From an uncultured Tissierellaceae bacterium (lineage in GTDB: Bacteria; Bacillota; Clostridia; Tissierellales; Tissierellaceae), in assembly GCA_964637035.1 (NCBI GenBank), contig CAZWTU010000001.1, positions 57,938-121,937 of the forward strand: a stretch of 64,000 nt of DNA, in the 5' to 3' direction. The position numbers and the translations under genes were made by a program. Below are positions 1 to 64,000 of the stretch, piece after piece (positions within the stretch are counted from its first letter, which is position 1; the number at the start of each line of letters is the position of its first letter). The notes beneath the pieces are model-generated. The model was not told the DNA's origin. It saw nothing but the letters and a program-made list of their open reading frames with translations, and ran no database searches.

Positions 1-1498
1 ACAGGAACAATTAATTGAATATTGGACTTCTTTAGATAAAAAGAAAAAAATAAAGATTTTATCTACTAGTTTAATAGTTTTAGTCAGTTTTACTCTACTG
101 ATTTTAATGTTAACCCGAACTAAGTATTCAGTTTTATATGGTGATTTAAGTTTAAATGATGTAGGTGAAATAACAACTAAACTAGATGAAATGGATGTAA
201 GCTGGAAAACAAGTAATAACCAAAGAAGTATTCTTGTTCCAGAAAAAATGAAAAATAAAATCAAAATTGAATTAGCTACATATGGTCTTCCTAAAGATGG
301 TTATGATTATCTAGATGCTTTCAATGATACAAGTTGGACAATGACTGAATATGATAAAAAGCAAAGAATGAAACTAGCTGACAGAAGTAAGTTAGCTTCT
401 AAGATTAGTGAAATAGATGGAATTTTAAGCGCTGAGGTATTTATTAATGAAAAAGAAAGTACAAATTTCGTATTAGATAACGATGATACCAAAACAACAG
501 CGTCTATATATATTGAAACAAGAGGTAGCCAGCCTATATCATTGGAAAAGGTCAATTCAATAAAGCACTTAGTTGCAGGTGCTGTTACCATGGACCCTGA
601 AGACGTTACGGTAATAGATGATGATGGTAGACTTTTAGGCCAACAAAATGAAAACGAGATTTTTGCTACTGATGTGTTTCTTATAAAACAAAACCTTGAA
701 ACAAGAATAAGTCATAGTATTATAAGATTTTTAGAGAATATTGTAGGTTTTGGAAATGTAGACGTAATGGCAAGTGTTAAAATAAATATGGACAGTCAAA
801 AAACCACTATTGTTGAATTTGCTCCCCCAATAGAAGGTAATGAAGAAGGCCTTGTTCGTTCCTTAGAAGAAGTAGAGGAACACATGATAGGATTACAAGC
901 CGGCGGAGTACCGGGAGTAGACCCAAATACAGAGCCTGATTATCAAATGGAAGACGATGGAACAAATAGATATGATAAGGTTAGTAAAATAATAAATAAC
1001 GAACTAAACCAAATCAATAAAGAAATAAGACAAGCTCCTGGTCAGGTGGAAAGTATTACTGTGGCAGTACTTATTAATAAAGATGCATTGGCAGACGGAG
1101 AAATGACGGATGAAAGGCAAAAAGAATTTGCAGATTTAATTTATGCTGCAACAGGGTTAGACACTAAACAAGTCCAAGTAAGGGCTGAAAGTTTTAATAT
1201 AATAGATAATGGTGATTTCATGTCAAAAGAAAGTTCCTTAAATTGGTTATATGTGGTCTTACCAATTATACTTGCATTAATTATATTAGCAATATTTATC
1301 ATTTCTAGTAGAAAACAAAGCATAAAAGAATCTAAAGAGATTGAGGAATTATTAGCAGAGAAATCTATGATTGAAAGTGAAGTTGAAGATTTAGAATTCC
1401 AGGCTGAAGAATCTAAAATGAAATTACAAATAGAAAATTTTATAGAAAAAAAACCAGAGTCAGTTGCGCAATTGCTTAGGAATTGGTTAAATGAATAG
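1..1498 (+). CDS. fliF: Flagellar M-ring protein FliF, 5' end cut by window edge
   Basis: Track ORF 107..1498 continues upstream in the same frame from nt 2 (QEQLIEYWTSLDKKKKIKILSTSLIVLVSFTLLILMLTRTK...) with no stop, supplying the N-terminal TM helix expected for FliF. C-terminal TM (LYVVLPIILALIILAIFII) plus acidic tail. Directly precedes fliG. Confidence 0.9.
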   Translation, partial: QEQLIEYWTSLDKKKKIKILSTSLIVLVSFTLLILMLTRTKYSVLYGDLSLNDVGEITTKLDEMDVSWKTSNNQRSILVPEKMKNKIKIELATYGLPKDGYDYLDAFNDTSWTMTEYDKKQRMKLADRSKLASKISEIDGILSAEVFINEKESTNFVLDNDDTKTTASIYIETRGSQPISLEKVNSIKHLVAGAVTMDPEDVTVIDDDGRLLGQQNENEIFATDVFLIKQNLETRISHSIIRFLENIVGFGNVDVMASVKINMDSQKTTIVEFAPPIEGNEEGLVRSLEEVEEHMIGLQAGGVPGVDPNTEPDYQMEDDGTNRYDKVSKIINNELNQINKEIRQAPGQVESITVAVLINKDALADGEMTDERQKEFADLIYAATGLDTKQVQVRAESFNIIDNGDFMSKESSLNWLYVVLPIILALIILAIFIISSRKQSIKESKEIEELLAEKSMIESEVEDLEFQAEESKMKLQIENFIEKKPESVAQLLRNWLNE

Positions 1499-1510
1499 GA
1501 GAGAATTAGT

Positions 1511-2515
1511 ATGGCTAAAAGAGATTTCAAAGGAAAAGAAAAGGTAGCAATATTACTCATAGCCTTAGGACCCCAAAAATCAGCTGAAATTTTTAAACAT
1601 CTCAATGAAGAAGAGATTGAAGAATTAACCCTTCAAATAGCTAATATGAGAATGGTATCTCCAGAGGAAAAGAAAATCGTAATTGAGGAGTTTTATCAAA
1701 TATGCTTGGCTCAAGAATATATTTCCGAAGGCGGTATCAATTATGCCAAGGATGTATTGGAAAGAGCTTTAGGAGCTGATAAAGCTGTAAATATAATTAG
1801 TAAACTAACTTCCTCATTGCATGTTAGGCCTTTTGAATTCATTAGGAAGGCTGATCCTAATCAGTTGCTAAACTATATACAAAATGAACACCCACAGACT
1901 ATAGCATTAGTCTTATCATATTTAGACCATCAACAATCAGCGCAAATTTTAGCAAGCTTACCTATAGAGAAGCAATCAGAGGTTACAAGAAGAATTGCAA
2001 TAATGGATAGGACATCTCCTGAGGTAGTAAGAGAAATCGAAAGTGTCCTTGAAAGCAAGTTTTCTAATATATTAGCTCAAGATTTCACTACAACAGGTGG
2101 AATACAAAGTGTAGTAGATATTTTAAATACAGTAGATAGAGGCACAGAAAAACATATTATGGAAGAGTTAGATTTTAGGGATGCAGAATTAAGTGAAGAA
2201 ATAAGAAAGAGAATGTTTGTATTTGAAGACATAATAAGCCTTGATAGTAGAAGTATACAAAGAATTGTTAGAGAAATTGAAAATTCTCAGTGGGCTACAG
2301 CATTAAAAGGTGCTAGTGAAGAGGTTAAAGAACTTATATTTAGCAATATGTCCAAAAGGCTTGCTGAAATGATTAAAGAAGATATCGAATTTATGGGCCC
2401 AGTTAGAATAAGGGATATTGAGGACTCTCAACAAGGCATAGTAAATGTAATAAGAAAGTTGGAAGAAGATGGAGAGATTATTACACCTAGAGGGGGAGAT
2501 GAGGTAATTGTCTAG
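1511..2515 (+). CDS. fliG: Flagellar motor switch protein FliG
   Basis: 334 aa between fliF and fliH. FliG-like segments EKVAILLIALGPQKSAEIFKHL and MSKRLAEMIKEDIEFMGPVRIRDIE. SD-like GGAGAG upstream of the ATG. Confidence 0.93.
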   Translation: MAKRDFKGKEKVAILLIALGPQKSAEIFKHLNEEEIEELTLQIANMRMVSPEEKKIVIEEFYQICLAQEYISEGGINYAKDVLERALGADKAVNIISKLTSSLHVRPFEFIRKADPNQLLNYIQNEHPQTIALVLSYLDHQQSAQILASLPIEKQSEVTRRIAIMDRTSPEVVREIESVLESKFSNILAQDFTTTGGIQSVVDILNTVDRGTEKHIMEELDFRDAELSEEIRKRMFVFEDIISLDSRSIQRIVREIENSQWATALKGASEEVKELIFSNMSKRLAEMIKEDIEFMGPVRIRDIEDSQQGIVNVIRKLEEDGEIITPRGGDEVIV

Positions 2516-3296
2516 TATAATTAAATCCTTTAGAGTAATAAATAAAGAAGAAGCTAGTGGTAGTAAGATAGCTCACATTACAAAAGATAAATCTATGAAA
2601 CCAATAATAGAAGCTGCCAAAAAAGAAGCTCAAGAGATAATTAAAAAAGCTGAAATTCAAGCAGAAATTATAGCCAACAATGCAAAAAAACAAGCTTTAA
2701 ATATGATAAAATCTGGAGAAGACAAAAGTGATTTATTTATACATAATGCATATGAAAAATCAAAGGACATCTTCAACGAAGCCAAAAACAATGGGTTTAC
2801 ATTAGGATATGAAGAAGGATATGAATTAGGATATGAAAAAGGTTATAGTGAGGGTAAAACTGATTCTGACATCTTGATAAAAGAGGCTTTGGAAATAAAA
2901 AGAAAATATATAAAAGACAAAGAAAAATTATTGAAAGATTCTGAAAAGGATATTATAGAGCTAGTTACTGTTATTTATGAAAACTTAATTCACAAAAAAA
3001 CTGAAGAAGATAGCGAGCTCATTATTTCATTAGTTTTAAAAGGAATTGAAAATTTAGACTTAAATGACAAACTTACTATTATAACTTCAAAGGAAGATTA
3101 TGATATAGTCCAAATGTCAAATGACATTATATTAGCAAAGTCTAACCTTATTTCAGAATTAGAAATTAAGTATGATGCAAAATTAGAAAAAGGTGATTGT
3201 ATACTAGAAACTTCTAAAGGTAGTATTGATGCTAGTCTAAACAACCAATTATCAGAGGTAAAAGAACTTTTAACCTCAATATTAAATAATGAGTGA
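2508..3296 (+). CDS. fliH: Flagellar assembly protein FliH
   Basis: TTG start overlapping the fliG stop, purine-rich SD (GGGGGAGATGAGG). GYEEGYELGYEKGYSEG motif. Position immediately before fliI. Confidence 0.8.
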   Translation: MSSIIKSFRVINKEEASGSKIAHITKDKSMKPIIEAAKKEAQEIIKKAEIQAEIIANNAKKQALNMIKSGEDKSDLFIHNAYEKSKDIFNEAKNNGFTLGYEEGYELGYEKGYSEGKTDSDILIKEALEIKRKYIKDKEKLLKDSEKDIIELVTVIYENLIHKKTEEDSELIISLVLKGIENLDLNDKLTIITSKEDYDIVQMSNDIILAKSNLISELEIKYDAKLEKGDCILETSKGSIDASLNNQLSEVKELLTSILNNE

Positions 3297-3300
3297 TTAA

Positions 3301-4626
3301 ATGGAAAAACATATAAATTTAAAAAAATATATTAATGCGGTAAAAGAAAAAAGATTTATGAAGTATACAGGTAGAATAACAAAGGTTACTGGTTTAACTA
3401 TAGAATCTAATGGGCCTATGGCTACTATAGGAGAAATCTGTTATATATATCCTGATAGGAGCAAAAAACCAATATTATCAGAGGTTGTTGGATTTAAAGA
3501 AGATAAAATACTATTAATGCCCTTAGGTGAAATGGAAGGAATTGCTAGTGGTAGCTTAGTTGTTGGAAGTGGCAAGACTTTAAATGTAACCGTAGGTGAT
3601 GACCTAATTGGAAGAGTATTAGATGGTCTAGGAAATCCTATAGATGGTAAGGGAAATATAAAATCTGATAAGGTTTATCCTGTATCTAGTCAACCACCTA
3701 ATCCTCTAGACAGAAGCGTAATTAAGGAACCTTTATCTTTTGGAATTAAGGCTATCGATGGCCTATTGACCTGTGGTAAAGGTCAAAGAATAGGAGTATT
3801 TGCTGGTTCTGGGGTTGGGAAATCTACTTTAATGGGCATGATATCAAGAAACAGCAAAGCTGATGTAAATGTTATAGGTTTAATAGGTGAACGGGGCAGG
3901 GAAGTAAAAGAGTTTTTGGAAAACGACCTAACTGAGGAAGGATTGGCAAAGTCAATTATAGTGGTCGTTACTTCTGATGAACCCGCATTAATTAGATTAA
4001 AGGGAGCTATGGTAACCACTGCAATAGCTGAATATTTTAGAGATAAGGGACTAAATGTTATGTTGCTTATGGATTCTTTAACAAGATTTGCAATGGCCCA
4101 AAGAGAAATAGGACTAGCTATTGGAGAACCACCTGTATCTAGAGGATTTACACCATCTGTATTTGCCATTATGCCAAAACTCCTTGAAAGAGCTGGAACA
4201 TCTAATAAGGGTAGCATTACAGGTCTCTATACTGTCTTAGTAGATGGAGATGATTTATCAGAGCCTGTTACTGATGCTGCTAGGGGAATATTAGATGGTC
4301 ATATAGTATTATCTAGAAACATGGCAAATGCTAACCATTATCCGGCAATAGATGTTTTAGAAAGTATATCTAGGGTTATGCCAAATATCATTAGTAAGGA
4401 ACATCTTAAAATGGCTAATGCAATAAAAGATATAATGGCTGTATACAAGGAATCAGAGGATTTAATAAATATTGGTGCCTATAAAATGGGTTCAAATAAA
4501 AAAATAGATTTAGCCATAAATTTAATAGAGAATATAAATACTTTTTTGAAACAAGAGACAGCCAATACCACTGATTTTGAGGAAACATTAGCTAAAATAG
4601 AAGAAATTTATCATGAAATAAACTAA
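3301..4626 (+). CDS. fliI: Flagellum-specific ATPase FliI
   Basis: 441 aa F1/T3SS-type ATPase. Walker A GSGVGKST and Walker B region VMLLMDSLTR. Confidence 0.95.
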   Translation: MEKHINLKKYINAVKEKRFMKYTGRITKVTGLTIESNGPMATIGEICYIYPDRSKKPILSEVVGFKEDKILLMPLGEMEGIASGSLVVGSGKTLNVTVGDDLIGRVLDGLGNPIDGKGNIKSDKVYPVSSQPPNPLDRSVIKEPLSFGIKAIDGLLTCGKGQRIGVFAGSGVGKSTLMGMISRNSKADVNVIGLIGERGREVKEFLENDLTEEGLAKSIIVVVTSDEPALIRLKGAMVTTAIAEYFRDKGLNVMLLMDSLTRFAMAQREIGLAIGEPPVSRGFTPSVFAIMPKLLERAGTSNKGSITGLYTVLVDGDDLSEPVTDAARGILDGHIVLSRNMANANHYPAIDVLESISRVMPNIISKEHLKMANAIKDIMAVYKESEDLINIGAYKMGSNKKIDLAINLIENINTFLKQETANTTDFEETLAKIEEIYHEIN

Positions 4627-4647
4627 TTAGGTTTGGAGGTAATATAA

Positions 4648-5082
4648 TTGTTAGGATATACTTTTAAACTAGAAAAAATTCTAAATTATAAAGAAGATAT
4701 TGAAAATGTAAAAAAAGGTGTACTTGGAAATATAAATAATAAGTTAAACAAAGAAGAAGAAAAATTAATAATTTATAACCAACAAAAAGAAATTTTAATA
4801 AATAAAAGAAATGAACTACAAGTGAAAACAGACATAAGAAGTTTAAAATTGTATAACAACCATTTATCAGATATATCTAAAGATATAAAAAAACAGGAAG
4901 AATTAATTCACCAAATAAACATAAAATTAGATTGTGCCAAACAGGAATTACTGGAAGCTGTGAAAGAAAAGAAAACTTTGGAAAAGCTAAAAGAAAAAGA
5001 TTATAGTCAATTTATAGCCGAAGAAGATAAAAAACAGGAAAAGATAATAGATAATATTGTCTCATTTAAAAATACAAATTAG
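4648..5082 (+). CDS. fliJ: Flagellar export chaperone-like protein FliJ
   Basis: 144 aa, K/E-rich coiled-coil protein directly after fliI. TTG start with GGAGGT SD. Confidence 0.7.
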   Translation: MLGYTFKLEKILNYKEDIENVKKGVLGNINNKLNKEEEKLIIYNQQKEILINKRNELQVKTDIRSLKLYNNHLSDISKDIKKQEELIHQINIKLDCAKQELLEAVKEKKTLEKLKEKDYSQFIAEEDKKQEKIIDNIVSFKNTN

Positions 5083-5098
5083 AAATAGAGGAAAATCT

Positions 5099-6337
5099 AT
5101 GGATACTATGGAAGAGAAAAATAAAGGAAAAAAGAGAAAACTGCTTAAATTTATATTTATTTTACTTATAACTTTTCTTGTAATACCAGTAATTATTTTC
5201 AGTGTTTTTTATAACAGTAATAAGGCTTTTAAACAAAATATAAATAATTCTTTTTCTAAGATGCCAGGGGTAATAGGTGAATATTTCAGTAATTATCCCA
5301 CAGAAGAAGAAAAGGATGAAAAAGTGGATTATCTAGCAAAGCATTTTTTAAAATTTGATCCTGATGTAGCTGCAGATAAGATTTATATAATAAAAAAAGA
5401 AGATGAGGGCTTATATTTTAATTTAATAAAAGAAATGAATTCTATCTCAACTAAAAAAACTGAAGACATTGTATTAAAAATAAGAAACATGGAACTTAGA
5501 AAAGATTTATTAGTCTCTACCTACGAGGAAGCCAAGGATGAAGAAAAACAGGAAATTCTCTCGGAAATTTCTCGGATGGAGAACCAAGATATTAAATTGT
5601 CATTAATTGAAATAGAAAATAATTTTCTTGAAAGAGATTTTTTAGAAATATTAAGTAGGGTTGATAAAAACAAACTTAGTGAATTACTATATTATATGGA
5701 TGGTGATATAAAAGATTATATATTGAAGTCCTTTAAAGAAGAAAAAAGAAATGAAATACAAAGATTAATTTATATTATAGATAGTAAAGAAAAAAATTTG
5801 AAAGATATTGCTCAACTTTACGAAACCAGGCCCATAGATCAAGTCACCACTGAAATAGGGAATTTTGAAAGTTACTCAATGGAAGAATTAGGGATTATAT
5901 ACACAAATCTATCAAATGTAAAAGCTGGTGAATTATTATATAGTATTGGAGACGAAAAATTTACTGAAGAATTATTTATTGAAATTGCAAGACGTGAAAA
6001 CATAATACAATCTAATGACAACATTATTGAAAATATAAGTAAGGCAATAGAATTTATTACTGAATACAATTTAAAAATTAAAGATTTGGTTCAAATATAT
6101 GAAAAAATGGCACCAGGTAAAGTTGCTAAAATAGTTGAAAGCATGATTACAAATGAAGAAACAATTACATCCCTTGAACTTAATGATGAAAATGCTTATA
6201 ACTTATCTGATAATTTAATTATTATTGATGTCTTATCAAGGATGAAAAATCAAACCTTATCTAAGGTTTTGGATTTTATGGAAGCTGAAAATGCTTCTAG
6301 GGTTACAAGAGAACTTGCTAAACCTAAGCAAAAATGA
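5099..6337 (+). CDS. Membrane-anchored MgtE_N/MotE(YlxF)-like flagellar operon protein, unusually long
   Basis: ATG 5099 (GAGG about 7 nt upstream) preferred over track start 5057, which overlaps fliJ. N-terminal TM LLKFIFILLITFLVIPVIIFSVF. The C-terminal KMAPGKVAKIVESM...LSKVLDFMEAENASRVTRELAK resembles MgtE_N/MotE helical repeats. Occupies the ylxF slot between fliJ and fliK. Confidence 0.6.
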   Translation: MDTMEEKNKGKKRKLLKFIFILLITFLVIPVIIFSVFYNSNKAFKQNINNSFSKMPGVIGEYFSNYPTEEEKDEKVDYLAKHFLKFDPDVAADKIYIIKKEDEGLYFNLIKEMNSISTKKTEDIVLKIRNMELRKDLLVSTYEEAKDEEKQEILSEISRMENQDIKLSLIEIENNFLERDFLEILSRVDKNKLSELLYYMDGDIKDYILKSFKEEKRNEIQRLIYIIDSKEKNLKDIAQLYETRPIDQVTTEIGNFESYSMEELGIIYTNLSNVKAGELLYSIGDEKFTEELFIEIARRENIIQSNDNIIENISKAIEFITEYNLKIKDLVQIYEKMAPGKVAKIVESMITNEETITSLELNDENAYNLSDNLIIIDVLSRMKNQTLSKVLDFMEAENASRVTRELAKPKQK

Positions 6338-6354
6338 TTAAAGGAGGTGAACCA

Positions 6355-7689
6355 ATGGAAGCTAAAGCAAATATATTATTAGATAATTCTAGTATAATAA
6401 GAACTGGCAGTAAAAAAGTAAGTTTTAATGGGAATAAAGGCTTTAATTCTCCAATTAAATCTAATATGAAAGACAATAAAGAAGAAAACCAATTTCAAGC
6501 TAAAGTTGAAAAAATAATGAAAAACAAAGAAAATAAGTTAGAAAAAGATGTCAAAAGTTTAAAATATAAAAAGCAAGTAGAAGATTTAGAAAATCCTGAG
6601 AGAGAAGAAAAAGACTTGCCCATTAATTATGAAGATAAATATAATTTATTTTTAAATGTTTTTCAAAAGATATCTGAATTTGATAAAAATGATGATTTAA
6701 CTGTAGATGAAGATATCAGTATTTTAAATTTAGAATCTTTGTTAACATTAAAACCTGATGAAATAGAAAATATTCATATTCTAGAGAAAGATTCATCAGT
6801 TAGTATATCTGAACTAAAGATCAATGAAATTGAAAACCAGGGATTACTAGTAGATGAAGAAGGATTAGAAATAGATATAGGTTTAAAATTAGATGTTGAT
6901 AGAAGTAAATCTATGAAAGTTATAGATGAAGAAAGTGAAATTAATCCTAAGTTATCAATGACAAATGAAAATTTAGAATTAGATGATGATGGGGTTGAAA
7001 TGTCAACTAATGAAGATAACAAATTAATCTTAAATGACATTACTTCTAATGATGAGGATAGTAAAGATTTTAGTGAAAGCCAAGGATTCAAAGAGCCTAA
7101 TGTAAAAGAAATAAATGAAGACTCAGGAATCAAGATAAAAGAAAAAACAAACATACAAGATAAAATTAATTTCACACTAGAAAAACAAGAAGTAAAGATT
7201 GATGGGATGCCAAATCTTGAGATGGAGGATAATCAACCTATTGATAAAAACCAATTCATGAATCATATTCTTGAAAAAGTAAAATTTGATTTAAGTAATA
7301 ATAAAAATCAAATTAAAGTTACCTTAAAGCCAGAATCTTTAGGGGAAATGATTATGGAAGTAGAAGTTGTAAAAAACACTTTAGTAGCTAAAATCATGGT
7401 TGATAATCATAGAGCAAAAGAAATTATTGAAAATAATCTGTTTCAACTAAAAGAAGGTATAAAAGATACAGGATTAGAAATAAAAACATTTGAAGTTTTT
7501 GTAGGCAAGAATAGTGACTTCGATAAACACAATTCTAATCAATTTAATTTTAATGGAAGAAACAAAAAAATCAAACTCAAAAAAGAAATTGAAGATAAAA
7601 AAATTGGATTATATGAAGATAATATAAAAATGGATGCAAAAAATCCAATATATCTATCTTCAGGTACAAGTTTAAATTTATTTGCTTAG
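6355..7689 (+). CDS. fliK: Flagellar hook-length control protein FliK
   Basis: ATG 6355 behind AAAGGAGGTG. Acidic low-complexity centre. C-terminal Flg_hook-like segment QIKVTLKPESLGEMIMEVEVVKNTLVAKIMVDNHRAKEIIENNLFQLKEGIKDTGLEIKTFEVFV. Precedes flgD. Confidence 0.75.
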   Translation: MEAKANILLDNSSIIRTGSKKVSFNGNKGFNSPIKSNMKDNKEENQFQAKVEKIMKNKENKLEKDVKSLKYKKQVEDLENPEREEKDLPINYEDKYNLFLNVFQKISEFDKNDDLTVDEDISILNLESLLTLKPDEIENIHILEKDSSVSISELKINEIENQGLLVDEEGLEIDIGLKLDVDRSKSMKVIDEESEINPKLSMTNENLELDDDGVEMSTNEDNKLILNDITSNDEDSKDFSESQGFKEPNVKEINEDSGIKIKEKTNIQDKINFTLEKQEVKIDGMPNLEMEDNQPIDKNQFMNHILEKVKFDLSNNKNQIKVTLKPESLGEMIMEVEVVKNTLVAKIMVDNHRAKEIIENNLFQLKEGIKDTGLEIKTFEVFVGKNSDFDKHNSNQFNFNGRNKKIKLKKEIEDKKIGLYEDNIKMDAKNPIYLSSGTSLNLFA

Positions 7690-7698
7690 GAGGGAAAT

Positions 7699-8112
7699 AT
7701 GGTGAAAGTAAATGATGAATATAAAGAATATATTTATAATTTCAAAGAACAGGAAGAAACCAAAGGAGTAGATACTAAAGGCATGCATAATCTTGACAAG
7801 GACGCGTTTTTAAAGCTTCTAACTACACAATTAGCTAATCAAGATCCATTAAATCCTATAGAAGACAGGGAGTTCATTGCACAATTAGCACAATTTAGCT
7901 CTTTAGAACAAATGACTGCCTTAAACAAAACCGTGGAGAATACTTCCGAAGAAATGATAGTTTCTCTTGAAAATATGAATTTAAATCAAATTCAGGCTAA
8001 TGTTGAAATTTTAAAAGAAATTACTAATATTAGAAAGGCTATGGATGCTTACTTTGATTTCGATAAAAATGAATTACCCAAAGAAGATGATACACCAACA
8101 AAAATAGAATAA
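7699..8112 (+). CDS. flgD: Flagellar hook capping/assembly protein FlgD (short form)
   Basis: N-terminal FlgD signature [39 protein letters not shown]. 137 aa. Confidence 0.9.
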
Positions 8113-8130
8113 TTATAAGAGGTTGAAAAT

Positions 8131-8514
8131 ATGAAAGACATGAATATAAGGGAAATTGAAAGTAGATTAATAAAATTAAATCAAAACAATATTAAGAAGT
8201 CAAACAAAGTATCAAATAAGAATTTCCATGAAATTTTGGAGAATATCGATAAAAACAATGTAGAAATTAAGTTTTCAAAACATGCTACAAAAAGACTATC
8301 AAATAGAAATATGGATATTAGTCTAGAGGATATGGTAAGGTTAGAAAAAGCTTTTAGAACAGCGGAAAATAAAGGCGTTAAGGATGCATTGATTTTAATG
8401 GATAACAAGGCTTTTATAGCTAATATTAGTAGCAAAACAGTGATTACAACTATTAATAAAGATCAACTAGAAGAAAAGGTATTTACAAATATTGATGGGG
8501 CAGTAATAATATAA
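8131..8514 (+). CDS. Small flagellar-operon protein of unknown role (TIGR02530-like, recalled from memory)
   Basis: 127 aa between flgD and flgE. KFSKHATKRLSNRNM ... VITTINKDQLEEKVFTNIDGAVII resembles the conserved flagellar operon protein family found at this position in Clostridia/Bacilli. Not verified by search. Confidence 0.5.
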   Translation: MKDMNIREIESRLIKLNQNNIKKSNKVSNKNFHEILENIDKNNVEIKFSKHATKRLSNRNMDISLEDMVRLEKAFRTAENKGVKDALILMDNKAFIANISSKTVITTINKDQLEEKVFTNIDGAVII

Positions 8515-8589
8515 CTGGACCTTATGGAAGTTATGTAAATCTGACTGATGGATGATTTACTACTGCTCAATAAAATGGAGGAATGAAAT

Positions 8590-9975
8590 ATGATGAGGTC
8601 AATGTACTCGGCAGTATCAGGGCTGAGGATACATCAAGGCAAGATGGATACAATTGGTAACAATATAGCCAATGTTAACACAGTAGGGTTTAAAAAGGGA
8701 CAAGTATCCTTTCAAGAAGTATTTAGTCAAGTTACTAGAGGAGCATCAGCCCCCCAAGGTGGAAAAGGTGGTACAAATCCTCAACAAATAGGAATGGGAG
8801 CCTCTGTAGGCTCTATAAGCACAGTACACACCAATGGACCTGGGCAGAGAACTGACAACCCTACAGATTTGATGATAGGTGGAGAAGGATTTTTTGTTGT
8901 ATCGGATGATACCGGATTTAATAACAAATTTTATACAAGGGCAGGCAACTTAACATTAGATAGAGATGGAAATCTTGTAACTGCTGATGGTTTTAAAGTC
9001 TTAGGATACGCAGCCGATGAAGAGGGCAATATTCAAAGTGACGTAACTAATATTAGGATAAACAAATCAGAAACAAAGGCACCAACTGCTACTGATAAAA
9101 TAAATTTTGAGGGGAATTTGAACTCTAACGGAGATGGTGGAAAATTTGATACAACTATCCAAGATTCACTTGGTAATTCTTACAAAATTACATTTGAGCT
9201 TCAGAAGGGTGAAAAAGATGAAGATGGTAATGTTCAGTGGGACCTGTCTGTTGCAAGGTTTACTGATTTAGCTACTGGGAATTATACAGAAACAGATTTA
9301 GATGGTTTAATTGATATAACTGATGGATTAACATTTGATTCCAATGGTAAATTAACCCATATAGGTGATGCTGAAATTGGTGGAGATGGATTTTCTGATT
9401 CTATATCAATAAATGCAGAAGGATTAAATGGAATCAACTTTACCCATACTAAGGATCAAAAGCCAGGTGAAGATCCTACTCTGACAGATATATCACCTTC
9501 AGGTACATTTAACAATATAACCTTATTTGATCCAGATGACCCAGATAGTATAAAATATATCACCCAATACGCCAATGAAACAGACTTAACCCCTAAAGCT
9601 AAAACAGGTAATACGTCAGGCGTATTAGAAGGTTTTACCATTGATGCCACAGGTACAGTAACAGGAGTATTTACCAACGGAGAAAGGAAATCTTTAGGTC
9701 AAATTATGCTTGCTAAGTTTGACAACCCTATGGGACTTCAAAAAATGGGAGGTAACTTTTTCTTAGATACAAGAAACTCCGGTGAGCCTCAATTTGGGAA
9801 GGCAAACACAAGTGGATTTGGAGGAATAGAAGGTGGTACACTTGAAATGTCAAATGTAGATATATCATTAGAATTTACAGAGATGATAACTACACAAAGA
9901 GGTTTCCAAGCAAATTCAAGAATAATAACTACATCAGACGAAATGTTACAAGAACTAGTTAATATGAAAAGATAA
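8590..9975 (+). CDS. flgE: Flagellar hook protein FlgE
   Basis: N-terminal rod/hook signature MMRSMYSAVSGLRIHQGKMDTIGNNIANVNTVGFKK. C-terminal LEMSNVDISLEFTEMITTQRGFQANSRIITTSDEMLQELVNMKR. Confidence 0.93.
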   Translation: MMRSMYSAVSGLRIHQGKMDTIGNNIANVNTVGFKKGQVSFQEVFSQVTRGASAPQGGKGGTNPQQIGMGASVGSISTVHTNGPGQRTDNPTDLMIGGEGFFVVSDDTGFNNKFYTRAGNLTLDRDGNLVTADGFKVLGYAADEEGNIQSDVTNIRINKSETKAPTATDKINFEGNLNSNGDGGKFDTTIQDSLGNSYKITFELQKGEKDEDGNVQWDLSVARFTDLATGNYTETDLDGLIDITDGLTFDSNGKLTHIGDAEIGGDGFSDSISINAEGLNGINFTHTKDQKPGEDPTLTDISPSGTFNNITLFDPDDPDSIKYITQYANETDLTPKAKTGNTSGVLEGFTIDATGTVTGVFTNGERKSLGQIMLAKFDNPMGLQKMGGNFFLDTRNSGEPQFGKANTSGFGGIEGGTLEMSNVDISLEFTEMITTQRGFQANSRIITTSDEMLQELVNMKR

Positions 9976-9985
9976 TTAGTAAAAA

Positions 9986-10013
9986 TAGGGGAGACTTACC
10001 TCTCCCTTATTTT
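9986..10013 (+). terminator. Intra-operon stem-loop with short U-tract after flgE (partial terminator or RNA stabiliser)
   Basis: TAGGGGAGA (9986-9994) pairs with TCTCCCTTA (10001-10009): 9 bp including one G-U, with a 6-nt loop, followed by TTTT. Confidence 0.5.
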
Positions 10014-10033
10014 AAATAAGGGAAGTGGCCTAA

Positions 10034-10246
10034 ATGATCAAAGTAAAAAGATTAAATCAAAAAGAATTTGTAATTAATAGTGAACTTATTTATCTTATTG
10101 AAGAAACACCTGATACTGTTATTTTCCTTAGTAATGGTAAAAAATTTGTGGTAGCAGACTCAATAGATGATATTATTAATAAAGTCATTGAGTATAAATC
10201 AAAAGTAAATAAGTTTAAAATTAAATTTTATGATGAGGAGGTGTAA
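10034..10246 (+). CDS. flbD: Flagellar protein FlbD
   Basis: 70 aa, MIKVKRLNQKEFVINSELIYLIEETPDTVI..., directly upstream of motA as in Clostridia and spirochetes. Confidence 0.8.
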   Translation: MIKVKRLNQKEFVINSELIYLIEETPDTVIFLSNGKKFVVADSIDDIINKVIEYKSKVNKFKIKFYDEEV

Positions 10247-10249
10247 TCT

Positions 10250-11035
10250 TTGGATATTTCAACAATAATAGGTTTAATTTTTGGGTTTGGCTTTATTATA
10301 TGGAGTATCATCATAACTGGAGACATAATGACATACGTACATATACCTTCTTTGATAATTGTTTTAGGTGGGACAATAGCAGCAACCATATTATCCTACC
10401 CATTAAAAACCATTACTAGCTTGTGGAAAGTATTTCAAAAAGCCTTTTTTCATAAAGAAGTTTCTATTAATAATATTATAGAAGAAATAATTACCCTTGC
10501 AAATATAGCAAGAAAAGAAGGATTATTATCCTTAGAGGAGTATGGAGAAAAGCTAGAAGATGACTTTCTAAAAAAAGGAATAAATTTAATTGTTGATGGA
10601 ACTGATCCTGAACTAGTTAGAAATATATTAGAAACTGAATTAGCTTTTCTAACAGAAAGACATGCACAGGGGCAAGGAGTATTAGAAACAATGGGTACTT
10701 ATTCCCCAGCGTTTGGGATGATAGGTACTTTAATTGGACTAATAAATATGTTGAAAAAACTTGATGATTATGCTTCTATTGGTCCTAATATGTCAGTTGC
10801 ACTTGTGACTACATTTTATGGATCAGTTTTAGCCAATGTGATTTTTTTACCACTAGCTCAAAAGTTAAAGGTGAGAAGTCAATCAGAAGTCCTAATGAAG
10901 GATCTTATGATAGAGGGACTTTTGTCTATTCAGGCAGGAGAAAATCCAAGAATTATAGAAGAAAAACTAAAAACATTTATTCCTCCAGAACAAAGAAACC
11001 TATTAAATGAAGAGGTAGAGAGTGAGGTAATATAA
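10250..11035 (+). CDS. motA: Flagellar stator protein MotA
   Basis: TTG start. Multi-TM protein with a MotA/TolQ/ExbB-type region SPAFGMIGTLIGLINML. Followed by motB. Confidence 0.9.
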   Translation: MDISTIIGLIFGFGFIIWSIIITGDIMTYVHIPSLIIVLGGTIAATILSYPLKTITSLWKVFQKAFFHKEVSINNIIEEIITLANIARKEGLLSLEEYGEKLEDDFLKKGINLIVDGTDPELVRNILETELAFLTERHAQGQGVLETMGTYSPAFGMIGTLIGLINMLKKLDDYASIGPNMSVALVTTFYGSVLANVIFLPLAQKLKVRSQSEVLMKDLMIEGLLSIQAGENPRIIEEKLKTFIPPEQRNLLNEEVESEVI

Positions 11036-11763
11036 TGGCACGCAGGAGGAGAACAGATAACTCAAAAAGTGGCGATACCTCAAGGGTTTGGTTAACCACG
11101 TATAGTGACTTAGTTACCCTGCTATTAGCATTTTTTGTATTGTTATTTTCAATATCAGAAGTTGATGCTGATAAATTTAGAAGTATTATGAGCAGTTTTC
11201 ATGGTGGTACGGGAGTTTTTGAAGGAGAAAAGCCTTCAGAACCTTTGCCTGAAATACCTAACTTAGATTTAGAATTAGATGATGACCTAGAAAGGTTAAA
11301 GGAATACATGGAAGACTATTTAGATACATTAGGTTTAGGTAATATGATAAATGTAGAAATAGAAGAAAGAGGAATAATTATTAGATTTATGGATAATGTT
11401 TTTTTTGACTCTGGAAGTGCTACTATAAAAGGAGATTCATTTGAAATACTAGAGTCTGTAGCAGAAATTCTTAATAAAGAAGAATTTATAAATAGACAAA
11501 TTAAGGTTGAGGGGCATACAGATACAGTCCCACTTAGAAAAAATAGTCGTTTTCCAACAAACTGGGAGTTATCTTCAGCTAGAGCCACTAATGTTTTAAG
11601 ATACCTAGTAGAAAATGCAGGTATAGGTGGAGAAAGGATATCTTCTTCAGGCTACAGTTACTATAGAAATATTGCACCAAATGATACTGCTGAAAACAAA
11701 GCTAAAAACAGGCGTGTAGATGTTATTATCTTAAGAGATATTTACCAAGATTTAGAACCATAG
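11035..11763 (+). CDS. motB: Flagellar stator protein MotB (OmpA-like)
   Basis: ATG overlaps the motA stop (TAATG). TM with conserved Asp (TTYSDLVTLLLAFFVLLF). C-terminal OmpA-like peptidoglycan-binding motifs NWELSSARATNVLRYL and NRRVDVII. Confidence 0.92.
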   Translation: MARRRRTDNSKSGDTSRVWLTTYSDLVTLLLAFFVLLFSISEVDADKFRSIMSSFHGGTGVFEGEKPSEPLPEIPNLDLELDDDLERLKEYMEDYLDTLGLGNMINVEIEERGIIIRFMDNVFFDSGSATIKGDSFEILESVAEILNKEEFINRQIKVEGHTDTVPLRKNSRFPTNWELSSARATNVLRYLVENAGIGGERISSSGYSYYRNIAPNDTAENKAKNRRVDVIILRDIYQDLEP

Positions 11764-11784
11764 GAAAGTGAATGGAGTGATAAT

Positions 11785-12195
11785 GTGTCTAAAAAGAATC
11801 TAACTATAATTTTTATATTAATTATTGCATTAATGATAGGTGTGGTTATTGGAATAATTGTATATATAAAGGGATCTGGAGATAAAGTCAAAGAGGTTCC
11901 TACATTTACAGTGGGTATTGATGACATGTATTGTAATATAAAAGACAGTAAAAAGATGGTGAAAATTAATATAGTTATAGAGACAATTGATGAGAAACTT
12001 AAAAAAACCATAGAAAGCAAAAAATTTCTTACTAGGGATATGGCAAATGAAATAATTGCTAGTAAAACTGAAGAAGAATTGTTAGGAGAAAAAGGGCAAA
12101 CAAAGCTAAAAGATGAAATCTTGAAAAGACTAATAGATATATTTGAAAGCGAAAAAATAACAAGTATATATTTTAATGATTTTATAATTCAATAG
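11785..12195 (+). CDS. fliL: Flagellar basal-body-associated protein FliL
   Basis: GTG start, 136 aa, single N-terminal TM (LTIIFILIIALMIGVVIGIIVYI). Precedes fliM. Confidence 0.7.
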   Translation: MSKKNLTIIFILIIALMIGVVIGIIVYIKGSGDKVKEVPTFTVGIDDMYCNIKDSKKMVKINIVIETIDEKLKKTIESKKFLTRDMANEIIASKTEEELLGEKGQTKLKDEILKRLIDIFESEKITSIYFNDFIIQ

Positions 12196-12199
12196 AGGG

Positions 12200-13201
12200 G
12201 TGAGTCTCTTGGCAGAAGTAATGTCGCAAAGTGAAATCGATTCCCTTCTTAATGCATTAAGTTCGGGAGAATTAGATGTTAAAAAAATTCAAAATAGTGA
12301 TGATTCCAAAAAAGTTAAAAAATATGATTTTAAAAATCCACAAAAAATTTCTAAAGAACAATTAAGAACTTTAGAAGTAATACATGAAAACTTTGGAAGA
12401 TTTTTACAAACCTTTTTAACTGGATACCTGAGGGCACCTGTTAAAATTGAAATATTGACAGTGGATCAATTTGCATATAGTGAATTTAGTAATTCATTGC
12501 CTAATCCAGCTTTTTTAAATATTATAGATTTTAATCCATTGAATGGTCAAATAATACTTGATATGTCGACCAATATTGTATATACAATAATAGATAGATT
12601 GCTTGGAGGAGATGGAGGAAGTAATCAAGAAACAAGACCTTTTACTGAAATAGAGCTGTCTCTTTTACATGGCATGATGCAAAGTATAGTTAATGATTTA
12701 AAAGAAGCTTGGAGTAATGTAATAAATTTAAATCCTATACTTGAAAAAATTGAAACAAACCCTCAATTTGCTCAAATAGTCCCCCCCAATGAAACTATTG
12801 CTCTTATAACAATGAGTATTGAAATAGGAAAAATAGAGGGAATGATGAATATTTGCATACCTTATATTTTATTGGAACCAATATTAGATAAATTAAATAC
12901 TAGATTTTGGTTTACTACTTCTATTAAAGAAGATTCTAAGGAAGATAAAGTAGCTATTAAAGCTAAAATATTAAATACTAAAGTTCCTTTAATTGCTTAT
13001 TTAGGGCATTCCAATATTTACGTTAGAGATTTACTTAATATGGAACCAGGGGATATAATTAAGTTAGAAAATAATAATAACTTAATACCCATAAAAATAG
13101 GTAGCAAGGTAAAATTCAAGGGTGAAGTTGGGCAAATAAAAGATAAAATTGCAATAAAAATAGTCCAAGTGGTAAAGGAAGGTGATTATGATAATGAGTA
13201 A
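12200..13201 (+). CDS. fliM: Flagellar motor switch protein FliM
   Basis: N-terminal LSQSEIDSLL CheY-P-binding-type peptide. About 330 aa. Alternative starts are TTG 12209 (8 nt after AGAGGGG) and ATG 12221. Confidence 0.92.
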   Translation: MSLLAEVMSQSEIDSLLNALSSGELDVKKIQNSDDSKKVKKYDFKNPQKISKEQLRTLEVIHENFGRFLQTFLTGYLRAPVKIEILTVDQFAYSEFSNSLPNPAFLNIIDFNPLNGQIILDMSTNIVYTIIDRLLGGDGGSNQETRPFTEIELSLLHGMMQSIVNDLKEAWSNVINLNPILEKIETNPQFAQIVPPNETIALITMSIEIGKIEGMMNICIPYILLEPILDKLNTRFWFTTSIKEDSKEDKVAIKAKILNTKVPLIAYLGHSNIYVRDLLNMEPGDIIKLENNNNLIPIKIGSKVKFKGEVGQIKDKIAIKIVQVVKEGDYDNE

Positions 13202-14414
13202 AGATATGTTATCTCAAGAAGAAATCGATGCCTTGTTGAAAGGTAATGATATGGAAGATGAAGATGATGAGATGTACAATTTTAATGAAGAAACTTACGT
13301 AAATGAAGCCAATCTTGAAAATACTTTATCCGATATAGAAATAGACGCCCTAGGTGAAATCGGTAATATTAGTATGGGAACAGCTGCTACCACATTATCA
13401 ACTTTGCTAAATAAAAAGGTTAGCATTACAACGCCAAAAGTTGAAATAACTACAACTGAGGAGTTGGCACATGATTATAAAATGCCCTTCGTGGCAATAG
13501 ACGTAAGTTATAAATCTGGATTAGAAGGTTCAAATATTTTAATACTTAACAACAGGGATGCTAAAATAATATCAGATATTATGATGGGTAAAGAAGAATT
13601 TGATACTGAAAGAGAATTGTCAGAGCTTGATTTAAGCGCCGTAGGTGAAGCAATGAACCAGATGATAGGTTCCGCATCTACCTCCTTATCTGAAATGCTT
13701 ATGAAGACCATAGATATCGAACCACCTGTTACCATGGAAATTACTTTTCCTGAAGGCAAACAAAAAATAGAAATGCTAAAAACAGAATCTCCTATCATTA
13801 AAATCTCCTTTAAAATGATAATTGGGAATTTTGTAGATAGTAATATTATGCAATTGATTCCCATAAACTTTGGAAAAGAAATGGTTGATAATTTGATGAA
13901 TCCTACTCAAGATACAGATGTAATAGTTGAAAATAAACCTAGTTCACCAACAATAGAAACAAATGTAAATGAAAGTTTGATAACAGAAAGAATAGAATCA
14001 AAAGTTAATCAACCCAATCTAGAAGATTTAAACCAACAAGATAATTCAAATATTACTGGTGGAAATTTTGCATCTAATAGTATTAGAAATGAAAAAGATG
14101 ATATGGTTGTGGTTAAAAAACCTGAATTTCAAAACTTCAATATGGAGGTGGCATCTACACCTGTAGAATCCATTGACTTGGTTGGCGATATTCCTATTAA
14201 AATAGTTGTTGAATTAGGAAGAACCCATAAAAATATAAGTGAAATCTTAGAATTTGGACAAGGTACTGTTATTGAATTGGAAAAATTAGTAGGAGAAGCA
14301 TTAAATATATATGCAAACGGAAAGTTTATAGCCCGAGGCGAAGTTGTTGTAATAGACGATAATTTTGGCGTAAGGGTAACTGAAGTTGAGAACACGAATA
14401 AAAAGATTATTTAA
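13182..14414 (+). CDS. fliY: Flagellar switch protein FliY (CheC-like phosphatase fused to FliN domain)
   Basis: LSQEEIDALL peptide. CheC-type repeats (EIDALGEIGNISMGTAAT; DLSAVGEAMNQMIGSAST). C-terminal FliN/SpoA domain (IPIKIVVELGRT...GEVVVIDDNFGVRVTEV). True start probably ATG 13188 or 13194. Confidence 0.92.
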   Translation: MIMIMSKDMLSQEEIDALLKGNDMEDEDDEMYNFNEETYVNEANLENTLSDIEIDALGEIGNISMGTAATTLSTLLNKKVSITTPKVEITTTEELAHDYKMPFVAIDVSYKSGLEGSNILILNNRDAKIISDIMMGKEEFDTERELSELDLSAVGEAMNQMIGSASTSLSEMLMKTIDIEPPVTMEITFPEGKQKIEMLKTESPIIKISFKMIIGNFVDSNIMQLIPINFGKEMVDNLMNPTQDTDVIVENKPSSPTIETNVNESLITERIESKVNQPNLEDLNQQDNSNITGGNFASNSIRNEKDDMVVVKKPEFQNFNMEVASTPVESIDLVGDIPIKIVVELGRTHKNISEILEFGQGTVIELEKLVGEALNIYANGKFIARGEVVVIDDNFGVRVTEVENTNKKII

Positions 14415-14441
14415 AGTATAGTTAATATAGGAGGTATTACA

Positions 14442-14804
14442 ATGTCAAATGGAATATTGATCGTAGATGATGCATCTTTTATGAGGATATTGATTAAAGA
14501 TATTTTAACTAAAAATGACTTTACAGTTCTAGGAGAAGCTGAAAATGGATTGAAAGCGGTTGAAAAATATAAGGAACTAACACCAGAACTAGTAATTATG
14601 GATATTACAATGCCAGAAATGGATGGTATACAGGCTGTTAAAGAAATTAAAAAAATAAATAGTAACGCAAAAATAATTATGTGTTCTGCAATGGGGCAAC
14701 AAGCTATGGTAATTGAAGCTATTCAAGCTGGGGCAAAAGATTTTATAGTTAAACCTTTTCAAGCTGACAGGGTTATCGATGCTGTAAAGAAGGTATTAGG
14801 GTAA
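14442..14804 (+). CDS. cheY: Chemotaxis response regulator CheY
   Basis: 120-aa stand-alone receiver. Acidic pair in VDDASFMR, phospho-Asp context VIMDITMPEMDG, Lys in DFIVKPF. Confidence 0.92.
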   Translation: MSNGILIVDDASFMRILIKDILTKNDFTVLGEAENGLKAVEKYKELTPELVIMDITMPEMDGIQAVKEIKKINSNAKIIMCSAMGQQAMVIEAIQAGAKDFIVKPFQADRVIDAVKKVLG

Positions 14805-14805
14805 A

Positions 14806-15276
14806 ATGAAAAAGGGTCTTATTAAGTATATATTGTTTATTATGATTATGAGTTTTCATCAACCAGTATTTGCTTCAGCTTATGAGGATGTAAGCTTGTT
14901 TCAAATTGTCCTAAAGTTGGTATTCTTAATTGGAATATTTATCCTTGTTATAATTATTACCATTTGTGGAACAAAACTAATAGCTAAAAGCTATAGGGGC
15001 TATTCAAATAGTAAATATATTAATTTACTAGATACACTAAATATCTCAAATGAAATAAAAATAATTATAATAAATGTTAATAAGAAAATATATATTTTAT
15101 CTTTAACTCCCAATAGTACAAAAATTATAGATACCTTTACTGATGAAGAGTTTTTAGGAAAAGATTTTAATGATTATTTAGATAAACATATAAATAATCA
15201 TAATAAGACCGATTTTGGCATCAACAAAATAATTGAGAAAATTACTTTTTCAAAGAATAAGGAAGACAAACAATGA
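14806..15276 (+). CDS. fliO: Flagellar biosynthesis protein FliO/FliZ-like
   Basis: 156 aa with signal-like N-terminus and one TM (VLKLVFLIGIFILVIIITICG). Stop overlaps the fliP start (ATGA). Confidence 0.6.
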   Translation: MKKGLIKYILFIMIMSFHQPVFASAYEDVSLFQIVLKLVFLIGIFILVIIITICGTKLIAKSYRGYSNSKYINLLDTLNISNEIKIIIINVNKKIYILSLTPNSTKIIDTFTDEEFLGKDFNDYLDKHINNHNKTDFGINKIIEKITFSKNKEDKQ

Positions 15277-16031
15277 AAAAACCTATAAAAATAATAATTG
15301 TTGCTTGTATTTTAATTATGATTTTTTCGTCTACTGTTTCTGCAGAGCCTAGCATATCCTTATTTGGTAAAACAGTAACATTAGATGATGATGGAGATCC
15401 GGATAACTATGTATTTTCTTTACAATTGCTTTTTGTATTAACCATTTTAACTTTGGCCCCATCAATTTTAATCATGCTTACAGGTTTTACAAGGATCCTA
15501 ATAGTACTATCATTTATCAGAAGTGCCTTAGGGCTTCAACAGACACCACCAAATCAAGTGATAATTGGGCTAGCCTTGTTTCTAACTTTCTTTATTATGA
15601 TGCCCATTGGTACTGAAATAAATAATGAGGCTATTCAACCCTTTGTTAATGAGGAAATTTCACAAGAAGTAGCCTTAGAAAAAGCTTTAAATCCGATACG
15701 TGACTTTATGTTCAAACAAACAAGAGACAAAGATATAGGATTATTTATGAATATAAAAGGATATTCAAATGTAGCTACTTTGGACGATATTCCAACCCAT
15801 GTATTGATACCATCATTTATTATATCCGAGTTAAAAACTGCATTTCAAGTAGGATTTATAATTTATATACCTTTTTTAGTTATAGATATGATAGTGGCAA
15901 GTACATTGATGGCTATGGGTATGATGATGTTACCACCTGTGATCATTTCCTTACCATTTAAAATCTTACTTTTTGTCCTTGTAGACGGATGGAATTTAAT
16001 TGTAAAATCTTTAGTTTTAGGATTTAAATAG
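15273..16031 (+). CDS. fliP: Flagellar export apparatus protein FliP
   Basis: Signal peptide plus conserved FTRILIVLSFIRSALGLQQTPPNQV and a C-terminal TM pair. Confidence 0.95.
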   Translation: MKKPIKIIIVACILIMIFSSTVSAEPSISLFGKTVTLDDDGDPDNYVFSLQLLFVLTILTLAPSILIMLTGFTRILIVLSFIRSALGLQQTPPNQVIIGLALFLTFFIMMPIGTEINNEAIQPFVNEEISQEVALEKALNPIRDFMFKQTRDKDIGLFMNIKGYSNVATLDDIPTHVLIPSFIISELKTAFQVGFIIYIPFLVIDMIVASTLMAMGMMMLPPVIISLPFKILLFVLVDGWNLIVKSLVLGFK

Positions 16032-16041
16032 GAGGGGAAAT

Positions 16042-16311
16042 ATGAATAATGCTGATATGTTAGGATTAGCCCAAGATTCAGTTCGTACAGTTCTTTTTGC
16101 TGCAGCCCCCATGTTACTTATCAGTCTATTGGTGGGTTTAATTGTTAGCGTTATTCAAGCTGTTACACAAATACAAGAGGCTACACTTGCCTTCGTACCA
16201 AAGATTATTGCAGTATTTTTATCTTTATTAATCTTTGGACCTTGGATTCTTAGTTTGATTACAGAATTTGCTTCTGGATTACTTTCAAATATTAACCTAT
16301 ACATATACTGA
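16042..16311 (+). CDS. fliQ: Flagellar export apparatus protein FliQ
   Basis: 89 aa, two TM helices. fliP-fliQ-fliR order. Confidence 0.9.
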   Translation: MNNADMLGLAQDSVRTVLFAAAPMLLISLLVGLIVSVIQAVTQIQEATLAFVPKIIAVFLSLLIFGPWILSLITEFASGLLSNINLYIY

Positions 16312-16330
16312 CTTTAAAGGGTGGCTATAA

Positions 16331-17098
16331 GTGGATGAAATAATAGATATAATACTAAATGAATACCAGTTATTTTTATTAGTTTTTGTAAGGGTTTCAG
16401 GGGTTTTTATATTTTCCCCATTTTTCAGTTCTCAAAACGTTCCTAATATTATGAAGATTGGCTTAAGCTTCTTTCTAACACTTTTGCTTTCAATATCTAG
16501 TCCAATATCTATTAATTTAGGAAATGAACTTATAGTTATAGTTATTATAAAGGAACTAATGGTAGGAATAATAATAGGCTTTATAAGCTATGTTTTTATG
16601 TCTGCATTTTATGTTCTAGGTCAAATAGTAGATATGAAAATTGGTTTCGGAATGGCAAATGTTGTGGATCCTCAAAATAAAACCCAGGTACCCTTAATGG
16701 GGAATTTTTATTATATACTTTCATTTTTATTTATGCTATTAATAAATGGTCATCATAAGATTATAATTGCCTTAGTTGATAGTTATAACTACATACCAAT
16801 TGGTAAATTGATTTATAATGACAATGTGATGAAGATAATTGTGGGAGGATTAGTCAAATCTTTTGAAATAGGGTTTAAATTAAGTCTACCAGTTGTTGCA
16901 ATTATTTTTCTAACAGATATTGTTTTAGGTGTTATGGCAAAGACCATCCCACAAATGAATGTATTTGTAGTAGGTATGCCCTTAAAGGTATTTATAGGTT
17001 TAGCTATTATTATGGTTACAATGCCAATTTTTTATAATTCTATTATTGAGATATTTAATATAATACTCAATGATATTTATAAATTTATTAAATTATAA
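16331..17098 (+). CDS. fliR: Flagellar export apparatus protein FliR
   Basis: GTG start, 255-aa polytopic membrane protein between fliQ and flhB. Confidence 0.88.
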   Translation: MDEIIDIILNEYQLFLLVFVRVSGVFIFSPFFSSQNVPNIMKIGLSFFLTLLLSISSPISINLGNELIVIVIIKELMVGIIIGFISYVFMSAFYVLGQIVDMKIGFGMANVVDPQNKTQVPLMGNFYYILSFLFMLLINGHHKIIIALVDSYNYIPIGKLIYNDNVMKIIVGGLVKSFEIGFKLSLPVVAIIFLTDIVLGVMAKTIPQMNVFVVGMPLKVFIGLAIIMVTMPIFYNSIIEIFNIILNDIYKFIKL

Positions 17099-17112
17099 AT
17101 AAGGTTGATAAT

Positions 17113-18198
17113 ATGATTAAATTAAACCTGCAATTGTTTGCAGAGGGAGAAAAAACAGAAAAGCCAACTCCTAAAAAAAGAAGAGAAGCTAGAGAAGAAG
17201 GGCAAATAGTTCAAAGTAAAGAAATTAATAATGTAGCAGTTTTATTTGCTTGTTTTTTAGGTCTAAAGTTATTTGGTGGAATGATGAGTTCTCATTTAGA
17301 AAAATTTATTGCTAATACATTTCTTGAAATTCAAAATGTAGACAAGTACTTTAACCCAAATAACCTAAGTTCAAACTCTTTAAAAATAATGGCTGATTTC
17401 ATGATAATAGTATTGCCAATTTTAGGTATAGCATTTTTATCCGCATTAATTGTTAATTACTTACAAGTAGGATTTATTTTTACTACTAAAACTTTAACAA
17501 TCAAATTAGATAGATTAAATCCCATAGAAGGATTTAAGAGAATATTCTCTAAGAAAGCCTTAGTAGAGTTAGTAAAGTCTATTTTAAAAATAACATTAAT
17601 TGGATATGTATCTTATAATTATATAAAAAATAAAATGGTAGATATTATTAAATATTCAAGTATGGAACCTTTTCAGGCCTATACAAGTTTTGCAAGTTTA
17701 ATCTTTGGATTTATTTTAAGAATACTAAGTGTTTTAATGTTTTTAGCAATTTTAGATTATATATTTCAATGGTGGGAACATGAAAACAAGCTAAAGATGA
17801 CTAAGCAAGAGATAAAGGAAGAGTATAAACAAACTGAAGGGGATCCTTTTATAAAAGGTAAAATAAAAGAAAAACAACGGAGTATTGCAATGAGTAGAAT
17901 GATGCAAGAAATACCAAAAGCTGATGTTATAATTACTAACCCTACTCATTATGCTGTTGCTATAAAATACGATAAGGAAAGCTATGATGCACCTTTTATT
18001 CTGGGTAAGGGAGTAGACCTTATAGCTGAAAATATTAAAAAAATAGCTAAAGATAAAGCTGTACCTATTGTAGAAAATAAATACCTTGCTCGTACATTAT
18101 ATGATGGCGTAGATATTGGGGATACCATACCAGAAGAATTATATGAAGCGGTGGCTGAGGTACTAGCATATGTATATAGCTTAAATAACGAAATATAG
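17113..18198 (+). CDS. flhB: Flagellar export switch protein FlhB
   Basis: N-terminal EKTEKPTPKKRREAREEGQ. NPTH autocleavage site (ITNPTHYAVAI). Confidence 0.95.
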   Translation: MIKLNLQLFAEGEKTEKPTPKKRREAREEGQIVQSKEINNVAVLFACFLGLKLFGGMMSSHLEKFIANTFLEIQNVDKYFNPNNLSSNSLKIMADFMIIVLPILGIAFLSALIVNYLQVGFIFTTKTLTIKLDRLNPIEGFKRIFSKKALVELVKSILKITLIGYVSYNYIKNKMVDIIKYSSMEPFQAYTSFASLIFGFILRILSVLMFLAILDYIFQWWEHENKLKMTKQEIKEEYKQTEGDPFIKGKIKEKQRSIAMSRMMQEIPKADVIITNPTHYAVAIKYDKESYDAPFILGKGVDLIAENIKKIAKDKAVPIVENKYLARTLYDGVDIGDTIPEELYEAVAEVLAYVYSLNNEI

Positions 18199-18209
18199 GA
18201 GGATAGAAT

Positions 18210-20240
18210 ATGAAATTAAGTGATGTCTTGGTGGCCCTAGGAATAATAGGATTAGTTCTTATTATTATTATACCTGTAAATCCTGGGGTATTAGACTTTT
18301 TGTTAAGTTTTAATATAGCTCTATCCTTGTTAATATTATTATTATCTATGTATACAGAAGATGCATTGAAAATATCTGTATTTCCATCTTTACTTTTACT
18401 TACAACTTTATTTAGGTTATCCCTAAATGTTTCAACAACTAGAAGAATCTTAACTGAGGGAGATGCTGGAAATGTTATAGATGCCTTTGGATATTTTGTA
18501 ACCCAAAACAATGCAATAGTTGGATTTATTATATTTCTAATAATTGTACTTATTAACTTTTTAGTAATTACAAAGGGTGCAGAGCGTGTAGCCGAAGTGG
18601 CTGCTCGTTTTACATTAGATGCAATGCCTGGTAAACAAATGGCTATAGATGCTGATTTAAATACTGGATTAATAACTGAAAATGAGGCTAGGCAAAGAAG
18701 AAAAGAAGTACAGCAATATGCAGATTTCTATGGTGCAATGGATGGTGCAACTAAATTTGTAAAGGGGGATGCAATAGCTGGTATAATAATCACAATTATT
18801 AATATTAGTGCTGGTTTATTAATTGGTGTTATGGTTAAAGGTATGAACATTGGACAAGCACTTCAAAAATATACATTATTAACTGTAGGAGATGGTTTAG
18901 TAGGTCAAATTCCCGCTTTACTTATATCTGTTTCAACTGGATTAGTTGTTACAAGAGCAGCATCCGAATCTAATTTGGGTAAGGATTTAATAGATCAATT
19001 ATTTGGTAATAACCCAATAATATTATATATAATAGCCGGGGTTGTTTTTGTATTAGGATTATTTACTCCACTACCTTTATTTGCCAACTTGTTAATAGGT
19101 GGACTTTTTATTTTAGCAGGAATAAAAATAAAAGATAAGGTTCATGAAGAAGAAATAGATGACAGTCACGATATTTCTGAAGCTGAGGAACTGAGGAAAC
19201 CAGAAAATGTATTAGAATTATTAAAAGTTGATGATATTGAATTAGAATTTGGATATGGTCTAATTCCCCTAGCTGATGTATCACAAGGTGGAGACCTACT
19301 AGATAGAATCGTAATGATTAGAAGACAGGTTGCCATGGAATTAGGTTTAGTAGTACCTATTGTAAGACTTAGAGACAACATACAGCTAAATCCTAATGAA
19401 TATATAATCAAAATTAAGGGAGTTAAAATTTCTCAAGGTGAAGTTTACTTTGATCATTATTTAGCTATGGATTCTGGTATGGGTGAAGACGAGATAGAAG
19501 GCATAAATACAGTGGAACCGGCTTTTGGATTACCTGCTAAATGGATTACTGAAAAAGAGAGAGAAAAGGCTGAGATATTTGGTTATACTGTAGTAGATCC
19601 TCCTTCAGTAATAGCTACTCACCTTACTGAAGTTATAAAAGAAAGAGCTCATGAACTAATAGGAAGACAAGATGTAAAAACTTTAATTGAAAATATAGGT
19701 GAGGACTATCCTGCTGTGGTAGAGGAAGTTATCCCCAAACTATTTTCTTTAGGAGAGGTACAAAAAGTTCTATCAAATTTACTAAGAGAACAAATTAGTA
19801 TAAGAAATATGGTAACTATACTGGAGACGTTAGCTGACTATGGCAATGTTACTAATGATACAGATCTACTTACAGAATATGTAAGGCAAAGACTATCAGG
19901 CTATATTACAAATAAGTATGTTGAGAACAATAATATAAATGTTATAACCTTAGATAATGAAATCGAAGAATTGATTATGAATTCCGTTAAAAAAACAGAT
20001 ACAGGTTCCTATCTATCAATAGAACCTAATACGGTACAAAAAATTTTGAATAATACTTTTAAAACAATGCAAAAATTAACATCCATAGGAGAACAACCTA
20101 TAGTTTTAACAGCTCCTATTGTAAGATTGTATTTTAAAAAATTAACTGAACAAATGACAAAGGATATTATCGTTATTTCATATAACGAAATTGATTCCAA
20201 TGTAGAAGTTCAATCCCTTGGGGTGGTTGGTATACTATGA
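18210..20240 (+). CDS. flhA: Flagellar export gate protein FlhA
   Basis: 676 aa. N-terminal polytopic domain with GAERVAEVAARFTLDAMPGKQMAIDADL, and a large cytoplasmic C-domain. Confidence 0.96.
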   Translation: MKLSDVLVALGIIGLVLIIIIPVNPGVLDFLLSFNIALSLLILLLSMYTEDALKISVFPSLLLLTTLFRLSLNVSTTRRILTEGDAGNVIDAFGYFVTQNNAIVGFIIFLIIVLINFLVITKGAERVAEVAARFTLDAMPGKQMAIDADLNTGLITENEARQRRKEVQQYADFYGAMDGATKFVKGDAIAGIIITIINISAGLLIGVMVKGMNIGQALQKYTLLTVGDGLVGQIPALLISVSTGLVVTRAASESNLGKDLIDQLFGNNPIILYIIAGVVFVLGLFTPLPLFANLLIGGLFILAGIKIKDKVHEEEIDDSHDISEAEELRKPENVLELLKVDDIELEFGYGLIPLADVSQGGDLLDRIVMIRRQVAMELGLVVPIVRLRDNIQLNPNEYIIKIKGVKISQGEVYFDHYLAMDSGMGEDEIEGINTVEPAFGLPAKWITEKEREKAEIFGYTVVDPPSVIATHLTEVIKERAHELIGRQDVKTLIENIGEDYPAVVEEVIPKLFSLGEVQKVLSNLLREQISIRNMVTILETLADYGNVTNDTDLLTEYVRQRLSGYITNKYVENNNINVITLDNEIEELIMNSVKKTDTGSYLSIEPNTVQKILNNTFKTMQKLTSIGEQPIVLTAPIVRLYFKKLTEQMTKDIIVISYNEIDSNVEVQSLGVVGIL

Positions 20241-21322
20241 GAATAAAAAAATATATAGGAAACACTTCACATGAAGCTATGACAGAACTTAAAAACGAGC
20301 TAGGCCGTGATGCAGTGGTACTAAGTACAAAGTCAATTCGCAGAAAAGGAATTTTTAAATACCTTAAAAAACCTTTAATTGAAATAACTGCAGCCTATGA
20401 AGAAAAGGATATATTTTCAAGAAATAACAATAGACAAAATAATGACAGTTTAACCCATATAAATAATGAATTAATAAAAATAAAGGAAAGTATTAACAAT
20501 ATTCCTTTACACAAAGAAAAATATGAATTAACTTCATCTGCCTTAAGAGAATATAATAAGATTCTCATAAATAATGGTGTCAATCCTAAAGTTTCTTATG
20601 AGGTTTTAAAAAAAATAGAAGAAGATATAGACCTCAGTAATAAAGATGAAAATACTATAAACGAAATAGTCAAATACACGCTGTCTGAAATATTAGGAGT
20701 CCCAAAACCTATCTCTTTTGGTAAAGAACAAAAGATATACTTCTTTATTGGACCTACAGGAGTTGGGAAAACCACAACCTTAGCCAAGATTGCTTCGAAT
20801 TTAGTCTTAAATGAAAGGGTAGATATAGGATTAATTACTAGTGATACTTATCGGATAGCTGCTGTAGAACAATTAAGAATTTATAGCAATATTCTACAAT
20901 TACCCTTAGAAATAGCATATAATAAAGATGAGACCATAAAAGCTATTAATAAATTTAAAAATAAAGATATTATTCTAATAGATACATCTGGAAGAAATCA
21001 TAATGATCTAAAACAAATCCAAGAATTAAATAGTATTCTTGACTCAAGTGATAATAAGGAAAGCTTTCTCCTAATAAGTGCTAATTTAGATTTTAACTTG
21101 TTAGAAAACCTTATTAACAAATATGAATTTTTAGAAGACTTTAATTTGATAATAACAAAAATTGATGAATCAAAAAATTATGGTAGTTTTTTAAACGTAA
21201 AATATCTGACACAACAGAAACTTTCATATTATACAGTTGGTCAAAATGTACCGGATGATATTAGGCTTGTAAATATAGAGGAAATGGTTGATAGCTTATT
21301 AGAGGAGAACAATGATGAATGA
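20237..21322 (+). CDS. flhF: Flagellar SRP-type GTPase FlhF
   Basis: ATGA overlap with flhA. G1 GPTGVGKTTTLAKIA and G3 DTSGR. Confidence 0.9.
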   Translation: MRIKKYIGNTSHEAMTELKNELGRDAVVLSTKSIRRKGIFKYLKKPLIEITAAYEEKDIFSRNNNRQNNDSLTHINNELIKIKESINNIPLHKEKYELTSSALREYNKILINNGVNPKVSYEVLKKIEEDIDLSNKDENTINEIVKYTLSEILGVPKPISFGKEQKIYFFIGPTGVGKTTTLAKIASNLVLNERVDIGLITSDTYRIAAVEQLRIYSNILQLPLEIAYNKDETIKAINKFKNKDIILIDTSGRNHNDLKQIQELNSILDSSDNKESFLLISANLDFNLLENLINKYEFLEDFNLIITKIDESKNYGSFLNVKYLTQQKLSYYTVGQNVPDDIRLVNIEEMVDSLLEENNDE

Positions 21323-22214
21323 TCAAGCAGAAAAACTTAGAAAGTTAATGGATAACCCTAATAATAAAATGCGGTTTTTACAAAACAAAAGGGATAAAAA
21401 AGCAAAAATAATTTCAATTTCTAGTGGTAAAGGTGGCGTTGGTAAAACTAGCTTTGCTTTAAACTTTTCTATCTCTCTAAGACGTTTAGGTTATGAAATA
21501 GCTGTTATAGATGCAGATATAGGATTAAGCAATATAGAAATCTTGTCAGGAATTAACATAAATCATTCAATATCTGATATAATGTTCTCTAATAAAAGTA
21601 TTTTTGACATTACTGCAATAGGACCTGAAGGAATTAAAATTATTTCTGGCGGCTCTGGATTTAAAGAGTTTAAGCTTTTTAAAGAAGATAATTTCATGAA
21701 ATTCGTAGAAGAAATCGAAAAGTTACAATCTACTGTAGATTTTATTATTATAGATACAGGAGCAGGAATATCTGAAAATGTAATTGATTTTATCATGGCA
21801 ACTGAAGAATTAATACTAATTTGTACACCTGACCCTACTTCTATAATGGATTCTTATATTTTGATTAAAGCATTACTTAATAGTGGATTTAATGGGAAAT
21901 TAAATTTAATATCAAACATTGTAAGTGGTCCTAAAGAAGGAAAGGAGATATTTAACAAGGTACAAAGTACCGTACGGAGTTTTTTAAAATTTGATATTAA
22001 TTATTTAGGATATATTGAAAAAAGTGTTTTAGCAAGCGACTCTATAAAAGACCAAGTTCCTTTCATAGTATCTAAGCCTAATAGTTCTATTTCAAAAAAA
22101 ATAAATATAATAGCAATGAATTTTATTGATGATAAACATTTAGCTAACATAAATAGTAAAGAAACAAGTTTTGCTCAAAAAATCCTTCAAATTTTCAAGA
22201 AGAGAGGTAGTTGA
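21312..22214 (+). CDS. flhG: MinD/ParA-type flagellar number regulator FlhG (YlxH)
   Basis: Deviant Walker A SGKGGVGKTS. Follows flhF. Confidence 0.88.
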   Translation: MMNDQAEKLRKLMDNPNNKMRFLQNKRDKKAKIISISSGKGGVGKTSFALNFSISLRRLGYEIAVIDADIGLSNIEILSGININHSISDIMFSNKSIFDITAIGPEGIKIISGGSGFKEFKLFKEDNFMKFVEEIEKLQSTVDFIIIDTGAGISENVIDFIMATEELILICTPDPTSIMDSYILIKALLNSGFNGKLNLISNIVSGPKEGKEIFNKVQSTVRSFLKFDINYLGYIEKSVLASDSIKDQVPFIVSKPNSSISKKINIIAMNFIDDKHLANINSKETSFAQKILQIFKKRGS

Positions 22215-22885
22215 TTGAATTGAACAATAATGACTTTACTGTAGGTATGAAAATATATATTGAAACACCAGATCAATTTGAAGAAAATAAAATAATTATT
22301 TATCCTTCACAAATTTTAGATATACTAGGTCCAAATAAAATTTTAATAAGCGGACCGATTAAAAATGGAAAATTAATATTTTTACATAAAAATGATGAAA
22401 TCAATATATCTTATAATATTTTAAATAAAGGTAAACATTCTTTTCAAGGAAAAGTTTTATCTAGAAAGCTTACTAATATGTATACATTGATTATAGAAAA
22501 AATCTCAAAAACAATAAATGTTCAAAACAGAGAGTTTTTTAGATTAGATACAACAATTCCTGTAATTAAAAATTTTAAAAAGGGTAAATTAAATGAAGAT
22601 ATCCATATTGAAAAATGTGAAACAAAAGACATATCCGGTAGTGGAGTAAAATTACATACAAATTATAAACATAAAATAGGCGATAATGTAATTTGTTTGT
22701 TTACAATATTAAAACAAGAGATTTCAATTGCTTGTAAGGTCATAAGGATTGCAGAAATTGACAGCTTTAATTATAAATATTCTTTAGGACTTACGTTTTT
22801 AAATATTCCTGAAAAATACCAGGATATAATTATTAGATATATTTTTAATGAACAAAGAAAATTAAGATTAAAAGGGTTGGTGTAA
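22211..22885 (+). CDS. PilZ-domain protein (YcgR/MotI-type flagellar brake candidate)
   Basis: TTG start. Both canonical c-di-GMP-binding PilZ motifs are present: RxxxR (NREFFRLD) and DxSxxG (DISGSGVKL). N-terminal YcgR-like half. Confidence 0.8.
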   Translation: MIELNNNDFTVGMKIYIETPDQFEENKIIIYPSQILDILGPNKILISGPIKNGKLIFLHKNDEINISYNILNKGKHSFQGKVLSRKLTNMYTLIIEKISKTINVQNREFFRLDTTIPVIKNFKKGKLNEDIHIEKCETKDISGSGVKLHTNYKHKIGDNVICLFTILKQEISIACKVIRIAEIDSFNYKYSLGLTFLNIPEKYQDIIIRYIFNEQRKLRLKGLV

Positions 22886-23929
22886 ATGATAAAGGTTTTG
22901 ATAGTAGATGATTCTGCTTTAATTAGGAGAATATTAACTGATATATTAAATACAGATGATGAAATATCTGTTGTTGGTACTGCTAGGAATGGTAAGGAAG
23001 CTTTAGAAAAAATAGAAATTTTAAAGCCAGACCTTGTAACTTTAGATATTGAAATGCCAATAATGGACGGTATTACTGCATTACAACATATTGTAAGTAA
23101 ATATAAGATACCTGTTATTATGATTAGCACTTTATCCCAGGAAGGTGCAGAACTTACTATAAAAGCATTGGATGAAGGGGCTGTTGATTTTTTACCCAAA
23201 CCTAATAATGTTTTCAATTTAAGTAAGGAAGATATTTCCAGTGATATAATAAACAAAATAAAAGCAGGGGCAAATTCTAAGATAATCCATGCCCAACCTA
23301 TTGAATTACCACTCAAAGATATAAAATTAAAGCAGAAAGTTGATAGAGGTAAAAAAATTAATTATATTGTATCCATTGGATCTTCTACAGGTGGGCCAAG
23401 AGCATTACAGAATGTATTATCCAGATTACCAAAAGATATAAATGCTTCCATAGTTATAGCTCAGCATATGCCACCCAAGTTCACCAAATCTTTAGCAGAT
23501 AGATTGAACTCAATATCAGAAATTATAGTAAAGGAAGCTGAAGAAGGTGAGATTTTGGAAAAGGGATGTGCATATATAGCACCTGGGGATTTTCATATGA
23601 GAATAGTAAAAGAAGAAAATAATTTAGTAATCAGATTAAACAAAAGCCCAAAAATAATGGGACTAAGACCTACAGTAGATAATTTAATGGAATCTGTTGC
23701 TGAAATAAAAGAATATTTAAAACTAGGTGTGATTTTAACAGGCATGGGTTCCGATGGGGCAAAGGGTATTATGGCTATAAAGAAATCTAAGGCATATACA
23801 ATTGCTCAAGATGAAGCATCGTCTGTTGTGTATGGTATGCCTAGGGCTTCAATAGAAACAGGCCTTATAGATACTGTATTACCTATTCATGAAATTGGAG
23901 ATAAAATTTCAAATAAAGTGGGGGTGTAA
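22886..23929 (+). CDS. cheB: Chemotaxis methylesterase/response regulator CheB
   Basis: Receiver (VDDSALIRR, DIEMPIMDG) plus a methylesterase domain (GSSTGGPRAL, AQHMPP, GMGSDGA). Confidence 0.93.
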   Translation: MIKVLIVDDSALIRRILTDILNTDDEISVVGTARNGKEALEKIEILKPDLVTLDIEMPIMDGITALQHIVSKYKIPVIMISTLSQEGAELTIKALDEGAVDFLPKPNNVFNLSKEDISSDIINKIKAGANSKIIHAQPIELPLKDIKLKQKVDRGKKINYIVSIGSSTGGPRALQNVLSRLPKDINASIVIAQHMPPKFTKSLADRLNSISEIIVKEAEEGEILEKGCAYIAPGDFHMRIVKEENNLVIRLNKSPKIMGLRPTVDNLMESVAEIKEYLKLGVILTGMGSDGAKGIMAIKKSKAYTIAQDEASSVVYGMPRASIETGLIDTVLPIHEIGDKISNKVGV

Positions 23930-23931
23930 TT

Positions 23932-25929
23932 ATGGATTTAGATATTAGCCAATATATTAATATATTTATTGAGGAATCTAAAGAGCATTTACAAACTATG
24001 AATGATGTACTATTAGAATTAGAAAAGGACTCGTCACATTTAGGGTATATAAATGAAATTTTCAGAGTTGCTCATACTCTTAAAGGAATGGCCGGAACTA
24101 TGGGCTTCAATAATATGGCAAATTTAACACATGAAATGGAAAACGTTTTGCAAGCTACCCGAAGTAATGAATTAATCTTATCAAATGAAGTCATTGACAT
24201 ATTATTTGAGTGCTTTGATGCTTTAGAATTATCCATTGCCACTGTTGGAGAAGAAGGTGCAGAAAGCAAGGACACTAATATAGAATTAATAAATAAATTA
24301 AGAATCTTACTGGATAATGATAAAAACATGGCAGAATTAAATGAAGAAACTATTATAACCGATAAAATAGAGATTGACACTTATGTTCTAGATGTAATAG
24401 ATAAAGCAATCAAAAGAGAACTTAATGTTTTCAACATTGAGTTTATTTTAAGTGATTCCTGTATGCTTAAATCCGCTAGGGCTTTTATTATATTCAATAC
24501 CCTAGAAGAGATGGGGGAAATTGTTTATTCTAAACCCTCTGTAGAAGATATAGAAGACGAAAAATTCGAAAGACAATTTACTGTAATTATTATAACAGAA
24601 AAATCTAAAGAATTTGTATCTAAAGAATTGAGCAAAATTTCTGAAGTAGATTATGTAATGATAGACCCATTTAACGACTTAAATTACCAGATCTATCAAA
24701 ATGAAATTCCTAGTAATGAAAAAAGGGAACTCAAAGATAATATAAAAGATATTGATGTAAAGGCAAATTATCAAAAACCTGGAAAAATCACAAAAACAGT
24801 TAGGGTAGATATAGAGCGATTAGACAATTTAATGAACTTAGTTAGCGAACTAATAATAATAAAAACTAGGATGGACGATGTTAGCGAAAACTCATCTGCT
24901 ACTAATATAAGTGAAACTATCGAATATTTAGAAAGAATTACTACAAACTTACACGATGCAGTGACTAAGGTTAGAATGGTTCCTATAGAAAGGGTTTTTA
25001 ATAGATTTCCTAGATTAGTTAGAGATTTATCTAAAGAATTGGGAAAAGATATTGAATTGGAAATGACAGGAGAAGAAACAGAGGTGGACAGAACGGTTAT
25101 TGATGAAATAGGAGACCCCTTAATTCATTTAATCAGAAATTCAATAGATCATGGGATTGAGTTACCAGAAAATAGGGTTAAAATAGGTAAGCCGGAAATG
25201 GGAAAGGTCATATTGAAATCTTACCCTGATGGAAATAACGTTGTAATAGAAGTAGAAGATGATGGTAAGGGAATAGATTGTAGTGCAATTAGAAAAAAAG
25301 CTATTGAGAAGGGAATAATTGATGAAAGACAAATTGAAACTATGACAGATGAAGAAAGTATAAATCTACTTTTTGAAGCTGGATTTAGTACATCTGATAG
25401 TGTTTCTGATGTTTCTGGTCGTGGAGTGGGCTTGGATGTTGTTAAAAGTAAAATAGAATCTATTAATGGTAATATAGAAGTTCAAACTGGTGAAAATATA
25501 GGGTCAAGATTCATTATTAGAATTCCATTAACCTTGGCAATTATTCAAGCATTATTAATAAAAGTTAGTTCGGAAATATATGCAATTCCTTTAAGTTCCA
25601 TAACAGAGATAATAAATATATCAGGTGATGAAATTAGGGACATACAAGGACAAAATGTTATTCTTTATAGAGGTGAAACCCTACCTATTATAAGATTAAG
25701 TGATATCTTTGGTATAGAGGGAGAAGAAGATAAAAATGAATTAACAGTTGTTGTAGTAAAAAAAGGGGACAAGCAAGCAGGTTTAATGGTAGATAATTTA
25801 ATAGGCCAACAAGAAATTGTAATTAAAGGATTGGGAAAATATCTAAGTAAAGTAAAATATTTATCGGGAGCAACTATACTTGGTAATGGTAATATATCTT
25901 TAATCATAGATGTTAATTCACTAATATAG
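23932..25929 (+). CDS. cheA: Chemotaxis histidine kinase CheA
   Basis: P1 His box AHTLKGMAG, N box HLIRNSIDHG, G1 DDGKGID, G2 GRGVGLD, and a C-terminal CheW-like domain. Confidence 0.96.
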   Translation: MDLDISQYINIFIEESKEHLQTMNDVLLELEKDSSHLGYINEIFRVAHTLKGMAGTMGFNNMANLTHEMENVLQATRSNELILSNEVIDILFECFDALELSIATVGEEGAESKDTNIELINKLRILLDNDKNMAELNEETIITDKIEIDTYVLDVIDKAIKRELNVFNIEFILSDSCMLKSARAFIIFNTLEEMGEIVYSKPSVEDIEDEKFERQFTVIIITEKSKEFVSKELSKISEVDYVMIDPFNDLNYQIYQNEIPSNEKRELKDNIKDIDVKANYQKPGKITKTVRVDIERLDNLMNLVSELIIIKTRMDDVSENSSATNISETIEYLERITTNLHDAVTKVRMVPIERVFNRFPRLVRDLSKELGKDIELEMTGEETEVDRTVIDEIGDPLIHLIRNSIDHGIELPENRVKIGKPEMGKVILKSYPDGNNVVIEVEDDGKGIDCSAIRKKAIEKGIIDERQIETMTDEESINLLFEAGFSTSDSVSDVSGRGVGLDVVKSKIESINGNIEVQTGENIGSRFIIRIPLTLAIIQALLIKVSSEIYAIPLSSITEIINISGDEIRDIQGQNVILYRGETLPIIRLSDIFGIEGEEDKNELTVVVVKKGDKQAGLMVDNLIGQQEIVIKGLGKYLSKVKYLSGATILGNGNISLIIDVNSLI

Positions 25930-25939
25930 GAGGTTAGCT

Positions 25940-26371
25940 ATGGAGTCTACTATGGATAATAAATATGTTATATTTAAGATGGATAATGAGTATTATGGAA
26001 TTAGTATCGAATCAGTTATTTCAATAGAAAAAATGGAAAATATAACTCGTATACCCAATAGTCCGAAACACATTAAAGGGGTTATTAATTTAAGAGGGGA
26101 AGTAATTACTTTAGTTAGCTTAAGAAACAAGATTAATATGGAGGATAAAGAAATAAATAGTAATTCCAGAATAATAGTAGTAAGTAAAGACGATATAACG
26201 TTGGGACTTATTGTAGATTCATCCTCAGAAGTTATGGAGATTGACCCTAATAATATTGATAATCCACCATCTACTTCAGATAATCAAGCCTCGACACATA
26301 TAGATGGTATTGGTAAGGTAGATGGAAAATTAGTAATACTATTAGATTTGTCAAAAATACTTGAATATTAA
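25940..26371 (+). CDS. cheW: Chemotaxis coupling protein CheW
   Basis: 143 aa. YVIFKMDNEYYGISIESV...INLRGEVITLVSL pattern typical of CheW. Confidence 0.9.
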   Translation: MESTMDNKYVIFKMDNEYYGISIESVISIEKMENITRIPNSPKHIKGVINLRGEVITLVSLRNKINMEDKEINSNSRIIVVSKDDITLGLIVDSSSEVMEIDPNNIDNPPSTSDNQASTHIDGIGKVDGKLVILLDLSKILEY

Positions 26372-26383
26372 AGGGGTACTTAT

Positions 26384-26998
26384 ATGTCAATAAACATTGA
26401 AAATTTAAATAGTTTTATGATAGATATACTTAAGGAGCTAGGAAATATTGGTGCTGGTAATGCAGCTACATCCTTAGCATCAATGACTTCAAAAAAAATA
26501 GATATGAATGTCCCCAATGTAAAGATTTTGGAATTTAAGGACGTGGCTCCTATCCTAGGTGGTGAAGAAAATTTAGTTATAGGTATTTATTTTGAGTTAT
26601 CTGGGGATATAAAAGGCAATATAATGTTTGCCTTAAATATGACCTCAGCAAATAATTTAACAAATATTTTATTTAATAGGGAAAAAAAGGGAGAAGAATT
26701 AGATGAAATGGATATCTCTGCTTTGTCTGAAATCGGTAACATTTTAGCAGCGTCCTATGCAAACTCCTTGTCAGCACTAACCAACTTAAAAATAATGGTT
26801 TCCGTGCCTTCTATTTCTATAGATATGGCAGGTGCAATATTAAGCGTTCCAGCTATTCAATTTGGGTATGTTTCTGATCATGCTTTACTAATAGAAACAA
26901 TTTTTCAAGAAAATGAAAATCTAGTAGAAGGGAATCTATTTTTCCTTCCTGAAATGTCATCATTCAATAAAATATTAAAAGGATTAGGAGTTAGTTAG
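26384..26998 (+). CDS. cheC: CheY-P phosphatase CheC
   Basis: 204 aa with two CheC repeats (ELGNIGAGNAATSL; ALSEIGNILAASYANSL). Precedes cheD. Confidence 0.82.
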   Translation: MSINIENLNSFMIDILKELGNIGAGNAATSLASMTSKKIDMNVPNVKILEFKDVAPILGGEENLVIGIYFELSGDIKGNIMFALNMTSANNLTNILFNREKKGEELDEMDISALSEIGNILAASYANSLSALTNLKIMVSVPSISIDMAGAILSVPAIQFGYVSDHALLIETIFQENENLVEGNLFFLPEMSSFNKILKGLGVS

Positions 26999-26999
26999 A

Positions 27000-27488
27000 A
27001 TGAATGAAACAACTATAAAGGTAGGTATGGCAGATCTTAATGTTGCAAAAGCACCAGTTTTCTTAACTACTCTTGGTTTGGGTTCTTGCGTAGGAATAAT
27101 ATTATATGATAAGGTAAACAAAATAGGCGGGTTAGCCCATATTATGTTGCCATCCAGCCTAGAAATAAAAAACAATTCCAATAAGGCTAAATTTGCTGAT
27201 ACGGGAATAGATGAACTTATTTCTCAAATGATTAAAATTGGTGCTAGAAGGAATAACTTAGTGGCTAAAATTGCGGGCGGGTCCCAAATGTTTTCCTTTA
27301 ACTCCGATAGTAATATTTTAAAAATTGGTGAAAGAAATGTTATAGCGGTAAAGGAAAAATTAAAATCTTTAAATATTAGAATTTCATCTGAAGATACAGG
27401 TGGAAACTTTGGTAGAACCATAATACTAGATTCCACAGATGGTTCTTTATATATTAGAACTATTGGCCATGGTGAAAAAACCATATAG
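27000..27488 (+). CDS. cheD: Chemoreceptor glutamine deamidase CheD
   Basis: 162 aa. GLGSCVGIILYD (catalytic Cys context) and GLAHIMLP. Confidence 0.88.
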   Translation: MNETTIKVGMADLNVAKAPVFLTTLGLGSCVGIILYDKVNKIGGLAHIMLPSSLEIKNNSNKAKFADTGIDELISQMIKIGARRNNLVAKIAGGSQMFSFNSDSNILKIGERNVIAVKEKLKSLNIRISSEDTGGNFGRTIILDSTDGSLYIRTIGHGEKTI

Positions 27489-27506
27489 TTCTATGGAGGG
27501 ATTTAT

Positions 27507-28259
27507 ATGGACATAGATGCTTTATGGATAGAATACAAGCAAACACAAAAACAAGAAATAAAAAAACAACTAATAGAGAATTATCTAGATTTAGTAAAAA
27601 TAGTAGCAGGAAGAATGTATAATTATTATGGAAGTAAAATCGAATATGACGATTTATTAGGATATGGAATTCTAGGATTAATAGACAGTATAGATAAATT
27701 TGATATAAATAAGAATGTCAAGTTTTCTACATATGCTCAAATTCGCATAAGAGGAGCTATAATAGACAATATAAGGAAATTAGATTGGATTCCAAGATCT
27801 CTTAGGAAAAAATCTAAGGATGTTCAGGATGTAATTTTTAGACTTGAAAATAAATTGGGTAGAAGTCCTACAAATATAGAAATATCTAGGGAATTAGAAA
27901 TAAACTTAAAAGAATTAGAATTATTATTGGCAGATATTTCTACCTTTAATATCTCTTCTTTAGACGATTTAATTCTAAATAATATCAATTCACCAATAGA
28001 CTCATCTAAAGAAGAAAGTACTCCAGAATCGATTTTTGAAAAAAAAGAACTAAAAGAATTACTGGCAAATTCTATTGATTCACTAACAAATAATGAAAAA
28101 CTAGTTATATCTTTATATTATTACGATGAATTGACATATAAAGAAATAGGTAAAATAATAAATTTATCTGAGTCTAGAATTTCGCAAATCCACAGTAAAT
28201 CTATCTTGAAAATGAAAAATTTTCTCAGGTCACAAGGAATAAATGGGGGGATACAATGA
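27507..28259 (+). CDS. sigD: Flagellar sigma factor SigD/FliA (sigma-28)
   Basis: 250-aa sigma-70 family protein. Region 2 (DLLGYGILGLIDSIDKFD) and region 4 HTH (LTYKEIGKIINLSESRISQIHSKSILKM). Sits at the end of the fla/che operon as in B. subtilis. Confidence 0.9.
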   Translation: MDIDALWIEYKQTQKQEIKKQLIENYLDLVKIVAGRMYNYYGSKIEYDDLLGYGILGLIDSIDKFDINKNVKFSTYAQIRIRGAIIDNIRKLDWIPRSLRKKSKDVQDVIFRLENKLGRSPTNIEISRELEINLKELELLLADISTFNISSLDDLILNNINSPIDSSKEESTPESIFEKKELKELLANSIDSLTNNEKLVISLYYYDELTYKEIGKIINLSESRISQIHSKSILKMKNFLRSQGINGGIQ

Positions 28260-29632
28260 TAAAAATTCATGACAACATTGTTTTAGAAATTAGTAAAGAT
28301 GGGCTAAATGCTTATATTGATATAACTAAAAATAAAGATAAACCTATAGAATATAATCCACACAAGGTAATAAGTGAAATAGAAAAATATATTAAATTTG
28401 GACTAGAAAAAGAAACATTAATGAATATTAATATAAATCATATTCCACCAAATAAAATTTGCATTGCAAGGGGCAAATTACCAGTTGATGGAAAAGATGG
28501 TAGAATTAAGTATCATTTTAAACCTGTAATAAAGCTAATTCCAAAATTAGGAGACGATGGAACAGTGGATTACAGAGAATTAAACTCTATAAATAATATA
28601 TCTAAAGACCACATATTAGCTGAAATTATACCCCCAGTTAAGGGAACCAATGGAGTAAAAGTTACAGGTGAAGATATTCCGTTTACTAAAGGCAAAGAAA
28701 CAAAATTTAATAAAAGCAAAAATACTTATATCTCAGATGATGGCTTGTATTTAAAATCTGAAGTTGATGGTATAATAGAGTACAAAAATAATAAAGTTGG
28801 AGTTTCAAAAATATTAGTAGTTGATAATGTAGATAATAGTGTTGGAAACATTTGCTTTTCAGGCAATGTAACAGTAAATAAAGATTTACTAAATGGATAT
28901 AAGATTGAAGCAAGTGGTGCAGTGGAAATTAAAGGTTCTTTAGAAGGGGGTTATATAAAATCTAAAGATGATGTTTTAATCAGACAAGGAGTACAGGGGT
29001 TTAATAAGTTAGCAGTAGAAACTAAGGGCAATTTAGCTACTAAGTATATTGAAAATTCTATAATAAATGTAGAAGGCAATATAACCGCGGAGGCTATAAT
29101 GCACAGTGATACCAGCTCTAAATCTAATATATTATTAATAGGGAAAAGAGGATTGATTGTTGGAGGGATATGTAGGGCTAATCATGAGATTAGAGCAAAA
29201 ATAATTGGTTCTAGCATGGCTACTAAAACTATTGTAGAAGTAGGGATAGATCCGGATATCAAAAGTAGATTCAAGGAAGTAGAGTACGAGTTTCAAAGCA
29301 ATAAAGATAAATTAAATAAGATAAATCAATCTTTGGCGGTTTTAGAAAAGTTGAAAAAATCCAATAAATTAGATAAAAATAAGGAAAAATTATATAATGA
29401 TTTAATAAAAGCTGAAAATACATTAAGTCTAAAAAATAGAATATTAGAGAAAGAGTATATTAACTTAAATAATAAAATGGAAGGTTTATCCACAGGGAAA
29501 ATCAAAGTCGCTGATACTATATATCCAGGTGTAAAGATAGTAATAGGAAAGTCTTATATTTTTATTAGAGAAGAAATGAAAAGATGCACATTTTTCAATG
29601 AAAAAAATGAGATTAGAATTGGACCATATTAA
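28256..29632 (+). CDS. FapA/DUF342-family flagellar-associated protein
   Basis: ATGA overlap with sigD. 458 aa with beta-helix-like repeats (VGNICFSGNVTV, GAVEIKGSLEGGYI, NVEGNITAEAI) followed by a coiled coil. Family recalled from memory. Confidence 0.7.
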   Translation: MIKIHDNIVLEISKDGLNAYIDITKNKDKPIEYNPHKVISEIEKYIKFGLEKETLMNININHIPPNKICIARGKLPVDGKDGRIKYHFKPVIKLIPKLGDDGTVDYRELNSINNISKDHILAEIIPPVKGTNGVKVTGEDIPFTKGKETKFNKSKNTYISDDGLYLKSEVDGIIEYKNNKVGVSKILVVDNVDNSVGNICFSGNVTVNKDLLNGYKIEASGAVEIKGSLEGGYIKSKDDVLIRQGVQGFNKLAVETKGNLATKYIENSIINVEGNITAEAIMHSDTSSKSNILLIGKRGLIVGGICRANHEIRAKIIGSSMATKTIVEVGIDPDIKSRFKEVEYEFQSNKDKLNKINQSLAVLEKLKKSNKLDKNKEKLYNDLIKAENTLSLKNRILEKEYINLNNKMEGLSTGKIKVADTIYPGVKIVIGKSYIFIREEMKRCTFFNEKNEIRIGPY

Positions 29633-29643
29633 GAGGTGAAGTT

Positions 29644-29961
29644 GTGAGTATTAAACCAGTTGATTTTAATGTTATGCTTCCAAAAACTCAAGAGATGTCA
29701 ATTTCTAAACATAATGAAAATATAAAAAATCAAAACATAGTACAAAGCCAATTTGTTCAACAAGACAAAGAAATTATAAAGCAAAAAAATAGAGTTAGTC
29801 AAAAAGAAAAAAATGAAAATATTCAAATAAAAAAAGACAACCAGTCTAATAGAGAAAGAAATTCTAAAGGTGAAAAAAGGAAAAATCTAAATAGTAAAGA
29901 TGATAAGGAACAAAATCGTAAGAATAAAAATGTGGGATTTAACGTGGATATACGTATATAA
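29644..29961 (+). CDS. Hypothetical K/N/Q-rich small protein
   Basis: GTG start 6 nt after GAGGTGAAG. 105 aa, low-complexity basic C-terminal two-thirds. No family recognised. Confidence 0.45.
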   Translation: MSIKPVDFNVMLPKTQEMSISKHNENIKNQNIVQSQFVQQDKEIIKQKNRVSQKEKNENIQIKKDNQSNRERNSKGEKRKNLNSKDDKEQNRKNKNVGFNVDIRI

Positions 29962-29974
29962 TATGAGGTGTTAT

Positions 29975-30403
29975 ATGTTAAATATAAGTTTAAGTTTAAT
30001 AGGTATTGTATTAATTATTTATTCATTATTTATTATCAAAAAAGATTTGTTGAAGGATGAAACTAAATTTGAAAAATTAAATGCCATTGAAGAAAATGTA
30101 AAAAACCATTATAACTCTACCAATGAAATAATTTTGAGTTTTAATGAATTAGTAGAGTTAAAACTTGAAGAAATAAATGTGGATACAAAAATTAAAACTG
30201 ATACTCCCAATATACAAACTACAGATTCTATTAATAAAAATAAAAAAGTACCAGAAATAAATAATTTTAATAAAAAGATTGATCCAACCCACAAGAAAGT
30301 AATGGAATTATTAGAAATTGGATTATCTGAGGTAGAAATTGCCAAAAGACTAAACAAAGGAATACGGGAAGTCGAAATTATAATAAAAATGTATAATAAA
30401 TAG
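29975..30403 (+). CDS. Hypothetical single-pass membrane protein with C-terminal HTH-like segment (SwrB position)
   Basis: ATG 29975 preceded by GAGGTG; track start 29900 would overlap the previous gene. TM LSLIGIVLIIYSLFII. C-terminal MELLEIGLSEVEIAKRLNKGIREVEIIIKMY looks like a sigma-region-4/LuxR-type HTH. Confidence 0.5.
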   Translation: MLNISLSLIGIVLIIYSLFIIKKDLLKDETKFEKLNAIEENVKNHYNSTNEIILSFNELVELKLEEINVDTKIKTDTPNIQTTDSINKNKKVPEINNFNKKIDPTHKKVMELLEIGLSEVEIAKRLNKGIREVEIIIKMYNK

Positions 30404-30431
30404 GCTTTATATTCATTAGGAAAAGATAAGA

Positions 30432-30470
30432 ACTATTTTTTCTAAATAATATTGATTTAGAAAAAATAGT
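30432..30470 (+). repeat. Perfect 16-bp inverted repeat overlapping the rpsB promoter -35
   Basis: ACTATTTTTTCTAAAT (30432-30447) and ATTTAGAAAAAATAGT (30455-30470) are exact reverse complements, with a 7-nt spacer. Confidence 0.85.
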
Positions 30471-30480
30471 ATGTTATACT
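30452..30480 (+). promoter_or_regulatory. Sigma-A-type promoter for rpsB-tsf
   Basis: -35 TTGATT (30452-30457), 17-nt spacer, extended -10 TGtTATACT (30472-30480). About 100 nt upstream of the rpsB ATG. Confidence 0.6.
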
Positions 30481-30581
30481 ATCATAGTGATTACACACAT
30501 TTTTGGATATTTAAGGAGTTGCCCTAGGGTCCCTTATGTATATGAAGAAAATGGAGGAAAAAAACTTTGGAGGTGAATAGT

Positions 30582-31319
30582 ATGTCAGTAATTACAATGA
30601 AAAGTTTATTAGAAGCAGGAGTACATTTTGGACATCAAACTAGAAGATGGAATCCTAAGATGGCTCAGTATATTTTTACTGAGAGAAATGGGATATACAT
30701 TATTGACTTACAAAAAACGGTAAAGATGGTGGAGACGGCCTATAACTTCGTAAAAGAAGTTGTTGAAGACGGAGGAGAAGTATTATTCGTTGGTACAAAA
30801 AAACAGGCACAAGAGGCTATCGAACATGAGGCAAAAAGATGTAATATGCATTATGTGAATCAAAGATGGCTGGGTGGTATGTTAACCAATTATAAAACCA
30901 TTAGGAACAGGGTAAACAGACTACATGAACTAGGAAAAATGGAAGAAGAAGGTATATTTGAATTACTTCCAAAAAAAGAAGTTATTCAATTAAATCATGA
31001 GGCTGAAAGACTTGAAAAATTCTTAGGTGGAATAAAAAACATGAATAGGATACCAGATGTTTTATTTGTTGTAGATCCTAGAAAAGAAAGAATAGCTGTT
31101 AAAGAAGCTCAAATACTTGGTATTCCTGTTATAGCTATAGTTGATACTAACTGTGATCCAGATGAAATAGATTATGTTATTCCTGGAAATGATGATGCAA
31201 TAAGAGCAGTTAAATTATTAACAGAAACAATGGCTAATGCAGTTTTAGAAGGAAAGCAAGGGGAACAAATGGAAGAAACAAAAGAAGTCGAAGAAGTAAA
31301 TGAAAGTAAAGAATCATAA
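30582..31319 (+). CDS. rpsB: 30S ribosomal protein S2
   Basis: ATG 30582 after [34 protein letters not shown]. Confidence 0.97.
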
Positions 31320-31352
31320 GATATAAACAATTTAGAAGAGTTAATATATAAG

Positions 31353-31395
31353 GGTAAGGGTTAAAGGGTTTTTCTCTTCTGCTCTTACCATTTTT
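31353..31395 (+). terminator. Possible attenuator hairpin between rpsB and tsf
   Basis: GGTAAGGG (31353-31360) pairs with GCTCTTACC-side bases 31382-31389 (8 bp including one G-U), large loop, followed by ATTTTT. Confidence 0.35.
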
Positions 31396-31417
31396 ATCAA
31401 TATGGGAGGAAAATAAT

Positions 31418-32065
31418 ATGAAGATAACAGCAGCAAGCGTAAAGGAATTACGTGATATAACCCAAGCGGGTATGATGGATTGTAAAAATGCTTTAGTAGA
31501 AACTGAAGGTAATATAGAAAAGGCAGTAGACTTATTGAGGGAAAAAGGATTGTCAAGTGCTGCAAAAAAATCTGGAAGAATTGCTTCAGAAGGTTTAGTT
31601 GATGCATATATTCACGGTGGGAGAATTGGAGTTTTAATAGAAGTTAATGCTGAAACGGATTTTGTTGCAAAAACAGATGATTTTAAAGATTTTGTTAAAG
31701 ATATGGCTATGCAAGTAGCAGCTACTAACCCTAAATATGTTTCAAGAGATGATGTACCTAAGGATGAAATAGATAAAGAAAAAGAAATTTTGAAACAACA
31801 AGCTTTAAATGAAGGAAAACCAGAGCATGTAGTTGAAAAGATGGTTGTTGGTAGATTAGAAAAGTTCTTTGAACAAATTTGCCTATTAGATCAAAAGTTC
31901 ATAAAAGATTCAGATGTTAAGGTTCAAGATTTATTAAATGAGAAAATTTCTAAAATTGGAGAAAATATAAAAATCCGTAGATTTGTTAGATATGAAGTAG
32001 GAGAAGGTCTTGAAAAAAGAGAAGAAAATTTTGCTGATGAGGTTGCTAAGCAAATGAATTCATAA
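31418..32065 (+). CDS. tsf: Elongation factor Ts
   Basis: [25 protein letters not shown]-terminal UBA-like domain. Follows rpsB. Confidence 0.97.
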
Positions 32066-32071
32066 TTAGGT

Positions 32072-32100
32072 GGAGAACAGCATTTTGTTCTCCTTTTGAT
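32072..32100 (+). terminator. Rho-independent terminator after tsf
   Basis: GGAGAACA (32072-32079) / TGTTCTCC (32086-32093), 6-nt loop, then TTTTGATT. Confidence 0.7.
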
Positions 32101-32129
32101 TAATACAAAATTTTACTTGGAGGGATTTA

Positions 32130-32843
32130 ATGAATCCTATTTTTAAAAGGGTTGTACTTAAAATTAGTGGTGAAGCTTTATCTGGTGAGCAAGGTGTAGG
32201 TATTGATATTCCTACCATTGATAAAATAGCAATGGAAGTAAAGCAATTACATAATCTAGGTGTTCAGGTATCTATAGTAGTAGGTGGAGGTAATTTTTGG
32301 CGTGGAAGGGTTACAAGGGATATGGATAGAACAACATCTGATTATATGGGGATGTTAGGCACCGTAATGAATGGATTAGCTTTACAGGATTCATTAGAAC
32401 GAATTAATGTAGACACTAGGGTTCAATCAGCAATTGAAATGAGACAGATAGCAGAACCTTATATTAGAAGAAGAGCAATACGTCATTTAGAGAAAGATAG
32501 GGTTGTTATTTTTTCGGCTGGTTCTGGTAATCCATATTTTTCAACGGATACTACTGCGGCACTTAGGGCTGCTGAAATAGAAGCCGATGTTATATTATTA
32601 GCTAAAAAAGGTGTAGATGGAATATACGATTCTGATCCTAAGTTTAATAAAGAAGCTAAAAAATTTGAAGTTTTAACTTATATTGATATTTTAAATTTAG
32701 GTTTAGGTATTATGGATTCTACTGCAACTAGTCTATGTATGGATAATAAAATTCCACTAATAGTATTTGGTATTGACAAACCAAATAATATTATAAATGT
32801 TGTTTTAGGTAAGAAAATTGGGACCCATGTAAAGGAGGATTAA
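32130..32843 (+). CDS. pyrH: UMP kinase
   Basis: [12 protein letters not shown] and VGGGNFWRG motifs. Conserved tsf-pyrH-frr order. Confidence 0.97.
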
Positions 32844-32844
32844 T

Positions 32845-33402
32845 ATGCTTAGAAAAGTATATAAAGAAACTGAAGAAAGAATGAGTAAGACAATTTCTGT
32901 GTACAGTGAAGAACTACAAAGCATAAGAGCAGGTAGAGCGAATCCGGTATTGCTTGACAAAATTTCAATAGATTACTACGGACAGATAACACCATTAAAG
33001 CAAGTAAGTAGTGTTTCAGCTCCTGAGCCAAGACTTTTAGTTATACAACCCTGGGATTCTACTTTAATTCCTATTATTGAAAAAGAAATACTAAAATCTG
33101 ACTTAGGATTAAACCCTTCTAATGATGGAAAGCTAATTAGACTTGTTATTCCTATATTAACAGAGGAAAGAAGAAGGGATTTAACAAAGTTAGTTAAGAA
33201 AAGTGGTGAAAATGCTAAAATTTCTATTAGGAACATTAGAAGAGATTCAAATGACCAATTGAAAAAAATGGAAAAAGATAAAGATATAAGTGAAGATGAA
33301 AAAAGAATAGCAGAAGATGAAATACAAAAAATTACTGATAAATACACTAAAGAATTAGATGATATAACTAAGAAAAAAGAAGACGAATTAATGGAAATAT
33401 AG
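32845..33402 (+). CDS. frr: Ribosome recycling factor
   Basis: 185 aa. [20 protein letters not shown]. Confidence 0.97.
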
Positions 33403-33405
33403 GAA

Positions 33406-33434
33406 AACCCCTTCTTTAAGGAGGGGTTTTTTTA
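33406..33434 (+). terminator. Rho-independent terminator after frr
   Basis: AACCCCT (33406-33412) / AGGGGTT (33422-33428), followed by a T-run to 33433. Confidence 0.75.
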
Positions 33435-33442
33435 ATAATGGG

Positions 33443-34201
33443 GTGAATACTATGATGGATAAGGAATTGCCTATTGTGGAATTAGAAAAGAATATAGATA
33501 TGGAAAACTTACCAAAACATATAGGTATAATTATGGATGGTAATGGTAGATGGGCTAAAAAAAGATTCTTACCTAGAAACTATGGTCATCAAGAGGGAAT
33601 GAAAAGAGTCGTAGAAATTGTTACTGCTGCCAATAATCTTGGTATAAAACATTTGTCTTTATATGCTTTTTCCACTGAAAATTGGAAAAGGCCTGATGAT
33701 GAAATAAATGGTTTAATGAAAATATTGGTATTATACATTCATAAGGAATTAGACAAACTACATAGTAACAATGTAAAAGTAAAAATTATGGGTAATATAG
33801 ACAAATTACCTAGTTTTGCAAAAAATGAAGTTATAAAAACAATTGATAAAACTTATAATAATACTGGTATGATTTTAAATATAGGATTAAATTATGGTGG
33901 TAGAGACGAAATAATATATGGAATAAAAAAAGTTTTTATTGATATAGAAAAGGGTAAGACTAAGATAGATGACCTAAATATAGACAGTTTTAAAAACTAT
34001 CTGTTCACTAAGGGTCAACCAGATTTAGATCTATTAATCAGGCCAAGTGGGGAATTAAGACTTAGTAATTTCATGTTGTACCAAGTAGCCTACTCAGAGT
34101 TTTATTTTTCAAATATATTATGGCCAGATTTTAAGGAAAAGAACTTGTTGTTGGCTATAATAGACTACCAAAAAAGAAATAGAAGATTTGGAGGAATATA
34201 A
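33443..34201 (+). CDS. uppS: Undecaprenyl diphosphate synthase
   Basis: HIGIIMDGNGRWAKKR and LSLYAFSTENWKRP. Start is GTG 33443 or, more likely, ATG 33452. Confidence 0.96.
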   Translation: MNTMMDKELPIVELEKNIDMENLPKHIGIIMDGNGRWAKKRFLPRNYGHQEGMKRVVEIVTAANNLGIKHLSLYAFSTENWKRPDDEINGLMKILVLYIHKELDKLHSNNVKVKIMGNIDKLPSFAKNEVIKTIDKTYNNTGMILNIGLNYGGRDEIIYGIKKVFIDIEKGKTKIDDLNIDSFKNYLFTKGQPDLDLLIRPSGELRLSNFMLYQVAYSEFYFSNILWPDFKEKNLLLAIIDYQKRNRRFGGI

Positions 34202-34978
34202 GTGAAAGATTTAAGCAAAAGGTTTCTCAGCGGAGTAATAGGTTTTTCATTATTAGTCTTTGTTGTTATAAAAGGCGGTTATTTACTAAATTTTTCTATA
34301 TATTTTATCTCTATAATAGGATTAAGAGAATTTTATAAAGCAGTAGAAAATATAAATATAAAACCTTTATATCCTATTGGGTATTTAGGATCTACAGCAA
34401 TATTTTTAACTTTTATTTTTAATATAGATTTATTTAATTTTGTACTAGTTTTATTAATTTTAATTACTCTTGGATCTAGCGTGTTTTTAAAAGAAATTAA
34501 ATTAATAGATATTGGTATTACTTTAATCGGTATACTCTACATACCCTTTTTACTCTTTCATATCATATATTTAGCTAATACCAAATATATTTGGTTGATT
34601 TTTACTATTGCATTTGGAACAGATACATTTGCATATATAGTAGGGAATTTAATAGGAAAAAGAAAACTTTGTCCTAAAATTAGTCCTAATAAAACAATAG
34701 AAGGATCCCTAGGGGGTATCATGGGAAGTATTTTTATGTCAGTAATTTATTCAAATATATTTGAATTAGGTGATTTATGGATAATAATATTAATATCTAT
34801 CTTTGGCTCAATAGTCTCCCAAATAGGTGATCTCACTGCCTCTACTATTAAAAGGCAGACGGGTATAAAGGATTATGGATTTATTATGCCAGGACATGGC
34901 GGTGTTTTAGACAGATTTGATAGTATAATTTTCACAGCCCCATTAATATACTATTGTATTATCAATTATTTAATTTAA
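34202..34978 (+). CDS. cdsA: Phosphatidate cytidylyltransferase
   Basis: GTG start abutting the uppS stop. Polytopic. Signature STIKRQTGIKDYGFIMPGHGGVLDRFDS. Confidence 0.93.
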   Translation: MKDLSKRFLSGVIGFSLLVFVVIKGGYLLNFSIYFISIIGLREFYKAVENINIKPLYPIGYLGSTAIFLTFIFNIDLFNFVLVLLILITLGSSVFLKEIKLIDIGITLIGILYIPFLLFHIIYLANTKYIWLIFTIAFGTDTFAYIVGNLIGKRKLCPKISPNKTIEGSLGGIMGSIFMSVIYSNIFELGDLWIIILISIFGSIVSQIGDLTASTIKRQTGIKDYGFIMPGHGGVLDRFDSIIFTAPLIYYCIINYLI

Positions 34979-34998
34979 TAGAAATAGGTGGTGTTTGT

Positions 34999-36006
34999 AT
35001 GTTAACAGCAATATCAGCAATATTTGTATTTTTAACAGTAATATTAGTCCACGAATTTGGGCACTTTGCAGTAGCTAAATTAGTTGGAATTAAGGTAAAT
35101 GAATTCTCTATAGGGATGGGTCCTAAAATATTACAAAGAAAAAAAGGTGAAACTGAATATACACTTAGAATATTACCAATTGGCGGATATGTTAAGATGG
35201 AAGGAGAAGATGAATCCTCAAATAATCCTAGAAGCTTTAATAACGCTAATGTTTTTTCTAGGATAGGAGTTCTTGCTGCAGGCGCTATTATGAATTTTAT
35301 ATTAGCCCTTGTTACTTTATCTATTGTATCTTATGGTTTAGGTGTTGGTACAACTACTATAAAAATTAGACAAGGTATGCCAGCTGAAGAAAGTGGTATG
35401 ATTTCAGGTGACACTATAATTAGTGTAAATGAAAATCCTACAAATACTTGGGATTCCGTAGTAGAGAATATAAATAATTCAGCTTTCAATAAGGATATTG
35501 AAGTAAAAGTAATAAGAGATAATAAAGAAAAAACATTTATTATAAAGCCTATTATAGAAGATGATAGAAATCAAATAGGTATAGAAACCACAGTTGAAAA
35601 ATCCTTCTTAATTGCAATCCGGGGGGGATTCGAAAAAACTGGAATGTTTATAGGAGCAATGTTCGAATTTATTGCTATGCTATTTAAGGGGCAGGTTGGA
35701 ATTAATAGTTTGGCAGGTCCTGTAGGTGTAATCAAGGAAGTAGGGGTTGTTGCTAAATTAGGTATATATAATTTGCTGTTTTTCCTTGGTTTTATAAGTA
35801 TAAATTTAGGTTTTTTAAACCTATTGCCCATACCTGCTTTAGATGGTAGTAGGATTGTATTTTTATTAGTAGAACTAGTTAGAGGGAAACCAATAGATCC
35901 GGAAAAAGAAGGATTTGTTCATTTTTTAGGTTTTATATTTTTAATATCATTAATGCTTTTAGTTACTTATAAAGATATAATAGGCTTAAGCTTTTTTAAT
36001 AAGTAA
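34999..36006 (+). CDS. rseP: RIP site-2 zinc metalloprotease RseP/RasP
   Basis: ATG 34999 after AGGTGGTG; track start 34954 overlaps cdsA. HEFGHF, an internal PDZ-like region, and LNLLPIPALDGS. Confidence 0.92.
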   Translation: MLTAISAIFVFLTVILVHEFGHFAVAKLVGIKVNEFSIGMGPKILQRKKGETEYTLRILPIGGYVKMEGEDESSNNPRSFNNANVFSRIGVLAAGAIMNFILALVTLSIVSYGLGVGTTTIKIRQGMPAEESGMISGDTIISVNENPTNTWDSVVENINNSAFNKDIEVKVIRDNKEKTFIIKPIIEDDRNQIGIETTVEKSFLIAIRGGFEKTGMFIGAMFEFIAMLFKGQVGINSLAGPVGVIKEVGVVAKLGIYNLLFFLGFISINLGFLNLLPIPALDGSRIVFLLVELVRGKPIDPEKEGFVHFLGFIFLISLMLLVTYKDIIGLSFFNK

Positions 36007-36030
36007 TATTTTTTTAGGAAAGGTGATAAA

Positions 36031-37080
36031 ATGCAAAGAAGATTGACAGAAGTCATAAAGGTAGGCGAAGTATTGATTGGAGGAAACAATCCTATTTCAG
36101 TACAATCTATGACTAATACTAAAACCAAAGATATAAAATCTACAGTAAAACAAATAAAAACATTAGAAGATGCAGGATGCCATATTATAAGATGCGCTAT
36201 TGTAGATAATGAAGATGCAAAGGCCATACCTGAAATAAAAAAACAAATTGGGATACCAATCATTGGCGATATTCAATATGACTATAAGCTTGCCCTTGAA
36301 GCTGTTAAATATGGGGTTGATGGCCTAAGGCTAAATCCTGGTAACATTGGTTCATTAAATAATGTTAGGAAAGTTGTAAAGGCTTGTAAAGATAAAGGTA
36401 TATCGATTAGAGTTGGTGTTAATTCTGGTTCAATAAAACAAGAATACCTAAACCAGTACAATGGTGTAAATGAGGACTCCATGGTATATAGTGCATTAGA
36501 GCAAGTAAGATTGCTTGAATCAATGGATTTTTTTAATATAAAACTTTCTTTAAAAGCTAGCTCAGTAGTTTTAAGCATAAAGACCTATGAAAAGATATCA
36601 AGAATGGTAAATTATCCTTTACATCTAGGTATTACAGAGGCAGGCCCTATCGGAAGAGGATCAATAAAATCTGCTGTTGGAATAGGATCTATTTTGTCTA
36701 TGGGGATAGGAGATACCATTCGTGTTTCTTTAACAGGCAATCCTGTAGAAGAAGTTAAAGTGGGTAAAGAGATATTAAAGTCACTAGGCTTGTTAAAAGA
36801 TGGTATTGATATAATTTCATGCCCAACCTGTGGAAGAACAAATATTGATTTGATTCACATAGTTCAAGAGGCTGAGAAACGATTAGAAGGAATAAACAAG
36901 GATCTTACTGTAGCTATTATGGGTTGTGGTGTAAATGGGCCAGGAGAGGCTAGAGAAGCTGATATTGGTATAGCCGGTGGCAATGGAGAAGGTATAATCT
37001 TTAAAAAGGGTAAAATAATAAAAAAAGTCAAAGAAGAAGAACTCTTAGAAGAATTAATAAAAGAAATTAACAATTTATAA
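36031..37080 (+). CDS. ispG: HMBPP synthase IspG (GcpE), MEP pathway
   Basis: 349 aa. Fe-S ligand contexts SCPTCGRT and MGCGVNGPGEA. Confidence 0.95.
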   Translation: MQRRLTEVIKVGEVLIGGNNPISVQSMTNTKTKDIKSTVKQIKTLEDAGCHIIRCAIVDNEDAKAIPEIKKQIGIPIIGDIQYDYKLALEAVKYGVDGLRLNPGNIGSLNNVRKVVKACKDKGISIRVGVNSGSIKQEYLNQYNGVNEDSMVYSALEQVRLLESMDFFNIKLSLKASSVVLSIKTYEKISRMVNYPLHLGITEAGPIGRGSIKSAVGIGSILSMGIGDTIRVSLTGNPVEEVKVGKEILKSLGLLKDGIDIISCPTCGRTNIDLIHIVQEAEKRLEGINKDLTVAIMGCGVNGPGEAREADIGIAGGNGEGIIFKKGKIIKKVKEEELLEELIKEINNL

Positions 37081-37112
37081 TAATTATGATTAAAGAAGGG
37101 GGATAGTTTCCT

Positions 37113-40100
37113 ATGAACAAAGGAGAATTATTACTTTCAAGTTTAATAAAGGATAAAAGCTATAATATTGAAAATAACGGACTTATAGTTAATAAAGTTG
37201 AACTATTTAAAAGCAATATGAAACTAATTATAAATATAAATTCCTCAAAAGTTGTAAAGAATAAAGATTTTGAAAAGATAAATAAATTTTTTCAAAATCT
37301 TTTTCATGAGTTTACTGTTTTTATCGATTTAAAATATAATGTTTCTGGAAACAAAGACCATAAAGTTAATTTAAGTAAAGATATTTTATTAGAATATATA
37401 AAAACTAATATACAATCTAGTAATTCGTGGATTAAGGATTTAGAGTTGCAAATAAGTTCAGATTCTTTAATTATGTTTCCTCCAAATCATGGCGCTTATT
37501 TCTCCATGAATAAAAATGAATTTATAAATGAATTAGAAAACAAACTTTTAAATGAAATGGATTTAAGTATTAATATAAAAGTTTCAGATTCTAAATTTAA
37601 AATTGAAAAGAATTATTTAAATATTAAAGATAATGAAGAAAAGATAATGGCAGCTAAGATTATAAAGGAAAACCCTATTACTAGTAATAGTAAAAACAAT
37701 AACTATTCCTTTGGAAAAAGAATTAGTGGTTTACCTGTTGATATAAATGAAGTTAGCTTAGAAACTGGAACCTGTGTTATAGCAGGCGAAATCTTTGATT
37801 TCGAAACAAGGGATATCAAAAATAATAAAACTTTAGTTACATTTAATATCTCAGATAAAACTAATTCAATTACTGTTAAATGTTTCCTATCTAAGGAAGA
37901 TTCCACTAGATTTTTAACAAATGTCCAAAACGAGAGCTTTGTTAAGATTCAGGGGAATATTACCTTTGATAATTATTCCAGATCAACTGTTATGATGTTG
38001 AATTCCCTAGAATTATTGGAAAAAGAAACACGGCAAGATAATGAAATTGAGAAAAGAGTTGAATTACATTTACATACAAAAATGAGCTCAATGGATGGAA
38101 TATCTGATCTGAAAAAAATTGTTGCAAGGGCAAAAGAATGGGGGCATAAAGCTTTAGCTATTACAGATCATGGCACAGTCCAAAGCTTCCCACATGCAAT
38201 GGACTTGGGTAAAGAAATGGATATAAAGATGATTTACGGTGTTGAAGGATACTTAATAAATGATAAAAAAGCTATTGTAAAAAACTTTAATAATGATAAA
38301 GAATATTCTTCCTATGTAGTTTTTGATATAGAGACAACTGGATTATCCGCAATAAATGATAAGATTACTGAAATAGGTGCAGTTAAAATCGTAGATAATA
38401 AAATTGTAGATAGATTTAACCAGCTTATAAATCCAGAAAGACCTATACCACAATTTATTACTAAATTAACGGGAATTACAGACAATATGGTAAAAGACAT
38501 GCCTAGTATTGATCAGGTTATTTTAGAATTCAATGATTTTATAAAAGATAATGTATTAGTTGCTCACAATGCACAATTTGATATTGGATTCATTAGGCAA
38601 AATATGAAAAGCTCCAATTTGAATTTAAATAATCCAGTTTTAGACACTCTTGAGTTAGCTAGGGCAGTTTTTCCAGATTTAAAAAACCATAAATTAAATA
38701 CTGTTGCTAAACATATGTCAGTAAATTTACATAATCATCATAGGGCAGTAGATGATGCTAATGCTACTGCAGAAATATTTTTAAAAATAATAGATTTACT
38801 AAGGGAAAAGAATATTTTATCATTTGAAGAAATAAATAATTTGAATTCCAATAAAACCTTAAAAAAAGAAAGGTCATTTCATATAATTATACTTGCAAAG
38901 AACCTAGTAGGCTTAAAAAATTTATATAAATTAATTTCAGATTCTCATATGAATCACTTTTATAGAAGACCTAGAATTCCTAAGTCACTTCTAGAGGCAA
39001 ATAGGGAAGGATTAATTATAGGGTCCGCATGTGAAGCAGGAGAGCTATATCAAGCTATACTAAGTAATAGTAGCAAAAGTGAAATTGAAAATATAGTTAG
39101 TTTTTATGATTATTTAGAGATACAACCTATAGATAATAATAAGTTTCTAATTGATAAAGGAATTTTAAATGATAAGGACCAACTAAAAGATATAAATAGG
39201 AAGATTTACAAGCTAGGAAAACAAAATAATAAGCTTGTTGTTGCTACTGGAGATGTTCACTTTCTTGATCCAGAAGATGAAGTATATAGGAGAATTTTAA
39301 TGAGTGGTCAAAACTTTTCTGATGCAGATTCTCAACCACCCCTGTACTTTAAAACAACAAAAGAAATGTTAGAAGAATTTTCCTATTTAGGAGAGGAAAG
39401 TTCCAGGGATGTAGTAATAAAAAATACAAATATAATAAATAATATGATAGAGGAGATACTACCTATACCACCAGGAACATTTCCTCCTATTATTGAAGGC
39501 TCAGAAGAAGAATTAAAAGAAATAACTTTCAACAAGGCATATGAAATATATGGAAGTCCACTCCCAGAGATTGTCAAAGAAAGACTTGAAAGAGAGCTTA
39601 ATTCTATAATAAAAAATGGATATGCTGTTATGTATATAATTGCACAAAAACTAGTATGGAAGTCCATAGAGGATGGATATTTAGTTGGCTCCAGAGGTTC
39701 TGTCGGTTCATCTTTCGCTGCAACTATGAGTGGGATTACTGAAATAAATCCTTTAGTACCCCATTATATATGCCCTAATTGTAAATATAGTGAGTTTTTT
39801 ACTGACGGGGATGTTGCTTCTGGGGCAGATTTAAAGGATAAAAATTGTCCTAAATGTGATAGTCAATTGATTAAAGATGGCCACGATATCCCCTTTGAAG
39901 TATTTTTAGGGTTTGAAGGTGATAAAGAGCCAGATATTGATTTAAACTTTGCTAGTGAATATCAAGCAGTTGCCCACAAATACACTGAAGAACTATTTGG
40001 TCCCGGCTATGTGTTTAGGGCTGGCACAATAGGTACTATTGCTGATAAGACAGCCTATGGTTTCGTTAGAAAGTATTTTGAAGAGAGGGAAATAAATGTT

Positions 40101-41357
40101 AACTCTGCTGAAATCAATAGATTAATTAAAGGTTGTACTGGAGTTAGAAGAACTTCGGGTCAACACCCTGGCGGTGTTATGATTGTGCCAAAAACTAAGG
40201 ATATTTTAGATTTCACACCTATACAATATCCTGCAAATGATAAAAAATCAGGAGTTATAACTACTCATTTTGACTATAATGCTATTAGTAGTAGTATTTT
40301 AAAATTGGATATTTTAGGTCATGATGTACCTACGATTATTAGGATGCTAGAAGATATGACAGGGGTAGTAGCTACTAACATACCATTAGATGAGAAAAAA
40401 ACTATGAAGTTATTTACTAGTACAGAAACACTTGGCATTAGAAAAGAGGATATAAATTGCCAAGTAGGAACTTTAGGGATTCCAGAATTTGGTACAAAGT
40501 TTGTTAGGCAAATGTTAATAGACACCCAACCTAGTACTTTTTCCGAGTTAGTACGCATAAGCGGACTGTCTCATGGTACAGATGTTTGGATTAACAATGC
40601 CCAAAACCTAGTAAAAAACAATATAGCACCCTTGGGCAAAGTAATTTCTACCAGAGAAGATATTATGTTGTTTTTAATAAATGCTGGAGGGGAGAAAAAA
40701 TGGTCTTTCCAGGTAATGGAGAATGTTCGTAAGGGAAAAGGATTAAGTCTTGAGGATGAAAAAACAATGAGAAGACTAAAAGTTCCTGAATGGTATATTG
40801 ATTCTTGCAAAAAAATTAAATATATGTTTCCTAAAGCGCATGCTGCAGCTTATGTAATGATGTCTTTTAGGATAGCATATTTTAAAGTATATTACCCTGA
40901 GGCTTTCTATGCAACATATTTTACAATCAAAGCCAGTGATTTCGATGCAGATTTAGTCGTAAAGGGTAAAGAAACCGTTAAAGATAAAATTAAAGAACTA
41001 GAAAAAAAATCTAATGATATGACAGCTAAAGAAAGAAACCAATTAACCGTACTTGAAGTTGTGTTAGAAATGTACTGCAGAGGGCTTAATTTTCATAGGG
41101 TAGATTTATATAAATCTCATAGTGATAAGTTTATTATTTTAAATGACTCAATACTACCACCTTTAAGAAGCTTAGAAGGCTTAGGAGAGAATGTTGCTAG
41201 GAAGATAGTAGAGGAAAGAAATATATCCAAATTTATTTCTATGGAAGACCTAGTTAATAGGGGGGGAGTAAATAAAAGTGTATTGGAAGTATTGAGGGTT
41301 CATGGATGTTTAGAAAGCTTACCACTTAGTAATCAAATTAATCTTTTTAATATTTGA
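37113..41357 (+). CDS. polC: DNA polymerase III alpha subunit, Gram-positive type PolC
   Basis: 1414 aa. PHP (HLHTKMSSMDG), DEDD exonuclease insert (VVFDIETTGL ... HRAVDDA), Zn-finger CPNCKY...CPKCD, and a polymerase core. Confidence 0.98.
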   Translation: MNKGELLLSSLIKDKSYNIENNGLIVNKVELFKSNMKLIININSSKVVKNKDFEKINKFFQNLFHEFTVFIDLKYNVSGNKDHKVNLSKDILLEYIKTNIQSSNSWIKDLELQISSDSLIMFPPNHGAYFSMNKNEFINELENKLLNEMDLSINIKVSDSKFKIEKNYLNIKDNEEKIMAAKIIKENPITSNSKNNNYSFGKRISGLPVDINEVSLETGTCVIAGEIFDFETRDIKNNKTLVTFNISDKTNSITVKCFLSKEDSTRFLTNVQNESFVKIQGNITFDNYSRSTVMMLNSLELLEKETRQDNEIEKRVELHLHTKMSSMDGISDLKKIVARAKEWGHKALAITDHGTVQSFPHAMDLGKEMDIKMIYGVEGYLINDKKAIVKNFNNDKEYSSYVVFDIETTGLSAINDKITEIGAVKIVDNKIVDRFNQLINPERPIPQFITKLTGITDNMVKDMPSIDQVILEFNDFIKDNVLVAHNAQFDIGFIRQNMKSSNLNLNNPVLDTLELARAVFPDLKNHKLNTVAKHMSVNLHNHHRAVDDANATAEIFLKIIDLLREKNILSFEEINNLNSNKTLKKERSFHIIILAKNLVGLKNLYKLISDSHMNHFYRRPRIPKSLLEANREGLIIGSACEAGELYQAILSNSSKSEIENIVSFYDYLEIQPIDNNKFLIDKGILNDKDQLKDINRKIYKLGKQNNKLVVATGDVHFLDPEDEVYRRILMSGQNFSDADSQPPLYFKTTKEMLEEFSYLGEESSRDVVIKNTNIINNMIEEILPIPPGTFPPIIEGSEEELKEITFNKAYEIYGSPLPEIVKERLERELNSIIKNGYAVMYIIAQKLVWKSIEDGYLVGSRGSVGSSFAATMSGITEINPLVPHYICPNCKYSEFFTDGDVASGADLKDKNCPKCDSQLIKDGHDIPFEVFLGFEGDKEPDIDLNFASEYQAVAHKYTEELFGPGYVFRAGTIGTIADKTAYGFVRKYFEEREINVNSAEINRLIKGCTGVRRTSGQHPGGVMIVPKTKDILDFTPIQYPANDKKSGVITTHFDYNAISSSILKLDILGHDVPTIIRMLEDMTGVVATNIPLDEKKTMKLFTSTETLGIRKEDINCQVGTLGIPEFGTKFVRQMLIDTQPSTFSELVRISGLSHGTDVWINNAQNLVKNNIAPLGKVISTREDIMLFLINAGGEKKWSFQVMENVRKGKGLSLEDEKTMRRLKVPEWYIDSCKKIKYMFPKAHAAAYVMMSFRIAYFKVYYPEAFYATYFTIKASDFDADLVVKGKETVKDKIKELEKKSNDMTAKERNQLTVLEVVLEMYCRGLNFHRVDLYKSHSDKFIILNDSILPPLRSLEGLGENVARKIVEERNISKFISMEDLVNRGGVNKSVLEVLRVHGCLESLPLSNQINLFNI

Positions 41358-41381
41358 TTTTTATATGTTTTATGATATAAT
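41354..41381 (+). promoter_or_regulatory. Sigma-A-type promoter for the rimP-nusA-ylxR-infB operon
   Basis: -35 TTGATT (41354-41359, overlapping the polC stop), 16-nt spacer, extended -10 TGaTATAAT (41373-41381). Confidence 0.5.
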
Positions 41382-41411
41382 TGACTTGACAAATATTAAT
41401 TTTTTCTGGCG

Positions 41412-41442
41412 AAGAGTGGGATTACCCACTCTTGATTTTTTT
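41412..41442 (+). terminator. Rho-independent terminator: polC terminator that also lies in the rimP-nusA leader
   Basis: AAGAGTGGG (41412-41420) / CCCACTCTT (41425-41433), 4-nt loop, then GA plus seven T. Confidence 0.8.
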
Positions 41443-41497
41443 ATTATATTTAATAAATTTGGAGGTGATTTTATTGAGTAAAAAAGGAGCAATTGGA

Positions 41498-41938
41498 ATG
41501 GTAAATAGGATAGCTGAGCCAATAGCTAAAGAACTAGATTTCGAGTTAGTTGATATTGAATTTAAAAAGGAAGGTCCCAATTATTTCTTAAGAGTTTTTT
41601 TAGATAAAACTGGGGGAATTAATTTAGATAATTGTCAGAAAATGAGTGAGATATTGAGCGAAGCTTTAGATAGGAATGACCCAATAACTGTTCCATATTA
41701 TCTAGAAGTATCTTCTCCAGGTTTAGATAGACCTTTAAAAACTAATAAGGATTTAAAGCGTAATTTAGGAAAAGAGCTTGATATCAAATTATATGAGTCT
41801 ATAGAAGGAAAGAAATTAATTCAGGGAATCCTGTTAAATTTTAATGAAGAGGAAATTAAAATCGGAATAGAGGATGATAAGTTTATAGTTATACCAAGAA
41901 ATAGTATTGTTAATGCAAAATTGTCAGTAAAATTTTAA
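41498..41938 (+). CDS. rimP: Ribosome maturation factor RimP
   Basis: MVNRIAEPIAKELDFELVDIEFKKEG... is a typical RimP N-terminus. AAGGAG lies 9 nt upstream of ATG 41498. Alternative TTG 41474 sits behind GGAGGTGA. Track start 41432 lies inside the terminator hairpin and is rejected. Confidence 0.85.
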   Translation: MVNRIAEPIAKELDFELVDIEFKKEGPNYFLRVFLDKTGGINLDNCQKMSEILSEALDRNDPITVPYYLEVSSPGLDRPLKTNKDLKRNLGKELDIKLYESIEGKKLIQGILLNFNEEEIKIGIEDDKFIVIPRNSIVNAKLSVKF

Positions 41939-41950
41939 GGAGGTAAAAAT

Positions 41951-43081
41951 ATGAGTGGAGATTTTATTGGTGCCCTGGATGAGATAGAAAAAGATAAGGG
42001 TATCTCTAAAGAAATAATATTCGATGCTCTGGAATCAGCACTTATTTCCAGTTACAAAAAAAACTTTAATTCTTCCGAAAATGTTGAAGTTGAAATAAAT
42101 AAAAAAACGGGTAAAGTAAAAGTTGTAGCTGTTAAAGAAATAGTAGAGGAAGTAGAAAATGAATATTTAGAAATAAGTTTAGCTGATGCAAAACAAATTG
42201 AAAGTAAATACGAGATTGGTGATATTGTAAAAGTTGAAACAACTCCTAGGGACTTTGGAAGAATAGCAGCCCAAACAGCTAAACAAGTTGTTATTCAGCG
42301 AATTCGTGATGCTGAAAGAGATGTAATATATAATGAATTTATAAACAGAGAAAATGAGATAATAACAGGCTTAGTTCAAAGAATAAGTAAAAATAATGTA
42401 TTTATTGACTTAGGTAAAACTGAAGGTATCTTATCACCGGCTGAACAAATTTCAAATGAGAATTATAGTCAAGGTGATAGGCTGAAGGTTTTGATATTAG
42501 AGGTTAAAAAAACTACTAAGGGTCCTCAAATAATATTAACAAGGTCCCATCCAAATCTTGTGAAAAGGCTCTTTGAACTAGAAGTACCAGAAATAAGTAG
42601 TGGAGTGGTAGAAATCTTTTCTGTTTCAAGGGAAGCCGGGTCCAGAACCAAGATAGCTGTTTACTCAAAAGATCCTAATGTAGACGCCCTTGGATCATGT
42701 GTTGGATTTAAAGGAAATAGGGTAAAAGAGATAGTAAATGAATTAAAAGGCGAAAAGATTGATATAGTAATTTGGAGTAACAATATAAGCGAATTTATAG
42801 GTAATAGCTTAAGTCCATCTAAGGTTATAAAAGTAATTCCAGATGAAAAACAAAAATCTGCAATAGTAGTAGTGCCAGATTACCAACTTTCTTTGGCAAT
42901 AGGAAAAGAAGGTCAAAATGCAAGATTAGCTGCTAAATTGACAAACTGGAAAATAGATATCAAATCTGAATCTCAATACAAAGAAGAATTTCAAATTGAT
43001 GAAATAGAACTTGTAGAAGAAAGCAATAAAGAAGAAATTGAAATGATATCTGAAGAACTCAGTGATATAGAGATTGATTAA
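41951..43081 (+). CDS. nusA: Transcription termination/antitermination factor NusA
   Basis: 376 aa. N-terminal domain, S1 (GLVQRISKNNVFIDLG) and two KH domains (GSRTKIAVYS..., LAIGKEGQNARLAAKLTNWKIDI). Confidence 0.96.
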   Translation: MSGDFIGALDEIEKDKGISKEIIFDALESALISSYKKNFNSSENVEVEINKKTGKVKVVAVKEIVEEVENEYLEISLADAKQIESKYEIGDIVKVETTPRDFGRIAAQTAKQVVIQRIRDAERDVIYNEFINRENEIITGLVQRISKNNVFIDLGKTEGILSPAEQISNENYSQGDRLKVLILEVKKTTKGPQIILTRSHPNLVKRLFELEVPEISSGVVEIFSVSREAGSRTKIAVYSKDPNVDALGSCVGFKGNRVKEIVNELKGEKIDIVIWSNNISEFIGNSLSPSKVIKVIPDEKQKSAIVVVPDYQLSLAIGKEGQNARLAAKLTNWKIDIKSESQYKEEFQIDEIELVEESNKEEIEMISEELSDIEID

Positions 43082-43092
43082 GAGGTGATACT

Positions 43093-43359
43093 ATGAAAAA
43101 AAAGAAAATTCCCTTAAGGAAATGTATTGCTTGTGGTGAAAGAAAATCTAAAAATGAATTGATTAGAATAGTAAAAGATAATGAAAAAGGTGTAAATATT
43201 GATGAAAGTGGTAAAATAAACGGACGAGGCGCATATGTATGCACTAACATAGAATGCATTACTGATGTTGAGAAATCTAACAAACTCAACAGAGCCTTAA
43301 AAGTTGATATATCCAAGGACATATACGATGAGCTAAAAATAATAGTCAGTAAAAAATGA
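43093..43359 (+). CDS. ylxR: YlxR/RnpM (DUF448) RNA-binding protein
   Basis: 88 aa. PLRKCIACGERKSKNELIRIV and GRGAYVC motifs. nusA-ylxR-infB order. Confidence 0.85.
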   Translation: MKKKKIPLRKCIACGERKSKNELIRIVKDNEKGVNIDESGKINGRGAYVCTNIECITDVEKSNKLNRALKVDISKDIYDELKIIVSKK

Positions 43360-43397
43360 GAAATATCACCTTTTTGATTATAATAGGGGGTATATAA

Positions 43398-45374
43398 ATG
43401 AAAAAAATAAGAATATATGAATTAGCAAAAGAACTAAAAACTAGTAGTAAAGATTTAATAGAAGATATAAAAGAATTAGGATTAGAAGTTAATAGTCATA
43501 TGAGTACCTTAACAAATGAAGAAGCAATATTGGTAAAATCATTATTAAAAGATGAAGAAGATAAGGAAGAAGATGAAAATATCCAGGAAGGGAATGAGGT
43601 AATTATAGAAATTGGAGATAGCATAATTGTAAAAGATTTAGCAGATAAAATTGGCGTAAATCCATCACAAGTAATCACCAAACTTATTGAGTTAGGTGTT
43701 ATGGTTAATCAAAATCAAGAAATTGATAGTGAAATTGCCATTATAATAGGTGAAGAATTTGATGTTAAATTTATAGTAGAAGAAATTGATAAGGAAATTG
43801 AAGTAATAGAGGAAAGTACCTTAGTAGATGAATTGGAGATAGATTTTGAAGACAAGGAAGAAGATTTAAAGCCAAGGGCTCCTATAGTAACTGTAATGGG
43901 TCATGTTGATCATGGAAAGACCTCTTTACTAGATGCAATAAAGAAAACAAGTGTAACATCTTCAGAAGCTGGAGGAATAACCCAGCATATAGGCGCTTAT
44001 TCAGTTGATGTTAATAACAGGAAAATATCTTTCTTGGATACTCCAGGCCATGAAGCTTTTACTTCAATGCGTGCAAGGGGTGCTCAGGTTACAGATATAG
44101 CAATACTAGTTGTAGCAGCAGATGACGGCGTTATGCCCCAAACCATAGAGGCTATTAACCACGCTAAGGCCGCAGAAGTTCCTATAATTGTGGCAATAAA
44201 TAAAATTGATAAGCCTTCCGCAAATATTGATAAATTAAAACAAGAACTAGTAGAAAATGGCTTAATGCCAGAAGACTGGGGTGGAGACACTATTACAGTT
44301 CCTGTTTCAGCATTAAAAAATGAAGGAATTGATGAACTTCTTGAAATGATTTTACTTGTTGCAGAAATGCAAGAGTTAAAAGCAAACCCCAATAGAAATG
44401 CTGTTGGTACAATTGTAGAAGCTCAACTAGATAAAGGTAAGGGACCTATGGCAACTGTTCTAGTAGGAAAGGGTACTTTAAAAGTAGGCGATTTGGTAGT
44501 TTCCGGTTCCGCTTCAGGTAGAATAAGAGCCATGTTTGATTATAAGGGTAATAAGGTTGAAGAAGCTGGTCCGTCTATGCCAGTTGTTATTCTAGGTTTG
44601 TCAGAAGTTCCCAATGCAGGAGACCTCTTGTATGGAGTTGATGATGAAAAGACTGCTAGAGCATTAGCAGAGGACAATAAAGGTATATATAGAGCACAGC
44701 AGATGAGGTCTGATCAAAAGGTTTCCTTGGATGATTTATTTGAAAAAATTAAATTAGGTGAAATAAAAGATTTAAATATAATTATAAAAGGGGATGTCAG
44801 GGGTTCTATAGAAGCTTTAAAACAATCTTTAGAAAAACTTGACACAGAAGAAGTTAAGACAAATATTATCCATACTGGAGTAGGTGGAATAACTGAATCT
44901 GACATTATGTTAGCATCAGCTTCCAATGCAATCGTAGTAGGGTTTAATGTTAGACCTAATTTAAATGCTACAGAGGTATCCAAAAGGGAAAAGGTTGATA
45001 TTAGGACTTATAGAATAATCTATGAAGCTATTGAAGATATCAAATCTGCAATTATGGGTATGCATGCACCTACAATAGTTGAAGAGGTAATAGGTAGAGC
45101 TGAAATTAGAGCTACATTTAGGTTGCCTACAGGTAATAGTGTAGCAGGAATTCATGTTAGTAATGGAAAGATAACTAGGAATTCAAAAATCAGACTTTTG
45201 AGAGATGATATAGTTATATTTGAAGGTGGCATTATTTCATTAAAAAGATTTAAAGATGATGCTAGAGAAGTATTAGCCGGCTATGAGGCAGGTTTAGGCC
45301 TTGAAAATTATAATGATATTAAAGAAGGAGACATCTTAGAAGCTTATATTTTAAAAGAAATAAAAAGGAAGTAA
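43398..45374 (+). CDS. infB: Translation initiation factor IF-2
   Basis: [20 protein letters not shown] and NKID G-motifs. 658 aa. Confidence 0.98.
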
Positions 45375-45392
45375 ATAAATAGAGGTGAAAAA

Positions 45393-45770
45393 ATGAATAA
45401 TAAAAGGTTGAATCGTATTTCAGGAGAAGTAAAGAGAGTTGTTTCAGAACTTATATACAATGGATTAAAAGATCCAAGAATAAATGAAATGACAACCGTA
45501 ACAAAGGTAGAAGTTACTAGAGATTTGAGCTTTGCAAATATTTATGTATCTGTATTAGGTGATGAAAAAGATAAGGAAGATACAATTGCTGGATTAAATA
45601 ATGCAAAGGGATTTATTAGGAGTGAGATAGCTAAGAAAATAGATTTAAGATATGCCCCTGAGCCAAAGTTTCATTTAGATGAATCTATTGAAAAAGGCAT
45701 TTACTTATCAAAATTAATAGATGAGGTAAATAAAGATAAAACTAATAATCAGGAAGATATTGATGAATAA
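45393..45770 (+). CDS. rbfA: Ribosome-binding factor A
   Basis: 125 aa. RLNRISGEVKRVVSELI... and LRYAPEPKFHLDESI. Confidence 0.92.
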   Translation: MNNKRLNRISGEVKRVVSELIYNGLKDPRINEMTTVTKVEVTRDLSFANIYVSVLGDEKDKEDTIAGLNNAKGFIRSEIAKKIDLRYAPEPKFHLDESIEKGIYLSKLIDEVNKDKTNNQEDIDE

Positions 45771-46734
45771 TATGTTAAATAAACAAATGAACTTAGCTAA
45801 AGAGAAAATATTAGAAAGTGAAAATATTTATATAGCTTCTCATGTACAGCCAGATGGGGATAACTTAGGATCTATTTTAGCTTTAGCTTTAGCTTTAAAA
45901 AAGATTAATAGGAAAGTTTTTATGGTTGAAACTGATCCTATACCATCTGATTTCAAGTTTTTACCTGGAATTGAAGATATTAAGAAAGTCGATAATTATA
46001 GTGATGTTGATTTGTTTATTACAGTTGATTCAAGCGATATTGATAGATTAGGTCATAATAAAATATTAATTGATAAGGCTAATTTTGTAATAAATATTGA
46101 TCATCATATAAGTAATACTAATTATGGTGATATAAACGTTGTAGACAGTAAGTCTGGGTCTACTGCTGAATTGATATTTAAGATGATAAAAGTTCTAGAT
46201 ATTGAAATCGATGGGGATATGGGTACTTGTATTTATACAGGCATATCTACAGATACGGGAAGTTTTATGTATGATAATACAAGAGCTGAAACCCATTTAA
46301 TTGCAGCTGAATTATTAGATATAGGTATAGACAAGAAAAACGTAATCCTTAATATTTATCAAAATAAAAGCATGGAGAAGACTAAGTTGTTTATAAAAAC
46401 TCTAGAAAAGTTGGAAACTTATTTTAATGATAAAATTGCCCTAGTACAGGTTACTAATGATATACTATTAAATACAGGTGCTAAAATGGAAGAGACAGAG
46501 GGCATTGTCTCTTATATAAGGGATATTGAGCCTGTAGAAGTTGCAATTATGTTAAAAGAAATTAAAGAAAATGAAATAAAAGTCAGTATGAGAAGTAAAA
46601 GATATGTTGATGTGTCAGCAATTTGTTCAAAGTTTAATGGTGGCGGACATGTAAGAGCAGCGGGATGTACTATTAACAACTCATTAAACTTTGCCAAACA
46701 AGTCTTGATAGATGAATTAAAGAAAGTATTATAG
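45763..46734 (+). CDS. nrnA: DHH/DHHA1 phosphoesterase NrnA-like (oligoribonuclease/pAp phosphatase)
   Basis: ATG 45763, 6 nt after AGGAAG. HVQPDGDNLGS, DHH motif INIDHHISN and DHHA1 GGGHVRAAG. Confidence 0.82.
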   Translation: MNNMLNKQMNLAKEKILESENIYIASHVQPDGDNLGSILALALALKKINRKVFMVETDPIPSDFKFLPGIEDIKKVDNYSDVDLFITVDSSDIDRLGHNKILIDKANFVINIDHHISNTNYGDINVVDSKSGSTAELIFKMIKVLDIEIDGDMGTCIYTGISTDTGSFMYDNTRAETHLIAAELLDIGIDKKNVILNIYQNKSMEKTKLFIKTLEKLETYFNDKIALVQVTNDILLNTGAKMEETEGIVSYIRDIEPVEVAIMLKEIKENEIKVSMRSKRYVDVSAICSKFNGGGHVRAAGCTINNSLNFAKQVLIDELKKVL

Positions 46735-46742
46735 GTGAAAAT

Positions 46743-47645
46743 ATGAAAGGCGTAATTAATATATTAAAACCTGCAGGTATGACCTCTCATGATGTGGTTC
46801 ATTTTTTAAGGAAAAAACTAAAAATAAAAAGGATTGGACATACTGGAACCTTAGATCCTATGGCTACTGGTGTATTACCTATTTGTATAGGTAGTTCCAC
46901 TAGGATATCAGAATATCTTTTAAATTTAGATAAAGAATATATTGGAGAATTAACTCTTGGTACTGAAACAGATACTCAAGATTCTACGGGAACGGTAATT
47001 AGGAGTTCTAACGAAATAGTCAGTGAAAGTGAAATTATAGATTCGATGAATAAATTTGAAGGAAAGATAAAACAAATACCCCCAATGTATTCTGCTTTAA
47101 AGCATAAGGGAAAAAAACTTTATGAACTTGCAAGAGAAGGAATAACTGTTGAAAGAAAAAGTAGGAACATTAATATATATAATTTAAATATTTTACAAAT
47201 TGAAGATAATAAAATAATAACTTTTAAAGTAAAATGTTCTAAGGGAACTTACATTAGAACTTTATGCAATGATATAGGTATTGACCTAGGCACATTTGGT
47301 CATATGTCAAGCTTAACAAGAATAAGTACAGGTTCTTTTAAAATAGAAGATGCCTATAGCTTAGAATATATACAAAATTTAAATATTGAAGAAATAAAAT
47401 CAATTCTTATTCCTATGGACAAGGCCCTACCCCATATTGAAAAAATCGTCATAGAAGACGAGTATTATTCCAGATTGATAAATGGTGTTAAAATTTCATT
47501 AGAAGGGCCAATATTTAATAGTGTCATTAAGCCTGATTTGGGAGAAATCTATAGAATATATTGTAAAGAAGAGTTTATTGGAATAGGAAGAATTATAAAT
47601 GCTGAATCTAATTTGTTATTAAAAATGGATAAAGTTTTAATATAG
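46743..47645 (+). CDS. truB: tRNA pseudouridine-55 synthase TruB
   Basis: GVINILKPAGMTSHD and catalytic Asp context HTGTLDPMATGVLP. Confidence 0.95.
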   Translation: MKGVINILKPAGMTSHDVVHFLRKKLKIKRIGHTGTLDPMATGVLPICIGSSTRISEYLLNLDKEYIGELTLGTETDTQDSTGTVIRSSNEIVSESEIIDSMNKFEGKIKQIPPMYSALKHKGKKLYELAREGITVERKSRNINIYNLNILQIEDNKIITFKVKCSKGTYIRTLCNDIGIDLGTFGHMSSLTRISTGSFKIEDAYSLEYIQNLNIEEIKSILIPMDKALPHIEKIVIEDEYYSRLINGVKISLEGPIFNSVIKPDLGEIYRIYCKEEFIGIGRIINAESNLLLKMDKVLI

Positions 47646-47655
47646 GGTGGAATAT

Positions 47656-48585
47656 ATGGAAATTATAGAATTGTCAAATTATAAAGAAACTAGATTTAAT
47701 ACAGGCACAGCCCTAGGAAATTTTGATGGTATACATTCAGGACATCAAGAATTAATAAAGTCTATGGTAACACAATCTGAGGAAAATAATTTTATACCTT
47801 CCTTGCTGTTATTTAAAAAACACACTAAAACTGTAATAAATCCAGAAAAACAGAGTATTATTACAAATATTAATCAAAAAATAAAGATTGCAAATAAACT
47901 TGGTGTGGAAATTGTCTATTTAATAAATTTTGATGAGAAGTTTATGCAATTAACAGGGGAAGAATTTGTTAAGAATATTATCTTAGAGAGGATGAATACT
48001 AAGCTTATAACTATAGGTTTTGACTATAAATTCGGACATAAAGCATCTGGGGATTCTAATTATTTAATTGAATTAGGTAAGAAATTTGATATTAAAGTTA
48101 ATATTTTACCCCCTGTATATTCAAATAAAGAAATAATTAGTAGTTCAAATATAAGAAATTTAATAAGTTTGGGAAAGATAAAAGATGCTACACAAATTTT
48201 AGCTAGGGAGTATTCAGTAATCGGTAAGGTTATCAGTGGAGACAGCCGGGGAACAGATTTAGGATTTCCTACTGCCAATATTAAACTTATAAATAATTAT
48301 GTAATACCAAAGTCCGGGGTTTATATGACAAATACTATTGTGGATAATAAAAAATATCTATCTGCAACAAGTATTGGATATAATCCTACATTTAATAATA
48401 ACGACCTAAAATTTGAAACTTATATAATAGATTTTAATCAAAATATCTATGGAAAAACTATAGAAATTAAATTTATCGATTTTATAAGAGATAATATTAA
48501 GTTTAGCAATATTGCAAGTTTAATAAAGCAAATGGAATTAGATATAGAATGGATAAAAAAGCAAAATTCATATTTACAATTATAG
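47656..48585 (+). CDS. ribF: Bifunctional riboflavin kinase / FAD synthetase
   Basis: ATG 47656 after AGGGTGG. GNFDGIHSGHQ, and a C-terminal kinase domain (GDSRGTDLGFPTANI). Confidence 0.92.
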   Translation: MEIIELSNYKETRFNTGTALGNFDGIHSGHQELIKSMVTQSEENNFIPSLLLFKKHTKTVINPEKQSIITNINQKIKIANKLGVEIVYLINFDEKFMQLTGEEFVKNIILERMNTKLITIGFDYKFGHKASGDSNYLIELGKKFDIKVNILPPVYSNKEIISSSNIRNLISLGKIKDATQILAREYSVIGKVISGDSRGTDLGFPTANIKLINNYVIPKSGVYMTNTIVDNKKYLSATSIGYNPTFNNNDLKFETYIIDFNQNIYGKTIEIKFIDFIRDNIKFSNIASLIKQMELDIEWIKKQNSYLQL

Positions 48586-48601
48586 TTTGTTATGATAATA
48601 T
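48573..48601 (+). promoter_or_regulatory. Sigma-A-type promoter for rpsO, inside the ribF 3' end
   Basis: -35 TTTACA (48573-48578), 17-nt spacer, extended -10 TGaTAATAT (48593-48601). Predicts a leader of about 85-90 nt. Confidence 0.5.
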
Positions 48602-48694
48602 TAGTTTGTATGGTACCTTTAGCTTTGTTTTACGTTTCCTCGACGTATTACGCAGCTATTGGAGTATATAATAAGATTTTGGAGGTGTATTTAA

Positions 48695-48961
48695 TTGTTA
48701 GATAAAAAAACTAAGGAACAAATTATTAATGAGTATAAATTACATGATGGTGACACGGGTTCGCCTGATGTACAAATTGCAATTTTAACTCATAGGATTA
48801 ATTCTGTAAATGAGCACTTAAAGACTCATAAAAGAGATCATCATTCAAGAAGAGGTTTACTTAAAATGGTTGGTCAAAGAAGAGGTCTACTAAGATATAT
48901 ACAGAATAATGATATTGAAAGATATCGTTCATTAATTGGAAGATTAGGCATTAGACGTTAA
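48695..48961 (+). CDS. rpsO: 30S ribosomal protein S15
   Basis: TTG start after GGAGGTG. 88 aa. [45 protein letters not shown]. Confidence 0.96.
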
Positions 48962-48963
48962 TA

Positions 48964-48991
48964 AGAGCGGGGATTCCCGCTCTATTGATTT
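48964..48991 (+). terminator. Stem-loop terminator after rpsO (weak U-tract; likely partial, upstream of pnp)
   Basis: AGAGCGGG (48964-48971) / CCCGCTCT (48976-48983), GATT loop, then ATTGATTT. Confidence 0.65.
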
Positions 48992-49052
48992 ATATTAGAG
49001 TTTATTTCTTAATAAAGGATATAATAAAGATATAAACACAAGGAGGTATTGC

Positions 49053-51143
49053 ATGGAAAAGCAATTTATATACAAATTAGTAGATAAGGATTTAATAGTA
49101 ACTACTGGAAAAGTTGCAGAACAAGCTGGAGGTGCCTGTTTAATACAATATGGAGATACTGTTGTATTAGCATCAGCAACTGGTTCAAATAAACCTAGAG
49201 ACGGCATAAACTTTTTTCCCTTAAGTGTTGATTATGAGGAAAAATTATATTCAGTAGGAAAGATACCTGGGGGATTTATTAAAAGAGAAGGAAGACCCAG
49301 CGAAAAAGCAGTTCTAACTTCAAGACTTATTGACAGACCCATAAGACCTTTGTTTCCAGAAGGATTTAGAAATGATGTTCAAGTTATTGTAACAGTTTTA
49401 TCTGTTGATCAGGATCATTCCCCTGAGATTGTAGGGATGATTGGTTCATCAATAGCTTTATCCATATCTGATATTCCTTTTAATGGACCAACAGCTTCAG
49501 TAGCAGTTGGGTTAATTGATGATACATTTATAATCAATCCAAATAGTGAAGAAAAAGAGAAGTCAGAAATAGATTTGGTTGTATCAGGAACCAAAGATGC
49601 AATTATGATGGTAGAAGCTGGTGCTAAAGAAGTAACTGAAAAGGTTGTTCTCGATGGTATTCTAGCAGCTCATGAAGAAATAAAGAAACTATGTGTATTC
49701 ATAGAAAAAATAAAAGCAGAAGTAGGAAAACCAAAAAAAGAGTTTGAAGTATTTCAATCAGATGATGAAATTAAAAATGAAATTTTGGAATATGGCAAAA
49801 CAAAACTTATAGAAGCTATAAGCACATTCGAAAAACTAGAAAGAATTGAAAATATAGATAATGTAAGTGAAGATATTATGAATGTATTCATAGAAAAGTA
49901 TCCGGAATCTGAAAAAGATATAAGTAACATAATAGAAAACATGTTAAAATCAGAAGTTAGAAGGCTTATAGTTGAAGAAGGCTTAAGGCCCGATAATAGA
50001 AAACCTGATGAAATAAGACCTATTACTAGTGAAGTTGGATTACTGCCTCGAACACATGGTTCAGGATTATTTACAAGAGGACAAACCCAAGTTTTAACAG
50101 TTGCAACATTGGGTGTAATCAGTGAAGCACAAAGAATTGATGGATTAGGAGAAGAAGAATCTAGACGTTATATGCACCATTATAACTTCCCACCATACTC
50201 CGTAGGAGATACTAGGCCAATGAGAGGACCAGGTAGAAGGGAAATAGGTCATGGAGCCTTAGCATCAAAGGCCTTAGAGCCTGTAATTCCTTCAGAAGAG
50301 GAGTTCCCTTATACTATTAGGCTTGTTTCAGAAGTCCTTAGTTCTAATGGTTCATCATCCCAGGCAAGTGTATGTGGAAGCACTTTGGCTTTATTAGATG
50401 CTGGTGTACCTATTAAAGCTCCTGTGGCTGGAATAGCAATGGGAATGATCAAGGAAAATGATAAAATAGCCATATTATCAGATATTCAAGGAATGGAAGA
50501 TCACCTAGGAGATATGGATTTTAAAATTGCAGGTACTGAAAAGGGTATTACTGCTATTCAGATGGATATCAAAATTTCTGGTATAGGTAAACCAATACTA
50601 GAAGAAGCATTAGAAAAAGCTAGATTAGGTAGAATCCATATATTAAACAAAATGGCAGAGGCTATTTCTATACCAAGGGATAATGTATCCACTTACGCAC
50701 CTAAAATATATACCATGGAAGTAAATCCAGATAAAATAAGAGACATAATAGGACCTGGTGGAAAGATCATAAATAAAATAATAGATGAAACCGGAGTTAA
50801 AATAGATATTGAAGATGATGGAAAGGTCTTTATTGCTGCTATTTCTTTTGAAGCAGGAGAAAGGGCAATAGACATGATAGAAAAAATAGTTAAAGAAATA
50901 GAAGTTGGCGAAGTTTATTTAGGAAAAGTTACAAGAATAATGAACTTTGGTGCTTTTGTCGATGTTCTTAATGGCAAAGAGGGATTAGTCCATATATCTA
51001 ATATTGCAAGAGAAAGAATTCAAAAAGTAGAAGATGTATTATCAGTAGGAGATGAAGTTTTGGTAAAAGTTATGGAAATCGATAACCAAGGCCGGGTTAA
51101 TCTTTCTAGAAAAGCGGTTTTACCAAAAGAAGAAAAAAAATAA
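49053..51143 (+). CDS. pnp: Polynucleotide phosphorylase
   Basis: 696 aa. Two RNase PH domains, KH ([20 protein letters not shown]) and S1 ([18 protein letters not shown]). Confidence 0.98.
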
Positions 51144-51156
51144 TTTTTTTACAATG

Positions 51157-51187
51157 CATGAACCTATTTGGTTCATGTTTTTATTTG
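51157..51187 (+). terminator. Rho-independent terminator after pnp
   Basis: CATGAACC (51157-51164) / GGTTCATG (51170-51177), 5-nt loop, then TTTTTATTTG. Confidence 0.78.
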
Positions 51188-51244
51188 TGTATAATCTCTA
51201 ATCCAATGAATATAAATATTATATAAAGGATTGGAGGGATGTAT

Positions 51245-51958
51245 ATGAAATTGTTTGTTTTTAAGAAAAAAACTCTATATACTCTTATCACTATAATATT
51301 AATAATATTAATATTAATATCTTTAAAATTAATTTATAATAGGACTGAGGAAACATTTAACCCAGATGTTTTTTATCAAGGCAATATAGATAAAAAGGTA
51401 ATAGCTTTTGCATGTAATGTTGACTGGGGGAATGAACATATTCCTAAGATGCTAAATATTCTTGAAGAAAACAAGATAAAAATTACGTATTTTGTAACAG
51501 GAAAGTGGGCTGAAAAAAATAATGAATTATTAAAAGAAATTCATGAAAAGAAACATGAGATAGGAAATCACGGATATAGCCATATAGATTATGATAAATT
51601 AAATTATGAAATGAATAGGACTGAAATATTAAAGGCTGACAATATTATTAAGGGGGCCTTAGGTATAGATTTAAAATATTTTGCTCCCCCATCCGGAGCA
51701 TATAATGATAATACAATCAAGGCTGCAAAGGATTTAGGGTATAGACTAATTATGTGGAGTATTGATACTATTGACTGGAGAAATGACAGCACAAAAGATA
51801 TAATAATTAAGAGAGTAACAGATAAAATACATAATTCGGCAATTATACTAATGCATCCCACAGAAGAAACAGTTAAAGCCCTACCAGAAATAATAGAATT
51901 CTTATTTGAAAATAATTATAAAATTGGTAGAATAAGTGATATACTAGAAAATAACTGA
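51245..51958 (+). CDS. NodB-type polysaccharide deacetylase, sporulation-associated family (YlxY/PdaB-like)
   Basis: N-terminal TM. NodB motifs FACNVDWG, TYFVTGKW and IGNHGYSH. Same post-pnp position as B. subtilis ylxY. ATG 51245 has better SD spacing than 51239. Confidence 0.8.
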   Translation: MKLFVFKKKTLYTLITIILIILILISLKLIYNRTEETFNPDVFYQGNIDKKVIAFACNVDWGNEHIPKMLNILEENKIKITYFVTGKWAEKNNELLKEIHEKKHEIGNHGYSHIDYDKLNYEMNRTEILKADNIIKGALGIDLKYFAPPSGAYNDNTIKAAKDLGYRLIMWSIDTIDWRNDSTKDIIIKRVTDKIHNSAIILMHPTEETVKALPEIIEFLFENNYKIGRISDILENN

Positions 51959-51981
51959 AATAACATTAGGAGGAAGATTAG

Positions 51982-52413
51982 ATGAAAATAAAGATAATAA
52001 ACAAAAGCCAATTTCAATTACCCAAATACAAAACAAGTGGTGCCGCTGGATTGGATTTACAAGCTAATATCATTGACCAGGTACTATTAAAACCCTTAGA
52101 AAGAAAGTTAATAAAAACAGGCCTCTATATATCTATTCCCAATGGATATGAAGGACAAATTAGAGCAAGGTCTGGCCTGGCATTAAAACATGGTATAACT
52201 CTAGCTAATGGAATTGGGACAATTGATAGCGACTATAGGGGTGAATTGAAAGTAATACTGGTAAATCTAAGCAAAGAAGATTATATAATAAATAAGGGAG
52301 ATAGAATCGCCCAAATAGTATTTATAAAATATGAAAATGTAAATTTAATAGAAGTAAAAGAATTAGATGAAACATTGAGAGATGAGGGTGGCTTCGGACA
52401 TTCAGGTTATTAG
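51982..52413 (+). CDS. dut: dUTP diphosphatase
   Basis: 143 aa. AAGLDL, RSGLALKHG, GTIDSDYRGE and a C-terminal RDEGGFGHSG. Confidence 0.92.
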   Translation: MKIKIINKSQFQLPKYKTSGAAGLDLQANIIDQVLLKPLERKLIKTGLYISIPNGYEGQIRARSGLALKHGITLANGIGTIDSDYRGELKVILVNLSKEDYIINKGDRIAQIVFIKYENVNLIEVKELDETLRDEGGFGHSGY

Positions 52414-52500
52414 TTGCAAGTATATATAATAAAATTTGTCAACACATATATCTTAATTTCTATCATATTATAAAGTATAACCAATTTTGGAGGAGATAAT

Positions 52501-52746
52501 ATGCGCTTAATGGAATTAGGTAATAAAGAAATAGTAAATTTAAATAATGGGGAAAGATTAGGCCTAATAGCTGACAGTGATCTTATAATTGATGAAGAAA
52601 CAGGGGAAATAATTAGTCTTTTAGTTCCCACTAAAAAAATTGGAATGCGGCTTTTAGGTTTAGAAAGTCAGGGAATTGAAATTCCCTGGAATACAATTAG
52701 AAAAATTGGCTATGATATGATAATTATTGAATTAGATAGCAAATAA
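52501..52746 (+). CDS. YlmC/YmxH-family PRC-barrel sporulation protein
   Basis: 81 aa. MRLMELGNKEIVNLNNGERLGLIADSDLIIDEETGEIISLLVP is the family pattern. Confidence 0.8.
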   Translation: MRLMELGNKEIVNLNNGERLGLIADSDLIIDEETGEIISLLVPTKKIGMRLLGLESQGIEIPWNTIRKIGYDMIIIELDSK

Positions 52747-52799
52747 TATTCAAAGTAAAAGAGTATATCCATATATACTCTTTTACTTTGAATATTATT
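52742..52799 (+). repeat. Perfect 27-bp inverted repeat (58-nt hairpin) overlapping the stop codon of the ymxH-like gene
   Basis: AATAATATTCAAAGTAAAAGAGTATAT (52742-52768) and ATATACTCTTTTACTTTGAATATTATT (52773-52799) are exact reverse complements, with a 4-nt loop CCAT. Confidence 0.9.
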
Positions 52800-52851
52800 A
52801 AATTATAAGTAAATGATATAACTACAAATACTTACAGTTATAGGAGGAAAA

Positions 52852-53541
52852 ATGGATAAAGAAAAAAGAGATATTAACAATGAAGAAGATAAGGAAGATG
52901 TAAATAATATTACAGAATTGGGAATCAGTAATATTCCAGAATTTGAAAATACTATTCAGTATATTTCAATAATAGGTGAAATAGAAGGACACTCTATTTC
53001 TTCCAATGATAAAAAAACTACTAAGTATGAGCATATAATTCCCTTATTAATAGCTGCCCAAGAGAACCCTAAAATAGAAGGATTGTTTATCATACTCAAT
53101 ACCATAGGGGGGGATGTTGAAGCTGGATTAGCCCTATCTGAGCTTATTAACTCTATTGATAAGCCAACGGTTTCTCTAGTATTAGGGGGAGGCCATAGCA
53201 TTGGAGTACCACTAGCTACTTCTACCAACTATTCTTTTATTGTTCCTACTGCAACCATGACTATTCATCCAATTAGAACTACTGGTTTGGTTATAGGTGT
53301 TCCTCAAACTTTTAGATATTTTCAAAAGATGCAACAAAGAATAATAAACTTTATCATTAGAACCTCTGCAATAGATAAAGAATCTATAATGAAGTTAATG
53401 TACTCTACGGATGAAATAGCAAATGATGTTGGAACAATACTAATAGGTAGTGAAGCAGTTGATTATAAATTAATAAATGAAGTAGGTGGTTTTTCTGATG
53501 CTATAAAGAAACTTAGAGATATGATAGCTAATAAAAAATAG
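52852..53541 (+). CDS. tepA: ClpP-family protein, TepA-like
   Basis: 229 aa. ClpP-like core with NTIGGDVEAGLAL, GGGHSIG (Ser) and MTIHPIR (His). Position upstream of ftsK/spoIIIE as in B. subtilis. Confidence 0.7.
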   Translation: MDKEKRDINNEEDKEDVNNITELGISNIPEFENTIQYISIIGEIEGHSISSNDKKTTKYEHIIPLLIAAQENPKIEGLFIILNTIGGDVEAGLALSELINSIDKPTVSLVLGGGHSIGVPLATSTNYSFIVPTATMTIHPIRTTGLVIGVPQTFRYFQKMQQRIINFIIRTSAIDKESIMKLMYSTDEIANDVGTILIGSEAVDYKLINEVGGFSDAIKKLRDMIANKK

Positions 53542-53567
53542 ATTAGATAGTAAAATTATGCTATAAT
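53539..53567 (+). promoter_or_regulatory. Possible extended -10 promoter upstream of ftsK
   Basis: TGcTATAAT at 53559-53567. Weak -35 TAGATT (53539-53544) at 17-nt spacing. About 115-nt leader. Confidence 0.4.
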
Positions 53568-53681
53568 AATTACAGGATAATATTTAAAGGGGGCTATCTA
53601 AGCAAATCTTTTTAAATTAGATCCTTAAGTAGGACTAGCTATTAATACTTTAGATAATGTCCTTTAATAAAATGAACTGGA

Positions 53682-55871
53682 GTGAGTCTATTGACTAAAA
53701 ACAAAAATTCTTCAAAACCGAAAGTAAAAAAACATAAAAACAAGGAAACCCATAATTTCAACCAAGATATTATAGGAATTAGCATAATATTACTTGGTTT
53801 AATATTTGGTATAAGCCTATTTGATTTTAATATGGGGATGGTAGGTTCTATGTTTAAAAATATTTCCTTTTTTCTTATGGGTTTTGGGGCATATATGTTT
53901 CCTATTATCTTGATTATAATAGGATTAATTCTTATTATAAATAAATTTGACGAAAGAGAAATCAAAATAAATATATGTATATTGATGATTTTTTTAAGTG
54001 TTTTGATTATATTAGATGGCGTAAATTCTTTGGATTATACCTTTACATATAGAATAAAGAAATCTATTGAATTAAGTTCAATAGGTAAGGGTGGGGGAAC
54101 AATTGGAAGTTTATTTGGATTTTCTTTTTATCATTTATTTGGTTCAGGAACTTATCTAATATTGTCTTTTGTTATTATAATTAATATTTTATTGATTACA
54201 GACATAAAAATTAAAGAATTATTCGTATTAATAAAAAATCAATTTACCAATAAAGAAAAAGATTTTACTAAGTCCAAAATGACTAAAAAAGCTACTAAGC
54301 TTATAGAAGGAACGCAAGATGATATAGCAATTTTAGATTTCAGGCAATCAGAATCATTAGACCTTCCTAACCCTGTTAAGGTAAAAAAGGAAGTAATCAA
54401 TATCGAAGAAGAGATAAAAAATAAATCAACCAATGAATCTAATATACACCAATACAATATTCCACCAATTTCTTTATTGAATAGTCCAAATACCGATAGA
54501 AATATTGATGATGAAAACCAAGTAAGAAAGAACGCTAAAATTATAAAGGAAACAATGAAAAATTTTGGTATAGATGCACAATTGGTTCAAATTAATAAGG
54601 GACCTACTATAACATGCTATGAGCTTAAGCCTGCGCCAGGGATCAAGTTAAGCAAAATCGTTTCATTATCTGATAACATAGCCTTAAGCCTAGCTTCCTC
54701 TGACATTAGAATTGAAGCACCAATACCTGGTAAGGCAGCAGTAGGTATAGAAGTACCAAATAGGATTAAAAGCAATGTCTTATTTAAAGAAATAATATTA
54801 TCCAAGGAATACGAGGAAATAGAGTCAAGTATACCTTTAGCTTTAGGAAAAGATGTATCTGGAAAAGTAATAGTTTCTACTATAGATAAAATGCCACACC
54901 TACTAATTGCAGGTGCCACAGGTTCAGGTAAATCTGTTTGTATTAATACGATTATCATGAATATAATATATAAGTCATCTCCTGAAGAAGTAAAATTATT
55001 ACTAATAGACCCAAAGGTTGTTGAACTTAATGTTTATAATGGTATTCCACATTTATTAATACCGGTTGTAACTGATGCAAAAAAATCTTCTTTTGCCCTG
55101 AATTGGGCTGTTGAAGAAATGGGAAGAAGATATAAAGTCTTCGCAAAAAATAATGTAAGAGATATTAAATCATATAATGAAAAATTTAAAAATAATAAGG
55201 ATAAAAAATTACCTATGATTGTTATAATAATCGATGAATTAGCAGATTTAATGATGGTTGCACCACAAGAAATCGAAGATTACATATGCAGGTTGGCACA
55301 AATGGCAAGAGCAGCTGGAATGTATTTGATTGTAGCAACCCAAAGGCCTTCTGTAGATGTTATTACAGGTACTATCAAGGCTAATATCCCCTCTAGGATA
55401 TCCTTCGCTGTTTCATCTAATACGGACTCAAGAACCATATTAGATATGGGGGGAGCTGAAAAATTACTAGGGAAAGGTGATATGCTTTTTTATCCTTCTT
55501 TTTATTCCAAACCCAAAAGAATTCAGGGGGCATTTATATCTGATATAGAAGTGGAAAACATAGTAAACTCTTTAAAAGAAGATCATGTCACTAAATATAA
55601 TGAAGAAGCAATTGAAACCATAGAAAATAATATAACCACCAATTTTGAAAACAGTGATGAACTTATACCCGATGCAATATCCATTATAATTGAAGAAGAG
55701 CAAGCCTCTATTTCACATTTACAGAGAAAGTTAAGAATTGGACATGCTAGGGCTGCTAGAATTATAGATGAATTAGAGGAAAAAGGAATGGTAGGAGGAT
55801 TTGAGGGGAGTAAGCCTAGGAAAGTCCTCATAACAAAAGATGATTTGGATTTATCATCAAGGGAGGAATAA
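53682..55871 (+). CDS. ftsK: DNA translocase FtsK/SpoIIIE
   Basis: N-terminal TM helices, Walker A GATGSGKS, Walker B IIIDELADL and a C-terminal gamma wHTH (ISHLQRKLRIGHARAARIIDELEEKGMV). Start is GTG 53682 or TTG 53691. Confidence 0.96.
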   Translation: MSLLTKNKNSSKPKVKKHKNKETHNFNQDIIGISIILLGLIFGISLFDFNMGMVGSMFKNISFFLMGFGAYMFPIILIIIGLILIINKFDEREIKINICILMIFLSVLIILDGVNSLDYTFTYRIKKSIELSSIGKGGGTIGSLFGFSFYHLFGSGTYLILSFVIIINILLITDIKIKELFVLIKNQFTNKEKDFTKSKMTKKATKLIEGTQDDIAILDFRQSESLDLPNPVKVKKEVINIEEEIKNKSTNESNIHQYNIPPISLLNSPNTDRNIDDENQVRKNAKIIKETMKNFGIDAQLVQINKGPTITCYELKPAPGIKLSKIVSLSDNIALSLASSDIRIEAPIPGKAAVGIEVPNRIKSNVLFKEIILSKEYEEIESSIPLALGKDVSGKVIVSTIDKMPHLLIAGATGSGKSVCINTIIMNIIYKSSPEEVKLLLIDPKVVELNVYNGIPHLLIPVVTDAKKSSFALNWAVEEMGRRYKVFAKNNVRDIKSYNEKFKNNKDKKLPMIVIIIDELADLMMVAPQEIEDYICRLAQMARAAGMYLIVATQRPSVDVITGTIKANIPSRISFAVSSNTDSRTILDMGGAEKLLGKGDMLFYPSFYSKPKRIQGAFISDIEVENIVNSLKEDHVTKYNEEAIETIENNITTNFENSDELIPDAISIIIEEEQASISHLQRKLRIGHARAARIIDELEEKGMVGGFEGSKPRKVLITKDDLDLSSREE

Positions 55872-55872
55872 A

Positions 55873-57201
55873 ATGAATTTAAGGAAAGTTTATATAGCAA
55901 CATTAGGATGTTCAAAAAATCAAATAGATTCAGAGTTAATGGAAAGTATATTAACAAACAACAAATACTCTATTGCTGATTTTTTAGAAGAAGCTGATAT
56001 TATTATTGTAAATACTTGCGGATTTATAAATGATGCAAAAGAGGAATCTATTGAAATTATATGGGAAATGACTAAATATAAAACCCAAGCTAATTGTAAG
56101 TATTTAATTTTAACTGGCTGTTTAGCTCAACGGTATTCTGAAGAGCTTTTGGAAGAAATACATGAAGTTGATGCAGTAATTGGAACTGGAAATATAAAAG
56201 AAATTTTATCTGTAATAAATGATTTAGATAACAATTTAAATAAAATTAAAATAACTGATAATATAAACCAAATATATTTGGAGGAGATCAATAGAATTAA
56301 CTTTAACAAAACAGAGTACGTTAAGATTTCAGAGGGGTGTGATAACTTCTGTACCTACTGTATTATACCTAAGCTGAGAGGAAAACATAGAAGCCGATAC
56401 ATTGAAGACATTGTGAAAGAAGTAGAATCCTTAGCAAGTAAAGGAGTAAAGGAAATTATTCTTATTGCACAAAACACCAGTGACTACGGCATAGATTTGT
56501 ATGGGGAATACTCTTTATATAAATTAATTGAAAAACTTAATTCAATTGAAGGTATCCAATGGATTAGACTTTTGTATCTATATCCAGATAATTTTTCTAA
56601 AAAATTGATTTCTTCAATAAAAAACAATGATAAGGTAGTTAAATATGTAGATATTCCACTTCAACACATTAGTAATAATGTCTTGAAAGCAATGAATAGA
56701 AGGACTAATAAAAATGATATTTTATCTCTTATAAAATATTTAAGGAAAGAAATACCAGGTATTATACTAAGAACTACCTTTATAGTAGGATTTCCAGGGG
56801 AAACAGATGATGATTTCAATGAATTATGTGAATTTATTTCCCAAGTAAAATTTGATAAATTAGGTGTGTTTACTTATTCTAAAGAAGAAGATACTCCTGC
56901 ATATGATTTGGCTGATCAAATATCTGAAGAAATTAAGATTGAAAGAAAAAATAAAATAATGGAAATACAAAAATCTATTTCAGAAGAAATTATGATGAGC
57001 AAAGTAAATAAAGTCTATACTGTTTTAGTTGAAGAATATAATGGACATAATAATTATATAGGAAGGTCTTATATGGATAGCCCAGATATAGATGGAGTTA
57101 TATATATTGACAGCAAGGAAAATTTAGATGTTGGCGATTTTGTAAAAGTTAAAATTATTAACTATTTAGAATATGACTTAATAGGAGAGATTATAAAATG
57201 A
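55873..57201 (+). CDS. rimO: Ribosomal protein S12 methylthiotransferase RimO
   Basis: ATG 55873 after GGGAGG. N-terminal MTTase Cys (YIATLGCSKNQ), radical-SAM CDNFCTYC and a TRAM domain. Confidence 0.9.
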   Translation: MNLRKVYIATLGCSKNQIDSELMESILTNNKYSIADFLEEADIIIVNTCGFINDAKEESIEIIWEMTKYKTQANCKYLILTGCLAQRYSEELLEEIHEVDAVIGTGNIKEILSVINDLDNNLNKIKITDNINQIYLEEINRINFNKTEYVKISEGCDNFCTYCIIPKLRGKHRSRYIEDIVKEVESLASKGVKEIILIAQNTSDYGIDLYGEYSLYKLIEKLNSIEGIQWIRLLYLYPDNFSKKLISSIKNNDKVVKYVDIPLQHISNNVLKAMNRRTNKNDILSLIKYLRKEIPGIILRTTFIVGFPGETDDDFNELCEFISQVKFDKLGVFTYSKEEDTPAYDLADQISEEIKIERKNKIMEIQKSISEEIMMSKVNKVYTVLVEEYNGHNNYIGRSYMDSPDIDGVIYIDSKENLDVGDFVKVKIINYLEYDLIGEIIK

Positions 57202-57743
57202 ATTTAGCTAATAAGATTACTATATTTAGAGTTACTTTGGTTCCAGTGTTTATGATAGTACTATATTCCAATCTAGAATACAGTACTTATTTAGCGGCAA
57301 TTATATTTATTTTTGCTTCTTTAACAGATACTTTAGATGGATATATTGCTAGGAGCAGAAATTTAATCACTAATTTTGGTAAATTTGCTGATCCCTTAGC
57401 TGATAAAATTCTTGTATCTGCTGCCTTGATATCCCTAGTTGATTTAGGTAAAATACCTGGATGGGTGGTTGTTATAATAATAGCTAGAGAATTTACTATA
57501 ACTGGTTTTAGAATCATTGCTGCCTCTGAAGGAATAACCATAGCAGCTTCTCCTTTAGGAAAGATAAAAACCATAAGCCAATTAGTTGCTATAATATCAA
57601 TATTACTTAATAATTATCCCTTTGTGCTAATAAACTTTCCTTTTGACAAAATAATGTTGTATCTATCATTGTTTTTTACAATAATATCCGGAATAGACTA
57701 TATTTATAAAAACAAATCAGCTTTAAAACTAGGTCACAAATAG
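57198..57743 (+). CDS. pgsA: CDP-diacylglycerol--glycerol-3-phosphate 3-phosphatidyltransferase
   Basis: ATGA overlap with rimO. NKITIFRV and the CDP-alcohol motif DTLDGYIAR...G...D...D. Confidence 0.92.
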   Translation: MNLANKITIFRVTLVPVFMIVLYSNLEYSTYLAAIIFIFASLTDTLDGYIARSRNLITNFGKFADPLADKILVSAALISLVDLGKIPGWVVVIIIAREFTITGFRIIAASEGITIAASPLGKIKTISQLVAIISILLNNYPFVLINFPFDKIMLYLSLFFTIISGIDYIYKNKSALKLGHK

Positions 57744-57757
57744 GGAAGGATGATTAA

Positions 57758-58987
57758 GTGATAACAGCAGAAATTATATCAGTTGGATCAGAGATAACCT
57801 TAGGAAGCACATTAAATACAAATAGTAAATTTATAGCCAATAAATTGCAAGAAATAGGTATACAAACATTATTTCATACATCTGTAGATGATAATGAAGA
57901 AAGACTTACAAGTGTTTTAAACTCATCTATAGAAAGAGTAGATTTAATCATCACAACTGGCGGTTTAGGCCCTACACTAGATGATTTAACTAAAGAAGTA
58001 GTTGCTAAGACATTTAATTTAGAACTTATATATGATATAGACATGGAGAAAAATATTAAATCTATGTTTTTAAATTCCACAAATGGAATGACGGAAAATA
58101 ATTTGAAACAATCTTATAGAATAGAAAACAGCAAATTTTTATCAAACTCTGTAGGAACAGCTCCAGGAATATTCCTAACTATTGACAACAAGCAAATAAT
58201 TCTTTTGCCAGGACCGCCAAGGGAAATGAGACCTATGTTTATAAATGAGGTTTTACCCCTATTATCTGGTAAAAATCACATTATAGCAAAATCCATAAAT
58301 CTTACAGACATAGGCGAGTCTTATGTAGAGATGAATTTAAGAGATTTATTGAAATATGATCCTAATATAAATATTGCAACTTATGCTAAAGAAACAGAAG
58401 TGGAAATAAAAATAATTGGTCAATGTGAGGATAATATAGATGGAATTCTAGATAAAATACAGGAATTAGTTAATATAGTGGAAGACAGATTTAAAGATTA
58501 TGTATACGGTTTTGATAATATGCCAATTGAAAATATAGCTTATGAATTGTTAAAAAAACTAAACTATAAAATAGGCTTTTGTGAGTCATGCACTGGTGGT
58601 TTGTTAAGTGGAAAGTTTTCGCGAATACCTGGTGTATCTCAAGTTTTTGATAGATCTATAATCACTTATAGTAATAAGGCCAAAGTTGAAGAAGTAAAAG
58701 TAAGTGATAATAAATTGGATCAATTTGGTGCTGTCAGCAAAGAAACCGCTTTATCCATGGCTATTGGTTTATTAAACAAAACTAATTTGGATTTAGTCAT
58801 ATCTACTACAGGATATGCAGGCCCAAAAACTAATAATGATAAATCACCTGTAGGCTTAGTGTATATATGTATAGCAGATAGAAATAAAAACAAAATAATT
58901 AAATGCAATTTCAATGGAAATAGAAATTCCATACAAGATAAAGCCGTTTCAAAATGTTTTTATGAATTAATAAAATTTTTGTCATAA
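57758..58987 (+). CDS. cinA: Competence/damage-inducible protein CinA (MoCF-binding + PncC-like deamidase domains)
   Basis: GTG start. AEIISVGSEITLG N-terminus and ESCTGGLLSG in the C-terminal domain. cinA-recA synteny. Confidence 0.92.
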   Translation: MITAEIISVGSEITLGSTLNTNSKFIANKLQEIGIQTLFHTSVDDNEERLTSVLNSSIERVDLIITTGGLGPTLDDLTKEVVAKTFNLELIYDIDMEKNIKSMFLNSTNGMTENNLKQSYRIENSKFLSNSVGTAPGIFLTIDNKQIILLPGPPREMRPMFINEVLPLLSGKNHIIAKSINLTDIGESYVEMNLRDLLKYDPNINIATYAKETEVEIKIIGQCEDNIDGILDKIQELVNIVEDRFKDYVYGFDNMPIENIAYELLKKLNYKIGFCESCTGGLLSGKFSRIPGVSQVFDRSIITYSNKAKVEEVKVSDNKLDQFGAVSKETALSMAIGLLNKTNLDLVISTTGYAGPKTNNDKSPVGLVYICIADRNKNKIIKCNFNGNRNSIQDKAVSKCFYELIKFLS

Positions 58988-58992
58988 TATGA

Positions 58993-59021
58993 TTGACTTA
59001 ATAATGTATATACTATAATAT
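58993..59021 (+). promoter_or_regulatory. Sigma-A-type promoter for recA
   Basis: -35 TTGACT (58993-58998). -10 is TATAAT (59014-59019, 15-nt spacer) or TAATAT (59016-59021, 17-nt spacer). Confidence 0.55.
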
Positions 59022-59027
59022 AGAATT

Positions 59028-59041
59028 AGAACTAGAGTTCG
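59028..59041 (+). promoter_or_regulatory. LexA (Cheo/SOS) box
   Basis: AGAACTAGAGTTCG matches the Gram-positive GAAC-N4-GTTC consensus (CGAACNNNNGTTCG). It lies just downstream of the recA -10. Confidence 0.75.
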
Positions 59042-59082
59042 AACAAAAGAAAGGGGTGAATCCAGTTAAAACTGGATGAAAA

Positions 59083-60132
59083 ATGACTGAAAACATTGAA
59101 AAGAAAAAAGCTTTAGACTTGGCAATAGGTCAAATAGAAAAACAATTCGGTAAAGGATCTATAATGCGTTTAGGGGGAGACGCAAAATTAGATTTGGATG
59201 TAATACCAACGGGGTCCATAAATCTTGATATTGCCCTAGGTATTGGCGGAATACCCAGAGGAAGAGTTATTGAAATATATGGTCCAGAATCATCGGGAAA
59301 AACAACTGTTGCCCTTCATATGATTGCTGAGGCACAAAAATTAGGGGGCATAGCAGCTTTTATAGATGCAGAACATGCTCTAGATCCAGGTTATGCAAAA
59401 AAATTAGGTGTAGATATTGAAAATCTAGTAATTTCACAACCTGATACTGGAGAACAAGCTCTAGAAATTACTGAATCTTTAGTAAGAAGTGGTGCTGTAG
59501 ACATTATTGTTGTTGACTCTGTAGCAGCCCTTGTTCCTAAGGCTGAAATAGAAGGTGAAATGGGAGATAGTCATATGGGCCTTCAAGCACGACTTATGTC
59601 CCAAGCTTTAAGAAAGCTTGCTGGTACTATAAACAAATCAATGAGTACAGTGGTTTTTATCAATCAACTTAGGGAAAAAATCGGGGTCATGTTTGGTAGT
59701 CCAGAAACTACTTCTGGGGGAAGAGCCTTAAAGTTTTATGCCAGTGTTAGATTGGATATTAGGCGAATTGAAACCATCAAACAAGGTGATGAAATGCTTG
59801 GTAATAGAACTCGAGTTAAAGTAGTAAAAAACAAAGTCGCACCTCCTTTTAAACAAGCCGAATTCGATATAATGTATGGTATGGGTATTTCCAAAGAAGG
59901 TAACATTCTAGATGCCGGCGTCACCGCAGATATTGTTGATAAGGCTGGTTCATGGTATAGCTATGGTGACCATAGATTAGGACAAGGAAGGGAAAACTCA
60001 AAGAATTTTTTAATAGAAAATCCAGAAATAGCGTTAGAAATAGAAAATAAAATTCGAATAAAATATAATTTGATAGATGACAACAGTGAATCTAAAGAGG
60101 TTGTTGAAGATACTAAAAATAAAGATAAATAA
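59083..60132 (+). CDS. recA: Recombinase RecA
   Basis: [23 protein letters not shown], Walker [10 protein letters not shown] and Walker [11 protein letters not shown]. Confidence 0.98.
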
Positions 60133-60138
60133 TAAATT

Positions 60139-60165
60139 AAACCTCCTAAAGGAGGTTTTGTTTTT
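60139..60165 (+). terminator. Rho-independent terminator after recA
   Basis: AAACCTCC (60139-60146) / GGAGGTTT (60151-60158), TAAA loop, then TGTTTTT. The next gene's SD starts at 60166. Confidence 0.78.
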
Positions 60166-60176
60166 GAGGTGATACT

Positions 60177-61157
60177 TTGAAATTACTCTATTTTACAGAC
60201 ACCCATATTCGGGGTACTAATCCTAAAAATAGGAAAGACTCCTTTATTGATACTGTAGAAAATAAACTAATAGAAATTATTAATATTATTGAAAAAGACA
60301 ATATAGATTTTGTACTACATGGAGGAGATTTGTTTGATAGACCTGATGTATCTATTTCTATTGTAAGCAGATTTGCTAAAATTCTATCTAAAATCAAAGT
60401 TCCATTTTATTTAGTAAGTGGTAATCATGATATATACGGTCATAACCCTGAAACAATCCACAGAACAATGCTAGGATTATTAGATGTGTTAGGAGTTATT
60501 AGTATTATAAATAATAAAAAGATTATTCTTGAAAAAAACAATATAAAGGTACAACTTTCGGGTCAGCCTTATATATACGACATTGATAGCAAAGAAAATT
60601 TAAAATATTACTTATTAAATGAAAAAAATCCAGACGTGAACTATAATATTCACATGATTCATGGAATGTTATTGGATAGGCCATTTATCAAAGGAATCCC
60701 TTATACCCTAGTTGATGATATTAAAGATACAGCGGCAGATATAACTTTATCTGGTCATTACCATAGTGGCTTTAAAACCATGGAGATTAATGGTAAATAT
60801 TTTATCAATCCTGGTAGCATGGTAAGGATTACCAATAGTTTAAGGGAAATAGAAAGAAAACCTAAGGTTATGATAATTAATTTAAAAGAAGCTGTTTGTA
60901 TTGAATCAATATATTTAGATAGTGCATATTCAGGTGAAGATGTTTTAGATAGAAAAGAGATAGAAAATAATTTATTCAAAAACGAGCGAATGCTGGAGTT
61001 CAAACAAACTATTAATGCAGCTATGAATTATGAAAAAATGGATATAAATGAAGTTTTAATGCAGGTCTCAAATGCAGACGGTGTAGAGGATCAGGTTATA
61101 GAAGAGGCACTTAGAAGAATTGCCAAGGTTCAAATGGAATCTTTTAGAGGTGGATAA
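60177..61157 (+). CDS. Mre11/SbcD-like calcineurin-fold metallophosphoesterase
   Basis: TTG start 5 nt after GAGGTG. All five phosphoesterase motifs occur in order: FTDTH, GGDLFD, SGNHD, HMIHG, SGHYH. 326 aa. Confidence 0.8.
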   Translation: MKLLYFTDTHIRGTNPKNRKDSFIDTVENKLIEIINIIEKDNIDFVLHGGDLFDRPDVSISIVSRFAKILSKIKVPFYLVSGNHDIYGHNPETIHRTMLGLLDVLGVISIINNKKIILEKNNIKVQLSGQPYIYDIDSKENLKYYLLNEKNPDVNYNIHMIHGMLLDRPFIKGIPYTLVDDIKDTAADITLSGHYHSGFKTMEINGKYFINPGSMVRITNSLREIERKPKVMIINLKEAVCIESIYLDSAYSGEDVLDRKEIENNLFKNERMLEFKQTINAAMNYEKMDINEVLMQVSNADGVEDQVIEEALRRIAKVQMESFRGG

Positions 61158-62600
61158 ATGAAATATATTAAAAGAGTTATATTAGAAAATTTTCAATCTC
61201 ATAAATATACGGTTGTTGATTTAGATAGTAGATTAAATGTTATTGTCGGTCCTTCTGACAGTGGAAAAACTGCCATTTTAAGAGGCATTAAATGGGCCCT
61301 TTATAATGAACCTTCTGGAGATTATTTTATTAGAGAAGGTGAATCTGAATGTGCCGTAACTATTATCTTTAGTGATGACACAAAGATAAAGAGATATAGG
61401 AGTAAAAGCAAAAATACCTATTATTTATATGATGAACTTGACACAGAACTAAAGTTTGAAGGATTTGGCACAAATGTACCAGATGAAATATTAGAAGCAA
61501 CTGGCATTAAAAAGATTTTACTAGACAAAAGTGTATCAAAAACAATCAATATTAGTGATCAATTAGAAGGTGCATTTCTACTTTCAGAAAAAGGTTCAAT
61601 AAGAGCTAGCTCTATAGGCTACCTAGTAGGCGTTGATATTATTGATGATGCCTTAAAAGAAACTTTAAGGGAAAGCAGAAGTTTGTCAAACAACAAGAGA
61701 ATTATTGATGATAACATTATAAAACTAGAGAAAGATTTATCTAAATATGATTATTTAGATGCATTAAGCAAAAAAGTGAGTAAATTAGAAAATATATTTA
61801 ATAAAATTGATTATAAAGAAAAACAATTAGTTAAATATAAAGAAATATTATTAAAAACTAGTGAAATAAAAGCTGAAACTCTTAAGCTAAATATTTATCT
61901 TAAAAAGCTTAGAAATTTCCATGATGCAGAACATTTATTCAGTAATATAGAATTAAAACTTATAAAATATAAACAATTAAACAAACAAAATTTATCTCTA
62001 AAAAAGACCAAAGTAAATATGCAAGTAAATAATAAAATCGTTACAAGCCTTGCAAATATAGATGTAGTTAAAGAAAATATTGATAAAATTTCTATATTGT
62101 TGGTTAAAAAATATAAATTAAATATTATAAATAAGAACATTAAATTAACTTCCAATAATATGAAAATTTACAAAAATATTATTAATAAGTTAATAAATTT
62201 AGATATGGTAGAAAATAATATAGAAAAAATTAACAATAACAATATTCAATTAAAAGTTTTATCCCAAATCAAAAAGAAAATAATTAATGTAAAACATAGT
62301 TTATCAATTGGTAGTGTATATATAAGTAAATTAAATGAAATAGATAGGATTTCAGATCAATCTTTAAAAATTGAAAAAAAATTAAATACTATTAACCATC
62401 TTATAAAATTATCATCTAATTTCTATGCTAATAGAAAAGCAATGGCTAAATTAAATAATGAAATTATAAATTATAAAAACAAATTTGATATTTTATCAAG
62501 TGAATATAAGGATATCCTTTTGAAGGAAGGTACTTGTCCCTTATGTTTTAGTGATATTGATAGTGAAAAAGCAAACCATATTATCGATCAATACAAGTAG
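61158..62600 (+). CDS. Rad50/SbcC-like ATPase, N-terminal half only (N-lobe + long coiled coil + C-terminal CxxC)
   Basis: The ATG abuts the upstream TAA. ILENFQSH and Walker A GPSDSGKT (61248-61271). About 300 aa of N/K/I/L-rich heptad-like sequence. CPLC at 62535-62546, 17 aa before the stop. No Walker B or signature motif. Confidence 0.7.
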   Translation: MKYIKRVILENFQSHKYTVVDLDSRLNVIVGPSDSGKTAILRGIKWALYNEPSGDYFIREGESECAVTIIFSDDTKIKRYRSKSKNTYYLYDELDTELKFEGFGTNVPDEILEATGIKKILLDKSVSKTINISDQLEGAFLLSEKGSIRASSIGYLVGVDIIDDALKETLRESRSLSNNKRIIDDNIIKLEKDLSKYDYLDALSKKVSKLENIFNKIDYKEKQLVKYKEILLKTSEIKAETLKLNIYLKKLRNFHDAEHLFSNIELKLIKYKQLNKQNLSLKKTKVNMQVNNKIVTSLANIDVVKENIDKISILLVKKYKLNIINKNIKLTSNNMKIYKNIINKLINLDMVENNIEKINNNNIQLKVLSQIKKKIINVKHSLSIGSVYISKLNEIDRISDQSLKIEKKLNTINHLIKLSSNFYANRKAMAKLNNEIINYKNKFDILSSEYKDILLKEGTCPLCFSDIDSEKANHIIDQYK

Positions 62601-62611
62601 GAGGTATAATT

Positions 62612-62860
62612 ATGGATTATGAGAAAGAATTAAGTACTTTAAAACAGAATTTAGAACAAGTTAAAAACCTAAAGTATAAGGCAGAGGCTCGATTAGAGCA
62701 GTTAAATCATCAAGAAGAAGAAATAAATAAGGAATTAAAGGAATTAGGGGTAAGGCCTGAGGATTTGGAAAGTGAAATTGATAAATTAACTTTAGAAATA
62801 GAAAGACTATTTGTAGAAGCTAATAGTTTAATTCCAAAAGATTTACTAGAAAAGAAGTGA
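62612..62860 (+). CDS. 82-aa predicted coiled-coil protein
   Basis: AGGAGG SD 7 nt upstream of the ATG. E/K/L-rich heptad-like sequence (LSTLKQNLEQVKNLKYKAEARLEQLNHQEEEINKELKEL). In a different frame from both neighbours. Confidence 0.5.
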   Translation: MDYEKELSTLKQNLEQVKNLKYKAEARLEQLNHQEEEINKELKELGVRPEDLESEIDKLTLEIERLFVEANSLIPKDLLEKK

Positions 62861-62864
62861 TATA

Positions 62865-63518
62865 ATGATTAATAATTCTAAAGAATTAAAAGGCAATTTA
62901 AACGAGCTAAAAGAATTTTTAGCTCGTGAAACTGGTAAGAGAGATAAAACTAAAGAACAATTGCAAGCTTTTAAGGAAAATGCTAAACAAAAAGAAGATA
63001 AAGTAGAATTACTAGGTAAAGTTGGTATATTATTGCAAAGAACTTCTGAGTATGCAAGAAGTCAAGCCAAAATCCAAGTTGAATCTTTGGTTACCAAGTG
63101 CTTGCAATATATATTTGAAACTAATATTGAGTTTTTAATTGAAATTGACGAGCAAAGAGGTAAATCAAATGCTGAATTCTACGTAATAAATGAATTAGAA
63201 GATATACTAATTAAAACCAAACCTGAATTGTCAAGGGGTGGTGGAGTAGTTGACATTGTTTCTCTAGCATTACGAATTGCATTTCTTCAAACACATAAGC
63301 CTAAAATTCAAGGGCCTTTAATATTAGATGAGCCTGGTAAACATGTAAGCGATGAATATATTTTCAATGTTGCTGAATTTTTAAAGCAAACTTCTGAACT
63401 TTTTAATAGACAAATTATTATGGTTACTCATAACAATCATTTAGCTGCAATTGGAAGTAATTCTTATAAAGTCGATTTAAAAGGTTCCATTACTTCTCTT
63501 ACTAAGATAACATACTAA
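62865..63518 (+). CDS. Rad50/SbcC-like ATPase, C-terminal half only (short coiled coil + ABC C-lobe)
   Basis: ATG 4 nt after the upstream TGA. Signature-like ELSRGGG, Walker B PLILDEPG, H-loop IIMVTHN. No Walker A. Confidence 0.7.
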   Translation: MINNSKELKGNLNELKEFLARETGKRDKTKEQLQAFKENAKQKEDKVELLGKVGILLQRTSEYARSQAKIQVESLVTKCLQYIFETNIEFLIEIDEQRGKSNAEFYVINELEDILIKTKPELSRGGGVVDIVSLALRIAFLQTHKPKIQGPLILDEPGKHVSDEYIFNVAEFLKQTSELFNRQIIMVTHNNHLAAIGSNSYKVDLKGSITSLTKITY

Positions 63519-63525
63519 TAATATC

Positions 63526-63554
63526 TTGACATTACCTTTTAAAAGTAATAAAAT
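63526..63554 (+). promoter_or_regulatory. Sigma-A-type promoter for rny
   Basis: -35 TTGACA (63526-63531), 17-nt spacer, -10 TAAAAT (63549-63554). About 130-nt leader. Confidence 0.6.
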
Positions 63555-63690
63555 TGAATTGTATGTATCTATAAATGTTTATTGTTTTGATTTAATAAAC
63601 TTATATTTTTATATAAAAAGGTTTATTGTTAATAATAATAAAAATATGTTATGGAATTTGAAAACTTAATACAAATGGAGGTGTTTAATC

Positions 63691-64000
63691 ATTCAAAATT
63701 TACTAATTAGTGCAATTCTTGGAGCAATTATTGGAATTATTGCTGGATATTTTATAAGAAAAAATATCGGTGAAGGTAAGATAAATAATGCTGAAGAAGT
63801 AGCTAAAAAATTAATTAATGATGCAGAAAGAGATGCAGAAGCTAATAAAAAAGCTCTTGTAGTAGAAGCAAAAGAAGAAATGCTTAGATTGAAAAATGAA
63901 GTGGAAAAAGAAAATCGTGAAAGAAGATCAGAAATTCAGAAACTTGAAAAACGCATTATCACCAAAGAAGAAAATATTGAAAGAAAATCTGAAAACTTAG
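63691..64000 (+). CDS. rny: Ribonuclease Y, 5' part (runs off window); apparent non-canonical ATT/ATC start
   Basis: The frame from 63691 gives (I)QNLLISAILGAIIGIIAGYFIRKNIGEGKINNAEEVAKKLINDAERDAEANKKALVVEAKEEMLRLKNEVEKENRERRSEIQKLEKRI. This matches the TM plus coiled-coil N-terminus of B. subtilis RNase Y as I recall it. GGAGGTG at 63677-63683. No ATG/GTG/TTG between the in-frame stop at 63667 and the TM helix. Confidence 0.85.
   Translation, partial: MQNLLISAILGAIIGIIAGYFIRKNIGEGKINNAEEVAKKLINDAERDAEANKKALVVEAKEEMLRLKNEVEKENRERRSEIQKLEKRIITKEENIERKSENL

Follow-up and report, generated by a model that had tools for sequence, protein, structure and literature searches.

Results

Four genes occupy the space between recA and rny

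The window, that is, the whole 64-kb stretch of DNA analysed, carries a co-directional block of core genes (polC...pnp...ftsK...cinA-recA-X-rny). The position marked X is filled by four genes, here termed A, B, C and D (Table 1). These are the four plus-strand ORFs of the first-pass annotation; all were present at the coordinates it gave, and the recA terminator-like hairpin and rny promoter-like site that it claimed on either side were likewise recovered. Each gene has its own SD, and the A/B, B/C and C/D spacings in the window are 0, 11 and 4 nt. The rny promoter-like site marks the downstream boundary of the operon.

Table 1. Genes, motifs and control elements of the recA-rny region of the window
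Feature	Position	Strand	Basis
A, Mre11/SbcD-type metallophosphoesterase, 326 aa, TTG start	60177-61157	+	ORF; Pfam and PDB profile matches
B, Rad50-type N-lobe, helical arm and hook, 480 aa	61158-62600	+	ORF; AAA_23/SMC_N and Rad50 matches
C, conserved helix-turn-helix subunit, 82 aa	62612-62860	+	ORF; AF2 model; phrog_18563
D, Rad50-type C-lobe, 217 aa	62865-63518	+	ORF; profile versus Rad50 C-lobes
Walker A/P-loop of B, G31-PSDSGK-T38	61248-61271	+	Residues invariant in homologues
CPLC zinc-hook-type motif of B, C460-C463	62535-62546	+	C460, P461 and C463 invariant
Signature-type motif of D, G125-G126-G127	63237-63245	+	Aligned with Rad50 S-G-G; nearly invariant
Walker B of D, D155-E156	63327-63332	+	Invariant in 51 diverse homologues
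H-loop histidine of D, H189	63429-63431	+	Invariant
LexA (Cheo) box GAACTAGAGTTC, 5' of recA	59029-59040	+	Perfect consensus match
recA, 349 aa, directly 5' of the A-B-C-D module	59083-60132	+	ORF and translation
Terminator-like hairpin AAACCTCC-loop-GGAGGTTT (stem-loop 60139-60158) and T-run, recA/A gap	60139-60165	+	
SD of A, GAGGTG	60166-60171	+	Directly 3' of hairpin/T-run
rny promoter-like site TTGACA-17-TAAAAT, directly 3' of D	63526-63554	+	11/12 matches

The split into B, C and D is conserved

Genes A-B-C-D, of like sizes and in the same order, were found between recA and rny in 57/57 related genomes that cover the region. These 57 full loci were drawn from several families, and in all of them B, C and D encode ~480, 82 and 218 aa, respectively. 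RecA is 71-86% identical across the loci, with its gene either directly 5' of A or separated from it by recX, and the N-terminus of rny follows D in every locus with enough flank. No uninterrupted B+C+D ORF was present among the 57 full loci or in the homologue searches, in which the best 120-150 matches per search were stand-alone proteins of the sizes found in the window. We detected 749 homologues of B (the best 120 being ~480 aa), 409 stand-alone homologues of C (the best 120 being ~82 aa, without fusion) and 1,538 of D, the last forming 1,208 representative clusters at E<=1e-10, nearly all of 200-240 aa. Clustered at 50% identity, stand-alone D-like C-lobes fall into at least 1,200 groups. 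Where dS was not saturated, pairwise dN/dS was 0.05-0.09 for A, 0.16-0.24 for B, 0.02-0.10 for C and 0.05-0.09 for D, indicating purifying selection on every gene. The divergence of the module co-varies with that of cinA (rho 0.82-0.88) and rny (rho 0.72-0.80), and its composition is that of the neighbouring genes; the module is inherited strictly vertically together with its flanks.

A recently fragmented Rad50/SbcC-like gene, be it a pseudogene or a sequencing artefact arising through frameshift or nonsense changes, is superficially suggested by three abutting ORFs in different frames, but has next to no probability because the split is conserved, with constant gene lengths in 57/57 loci, differing relative frames and gaps, abundant separate homologues of all three genes, dN/dS of 0.02-0.24 and a start and SD particular to each gene. 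A reading hardly more credible is programmed recoding (frameshifting, read-through or bypassing), which would yield one B-C-D polypeptide of Rad50 length: the junctions are very short (gaps of 0-17 nt or overlaps of 4-23 nt across loci) and bypassing does exist in split phage genes, phage topoisomerase gene 60 being a case (bioRxiv 10.1101/2022.08.31.505936), but all values of the B-to-C and C-to-D frame offsets occur among the loci, the stops and gap lengths vary, each gene has an SD and ATG of its own, and phages carry whole genes inserted between B and C. Conservation, frames and dN/dS all support the functional split that the first-pass annotation had preferred over recent fragmentation, the three-gene layout and C itself being conserved among the relatives. 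Judged from sequence, the B|C|D split is real, ancient and functional.

A is a phosphoesterase of the Mre11/SbcD type

Protein A has a calcineurin-like phosphoesterase fold, in which all five metal-binding motifs are present (D8/H10, G50-D51, G82-N83-H84-D85, H162 and H194/H196). The complete motif series previously read in this ORF is therefore present, and it is conserved across the 57-60 orthologous loci over which motif conservation was judged. In 32 sequences D8, H10, D51, N83 (>=90%), H84, H162 and H194/H196 were invariant or nearly so. A matched Pfam Metallophos PF00149 with 55.4 bits (cut-off 21.5; E 1.4e-14) and the PHROG 'SbcD-like subunit' (3e-17), and its profile found Mre11/SbcD as the best PDB matches (E 9e-8 to 1e-4, N-terminal half only). 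Its scores lay below the curated thresholds of TIGR00619 sbcd (38.8 vs 77.65), Mre11_Sulfo (45 vs 500) and PRK10966 (15 vs 450). The C-terminal ~90 aa past the phosphoesterase domain, where Mre11/SbcD nucleases have a capping domain and a helix-loop-helix that contacts the base of the Rad50 coiled coil, are 52% conserved, helical by inspection and covered by no profile match.

B and D carry complementary halves of a predicted ATPase head

Protein B consists of an N-lobe (aa 1-163) and ~290 helical residues (164-457), and ends 17 aa past the hook motif, in agreement with the first-pass reading of an N-lobe with NFQSH and Walker A and a stop shortly after CPLC. The conserved motifs are NFQSH, Walker A (G31..G36-K37), the Q-loop glutamine Q135 and C460-P461-x-C463; G31, S33, D34, G36 and K37 were invariant in 41 homologues. 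B matched Pfam AAA_23 (6e-17) and SMC_N, Rad50 PRK03918 (E 6e-16; 57.5 bits, below the cut-off of 700) and phrog_16465 over its full length (1e-61), and the N fragment of P. furiosus Rad50 was matched both by sequence and by Foldseek. In the AF2 model the arm is predicted as helices 164-297, 301-345, 348-392 and 395-457, and residues 123-173, including the invariant Q-loop, are disordered in this B-only model. The mean identity of the distal coil is 19-25%. In all B-type chains, those of phages and the A-B fusions among them, a single CPxC lies 10-25 aa from the end. As for the hook motif read in B in the first-pass annotation, the CPxC stood as invariant, while the match to Pfam Rad50_zn_hook was weak (E 0.023; 15 bits vs cut-off 24.3).

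Protein D comprises an N-terminal coiled-coil stub of ~60 aa and a C-lobe. Its profile, stub included, matched the Rad50 C-lobes 3aux, 3qkr_B and 1ii8_B (E 4e-13 to 2e-12; ~1e-13), confirming the assignment of D as an ABC C-lobe; phrog_15167 matched over the full length (3e-60), and the Rad50_Sulf score was 26, below the threshold of 1000. The C-lobe, Walker B and H-loop recognised earlier were all recovered. The proposed signature LSRGGG was recovered in altered form, its G-G-G aligning with S-G-G of Rad50, so that the canonical Ser is replaced; G125-G126-G127 is nearly invariant, and D155-E156 and H189 are invariant.

The catalytic motifs are thus divided between B (Walker A and Q-loop) and D (signature, Walker B and H-loop). 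In two rare coil-less single chains (P0239 and P0250), a B-type N-lobe (41% identity, E 3e-41) runs directly into a D-type C-lobe (E 4e-27), and these fusions suggest that both lobes form one ATPase head. Complementary motifs, lobe identities and natural fusions together uphold the earlier proposal that only jointly do B and D make such a head. By these comparisons the two proteins would constitute an ABC-type head with Gly in place of the signature Ser. Coil-less fusions aside, the genes were separate in all members examined, none of which had both lobes on a single polypeptide with an intramolecular coiled coil between them. No NCBIfam or Pfam model reached threshold as Rad50/SbcC for the module proteins.

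C is conserved and predicted to be a helical hairpin

The first-pass annotation described C as an 82-aa coiled coil. AF2 predicts a helical hairpin instead of one straight segment (pLDDT 85), with helices 3-45 and 49-73 and a turn at G46/P49. P49, I56, L59 and P75 are invariant, and the mean identity of 63% equals the level of the catalytic domains. C matched phrog_18563; by hhalign it resembled neither A nor B. Its conservation far exceeds that of the coil with which it would pair, which makes it a poor fit to a simple coiled-coil strand. C (~68 helical residues) and the D stub (~60) would together supply a return strand of ~130 residues versus 294 in B, too short for a canonical arm, and the length of B does not scale with that of C+D across variants. 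Conservation at the level of catalytic domains and the predicted hairpin argue that C is not coiled-coil filler, and it may not be a piece of Rad50 as the first-pass annotation had it.

The module is linked to a LexA-boxed recA

The LexA box 5' of recA is the sole perfect GAACNNNNGTTC in the 64-kb window, and most related loci have an equivalent box 38-71 nt 5' of the recA start. No LexA box was found in the recA-A gap, where the SD of A directly abuts the hairpin and so leaves no room for a promoter. The hairpin stem (ACCTCC/GGAGGT) is conserved in ~45 loci and is absent where the recA-A gap is <=18 nt or the genes overlap, with gaps of 18, 12 or 3 nt or a 4-nt overlap in L051, L052, L054, L057 and L058. 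In Caloramator and Fonticella, recX intervenes between recA and A and overlaps A. Some lineages show translational coupling of the operon to recA or recX, and only in loci where one of these genes overlaps or abuts A can co-transcription be taken as certain. Since most loci have a terminator-like hairpin between recA and A, and three have a promoter-like site of their own, SOS co-induction of the module is something that we infer. The competence-damage gene cinA lies 5' of recA, and a coil-less B-D variant lies directly 5' of addB-addA.

Discussion

Relation to known systems

In Rad50/SbcC, a single polypeptide carries the hook at its centre. Like Mre11-Rad50/SbcCD, including T4 gp46/gp47, the module has a gene for a calcineurin-type nuclease adjoining one for an ABC ATPase; N-lobe, long helical arm, CxxC hook-type motif and C-lobe are all present; A, B and D find their best sequence and structure matches in Mre11 and Rad50 from P. 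furiosus, M. jannaschii and T. maritima; and the contexts are those of DNA repair and phage recombination. In contrast to Rad50/SbcC, the chain stops 10-25 aa past the hook, the C-lobe is separate and carries ~60 residues of coil, the return coiled-coil strand is less than half the outgoing length and the signature has Gly in place of Ser. A fourth, strongly conserved 82-aa protein, predicted as a hairpin, is universal here, and A is short (326 aa) and falls below the family cut-offs of SbcD/Mre11. The B N-lobe and D match exactly the N and C chains of the two-chain Rad50 crystallography constructs (1F2T/1F2U, 1II8 and 3QKR), in which separate fragments form an active head. Those constructs are laboratory truncations without arm or hook, whereas this split is natural, its N-terminal chain retains both arm and hook, and C is present in addition.

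B. subtilis makes YhaN as one chain of 963 aa, and its yhaO-yhaN operon lies away from recA. No NCBIfam model named for YhaN or YhaO was among the matches at E<=1. PMC3896406, citing Krishnamurthy 2010, presents SbcE-SbcF (YhaN-YhaO) as an SOS-regulated, SMC-like pair for DSB repair, which backs the first-pass statement that these are SOS genes; the module resembles the pair in combining a Firmicute metallophosphoesterase with an SMC-like ATPase, in placing the nuclease gene first, as in A-B, and putatively in LexA/SOS control. Our literature search found no published account of a split Rad50/SbcC or of such an operon, and no curated or published family with this architecture was found; databases name the parts "AAA family ATPase", "hypothetical protein", "ATPase" or "ParA".

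Mobile copies, defence and domestication

The B|C|D split also occurs in Bacillus phages, phage-like plasmids and jumbo-phage-like contigs, at times with A and B fused and in gene orders that include B-C-D-x-A and AB-C-D; the family is also found on linear or large plasmids. The phage copies sit among helicase, primase and resolvase genes. With so many copies on phages and phage-like plasmids, there is scope for a role that centres on mobile DNA.

One such role would be Lamassu-like defence, in which a Rad50-like/SMC-like system senses foreign DNA ends and destroys phage or plasmid DNA. Lamassu is derived from SbcCD, and its small helical subunit LmuC, related to the C-terminal domain of SbcD, contacts the SMC-like protein (PMC12663957). 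The module shares a separate small helical subunit with LmuA-LmuB-LmuC and is frequent on phages and plasmids; B matched PADLOC LmuB (E 1.8e-15), and D weakly matched mad3, LmuB (1.4e-5) and GajA. However, LmuB is a single chain, and Lamassu is recognised by LmuB with an LmuA effector and usually LmuC, whereas PADLOC gave no LmuA-type effector or LmuC match for A or C (the only match of A was weak, 8.7e-5) and the neighbours here are recA and rny. The location is a core-gene block and not a defence island, and the phage copies lie in replication/recombination modules. Because the context is core-genome, vertically inherited and coupled to recA or recX, we consider a defence role very unlikely.

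Domestication of a phage recombination/replication module is somewhat easier to entertain, though still improbable. The host job would then be other than general DSB repair, for example on hairpins or palindromes at replication termination or on competence/transformation DNA, and the adjacency to recA would reflect an old insertion site. The wide carriage by Bacillus phages, plasmids and jumbo-phage-like contigs in several gene orders and the presence of cinA upstream are in its favour, as is phage vB_BboS-125, which has an HNH+AP2 homing-endonuclease-type gene exactly at the B|C junction, suggesting that the split arose in phages by gene fission. PMC3045599 and PMC2988022 describe how nrdA of Aeromonas phage Aeh1 is split by the free-standing homing endonuclease mobE, the fragments of this essential enzyme reassembling non-covalently. 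The likeness to such phage 'genes in pieces' lies in adjacent fragments of one enzyme and in the HNH+AP2 gene; here, in contrast, the split is fixed in a very large family and the bacterial chromosomes have no endonuclease at the junction. By this analogy, B|C|D may have originated through a homing endonuclease. Against a different host job, the LexA box, the coupling to recA or recX and the addAB adjacency of the variant point to recombinational repair. Domestication also overlaps largely with the repair role favoured here, since E. coli SbcCD processes palindromes and convergent forks (PMC12663957).

A proposed DNA-end-processing machine assembled from four subunits

We consider it probable that the four proteins are subunits of one Mre11-Rad50/SbcCD-type machine for processing DNA ends or hairpins. 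C homologues, together with a CPxC near the C-terminus of B, recur in phage, plasmid and distant modules and point to a four-part unit. The return strand that covers less than half of the 294 helical residues of B, the Ser-to-Gly change in the signature, and the scores of A, B and D, all falling well short of the NCBIfam equivalog cut-offs for SbcD, Mre11 and Rad50, speak against it.

In the proposed machine (A-B-C-D), a Rad50-like head would be assembled in trans, B contributing Walker A and the Q-loop, and D the signature-type GGG, Walker B, the D-loop region and the H-loop. The helical arm of B would end in the CPxC hook, presumably joining two complexes or arms through a shared Zn2+, and the N-terminal helix of D would pair antiparallel with the base of this arm. 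C may act as an obligate fourth subunit, either continuing the return strand along the proximal arm of B or serving as an adaptor on either arm or head. A would be a Mn2+-dependent nuclease docked on the head. As the operon would be transcribed with LexA-controlled recA, or by read-through from it, the complex would be made along with RecA after DNA damage, and it may prepare ends that are blocked or capped by hairpins for recombinational repair, opening or trimming them. The most likely role of the module is thus that of an SOS-linked complex processing DNA ends or hairpins. Together, these results suggest that the conserved four-gene operon adjoining recA encodes a widely distributed form of the universal machine for repairing DNA breaks.

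An Mre11-Rad50-type module with a divided ATPase lies between recA and rny

A first-pass annotation of the window had reported four + strand ORFs, A to D, between recA and rny, and all four were found at the same coordinates, together with the hairpin after recA and the promoter-like site of rny after D. A Shine-Dalgarno (SD) sequence precedes each ORF, the gaps between the ORFs are 0, 11 and 4 nt, and pgsA, cinA and recA (59083-60132) lie upstream of A. Every one of the 65 ORFs of 80 aa or more in the window (1-64000) is carried on the + strand, the G+C content is 29.6%, and neither tRNA genes nor Rfam elements were found in the 64 kb. Judged by gene sizes and order, the window looks like a typical Firmicute core block, and its nearest relatives are Tissierellaceae.

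Coordinates of the A-D genes, their flanking elements and associated genes at homologous loci (L numbers denote the loci or contigs compared)
Feature	Sequence	Coordinates	Strand	Remarks
A	window	60177-61157	+	326 aa, TTG start
B	window	61158-62600	+	480 aa
C	window	62612-62860	+	82 aa
D	window	62865-63518	+	217 aa
Terminator-like hairpin	window	60139-60158 (element 60139-60165)		after recA
rny promoter-like site	window	63526-63554		after D
recX	L053	3618-4292		
recX	L056	3632-4285		also in L055
HNH_3 + AP2 protein, vB_BboS-125 gp33	L063	5143-5715		between B and C homologues
Extra protein, 0305phi8-36 gp6	L064	5195-5911		238 aa
Extra protein	L065	2350-3051		233 aa

A belongs to the calcineurin-type phosphoesterases: Pfam Metallophos scores 55 bits (cut-off 21.5), and the metal-ligand motifs are invariant throughout. 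In profile searches it came closest to Mre11/SbcD, and its family profile had as best solved relatives the Mre11 proteins of P. furiosus and M. jannaschii and the SbcD of T. maritima, with E values of 9e-8 and weaker over the N-terminal half only. The N-terminus of B is an SMC/Rad50 N-lobe (AAA_23, 6e-17; archaeal Rad50 PRK03918, 6e-16), and its best solved relatives, both by sequence and by Foldseek, were N-terminal fragments of P. furiosus Rad50. The CPxC of B (C460, P461, C463) is invariant and was matched by the Pfam hook model at an E value of only 0.023. D as a single sequence gave no match in the PDB. A profile built from D together with 50 diverse homologues matched the C-terminal lobes of archaeal Rad50 (3aux, 3.6e-13; 3qkr_B, 6e-13; 1ii8_B, 2e-12), including the coiled-coil stub, in agreement with the first-pass proposal that D is an ABC C-lobe. 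The catalytic motifs are shared out between the two chains, also as proposed: B holds Walker A (G31..G36-K37) and the Q-loop (Q135), and D holds the signature-type G125-G127, Walker B (D155-E156) and the H-loop (H189), all invariant or nearly so. The signature-like motif of D is thus present, but it aligns as G-G-G with the S-G-G of Rad50 and lacks the canonical serine. Two rare representatives, the 368-aa and 325-aa proteins P0239 and P0250, are single chains in which a B-type N-lobe (E 3e-41 and 2e-29, respectively) runs into a D-type C-lobe with hardly any coil in between, providing direct evidence that both lobes belong to one head. P0239 follows an A homologue and immediately precedes addB-addA (metagenome contig L068, 958-3025).

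No curated model recognised the parts of A-D as Rad50, SbcC or SbcD, and the public names of their homologues are generic or wrong. D homologues named 'chromosome partitioning protein ParA' or 'chromosome segregation ATPase' were found at L070 4983-5618, as BC1855 of NC_004820 and among the plasmid hits H22 and H23; these labels are likely mis-annotations of a Rad50-type C-lobe.

The split family is large and extends to phages and plasmids

An exhaustive HMMER search yielded 2,855 representatives of D at 50% identity with E<=1e-3, and 1,208 with E<=1e-10; nearly all the top 150 measured 200-240 aa. B had 749 homologues (the best 120 being ~480 aa) and the C profile 409, the best 120 of which were 81-99 aa with no fusion among them. 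End-to-end PHROG matches were obtained for B (phrog_16465), C (phrog_18563) and D (phrog_15167). The Bacillus prophage phBC6A51 encodes BC1852 ('SbcC', 518 aa), BC1853, BC1854 (C), BC1855 (D) and then BC1857 ('SbcD'), and the jumbo phage 0305phi8-36 encodes an A-B fusion (gp8), C (gp7) and D (gp5). The split was also found in phage vB_BboS-125, on a linear B. velezensis plasmid, on C. baratii pCBJ (an A-B fusion followed by C and D) and on metagenomic contigs. B-type chains, whether fused to A or not, all end 10-25 residues past a single CPxC, and a C homologue with the G-x-x-P turn was present in all variants examined but one. In phages, genes may intervene between B and C, yet C always lies directly before D. 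Jumbo-phage-type modules encode an extra protein of ~235 aa without family match, placed after the A-B fusion (or C) and before D; one such contig, L065, showed no homologue of C. For phBC6A51 and 0305phi8-36, the literature that was found consisted of annotations and the paper on the Mre11/Rad50 fusion only. In that paper, Yoshida et al. noted that the fusion of 0305phi8-36 'lacks one P-loop segment' (PMC3175470). The missing lobe is gp5, so that such fusions can be explained by a lobe encoded two genes downstream.

A phage origin of the B|C|D split is plausible, since in vB_BboS-125 the B|C junction is precisely where a homing-endonuclease-type gene (HNH+AP2) is located, and cases are known in which homing endonucleases have divided phage genes whose pieces still function (PMC3045599, PMC2988022). 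The B|C junction of phBC6A51 is occupied by an unrelated 100-aa ORF (phrog_24690). The genes at the phage junctions are possibly a clue to how the gene was split.

The split is old and maintained by selection

A scan of one genome per species gave 60 loci, from Tissierellaceae, Sporanaerobacter, Anaerosalibacter, Soehngenia, Gudongella, Tepidimicrobium, Anaeromonas, Senegalia, Anaerosphaera and Urinicoccus and from the Clostridia Caloramator and Fonticella. The gene order recA-(recX)-A-B-C-D-rny was found at every locus with enough flank. Gene lengths of ~326, ~480, ~82 and ~218 aa were kept in 57/57 complete loci, the sole exception being a truncated A in L027, and neighbouring genes in these loci were separated by 0-21 nt or overlapped slightly. 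How the frames of B, C and D relate to one another varies among loci, so that neither a recent frameshift nor programmed recoding can explain the split. The dN/dS ratios, taken from genome pairs with unsaturated dS, were 0.05-0.09 for A, 0.16-0.24 for B, 0.02-0.10 for C and 0.05-0.09 for D. The identity of A-D to the window co-varied with that of cinA (rho 0.82-0.88) and rny (rho 0.72-0.80), and the G+C and GC3 of the module agreed with those of its neighbours, indicating that A-D are a vertically inherited resident of the core region. The split is therefore real and old. A pseudogene or artefact is ruled out by the conservation, the frame variability and the size of the family, the first two of which also rule out programmed recoding, and the functional split favoured in the first-pass annotation is borne out by the constant gene sizes, the variable frames and the low dN/dS. 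Two loci from MAGs deviate: A of L027 (4297-4977) is truncated to 226 aa and separated from B by 304 nt, and cinA of L035 (1862-3081) is divided between two frames. Either the assemblies are wrong here or the genes are real pseudogenes.

C is a conserved candidate subunit and the arm may be unevenly paired

C is more than filler: pairwise identity among the loci averaged 63% for C, 63% for the phosphoesterase domain of A, 64% for the N-lobe of B and 68% for the lobe of D; it was 19-25% for the distal helices of B and 31% for the first 45 residues of D. The AlphaFold2 model of C (51 homologues; pLDDT 85, pTM 0.47) has a helix at 3-45, a turn at the invariant G46/P49 and a second helix at 49-73. 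C had been described as a coiled coil; it is predicted to be helical, but in the form of a helix-turn-helix. Foldseek found no match to the model in the PDB, and the C profile gave only chance matches to PDB sequences (the G-V-x-P-D turn of designed PPR repeats and generic coiled coils). Matches in Pfam, NCBIfam and PADLOC were rejected as non-specific coiled coil, and hhalign detected no profile similarity of C to A or to B.

In the model of B, helices at 164-297, 301-345, 348-392 and 395-457 are followed by the CPxC turn and a short helix, and residues 123-173, which hold the invariant Q-loop, are disordered when D is left out. The hook at residue 460 is near residue 444 of P. furiosus Rad50, suggesting that B is the full N-terminal half. 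Together, C (~68 helical residues) and the stub of D (~60) can pair with at most ~130 of the 294 helical residues of B, which is about the length of the first B helix (134). Among the variants, the length of B did not scale with that of C+D. A-D would work like Mre11-Rad50, but they lack the single chain and the full-length antiparallel arm that define that family and have C as an added subunit.

Three arrangements may account for this geometry. The returning strand (the D stub plus C) may cover the proximal arm only, in which case the distal arm (B 301-457) would form an apical bundle or pair with a second B under the hook. Alternatively, B may fold back on itself, or C may bind elsewhere as an adaptor. 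A further reading, less likely than not, is that A-D belong to an architectural class of their own among Rad50-like machines, rather than being merely a divided form of the usual one. The returning strand would then pair with only half of the outgoing arm of B, whose distal ~150 residues (helices of 45, 45 and 63 aa) would either form an apical bundle or pair with those of a second B beneath a common zinc hook, in a dimer that is bridged constitutively. The very highly conserved hairpin protein C would act as a new regulator or adaptor, linking the state of the arm to the B:D head or to nuclease A, and the whole complex would be produced on demand together with RecA.

A-D are probably co-expressed with recA

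The only perfect LexA box in the window is located at 59029-59040, upstream of recA, and equivalent boxes are present in most loci. In most loci, too, the recA-A spacer consists of a hairpin with a sequence-conserved stem (ACCTCC/GGAGGT) and a T-run, followed at once by the SD of A, which leaves no space for a promoter. The 5' arm of this hairpin (~45 loci, including the window) is anti-SD-like and the 3' arm SD-like, with variable loops; one possible role is that of an attenuator or leaky terminator governing the ratio of recA to ABCD. The hairpin is absent from L051, L052, L054, L057 and L058, where 18, 12 or 3 nt separate recA from A or the two overlap by 4 nt. In Caloramator and Fonticella, recX (Pfam RecX_HTH1-3) lies between recA and A, and its stop overlaps the start of A (ATGA); cinA is absent upstream in these recX-bearing loci. 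Three loci have a promoter-like site of their own. The simplest reading is that recA-(recX)-ABCD is one transcription unit with an attenuating terminator, which would be SOS-inducible. Such presumed induction parallels that of the LexA-controlled yhaO/yhaN (SbcF/SbcE) genes of Bacillus (PMC3896406). Together, the SOS reading, the addAB-linked variant and the recombination-module context in phages point to a role of A-D in processing DNA ends and hairpins for recombinational repair. A Lamassu-like defence role, for which the shared ancestry of LmuB and SbcC (PMC12663957) was the sole suggestion, is contradicted by the genomic context and by the lack of an effector in the A-D locus; on these grounds A-D were not counted as a Lamassu system.

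Downstream of D, the rny frame (window 63655-63693) has no ATG, GTG or TTG from an in-frame stop (63667-63669) to the conserved N-terminus. The SD GGAGGTG (63677-63683) is followed by ATC ATT (63688-63693), suggesting an AUU or AUC start. A start of the three usual types is likewise missing from rny in L001, L016, L022, L024, L036 and L053, and other relatives have ATG, TTG or GTG at about the equivalent position. A conserved motif, TGGAAYTTGAAAAnTWAAT, lies just 5' of the rny SD.

Implications for Rad50-type machines

Mre11-Rad50/SbcCD is universal, and how the hook and coiled coil signal to the ATPase head is still debated. No description of a split Rad50 or SbcC was found in a literature search covering few subscription-journal papers. 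In the family described here, the chain is broken exactly at the hook, the returning strand is shortened and a small conserved subunit is added, a design under strong purifying selection. The family is very large, with at least 1,200 C-lobe clusters at 50% identity in Tissierellia, some Clostridia, Bacillus phages and phage-like plasmids, and thousands of genes now named "AAA family ATPase", "hypothetical protein", "ATPase", "ParA" or "chromosome segregation ATPase" could be properly annotated. The complex is physically linked to recA and recX and is probably under LexA control, and C is a candidate new subunit for a complex of the Mre11-Rad50 type. For the Rad50/SMC field, the split forms a natural, tractable system for asking which covalent connections Rad50 needs. 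If A-D do represent a distinct architectural class, hook-head signalling would need no continuous two-stranded coiled coil; this would challenge current models of Rad50/SMC allostery and offer a natural, pre-separated system in which to test them.
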